A stretch of DNA of 64,000 bases from Phoronis australis (lineage: Eukaryota > Animalia > Phoronida): the NCBI GenBank assembly GCA_002633005.1, contig NMRA01000157.1:1-64000 (forward strand), in the 5' to 3' direction. A program made the translations under genes and the position numbers. Positions 1 to 64,000 of the stretch are shown in pieces; the stretch's first letter is position 1, and every line of letters starts with the position of its first letter. Below the pieces are notes generated by a model. It was not told the origin of the DNA. It ran no database searches and saw only the letters and a list, made by a program, of their open reading frames with translations.

Positions 1-779
1 AAATTAGACCGGGGAAGGAGGCCAAAAACGGCGGTTTAGCTAGTTGTCCCTTCCTGGTTATCTCTTCCTGATACTACTTAATTGTGTCATACCTCTATGT
101 ATTTTATTTTCATTGATGAATTTTTTACAACCCAGATATAATGCTTCGCGATTTCTGGGTTTGTCATTATTTCTTTGTATGTTCTGTGTATTCTTCAATA
201 AATATTTTTCACTTTAAAAAAATTACCCCAATATTGCAACTCTCATCCTCTCCTCTCTAAAGCCAAATGTACACTGCCCACCCAAGTGTATGGAAAACAA
301 GCCAGCACACACACCAGTTCATACACAAATGTGGGTCAGGTGATATGCAAATCTCATTCAGCCTACAAACAGCTATGGATAAACATGTGGTCATGAGGCT
401 CCCTGAGATAAAAAACGTAAAATATTTTACAGTTGGGTATAAATAACACTTCTCTCATTATCGTCTATAAGAAAATTGGAATGATATCCCAATTTCAGAA
501 TAATGTCTTGAAAAATGACCTGTCTTCATCAACAGGTTATAATAGTTACTGTAATTTGCACCTTTCAAACATTCTCACTGGCAATTTTTAATCAACCACC
601 AATGCACTGTACATTTTGTTACTGTTTTTCATTGTAGTTCTCATGTAGTATTAGGTAACAGCATGTCTTGAAATGCCAATGCAGTATCCGCATCACGCGT
701 GTTTATGCACTGACCAAAAGGTTAGTGTGCAGTCATGTGACGCGGATATTATAGGAAATATATTTGGGCAAGAAGTGTG

Positions 780-1400
780 GGTTAAATTTTAATTGTCGTG
801 TGTTGGCCTTGATTGCTTCGCTGGCTTATAACATTGCCCAATAGAAAAGAATTTAGCATAAAATATTATTGAAATTGCCGTCAAGTAAATATATCAGATC
901 AGTGTGTGTTATACCATTAAACCTGAACTGTAATGGCAGTGGCAATGTGGCTTTTGTCAGATCGCGTGTGGTGTAAGTAAGATGATGTTGCAGTTTGAAG
1001 AAAGTTCTGTATGGTACCGTAAACAAGTTTCTGAATGACTGATTGTTGGCTGGTAGGAACAGCAAGTCAATACGGGAAATTTGTGTTGAACATTTGTCTC
1101 TGGATGTCTTGTAAATGAAAAGAATCACTGAGATACTAGATTTTGTTGGAGGCAGACGTTTCGGCCTGGTCTACCAGGCGTTTGGCGATGTCTGAAGTAT
1201 TTCCGGCAATTCGCTTGGTAAGGATGTCTGTGTAAAGGGGAGGTAACTACACACCACTTTCTAGATTCAACAGGGTGAGCTGGGTCCTGATTTTGATGGA
1301 TTACTTGATTTGCTGGGCATACTTAAGTTCTGTCGGTGATCTTATTTATGCATCCGTCTCAGGATCACAACTAACGAGTGGGAGACAGGATTATGGGTGC
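780..1400 (-). mobile_element. Degenerate Penelope-like retroelement fragment (pseudo-LTR junction)
   Basis: On the minus strand, about 1330-1215 reads QIK*SIKIRTQLTLLNLESGV*LPPLYTDIL, matching the Penelope GIY-YIG C-terminal pattern (KIKEAIxIR..LNRDxG..LPxIY..IL) with nonsense changes. It is followed by a hairpin plus GAAACGTC (1196-1152) and then an ORF remnant (FKLQHHLTY..LPLPLQFRF) resembling a PLE N-terminus. Confidence 0.65.
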
Positions 1401-2948
1401 AAATATGCCATAAAGGCTGAAAAGAGCCAAAATACTAACGAACACCCCTATCCATCAAGGCACTATGTAATTAACAAATTCATTGAATGTAACACTAAAA
1501 CAATAAATATGAAACGCTAACTTACACTTTTGGCAGGTCATTGCAAAACAGCAAAGGGGTAGCCATGTTGAATACAATGCAAGCATCAGGAGGCGTCACC
1601 GTAGGGTCCAAACGACTGCTTGTCGCAGTACAAATTTGTTAGATGGTCTGTCCCTGTACTTCACTACTGAAAATCCTAACTTGATACTCAGGGAATAATG
1701 CGTTGGGATGGCAGTTTTTGTGAAGCAATGCATATTTTGGTTAGGCAATCATGCTTGCGTTTAATGTTCATTTAAGTCACATTACGTTTATTTGCATATA
1801 ATGTTCATGTATTGAGTAGAAAACTGAACATTGACCTGTGAATTTTTCATGTTTGCTCTGCTAGTGACATAGTTTTTACATGATAACATGCTATTTTTTA
1901 CACAAATTGCATGCTTCTTGAACAAATTACACACTTTTCTTAGCTCGCAGAATGTAGAATTCTAACCTGGGTGTGCTGGTTCCTCACTGCATGCCACTTA
2001 CCGATTACCATGGGCCCTTGCCATACATTGATATGCTAACCAAGCTTTGTAGCACCCTGTTTCTAAGCCAGTTGAAGTGAGAGGTCTTTATCCTACGGAA
2101 ACTTTACACATTTGAAGTTAATTTTAAAAATCCAACCCAGTTAAAAAGCTTGACATTTACTATGTTACAGTCAACAATTGAGATTTGTATGTTTCAAATA
2201 GATTCAAATGGATGTTGCTCCCCCTAATAAGAAATAATTTTTGGTGAGAAGCTGATGACCATTACCTTATTAACTTTTTGTTGACGATATTTGTATATAT
2301 AAGTCAACGTTTTAAAACTTTGGTGCATTATCAAGAGAATGTAAAGACTTGGTATGTTTGCACTCAGAATGGGGCAGCACTGGTCAGTGTTCAGGCGTTA
2401 TCTGTAATCAGGTAATGAGAATGTTTACCTACTGTCATCTGTCAAACTACTTGATTGACGTAGTATGATGGTGAATAGATGAAACAACTAGTTTTGTTAC
2501 TTTGTATGTTGCTCCAGCCACTGTCACGCAGATGAGTGCCACTGTGGCACTGGTCCCCTGACACCTGAGCATTTACTGCAGAGCTGCCCTACTTTCAATA
2601 CCCAAGGGGTGAGACATGGCCCAGTCTGGTGGAACTCAAGGTAAAACCGTGGGGCCTGACGGCATCGTTGCGGCAAACTGCAGACTTCGCCCAAAAGACC
2701 AGACTGACTATCTGAGCTACATGGCCGGGAATGCTGAAGAAGAAGAAGAAGTTGCTACTCCTACTGGAAATGATGGAAATAATGAACCCGCCTTGTAGTA
2801 GTTGTGCAACTCGTGATACAATAAATGGGTGCTTATCTATGCATCAAGTTGTCTCTAATTGAAAAATAAAACAGGTCGTAGCCTGCAGTTTGGTCTTTTT
2901 TTGCTATAAACTATTTTTTGATGGTGGCAATTACTCTTTTTATTGCAG

Positions 2949-46899
<43,951 letters not shown>

Positions 46900-47231
46900 A
46901 AGAGTGACAACTATTTTGTAGAGGTGTTGAGTGCAACTGATATTAATTTGTATATTGCAGCATGACTTCCACATATTAAATCTGCTTTAGACTGTTTGTT
47001 ATTGCTTGAGATCAGTATCAACAAGTTGGATTGACTGGAAAATATTAACCAAAGGTAGTCTCATCACTGAACACTAAATGGCGCTACAAGTTGCTACATT
47101 GAGACTCCAAATATTGACAATTGCCACCTCAGGTAACAGATCTCTAAAAAGCCTTTTCACTGATATGTCCACATGATTGCCTGCTGTGTATTAACTAGCT
47201 CGCCTCAATCAAGTTTGAAGTGATGTCAAAA

Positions 47232-47237
47232 AATAAA
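47232..47237 (+). promoter_or_regulatory. Candidate ATM polyadenylation signal
   Basis: AATAAA about 330 nt after the ATM stop; an ATTAAA also occurs near 46975. Confidence 0.4.
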
Positions 47238-47387
47238 CTATTGCACACTAATTTTGCAGATTTGCTTCAATTCAACTTAAAAAATTAGATTTAAAAGTAA
47301 ATCTAATTTTCAGTCGTAGCAATGATTAAGAACAAAATTCTTTAGCCCGTAATCCACACTGTTCTTCGTGTCAGATTTCGGCCCACT

Positions 47388-50300
47388 TCATCTGTAAATC
47401 ATTGACGACATGTTTTCATCTGGCCTATTTTCTCCCATGTATTTCTGCAAGCAAAATGTACAGTTTAACAGTTTAATTCAGTTGAGATGTTGAATCCTTT
47501 GTTTTATATGTTGATACTGTACACGCCAAGAGTAATCGCACAAAATGCCACGTTTCGTCATGACTGTTGAATGACGCTTGTACTCGGCCATCATGACGGA
47601 ATTCTGGGTCATTTTGTCTCATTATTTTTATCGTGTGCTGTTAAGTTCGAAACACTGTTTGGGTTTGCGTTAAGGTCCGAAAATGTTTCTCTGAAACTTT
47701 TCCATTTAGCCTTGATAAGAATGACCTTACAATTAATACGAACTCAAAAATCACTAGGGGGCGCTAGTGTAAGAAGGATCTCGTAGAANATACATGCATT
47801 CTGATAATGATGTGGGACCCTGATGCTGACTGTGAACTCCTTGCTGCTCTAGATCTGTCTGTATGTTAAAAAGTGGGAAAGATTGATGTACTTCTGATGT
47901 TATGTAGGACCCTAGAAAAAAGTCCATGTTTGACTATCTTAGGAAAATTATGTCAGAAATGACTGTTGAATGAAACTTTCACAATATTATGCTTCACGCA
48001 TTATTCTCTAGAACCCTGTTAGAAGTTGTTTTTAAAATATTTTACGTTTGCATGAGGGGCTAATAAAAGTAGGACTTCATAACTTTCATAAAATGAAATA
48101 TCTAAGAAACCTGACAGCATTCTTGACAATTTGCTCTGTTGTTGATAACGTTTTGCTATCAACGCTCCTTTCCTTTTCGCAACATCAATTTTATTAAAAA
48201 GTCACAGTCATGTAACCCAATTAATGTCAGATTCATAAATAGTCCTAAATCAATTTTACAGGCTTTTTACTTTCAAAAAATATATTTTTTTACTTACTAA
48301 TAGTTAAAATCTAAGTTTTGTAGATATTTAGCTATTGCAGACTTGTCATGAAGGCCCTACATAACCTAAATTATAAGTTATGCACTATTTTTGATTCATG
48401 CATAATCATTGCAATTCATCTTGTAATGCAACGTAAAACAGTGTTGTTTAATAGTGCACGACCGTATTTTGTATATATTTGTAGATTGCGCAGCATGCTT
48501 CCTCTAGTTAGCAGTTCCACTTACCAAGGAATTGCTGAGTTCGTTGTTAAAACGTAGTCTTGTTAGTCTTCCAATAACTTCTTGGAATCTTGCTATGTTC
48601 TGCAATAAAGTTTATTTTGTTACTGGAAAATTGTCGTGCATTTAATATTGTTTTAAATGCTCTGTGTGTATAAACTGGTCCATTTACTAACTGAAAAAAT
48701 AAAGAACACGGTATTAAACGGCCAACAATTCCTTTTGAAGGCACAAATTTCACGGAAATGCGCTGAAGTTGTAAAAACTTCGATAGGACCTTATATATTT
48801 CATGGCAAGCCTAGAGCAAATATGAGGTCCTTCAAATGTAGTTTATATATTAAGTAAAAAACCTTAAATTGGCGCAAGGGGCGACCACAAATTTTTAACA
48901 GTCACAATGTAGCCGAATGAAGCTCTAATTTGGTTGTGTTGAAAGCACAGACTTCAAGTTTCAATAAATAAGTTTGAGGTCACGAACTGGGCTTACAAGA
49001 AATTCAAAACATGCAGACTATAGTATATATTGTGTACAATGTTATGCAAATCCTAGAATAAAAACTTTTAAAAAAGATTCCAAGCAAAACTAAGGTTTTT
49101 GATATGGCACAGCATGTGACCTTATAGTAGACCTCCTGCTGCAATCCAAGTTTAAACTAATTCCTTTCTGCTTGTAAATACACCAGTGCACAGTGTACTA
49201 CCAATAACCGATGTACGAAAGCCTTTAACATCCAGCTCATGCAAATAAAACACCCTTGTATTTATCACCTATGAAACAAATACACAAACTGACAAAAAGG
49301 GAAACCATTCACGAACCCATACGTACACACAACATGGACAAATAAAGTAATTGGCAATATTGCCTTTTTTCATTTTGCAAGGGCTTCTAATGATGTGAGT
49401 GCCCCAATCTTTCTAAAATATTGCTATGGTACAGACCTTGAATGTGCAAAAGCATTACTTAAGTGGGAAATTATGGAAAAAATGAAAAAATAAAATTTCA
49501 TGTATCTACCATGTCGAGTCCAAAATTGGTGAGATTTTAGCGGACATCTTTCAACTTTCCCGTGTGTTCACTTGAGGTAACCACTATATGTGGGTGATTG
49601 AACAGCCTTGCCCCAGCTTGTTCATTGGACTGGCGCAGGTGGGCCTGGTGTCTTGCTAAGACGACTACATGTACTACAGGCATGTCATAATGCAGTACTC
49701 GCCTGTTTTGACCCATCCTGCTCATTAGCCTGTCCCAGGTGGGCCTTGTGTCCGGGCAAGATGACCAGGTTGGTTGGGGTACCTTCCACTTGTAACAATT
49801 GAATCATTGTTGAGAGAAACGGGTCGCAGATCTCTTTGTAGCCAGGCAATGACGGATAGTCGTCCAGTACTAAAAGAAAATGCCCGGGTTAAAGCACTGA
49901 AAATCAATTACAACTTAATATTGCACTTTTTTAATTAATCATGTTTACAGCATTTCAAGAAATTTTCAAAGCTCCCTTTTGATCTAACTTTCCATGATGA
50001 CACACACAAAATTTATTTTCCATCCACTACAAATATGCAAAAATTATACAATCTGGTAAGGTTAAAAACAGCACAGCTGGGACTGGTCTGCACCTGACTC
50101 ATTTTTGATACCAGTGTCTCGAACAAAAAACAGACCAGAAACTGTTAAGCTACTTTGTGTTGTAGACACTGCAATGACATCAACATCAACTACTTGTATT
50201 CATACACATGTATAGATATGACGCATCATACTACTGATACAAGAACCTAGTAGAAAAACAAGACATCACAACATATCACCACACATAACAAGCCAACCGA

Positions 50301-53300
50301 GTGACCACTCTTATTCGCGAAATTCTTGCATGTGTGGAAAACAACACACACTTGTTTCATAAACATTGAGATAGGCACGTCAAACAGTATTAACAAGCAA
50401 TCTCAACACCAAGGACTTCATTAAATTTAAAAGAGTGGACTACTTAGTGTAACAGGGCCCAGGTGGCAGAACACGTCTTCGTTGCCAAACAACCAATCAC
50501 AAGCCACTTACTCCGTTCTGTGAAGAAGCAGTTTTCAAATAGTTCATCCTGTTGTCGCTTTGGTAAGTCAAGTTTGAGAGATGACAGTAGTATTATCCTT
50601 TCTACTTTCCTGAAGAGTAACGGACGAAACGATGGGAACATTAAACAAAAGGCTACCACTGATGATGCACAAAGCAGGGAAGTTGAGATGGTCTATGCTC
50701 CAAATCGAGCAACGCCTGGGGAAATCTCACCAGTTCAGGACACAGTTTTGGAGGCAAATGAAATTTAGTTTATTAATAATTTCATTTAGTTTAATTTCAT
50801 TTTCTCATAAAAGATAAGTACCATCAAAACAAAGCTGCACTATTTTCAGGTTCTGTACCATAGCTAACATCATACAAAATTGTGGACATTCGCAAAAATG
50901 TTAGAAGGCAGTGAAAATGAAAAGTGGCAATTTTGACAATTATTTTTGTCCAGAAAACTAACAAAATTTTACCATACCACTACCCCTAATATAACAGCAC
51001 TACAATTTGGCAACAAAATTTAAGGCTCAAAAATATTAAGCTTCTATAACAGGCACTTGCAGTATAGAACATGAGATCTGTAATGATGAGTCAGTAAATT
51101 TTAAGCAGCTTACCATTTGGCACACAGATCCAGAAATGCGTTGGCAACATAATGGCACTTGTTACCCGGCAATACGGTATTTATTACCACGATGGAAAAC
51201 TGGAATTGAGAAACATTTCAAACAAAGCAATAGAGCACGGGTGGAACACACATTTTTTTAAACATTTTGATTCAATTTGATTCTGTTTAGGAGGAACTTG
51301 AATACTTGAAACAACATTTCAGAAAAAAGTGCATAAAGTACTATGTATTATCTGAAACTTTCATTTGAATCTGGTCAGCCCTTTGTGATATACGAAGTTA
51401 GCGAAATTTAGATATGTTTCTAGTATCCAACATAACCTTACTATAATATGCAAAACTAAGTCTTATGTCTCTTTAATTTCAGTTGTAAACAAAAATACGA
51501 GGTGATAATAAGTTTTGTAACAAAATTCTCTTAGACTAGTTTGGGACTGTCTCAGTGAAAAATTAGTAGGAGCTTGTACCAAATTTTAGAAATAGCTGTT
51601 TCAATTTCAAGAAGTACATGTATGAGAAAATCAGGAAAATTTGAGTGTCTGAAATTTTGAAATTGACATAGTAGTGCATTACCAGCTACGCATCTTTCAA
51701 ATAAATGGTTAGATTGAGATATAAGGTTAATATGCTAATATCGCCCATGTCCCGAACCATAACATGGCTTGAACTTCAGTCTCAAAGTTTAGAGATTGTC
51801 CCAAACTGGAGATTTTTTTACTGTACTTAAGGTCAAATAGGAAACAGTATTATGAATTTTCACTAAGAACGAACAGTCTATACAAGGGTGGACACAATCT
51901 GCTATGCGCCAAGATTTTTTGCACACGAGTACCATTCAACTTGATAGAACAAGTTAGAACGTTACTCCAACAAAAGTTTGGTATTATAACAAAGCACAGT
52001 TCAAAGAAACTAAAACTGAACAATGAGGAATTGCACTCAATACAAACCATAAACAGAAACACAAAATTAATTCAATTAACACACACGTATGGTTAAAATC
52101 AAGTTTGGCACACAGCATGGGATTCTTGCTCTGGACGAAATTGTGGTGGAACACAATACGCTCATGTCTGGAAACAGCCTTGGTTAAGTCTACAATCTAA
52201 CATTAGATGACTAATGATAAGCGGCTGAGACTTAATGTGCTTTTTCTCCTATTGCATGCATTTTGTGTAATGTTACGGTAAAATCCCATCAGCTTCGAAC
52301 AAGTGCTAAAATTGCCTTTTTCATTTTTCAAGGGCTTCTAACTTTAATAATTTCTCGAACAATATTCATTTGTAAAACGGTAGCTATTGAACATGCCTTG
52401 AAGATGGAAAATCATTAATTTGGTACTATGTATCTTTCATGCAAAAAATGAGAAATAAAATTTCACTTGTCGGCCATATTGTGTCCTGAACTGGTGAGAT
52501 TTTACTGCAGCGTGCAGTGCAAAAAATCCTATTTAAAATTTGCTTGCATAATTACTGGATCTTCAGCCATTTTCAAAAAGGCATCGGGGTACTGAGACTA
52601 GTGAGAATTTTACAATTTCACAGAATGCAGCTAGGTCCAATGAATAGTCAGATGAGCTGTTTTTCGAGATGACATTTTAAGATGTACATCCACTTTGCAA
52701 ATTTGGTTACCCAAAGACAATTCAATTAGTTAATTTTTTCAAATTACATTATCAAAATAATAAATTTATTCTACAATTTTTCAGATTTAAAAACCATACA
52801 AGATCAATGTATCCAATGTTGCCTTAATTTGAATTAAGAATTAGAACGACCGATCATTTTTGTGTGACAAACAGACAAGTATGCAAGCAGACATCTGAAC
52901 GAGAATGTGAATCTTCATACAAAACTTACACCTAAGTCCTCTTGACCCTGTAAGAAACAGTGATCGTAAGTATTTGTAGAGCGTTTCATGAACACTATGA
53001 TCTATTATACAATGCAGGGATGAAATAGGAGAGTAACAGAGGATCCAGACTATATGCCAACTGTAAACCTTGACCTCTTTTAACAGCAGTGTTATGAGTG
53101 ACTTTCAGTCGTACCAAGGAAAGGGGAAATTTGGGGTCATCTGCAAGTGAAAGTGTATAACAGTTATGAGTGTAACGCAGCAAGACTTTCTGATGCGAAA
53201 CATGCTTCCTTCGAGAAAATGCGAAATGTGTGAGTTTGAACCAACTTCTTTCACACATCTCTAAGCTAATGTTTGTCAAATCAATGTCAGCATCACTTAC

Positions 53301-54748
53301 GTGAAGAAATATTATGCAAAACTGCCTGTGTTTAGATTACCTGTGTTTAGATTGCCTGTGTTTAGATAGCCTGTGTTTAGATTGCCTGTGTTTAGATTGC
53401 TCCAACAATTTCTGAAAGTCACTCTGCAGCTCTTCAACTGGCAATATGCTTAATTATAATTGTTGTTAAAAAGAGTGCAGGTGGTCTGATGTTTTTTTGT
53501 GATAGATCAGATATGCGCCAGCTAGAGTTGGGTCCACAGCACAAAACCCTTGAGCGAAACTCAGAGAATTGAGCATCAGATTCTTCGTGAATTCAAAGTA
53601 ATTTTCGAACTTAGATAAGAAATTCATAAGATTTTTTTGTCATGAGCTTTACGGCACCATCCAGGTGTTTGTTCCTAAACCTAGTATGAAAAATGAACAA
53701 GACCCCCACTGGATGCTCAGATGTTTCGACATCTCGGTACATCGATCAGGACATATTGGACTATCCATGAAACCTGACGTATTGTTATCGTTACCTCTTC
53801 ATATTTACAGTTGAGAACCTGGAGTGGACGGAATTCCTGCTCAAAGGGAAGTGGTTTTGTGTCCCGTTCACAGGCTGGTGCATTCTGGGCCACTTCTGGC
53901 ACAGCGATGCCGTAGTACTCAATTCTCATGTCAAGGCCAAGTAACGCACGGCTGAAACAAACATTATTGAAAATAATGGAGATTTAACAGCTTACATTAC
54001 AAAGCGTGCTTGATAACAGTAAGATTTCGCCAATTTCCATCAAAAACAATTGCCAGGATTAATCTTTTATCATTTTCAAAAGGTTCTAATTTTGTTGTGA
54101 AGAGAAATGATGCCCACATACGAGTGCACATCATAGCGGCTGTGCAGAAATAGAGCTCACCATCATATTAGCATTCATGGCCAGGAATGAGGAGGAATCT
54201 AATGAAGAGCATGGCGCGAACGTCACTTGACCTCAGTGATGGGTCAATCCCAGCCATTTTCAAATTAGATGTCAATGACGCAGGGTTCTCCCAATGCAAA
54301 TAGCAAACTTATTTTCATGTCTAAATCTTTATTTCGCCTGTTTCACAGAAATTTTCTATACAATGGTTATGTAGAAGACATTACTTTCACTTGTGAAGGA
54401 AGACGTATCAGTTTTATAACAAAAAAACAACACTTAGAAGTTTGTTTGTGATGTAAAGCAGATTAAAAATCCGGCAGCGCCATGTTTGAATACATGAAGC
54501 AATAACACTTTTGCTGGTAAATCATATTTGACCATACTACTTTTACCATAAACTATTGAGCACCCAACCTTTTAGATGAACTCATTATCAAGATTTCAAG
54601 TATAAAATTAACTGCAGATTTGGTTGCTTGTGATTATCAACATCAGCACATGACTTCAACCAACCAACCTTCCAGCTGCACAAATGTCTGTGTATCCAAG
54701 GATAACCGTCTTCCTCAGATAAACTTCTCCAAGTTCTACTTGTTCCAT
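47388..54748 (-). CDS. Uncharacterised 239-aa PAC1/PAC2 (proteasome assembly chaperone)-like protein with C-terminal HbYX motif
   Basis: Seven phase-consistent minus-strand exons: 54748-54669, 53951-53795, 51199-51114, 50609-50512, 49869-49703 (GC donor), 48599-48525, 47444-47388 (720 nt). Protein: MEQVELGEVYLRKTVILGYTDICAAGSRALLGLDMRIEYYGIAVPEVAQNAPACERDTKPLPFEQEFRPLQVLNCKYEEFSIVVINTVLPGNKCHYVANAFLDLCAKWKVERIILLSSLKLDLPKRQQDELFENCFFTERILDDYPSLPGYKEICDPFLSTMIQLLQVEGTPTNLVILPGHKAHLGQANEQDGSKQNIARFQEVIGRLTRLRFNNELSNSLKYMGENRPDENMSSMIYR. The gene structure is well supported; the family assignment is by motif resemblance only. Confidence 0.8.
47751..47767 (+). promoter_or_regulatory. CTCF-consensus-like motif
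   Basis: TCACTAGGGGGCGCTAG closely matches the CTCF core CCACYAGRKGGCRS; motif match only. Confidence 0.45.
51537..51808. mobile_element. MITE-like element
   Basis: agtttgggactgtctc ... gagattgtcccaaact: 16-bp inverted termini with 2 mismatches. Confidence 0.5.
52310..52510 (+). repeat. Dispersed ~200-bp repeat family (related copies near 4750-4925, 46450-46540, 49360-49540, 63380-63595)
   Basis: Shared blocks 'ttttttcatttttcaagggcttctaa', 'aaaatttcacttgtcggccatattgtg' and 'ggtgagatttta'. Confidence 0.65.
53324..53400 (+). repeat. 15-bp tandem repeat, 5 copies
   Basis: (GCCTGTGTTTAGATT)5 with single substitutions. Confidence 0.92.
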
Positions 54749-55782
54749 GCTTATCTACAAAAATAAATATTCAGTGTTTATGGACAGGATACAGTGGGGC
54801 AAACGATATTTACGAGTTTGGTCGTGGCATAGTTCCAGATGTCCCGCTTTTTCTGATGCTGTTTTTTCATTTTCAAATGTTGGCAACTATGCATCGTTTG
54901 TGAAGGCTTAAGACCTTCGCACAGCAACATGCAGTGATTCTTTGTTTTGGCTAGCTCATTTAACATTTGACGACATGAGAATTTTGTCAGGTCGCACTTA
55001 GCCAGTTGACATGCAAAGCATCCAGCCCTGAGTGCGCCAGAAGCTTTTTGGTGAGTTATGCCTTGCCATGCCAACAGACAAGTAAAGAATGGAGGGGTGC
55101 CTTAAGTGACCGTTAATGTCTTTAAATCTTCCCAGCTCTAAAATAAACTTGGGGAAACATGTTTCTTTTCAAAACTTCTTTCATTTATCAACAAATTCGA
55201 GAACTGGCTATAGGTCTTGGTGGATCACTAGAGGTCGATACTTGTCCACCAGGATCGGCCCTCTTATAACTGCTGCCACCAAGAACTTAGTAGGCTGCAA
55301 AATAGCAATGTCAATGATTTAGTGTAAGAACGTACCAGAAAGAAATCTGGATTCATACAGTATTTAGCAAGTTGGGAGGATTTAAAGACATCAACAGCCT
55401 CTAATGAATCTCTCTATGCTTGAAAGGTACTTATAGCAATGAGACTTTGATGATTTTGCCAGAGTGAGATATAATTTGCCAACACGCTTAGTAGGCATGA
55501 CCAGGTTTGAACCTGTGCCTTTTGGGCGCACCTGATGATAAAAAGTGCGCCTTTTATCAAAAAGTTGTGCCCAGCAGACTTAGCGTAATTGAAGTGGTAA
55601 CATATGAAAGAGAAACCTAAGGGCAATCAGAATAAGTCATGTTAGGCTGTAAGTTGACTAGAATCTTGCATTTTTGGAAGAGTGTTGCGCCCAAGGGCGC
55701 ACAGCTACAATGTACTTGTGCCTTTTTTATTTTTTGATGAGCTAATGGCGCAAAGGCGCAGTCCAGGAATACTACAGTGTAC

Positions 55783-55937
55783 CTGTATACAGGTATGAGA
55801 GCTTATCTTAATGTTTTTAGCACATATCTCTGCCAGAAATATGTCTCATAACGTAGAATTGTCGTGAGCCGTGAGGACTTGACAGGGACCTCAGGGGTCT
55901 CACACTCCGCTGATTTATCCACAATTTTGTCTAACAT
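55783..55937 (-). other. Putative 5'UTR exon of the PAC-like gene, carrying a 44-codon uORF
   Basis: Acceptor ttttgtag|ATG at 55937 and donor acag|GTACAC at 55783. The ATG frame stops (TAA) at 55803 and no frame is open across the exon. Confidence 0.4.
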
Positions 55938-56217
55938 CTACAAAACGGTGCAATATAAGAGTTTCCCTTTAATTGAAATTTCCTTTGATTACCATACCAT
56001 GACCATGTTGATTATTGTGCCAGTTTGCAATTTATAGTGAAAACTATAACTTTTCGCTAAGTTAACTTAAAGATGTTGTTAGGGATTTTTATAGCCAGCC
56101 AGCTAGCTGTACCAAAGCTAGGGATTTTAATGTTCAAAACTCTGAAAATTAGTCATGCACATCAACGGACTAAACAGCGTTCAGGGTCATTAATCATACA
56201 TAACAGCGTTGGCTCAC

Positions 56218-56665
56218 CTAGTCAGAGCCAACGGCCACAAGAGAGCTAACAATCACCAATCCAGGATGTTACTTTTCCTAAAATGACCTACAAAAAACTT
56301 TCTAGTTTTCCAAGTAGTTTTGAAACACGCATGTTGATTGGTTATATCACTCTGCTAGTCATCTGTAGTTTAATTGGTGATCGCGCACACACCTCTTAAC
56401 CTGCGTAGCAATACTTTCCTACATAAAAAATACTTTTAAAAAGGTCTGTAGCAAATTTAATGGTTAGGTATCCCATTTACATTTGTTTAAAGGCTATAAA
56501 TGTAATTTTATTCATATTAAGTCGCAATTCTATTTTTCAAGTCCATTTAAAATTTTACATTTTGTGCGGATTGTTTCAAGTTTACGAGTACTTCGTCCGA
56601 CCCACTTAACACAAAACACTGCAGGTGCTGCGAAGAGCAACTCTGAGATAGCAACATATTAGACA
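56218..56665. promoter_or_regulatory. Probable bidirectional promoter between the PAC-like gene (-) and ALDH4A1 (+)
   Basis: A minus-strand donor (ctag|GTGAGC, exon ending at 56218) defines a likely non-coding first exon about 450 bp from the ALDH4A1 ATG. Three CCAAT/ATTGG boxes lie near 56256, 56337 and 56373. Confidence 0.55.
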
Positions 56666-59600
56666 ATGTTACGGTCATTGAGGTCTGTATTATCGACTGA
56701 ATTGCGTAGGTAGGTAGTTTGACCGTGCACAGGGCTTAAGTTAAACCATGGCCCATATTAATACCTCATTTGTAATAGTCTACTAGTACTCAAGTCTCAA
56801 GTTATACACGATCCTGGTCTGGTGTCTTGACTGGAGACTTGTCCTAGCCAAGTTTTCTGCAAAGCAGCCAGTTATGCAACATTAGTCTGGGTAATGGTGT
56901 CATGCTTTGTCCTGTTATACAAGGTTAACATTTGTGTTGTTTTTGTCGTTTCCTGCGGCAAGTCGTAGCCTAGGAGACTGCACACATACGGTAACCCCTC
57001 GGCTGGCTGGACAGAGGCTATGTTGTAGACAGTACCACCCTCTAAACTGAAGAGATGGTGGCCATCCCTTAAGCCATCCCTACAATGGAAGCTTGTTGGT
57101 GAATTATGCCACTCACTGATTAACCCATCGAAGTTACGTTGCTATAAGTAGCTTTGCACACAGAGTGACACCTTAGAAGATTGTTGATGTCTTTAACTCT
57201 TCCCAGCTCAAACAAATGCTCCTGCAGTCAAAGTACTTTGTTCAGTTTGTGCAAAATCATATTCAAGCTACAAACCTTACTTAAGTTGACAGCAATTTTT
57301 CAAACTCTTTAGAGAATATGTTGTAAGAATTTTTCTCAGCGACACCAAATTATGATAATAAGCAGCTTTAGACTTCTTAGAAGTTCATCTGATTGTCAAC
57401 GTTATGGACAAGAAAGATGTTGGACCACAAAAATCTGAGCTCTTCCGAGCAGACTTGCAGGCTGACACAGAATGGGCTTATCTATGCGGTGTTGTCTGAA
57501 CTCTTGTATCATGCTTTGATAGATTTGATGTGATGTTAGTATAAGTTTGTCATCATTGTAATGAGTGTAATGCATATAACGCTATCTTTCGTTGTTGGGT
57601 GCAAAGTTAGGTTAATGTATGTAACAAAGAGTGTAAACATTATTGAGTAAGTGAGAGACTGCTGTTATTTAAAGCTGAATTTCACCCTTGTTCAGCTGTC
57701 AATGTTCAATTCTTAACCGCAGTGCTTTGGGGTTTAATAACTTCACTGCATTCATCCAGTCAAGAATTATTACCGAATGAGTTGGCAACATAAGCCACAG
57801 GTAATATGTCCTTTTCCAATCAATTTTAGGATTGTCCAGCTATAATAAACTCTAAAGCATTTTCTAGAGTAGTTGATGGTTTCGGTGTTCTTATTGGTCA
57901 TGGAAATTGTTATGTGATCGTCTCGGTTGTTAGTGTTTACTACTTCTACTAGTTTAGTCGGCGCATGTACCATGTGATGTAATTCATTAGACACACCTTT
58001 CGCACAAGGCAGTTGCACATTGCCAGCTGTGTAGAATAGATTTTTTTTAATATGTATCCCGTTGATATTTAGTTTTTATCCTTTTGTTTACTAAAACACT
58101 TCTTCATTGCGGTAGCAAAATATTGCAGAGACAGAATCCCGTCGTAGTAGCAAATATTATGAGACTAATTTTATGATCTCAGAATAAAATGCTAACTTTG
58201 GTTTTCATATTTTTAGCCACGTAAACAGGGCCTAATTTAGCTTTAAATTTATAGAATAGAATATCAATTTAAAGTAAATAATGAAACAAAGTGAAGTTGA
58301 AAAAAAATGCAATACATGTTGAGTTGGATATTATCCAGACTTATCTGGTTGCACCCAAAAGTGCTCCACTGTCTTTTAGAATAAAGTATTTGGTTCTCTA
58401 TTCAAATGAAAATCTCATTTACAAAATCTATGGATTGTACTCATTTTCAACTGAATCGGGGCAGACAAATGTTTGAGACTTGTGTGAGAAATCTCATTTC
58501 ATACGAGAAGGTATTTTGTTTGTGTTACTTGCTGCACCCTAATTCAGCTGTGGGCTTCTATAAGGTATGTCTGAAGTGGAATGCTTCACATTGGCCAGTA
58601 TGGCTACCAGAAAGAACGTCTGATGATGCCTCTTTTGACAAGTGATGAGTTTGAAATATTTTAACAATCATTTAAACTTTAAAACATAAGAAAATATTGA
58701 CACCTAATCCACCTTTCCTTACCCCAGTGTTTAACAACTGAAAGAGCCCCTGTGCAGGCCTCTTCAAACCCTTTTTCCAGATAACTGTTATGTGGGGGGT
58801 TCTTGATGGGGGCTCTTTCCGACATTCGTGGTACTGGTTATTGTGTTAGGCAAAACAAGACACCAAATGTATTTGCCATGAGATAACACCTGTTTCAGTA
58901 TCAATTTAAAGGTCGAAACACTGACAAAAGCTTTTTGTAGCTCTCTTCTTTTTGATAATTTTTTTCACATATGCGTTTTGCGAGGCCAGTCACCATTTAC
59001 TTGGTTCAGTATCTAGTATTTCATGATTCTCCTTATCTTCTGTCAATATACCCTCATATCAGTCTCTACAATAATTAGTTCAATTGGTCAAATGTTGCCA
59101 ACTTTATGATGGCTGAATGTCAATGTGGAATTATTGCATTATTACCAAGGTGCTGTTGCACCTGAATGCTGTCTGAGTGGATATCATCAGCGGCGTTTTC
59201 CAGGACTAGTTTTTAAGTGTCACCACCACCTGTTTGCTTTCACCTGCGACATGTTTAAATGACCCCATGACCTGGAAAAATAAGGATCGGTTTGAAAACA
59301 GGCGTTGCAATCGTTGACGATGTATCTACAGGTTTAAAGTCTAGGTTTTTTGTCTCGTACTGCTTAAGGACTTCGGATCATGGCAGATAAAGCATTCAGA
59401 TGTACCGTATTGGTACTGCAAGGACATTAAAACAGAGATTGTCTGCCACCGGTTGCATCTGGCACGTTTGTTGTTGTTGGCACATTTTCAATACATTCGG
59501 GATTCCAGTTGTGAACTTGTGGGGAACACTGGTTGGTGGGCAAGGCCTTTTCAACTGGTAACTGTAAAGGGAAAATATTTGCTCTGAGCATAAAATCGAA

Positions 59601-62600
59601 CCCGTGAAAGGGTCAGCAGGTGTTCACATATTAATGCGAAGAAACAGATTCAATTTATGTCCGTTGTTCTGGGGTATGATTAACAGTATGATATTCCGTT
59701 TGTGCCCGAAAGTGAACACTTCTTATGTTCTTTTTTATGCATATGACACATGACATTAACCAAAAAATGTAAACGCATGTGATTAAACAAATTTAGTATA
59801 AAATTATATTTAGCAAGAATTTCTTATCATTTCTGAGACGCTAGATATTTTTTAATGAGTGCTCGATTTCCTAACTAGAATTCATTCTATCGAATTTTGT
59901 TGAAAGAAAGGCTGTGTTTTAAACAGTAATTTATCAGAGTGCAACACGAAAGTCACATTTCGATACTTATCAAATATCATCCTCGGGTAAAACTGTAGAC
60001 AGAAAACAAAATATTGTAACAGAATGTTCGCATTACAATGCATGGCACGTTTTCTGCCTTCTGTAAAGTACCTGAGGATCATATTTGGTTAATATCGAAA
60101 TGTCGCTTTCATGCTTCACTCTAGTGTCATTTTTGTTTTCGACTTCTTCTAATTTGGCCAATAACTGATATTATTCAAGGCACATTGGCCTGACCAGTCG
60201 GGGAGCGCACAACCTACTCAACTACGTGGCCACGAATGAACCTCTACAGGAGTATTTACCTGGCAGTGACTTGAGGATTCAGCTGGACAAGGCCTTGCAC
60301 AATGCCGAAGGGGTGTGTCATGAGGTGCCCATCGTCATCGGTGACGAAGAGTTCAAGAGTGATCAGGTCAAATATCATGTTGCGGTAAGTCCTTTTACAA
60401 AATTTCCATAGCAAAGATTCCGCCACACGGTGCTGCACCATGTTTTACACCATGTTGAGAAATCTTTGACCATATTTGAAAAGCTCTGAGCCATGTTTCA
60501 AATCTTAGACGTGGACCGCTTTTATGCAGTAAGGTCTTTGTCATGTGATTGCACGGACGGCAAAAGTGAAATTAGATCTATCAGCAAAAAAGTAGAAGAC
60601 GAGTACAAAATTGTCAAAAAAATTATTTTTTTCACTCATATTTTTTAAAATTCTAGGCATATTGGGCTATTTATCGGTCCTTTGACCATCCAAAATCCTG
60701 AAAGTTCTTCCTTGTGCAGTGTAAAAAAGGCTAACTTTGTTCTATTTTACAGCCCTTTGATCATCAGACTCAAATTGCAAAATTCTACTATGCTACCGAG
60801 GTAAGTGTGCTTGTATTAAACTACTGTGTGTCTTATTTCAGTTGGTAAAGTAGTAGACAGAAAGTTAGTAATACCTTTTGCTGGAAAAATTGCGAAGTCT
60901 ACCTAGCATGTGTTCAGTATTGGTTACTGCTGTTTCATTTGTGTATCCACGTGCCCTCTACCAATTATAAAGGTACCATCATACTCATGAATTATCTGTC
61001 ATTTTACTCACTGCCATGATGGGGTCGTTAAATACGAGTAGATGGTTGCTTACTCTCATGCTTCTCCGTGCTAACTCCCATGTTTGGCTTATAACTCTCT
61101 CCTGAATATTCCACCAAAGTTTCGCTTTATGCTGACTAAGTTCCTACTCCTAATTCGTGCATCGGCGACTTCCTTAAAAGAGCTAGTGAGTGTCTTTGTG
61201 AGCGCCAGTCTGAGTCTCACAAGGATTTTGGTCCCTTAAAGATGTATTTGCATGCTCTTAACTATGCGAGTATATAGTAGGAATTAAACAACAATGTAAC
61301 TTTAAAGATATATTTCCGTGCTCTTAACTTTGCTAATGTATAGCTGCAGGAACTAAATGATAATGTTATTTGAACATCGTCTACGCTAAACAGAGTGCAG
61401 TTGAATTGATTGACAACTTGTATATGTGAAAACAAAAAAAAATCTGCAAATAGTTGACATTTGTACTAATTATGTACCTTGAAGGCTCACATAGCCCGCA
61501 TCATGCAGTGTTATTCCCCAACACCACATCACATTACATATTGGACACAGTTGAGTGATTTACAGCTGATCATTTTGTACACAAAGCTCATTCTTAAAAG
61601 TATTCCGCAATTTTTAATGTACTTCATATTAACAGCGTCGCTATATGTTGTGTTTCTGGCCACAGAGATAAAGAATTAGCGTGCAAGTTTCACTTTGAAC
61701 ATAACTATGCTCAAACAGCCAGTTTCAGTCATATTCGAGCAGGAAATGCCCACTTTTTACTGAAGGAGATGTGAAATGGTTTTTAGGGTCACTAGTTTTA
61801 ATACTGTACCTGGAAGCAAAAAATGGTGAAGGATTTGTGTTAGCAAATCGACCATTCGGTTAAGCGTCGATCCCCGACTTCTCAATTTTTTGCTCGTTTC
61901 CACTCCAGTCCCACTCTCTGATTTTTTAATTTCCTAATTTAAACACTCTGATGTTAACTTGGACAACTGCAGTTATGTTTAGGAATTATTGTTTTGATAA
62001 TTTCAATAATTTTTAAACTCTTTTGAATCAAACTTTTATCTTGGAAAACATCAAAAGCAATTTTGAAAGGCTTTGCTTGATGTATCTGTGTCACCTTTCA
62101 GAAACAAATACAGAAAGCAATTGAAGTGAATCTAAAAGCCAGAAAGGACTGGGAGAAGCGACCTCTGGAGGAACGATGTGAGATCTTCTTGAAGGCTGCC
62201 GACATGATAGCTGGCTCGCATCGTATGGACATGATGACTACTACCATGTTGGGCCAGGTAATCAGTGACACTTGTGCTGTGGATAACACCTCTGAACTTA
62301 AGTGTGAAATAACTGTTATCCATTTTAGTAAAAGCTTTTGTCATACTTGAAAGTGCTGCGGCTATAAACACTATTCAGCTCTACTGCTTCGCAGTAGAAT
62401 CAATCTTAAGAGTTCGGAGATTGGGTCGTGCCTCATGCGTTGTTCCTGTGTCAGTTTAACCTTACCTGGAACGAACAGTAATTTGGGTGATGGAATGTGT
62501 TCATGAGTTAAAGTTTTCGCTTGTGTTCCAGGGAAAAACAATTGTCCAAGGAGAAATCGACTGTATTGGTGAACTGGTGGACTTTTACAGGTTTAATGCA

Positions 62601-62612
62601 CAGTTTGCAATG
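56666..62612 (+). CDS. ALDH4A1: Delta-1-pyrroline-5-carboxylate dehydrogenase, mitochondrial (first 5 exons; continues beyond the window)
   Basis: Exons 56666-56709 (MLRSLRSVLSTELR, Arg/Ser/Leu-rich mitochondrial presequence), 60180-60384 (NEPLQEYLPGS..EVPIVIGDEEF), 60753-60800 (PFDHQTQIAKFYYA), 62102-62257 (ARKDWEKRPLEERCEIFLKAADMIAG..TMLGQ), 62532-62612 (GKTIVQGEIDCIGELVDFYRFNA); collinear with human ALDH4A1. Confidence 0.95.
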
Positions 62613-63543
62613 GTAATTCAAATTCAAGCTCCTCTTATTTGATTTCCAGTTTCCTCTTTTTTTCACCTCTTTTTATCATTATTTTGACTTTATTCTTGCA
62701 AAAAAATGTTTCTTGCCATTAAATTTTAAAACACAAATATTTATTGCTATCACGTAAGCCTATTCACCTGGAAAATCATCTTATTTTTCATGGGTCATTC
62801 CAAGCCCTGCATAGGACACTTTTACTCACATCTTTAAGTTCACTGACTTTCATTTAAAAGAGACGTGTGTTGAAACTAGATAAAATGTGATAATGTAAAA
62901 GTTGGTAAAACAATTAAAATCTGGTAAAATTTTGTATTAAAGACACTCACCTCTGAGCCTCATAGAAGTAACTCTTCATCATGTACGAAAACAGCCTTTT
63001 GTGCCATTTGTGTTCATACCTGATGAAGGGCTGCCCTAAATTAGACTCAAATGTTAGTGTTCTTAAGAAAAAAATTTACCCGATTTTAAAGTGTTACCAG
63101 CTTCTGCATTGACACTTTGATTCCTTATTCTCATTTCGGCTGTGACAGCTCTAGTTTATCATTCTTTGGTTTAAGATGATTTGTTTTTCAGTTTTATAAT
63201 ATTAAAATCATGAAACATATTTTGAGTGTGAGTGCAAGACCTTGCATATTACTCTTGCAGGCTTGAGGTGTCACTGAGCTTTCCTGGTCAATTTTCTTTA
63301 TTTTGAAGCGTGTCATTGCTCCACTGGTCTTCATTTTTTGTGTTGTGGTAATTCTCCACGAGCATAATTGCCAAAAATTTGATTTTTCATTTTTCAGAGG
63401 CTGATAACTTTGTCACAAATAGTAGGAACTTTAATTACAAAAATGTTCTTTTGTGACATCAAGTACGCAGTTTAAACTATAGGTCTAGTAAAGGACTAAA
63501 GTTTTCGCAATCTTTATTTTTTCAAAGAATTTTGTCAAAATAG

Positions 63544-63593
63544 AATTTCACTTGTCAGCCATATTGTGAATTTCACTTGTCGGCCATATTGTG
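63544..63593 (+). repeat. 25-bp tandem duplication inside a dispersed repeat copy
   Basis: aatttcacttgtcagccatattgtg followed by aatttcacttgtcggccatattgtg. Confidence 0.85.
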
Positions 63594-64000
63594 TGCTTAT
63601 GTGAAAAATTACCGTATGCAGATAAAATTCCGCCCCAGCAGTATTGTTATCCAAGAATCATTGTTATAGGTACAGTACACGACAAAAGTGATAGACAAAA
63701 TAGCATTTTCCCTTCATGGCAACTAATCATGTTAACAGCAAAATGACCTGAAATGACTTTTATAGCGACAAAATTGTAATGATCACAGCATGGCTTAGTC
63801 ACATTTTAAGTTTCCTATTAATTCCTCTTCGTTTTAACGAAGAATTCAACTTCACTCAGTCGTCATGGTGGGAATTCTGGGTCATTTTGTCTGAACGCTT
63901 TTTGTGTGTACTGTGTAAGGACATGACCTTACAGACAATATAATGCGCTTTCGGTACCTTTTTAAAAAATGGAACAGCGGTGAGTATAAGACCATGGCAT

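What the first reader, a model, noticed from the sequence alone, without database searches (positions are those of the whole stretch)
47388..54748. Hidden gene for a divergent PAC1/PAC2-fold protein ending in an HbYX motif: candidate unrecognised 20S proteasome chaperone or activator
Seen: a complete 7-exon, 239-aa ORF ending in a polar linker and ..SSMIYR-stop. Known: a C-terminal hydrophobic-Tyr-X motif docks into 20S alpha-ring pockets (PSMG1/Pba1, archaeal PbaA/PbaB, Rpt2/3/5, PI31). Resemblances by eye: TVILGYTDICAAGSRAL to PAC2 TLLMPAVSVGNVGQLAM; VANAFLDLCAKWKVERIILLSS to the PAC2 helix-strand 'VIVLSS'; YPSLPGYKEICDPFLSTMIQLLQVEGTP to PAC1 CPLLEQPNIVHDLPAAVLSYCQVWKIP. It lacks the PSMG1 acidic N-terminus and LEQPN signature and the PSMG2 GNVGQL signature. 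Inference: a third animal paralogue of this family that could gate or assemble 20S proteasomes, perhaps as a homo-oligomer like archaeal PbaB.
Basis: partly seen in the sequence, partly recalled or inferred. Interest (0 to 1): 0.8.

Follow-up and report, generated by a model that had tools for sequence, protein, structure and literature searches.

The report
Invertebrate third proteasome assembly chaperone paralogue
This is a real, expressed invertebrate gene for a protein with the predicted fold and conserved docking-type tail of proteasome assembly chaperones; it is likely the animal counterpart of the plant chaperone PBAC5, so it is probably an unstudied member of a known kind rather than a new system.

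Summary
The gene is real. Seven minus-strand coding exons give 239 aa ending Ile-Tyr-Arg. All six coding introns (one GC-AG) and an extra 5' UTR exon appear as joints in RNA reads.

Full-length relatives (27-51% identity) occur in molluscs, annelids, a nemertean, a hemichordate, amphioxus and a jellyfish. RefSeq calls them uncharacterized, and 20 of 26 end in HbYX.

An AlphaFold model of a 51%-identical relative matches the PAC2/PbaA/PbaB fold (Z 17-19, 8-16% identity). No member reaches the Pfam PAC2 cut-off or hits PAC1, so it is unlikely to be PSMG1 or PSMG2.

A third HbYX-bearing paralogue, PBAC5, is described in Arabidopsis, with homologues reported in metazoans. The commonest Pfam match here (sub-threshold, 11 of 28) is the plant family DUF7894, which I recall, untested, to be PBAC5.

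Best reading: an animal PBAC5-type chaperone that joins PAC1-PAC2 on the assembling 20S alpha-ring. Orthology to plant PBAC5, partner binding and proteasome binding are not shown. My literature searches found no functional study of an animal member.

The parts
56218..56290 (-). 5' non-coding exon (its 3' end at 56218 is exact; the 5' end given here is approximate)
   Evidence: RNA joint 56218->54754, 13 reads; in-frame stop at its end
54669..54754 (-). Coding exon 1 (ATG at 54748; residues 1-27, first core strand and start of the conserved N-terminal motif)
53795..53951 (-). Coding exon 2 (residues 27-79)
52930..52947 (-). Likely minor 18-nt in-frame cassette micro-exon with AG/GT ends
   Evidence: 2 reads in X3 (table 5c); splice sites checked
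51114..51199 (-). Coding exon 3 (residues 80-108)
50512..50609 (-). Coding exon 4 (residues 108-141)
49703..49869 (-). Coding exon 5 (residues 141-196; invariant D156, Q164, D192); followed by a GC-AG intron
48525..48599 (-). Coding exon 6 (residues 197-221)
47388..47444 (-). Coding exon 7: polar linker, HbYX tail and stop
47391..47399 (-). HbYX codons (Ile237-Tyr238-Arg239)
   Evidence: tail conserved in 20 of 26 relatives

Best explanation
An expressed gene encodes a 239-residue protein predicted to have the PAC2/Pba fold and ending in a conserved HbYX tail; it is likely the animal PBAC5, a third chaperone that would bind PAC1 beside PAC2 and plug its tail into a further pocket of the assembling 20S alpha-ring. 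Shown: gene structure, expression, a family across invertebrate phyla, tail conservation, and low similarity to PSMG1 and PSMG2. Predicted: the fold, from a 51%-identical relative. Inferred from Arabidopsis PBAC5: a PAC1-PAC2-PBAC5 heterotrimer, docking at the alpha4-alpha5 pocket, stabilising early alpha-ring intermediates and keeping other HbYX caps off immature cores. It lacks the long N-terminal extension with which Pba1/PAC1 threads the pore, so it would act as a third foot, not as the pore plug.
For: Fold: the best matches are human PAC2-length chains (Z 17.1-18.9, rmsd 3.0-4.0, 206-213 aligned), 3gaa (18.6), PbaA (17.1) and PbaB (15.2), above nucleoside phosphorylases (at most 11.4). 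HbYX ends 20 of 26 relatives against about 1% per protein by composition (relatives are not independent). Not PSMG1/2: 0 of 28 members list PAC1 or POC1 at E<=1, PAC2 appears in 6 of 28 and below cut-off where bits were shown, and identity to the human chains is 8-13%, while amphioxus and jellyfish members share 31%. The commonest Pfam match is DUF7894, 11 of 28, at profile positions 141-223 in the rows shown. DUF7894 clusters are land-plant proteins of 227-241 aa with the same predicted fold. A review reports PBAC5 as an HbYX-bearing heterotrimer partner with metazoan homologues (PMC9105311, section 5 read).
Against: No plant PBAC5 sequence could be fetched, so orthology was not tested directly. 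That DUF7894 is the PBAC5 family is my recall. The DUF7894 scores are weak (best E 0.002; at most 17.3 bits where shown, cut-off 27) and hardly better than PAC2 (best E 0.003). The Atlas does not favour DUF7894: 25 of 30 feature hits are PAC2 clusters (0.94 against 0.93), TM is 0.65 to both, and the family's own cluster carries PAC1 on 14% and POC1 on 11% of members. UniRef names some members PAC1 and others PAC2. The primary PBAC5 paper could not be read. Mytilus members end Hb-Phe-X.
Confidence: 0.6

Rival explanations
1. An animal paralogue that arose from PAC2 independently of plant PBAC5 and kept or gained HbYX; it would still be an alpha-ring assembly chaperone, for example an alternative partner of PAC1 in place of PAC2.
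For: Structurally closer to human PAC2-length chains (Z 17-19) than to PAC1-length chains (Z 13.0-14.6). 25 of 30 Atlas feature hits are PAC2 clusters. All named relatives found are animals.
Against: DUF7894 is matched by more members than PAC2 (11 against 6 of 28). Metazoan PBAC5 homologues are already reported. One distant unnamed JGI member (P0071, 31%) lies on a long branch outside the others.
Confidence: 0.17
2. A PbaB-like homo-oligomeric, ATP-independent activator that caps and opens mature 20S cores.
For: It has HbYX on a flexible linker (pLDDT under 50 for the last 12 residues of the model) and no pore-plugging N-terminal extension (14 residues before the first strand, 5 in amphioxus). 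Pba1-Pba2 without the Pba1 N-terminus activates mature cores (PMC9105311). Archaeal family members rank among the best fold matches.
Against: The described eukaryotic members of this fold act as hetero-oligomeric assembly chaperones. PbaB scores below PAC2 and PbaA in the fold comparison.
Confidence: 0.12
3. It is simply a much-diverged PSMG1 (or PSMG2) orthologue.
For: All PAC1 homologues carry HbYX. The Atlas cluster has PAC1 on 14% of members. Some UniRef labels say PAC1 or PAC2.
Against: 0 of 28 PAC1/POC1 Pfam hits and PAC2 below cut-off. 8-13% identity to the human chains although a chordate (amphioxus) member is 46% identical to the window protein. No approximately 50-residue N-terminal extension. 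RefSeq leaves all members uncharacterized.
Confidence: 0.06
4. A PAC2-fold protein with a non-proteasomal role, with the tail serving another partner.
For: The fold is shared with nucleoside phosphorylases and with bacterial proteins of unknown function. No binding data exist here.
Against: Phosphorylase matches score clearly lower (Z at most 11.4). A terminal Tyr at exactly the penultimate position is kept from jellyfish to amphioxus.
Confidence: 0.05

Closest known systems
PBAC5 of Arabidopsis (Marshall et al. 2020, J Cell Sci, doi 10.1242/jcs.249862; known here only through reviews PMC9105311 and PMC8543921)
   Same: Third PAC1/PAC2-related protein with HbYX; homologues reported in metazoans. 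Similar length and weak sequence match, if DUF7894 is its family (recalled).
   Different: Sequence similarity is below any cut-off. Orthology, trimer formation and the alpha4-alpha5 pocket are untested for the animal protein.
Human PAC2/PSMG2 (264-residue chains such as 8yix_g, 8tm4_d, 8qyj_J; chain identity inferred from length)
   Same: Closest solved fold, Z 17-19, over about 210 residues; short N-terminus.
   Different: 8-11% identity; Pfam PAC2 below cut-off; this family ends in HbYX, which human PSMG2 does not (recalled).
Human PAC1/PSMG1 and yeast Pba1 (8yiy_c, 8yiz_f, 8qz9_I, 4g4s_O; chain identity inferred from length)
   Same: Same fold (Z 13-15) and C-terminal HbYX.
   Different: No Pfam PAC1/POC1 match in 28 members; lacks the long N-terminal extension (the human chains align only from residue 51-57).
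Archaeal PbaA (3wz2, 5y9n), PbaB (3vr0) and the Thermoplasma protein 3gaa
   Same: Same fold (Z 15-18.6); HbYX-type tails (recalled).
   Different: 7-16% identity. These are homo-oligomers (recalled); the oligomeric state of the animal protein is unknown.

Membership tests
PAC2/Pba fold superfamily | PAC2-type alpha/beta fold | tested here: met
   Model of relative P0005 (51% identical; pLDDT 85) gives Z 17-19 to PAC2, 3gaa and PbaA
PBAC5 | C-terminal HbYX | tested here: met
   Ile-Tyr-Arg-stop; 20 of 26 relatives
PBAC5 | Sequence orthology to plant PBAC5 | tested here: inconclusive
   DUF7894 matched by 11 of 28 members, below cut-off; that DUF7894 is PBAC5 is recalled; Atlas ties DUF7894 and PAC2
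PBAC5 | Present in addition to separate PAC1 and PAC2 genes | not testable with these tools
   No genome is held; no PSMG1/2 query sequence was obtainable
PBAC5 | Binds PAC1 to form a heterotrimer and docks at alpha4-alpha5 | not testable with these tools
PSMG1/PAC1 | Match to Pfam PAC1 (PF16094) or POC1 (PF10450) | tested here: not met
   0 of 19 and 0 of 9 members at E<=1; the Atlas cluster, however, carries PAC1 on 14% of members
PSMG1/PAC1 | Long N-terminal extension that threads the core pore | tested here: not met
   14 residues precede the first strand in the window protein, 5 in amphioxus and Glandiceps, 5-59 across 24 rows; human PAC1-length chains align from residue 51-57
PSMG2/PAC2 | Pfam PAC2 (PF09754) at gathering score | tested here: not met
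   6 of 28 members match weakly, best E 0.0033; 17 bits or less where shown against a cut-off of 25.8
PbaB-type activator | Homo-oligomer that activates mature 20S | not testable with these tools
   Needs biochemistry

The most novel reading that the evidence does not exclude
This family is not a helper of PAC1-PAC2 but a PbaB-like, ATP-independent homo-oligomeric cap of mature 20S proteasomes, kept from cnidarians to amphioxus and not found in vertebrates, arthropods or nematodes by these searches: an animal proteasome activator class missed because the standard model animals lack it.
Probability: 0.12. Interest if true: 0.78.

Novelty: new member of a known kind. Interest (0 to 1): 0.4.

Why it matters
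Textbook animal 20S assembly uses PAC1-PAC2, PAC3-PAC4 and POMP. This family suggests that many invertebrates, up to amphioxus, keep a further HbYX-bearing factor of the PAC1/PAC2 fold. If it is PBAC5, a three-footed chaperone is probably old in eukaryotes and was lost in some lineages, which raises the question of how humans and yeast do without it. The members are unannotated or inconsistently labelled PAC1 or PAC2, so a defined family with a verified gene model corrects annotation and gives testable proteins. The concept itself was published in 2020, which limits the surprise.

Tried and rejected
Searches with single exons mostly failed: Pfam 0 hits for 6 exon pieces, word-index search 0 hits, PDB sequences 0, Atlas no usable hit. 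Only the full HMMER search with exon 5 worked (28 hits). I dropped 5 of those 28 (P0002, P0004, P0012, P0015, P0026) as multi-stretch repeat proteins with no BLAST match to the whole protein.

A 9-sequence profile found no PDB chain by sequence at E<=10. NCBIfam gave one weak TIGR00161 (proteasome assembly chaperone family) match in 19. Two scans of metagenome contigs found no relative.

The homodimer prediction for P0005 gave no verdict (score 0.00; alignment not used); it is no evidence either way.

No vertebrate, arthropod, nematode, plant or fungal member was named. These searches are word-limited or used one exon, so absence is not shown.

The primary papers (Marshall 2020; Gemperline 2019) are not held; their text and supplements may name the metazoan PBAC5 homologues and settle membership. 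Eight literature searches listed no study of an animal member and none mentioning DUF7894.

An apparent alternative acceptor at 49866 is a synonymous allele. The tree (24 rows; P0029, P0008, P0047 left out; no outgroup) is poorly resolved and was not used for orthology. Earlier scan notes held nothing on this family. One search was an uninformative comparison.

Full report
Observation. Seven minus-strand exons between 54748 and 47388 give a 720-nt frame, 239 residues and one stop, ending Ile-Tyr-Arg. Five introns are GT-AG and intron 5 is GC-AG. RNA reads from three runs with the same species label show all six coding introns, with 11 to 28 reads per joint summed over the runs, all on one strand. 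A further non-coding exon is joined 56218->54754 and puts an in-frame stop just before the ATG, so the protein is complete at its N-terminus. The gene lies tail to tail with ATM and head to head with ALDH4A1/P5C dehydrogenase. No whole genome is held.

Family. A HMMER search with exon 5 gave 28 hits; 5 were unrelated repeat proteins and were dropped. Two profile searches extended the set. Named members come from Lineus, Ridgeia, Lamellibrachia, Owenia, Haliotis, Mytilus, Crassostrea, Mizuhopecten, Pecten, Mercenaria, Plakobranchus, Elysia, Glandiceps, Branchiostoma and the jellyfish Sanderia. Identity to the window protein is 27-51% over 216-238 columns for the 23 rows aligned. RefSeq names them uncharacterized; UniRef labels a few PAC1 and a few PAC2. 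A profile of 19 relatives scores the window protein at 328 bits against at most 8 for 200 shuffles.

Tail. Twenty of 26 cluster representatives of 160 aa or more end in hydrophobic-Tyr-X, against about 1% per protein by composition. The rows are related, so this is conservation, not 20 independent events. Of the six misses, Mytilus ends Hb-Phe-Ser. The other five leave the alignment near the end and look like faulty gene-model ends (inference); P0018 has the motif at the aligned position followed by extra residues. The X position is free (S, M, E, A, L, V, G, I, R), as expected of the motif.

Fold. I could not fold the spliced window protein itself, so I folded the relative P0005 (51% identical over 234 residues) with a 19-row alignment: pLDDT 85, pTM 0.83, last 12 residues low confidence. 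Foldseek's 30 listed rows are all proteasome-assembly entries or PAC2-like prokaryotic proteins, at 8-16% identity. The wide structural search ranks 3gaa (Z 18.1, rmsd 3.6, 210 aligned), a human 247-residue chaperone chain (17.3), PbaA (17.1) and PbaB (15.0) above nucleoside phosphorylases (11.4 and lower). On a second look, human PAC2-length chains score 17.1-18.9 and PAC1-length chains 13.0-14.6, the latter aligning only from their residue 51-57 (I assigned chain names from length).

Not PSMG1 or PSMG2. In 28 members scanned, Pfam PAC1 and POC1 never appear at E<=1, and PAC2 appears in 6, below its cut-off where bits were shown. An amphioxus member is 46% identical to the window protein and 31% to the jellyfish member, while the modelled member is only 8-13% identical to the human chains; orthologues would not behave so. 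The family has no conserved N-terminal extension (14 residues before the first strand here, 5 in amphioxus), whereas the Pba1 N-terminus threads the pore (PMC9105311, section 5). Against this, the Atlas cluster of the family carries PAC1 on 14% and POC1 on 11% of members, and I could not show separate PSMG1 and PSMG2 genes in this species.

Comparison with what is known. A review (PMC9105311; passages and section 5 read) describes PBAC5, found in Arabidopsis, as an HbYX-bearing protein that forms a heterotrimer with PAC1-PAC2, binds between alpha4 and alpha5, and has homologues in fungi and metazoans. PMC8543921 (passages) adds that pbac5 mutants are salt-sensitive. The primary papers are not held, so I have not seen their species list. 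The commonest Pfam match in the family is DUF7894 (7 of 19 and 4 of 9; best E 0.002), whose Atlas clusters are land-plant proteins of 227-241 aa with the same predicted fold (TM 0.65). I recall that DUF7894 is the PBAC5 family; no call shows it. The signal is weak and PAC2 scores almost as well, so PBAC5 membership is likely but inconclusive. That it works like a PAC/Pba alpha-ring factor is better supported than that it is PBAC5.

Mechanism. Shown: an expressed gene and a conserved penultimate Tyr behind a polar linker. Predicted: a PAC2-like core with a flexible tail. Inferred from the known family: the tail enters an alpha-ring inter-subunit pocket, and the core binds PAC1 so that the complex has three feet on early alpha-ring intermediates (0.6). 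The invariant residues D21, R28, A29, G32, D156, Q164 and D192 are candidates for the partner surface (inference). Rivals are an independent PAC2-derived animal chaperone (0.17), a PbaB-like homo-oligomeric activator of mature 20S (0.12), a diverged PSMG1/2 (0.06) and a non-proteasomal role (0.05).

Verdict. A real and correctly spotted gene of an unannotated invertebrate family, most likely the animal branch of an already described chaperone. Eight literature searches listed no functional study of an animal member; the library lacks most subscription papers. Novelty: new member of a known kind. Interest 0.4.

Noticed in passing
window 52930-52947 (-): Likely 18-nt in-frame cassette micro-exon between coding exons 2 and 3 (2 reads in X3, canonical AG/GT). 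Haliotis RefSeq isoforms differ by a 4-residue insert at the same position, which hints at a conserved alternative splice.
   Followed up: partly
window 49702-48600 (-): Intron 5 has a GC donor, confirmed by 23 reads; this may be why gene callers would miss or truncate the gene.
   Followed up: yes
window about 1-46899 (+): Large multi-exon ATM kinase gene; its last exon matches human ATM at E 3e-15. Reads of both orientations cover 46700-47570 and ATM-sense reads run on to about 48500, so the two 3' ends probably overlap in antisense.
   Followed up: partly
window about 56600-64000 (+): ALDH4A1 (mitochondrial P5C dehydrogenase), head to head with this gene; first exons lie about 300-400 bases apart, suggesting a shared bidirectional promoter.
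   Followed up: partly
window 52229-52519, 49319-49609, 50774-51064, 55868-55923: Short intronic stretches with high read depth on both strands and many loose ends, probably copies of dispersed repeats.
   Followed up: no
proteins P0044, P0061 (Mytilus) and P0028: These end in Hb-Phe-Ser behind a basic linker instead of Hb-Tyr-X behind an acidic or polar one: a natural tail variant for docking tests.
   Followed up: no
protein P0071 (unnamed JGI record, 224 aa): The most distant member (31% identity, long branch) keeps the N-terminal motif and HbYX; it may be non-animal and could bridge to fungal or plant PBAC5.
   Followed up: partly
window 53320-53400: Short tandem array of about five 15-base units in intron 2, seen by eye.
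   Followed up: no
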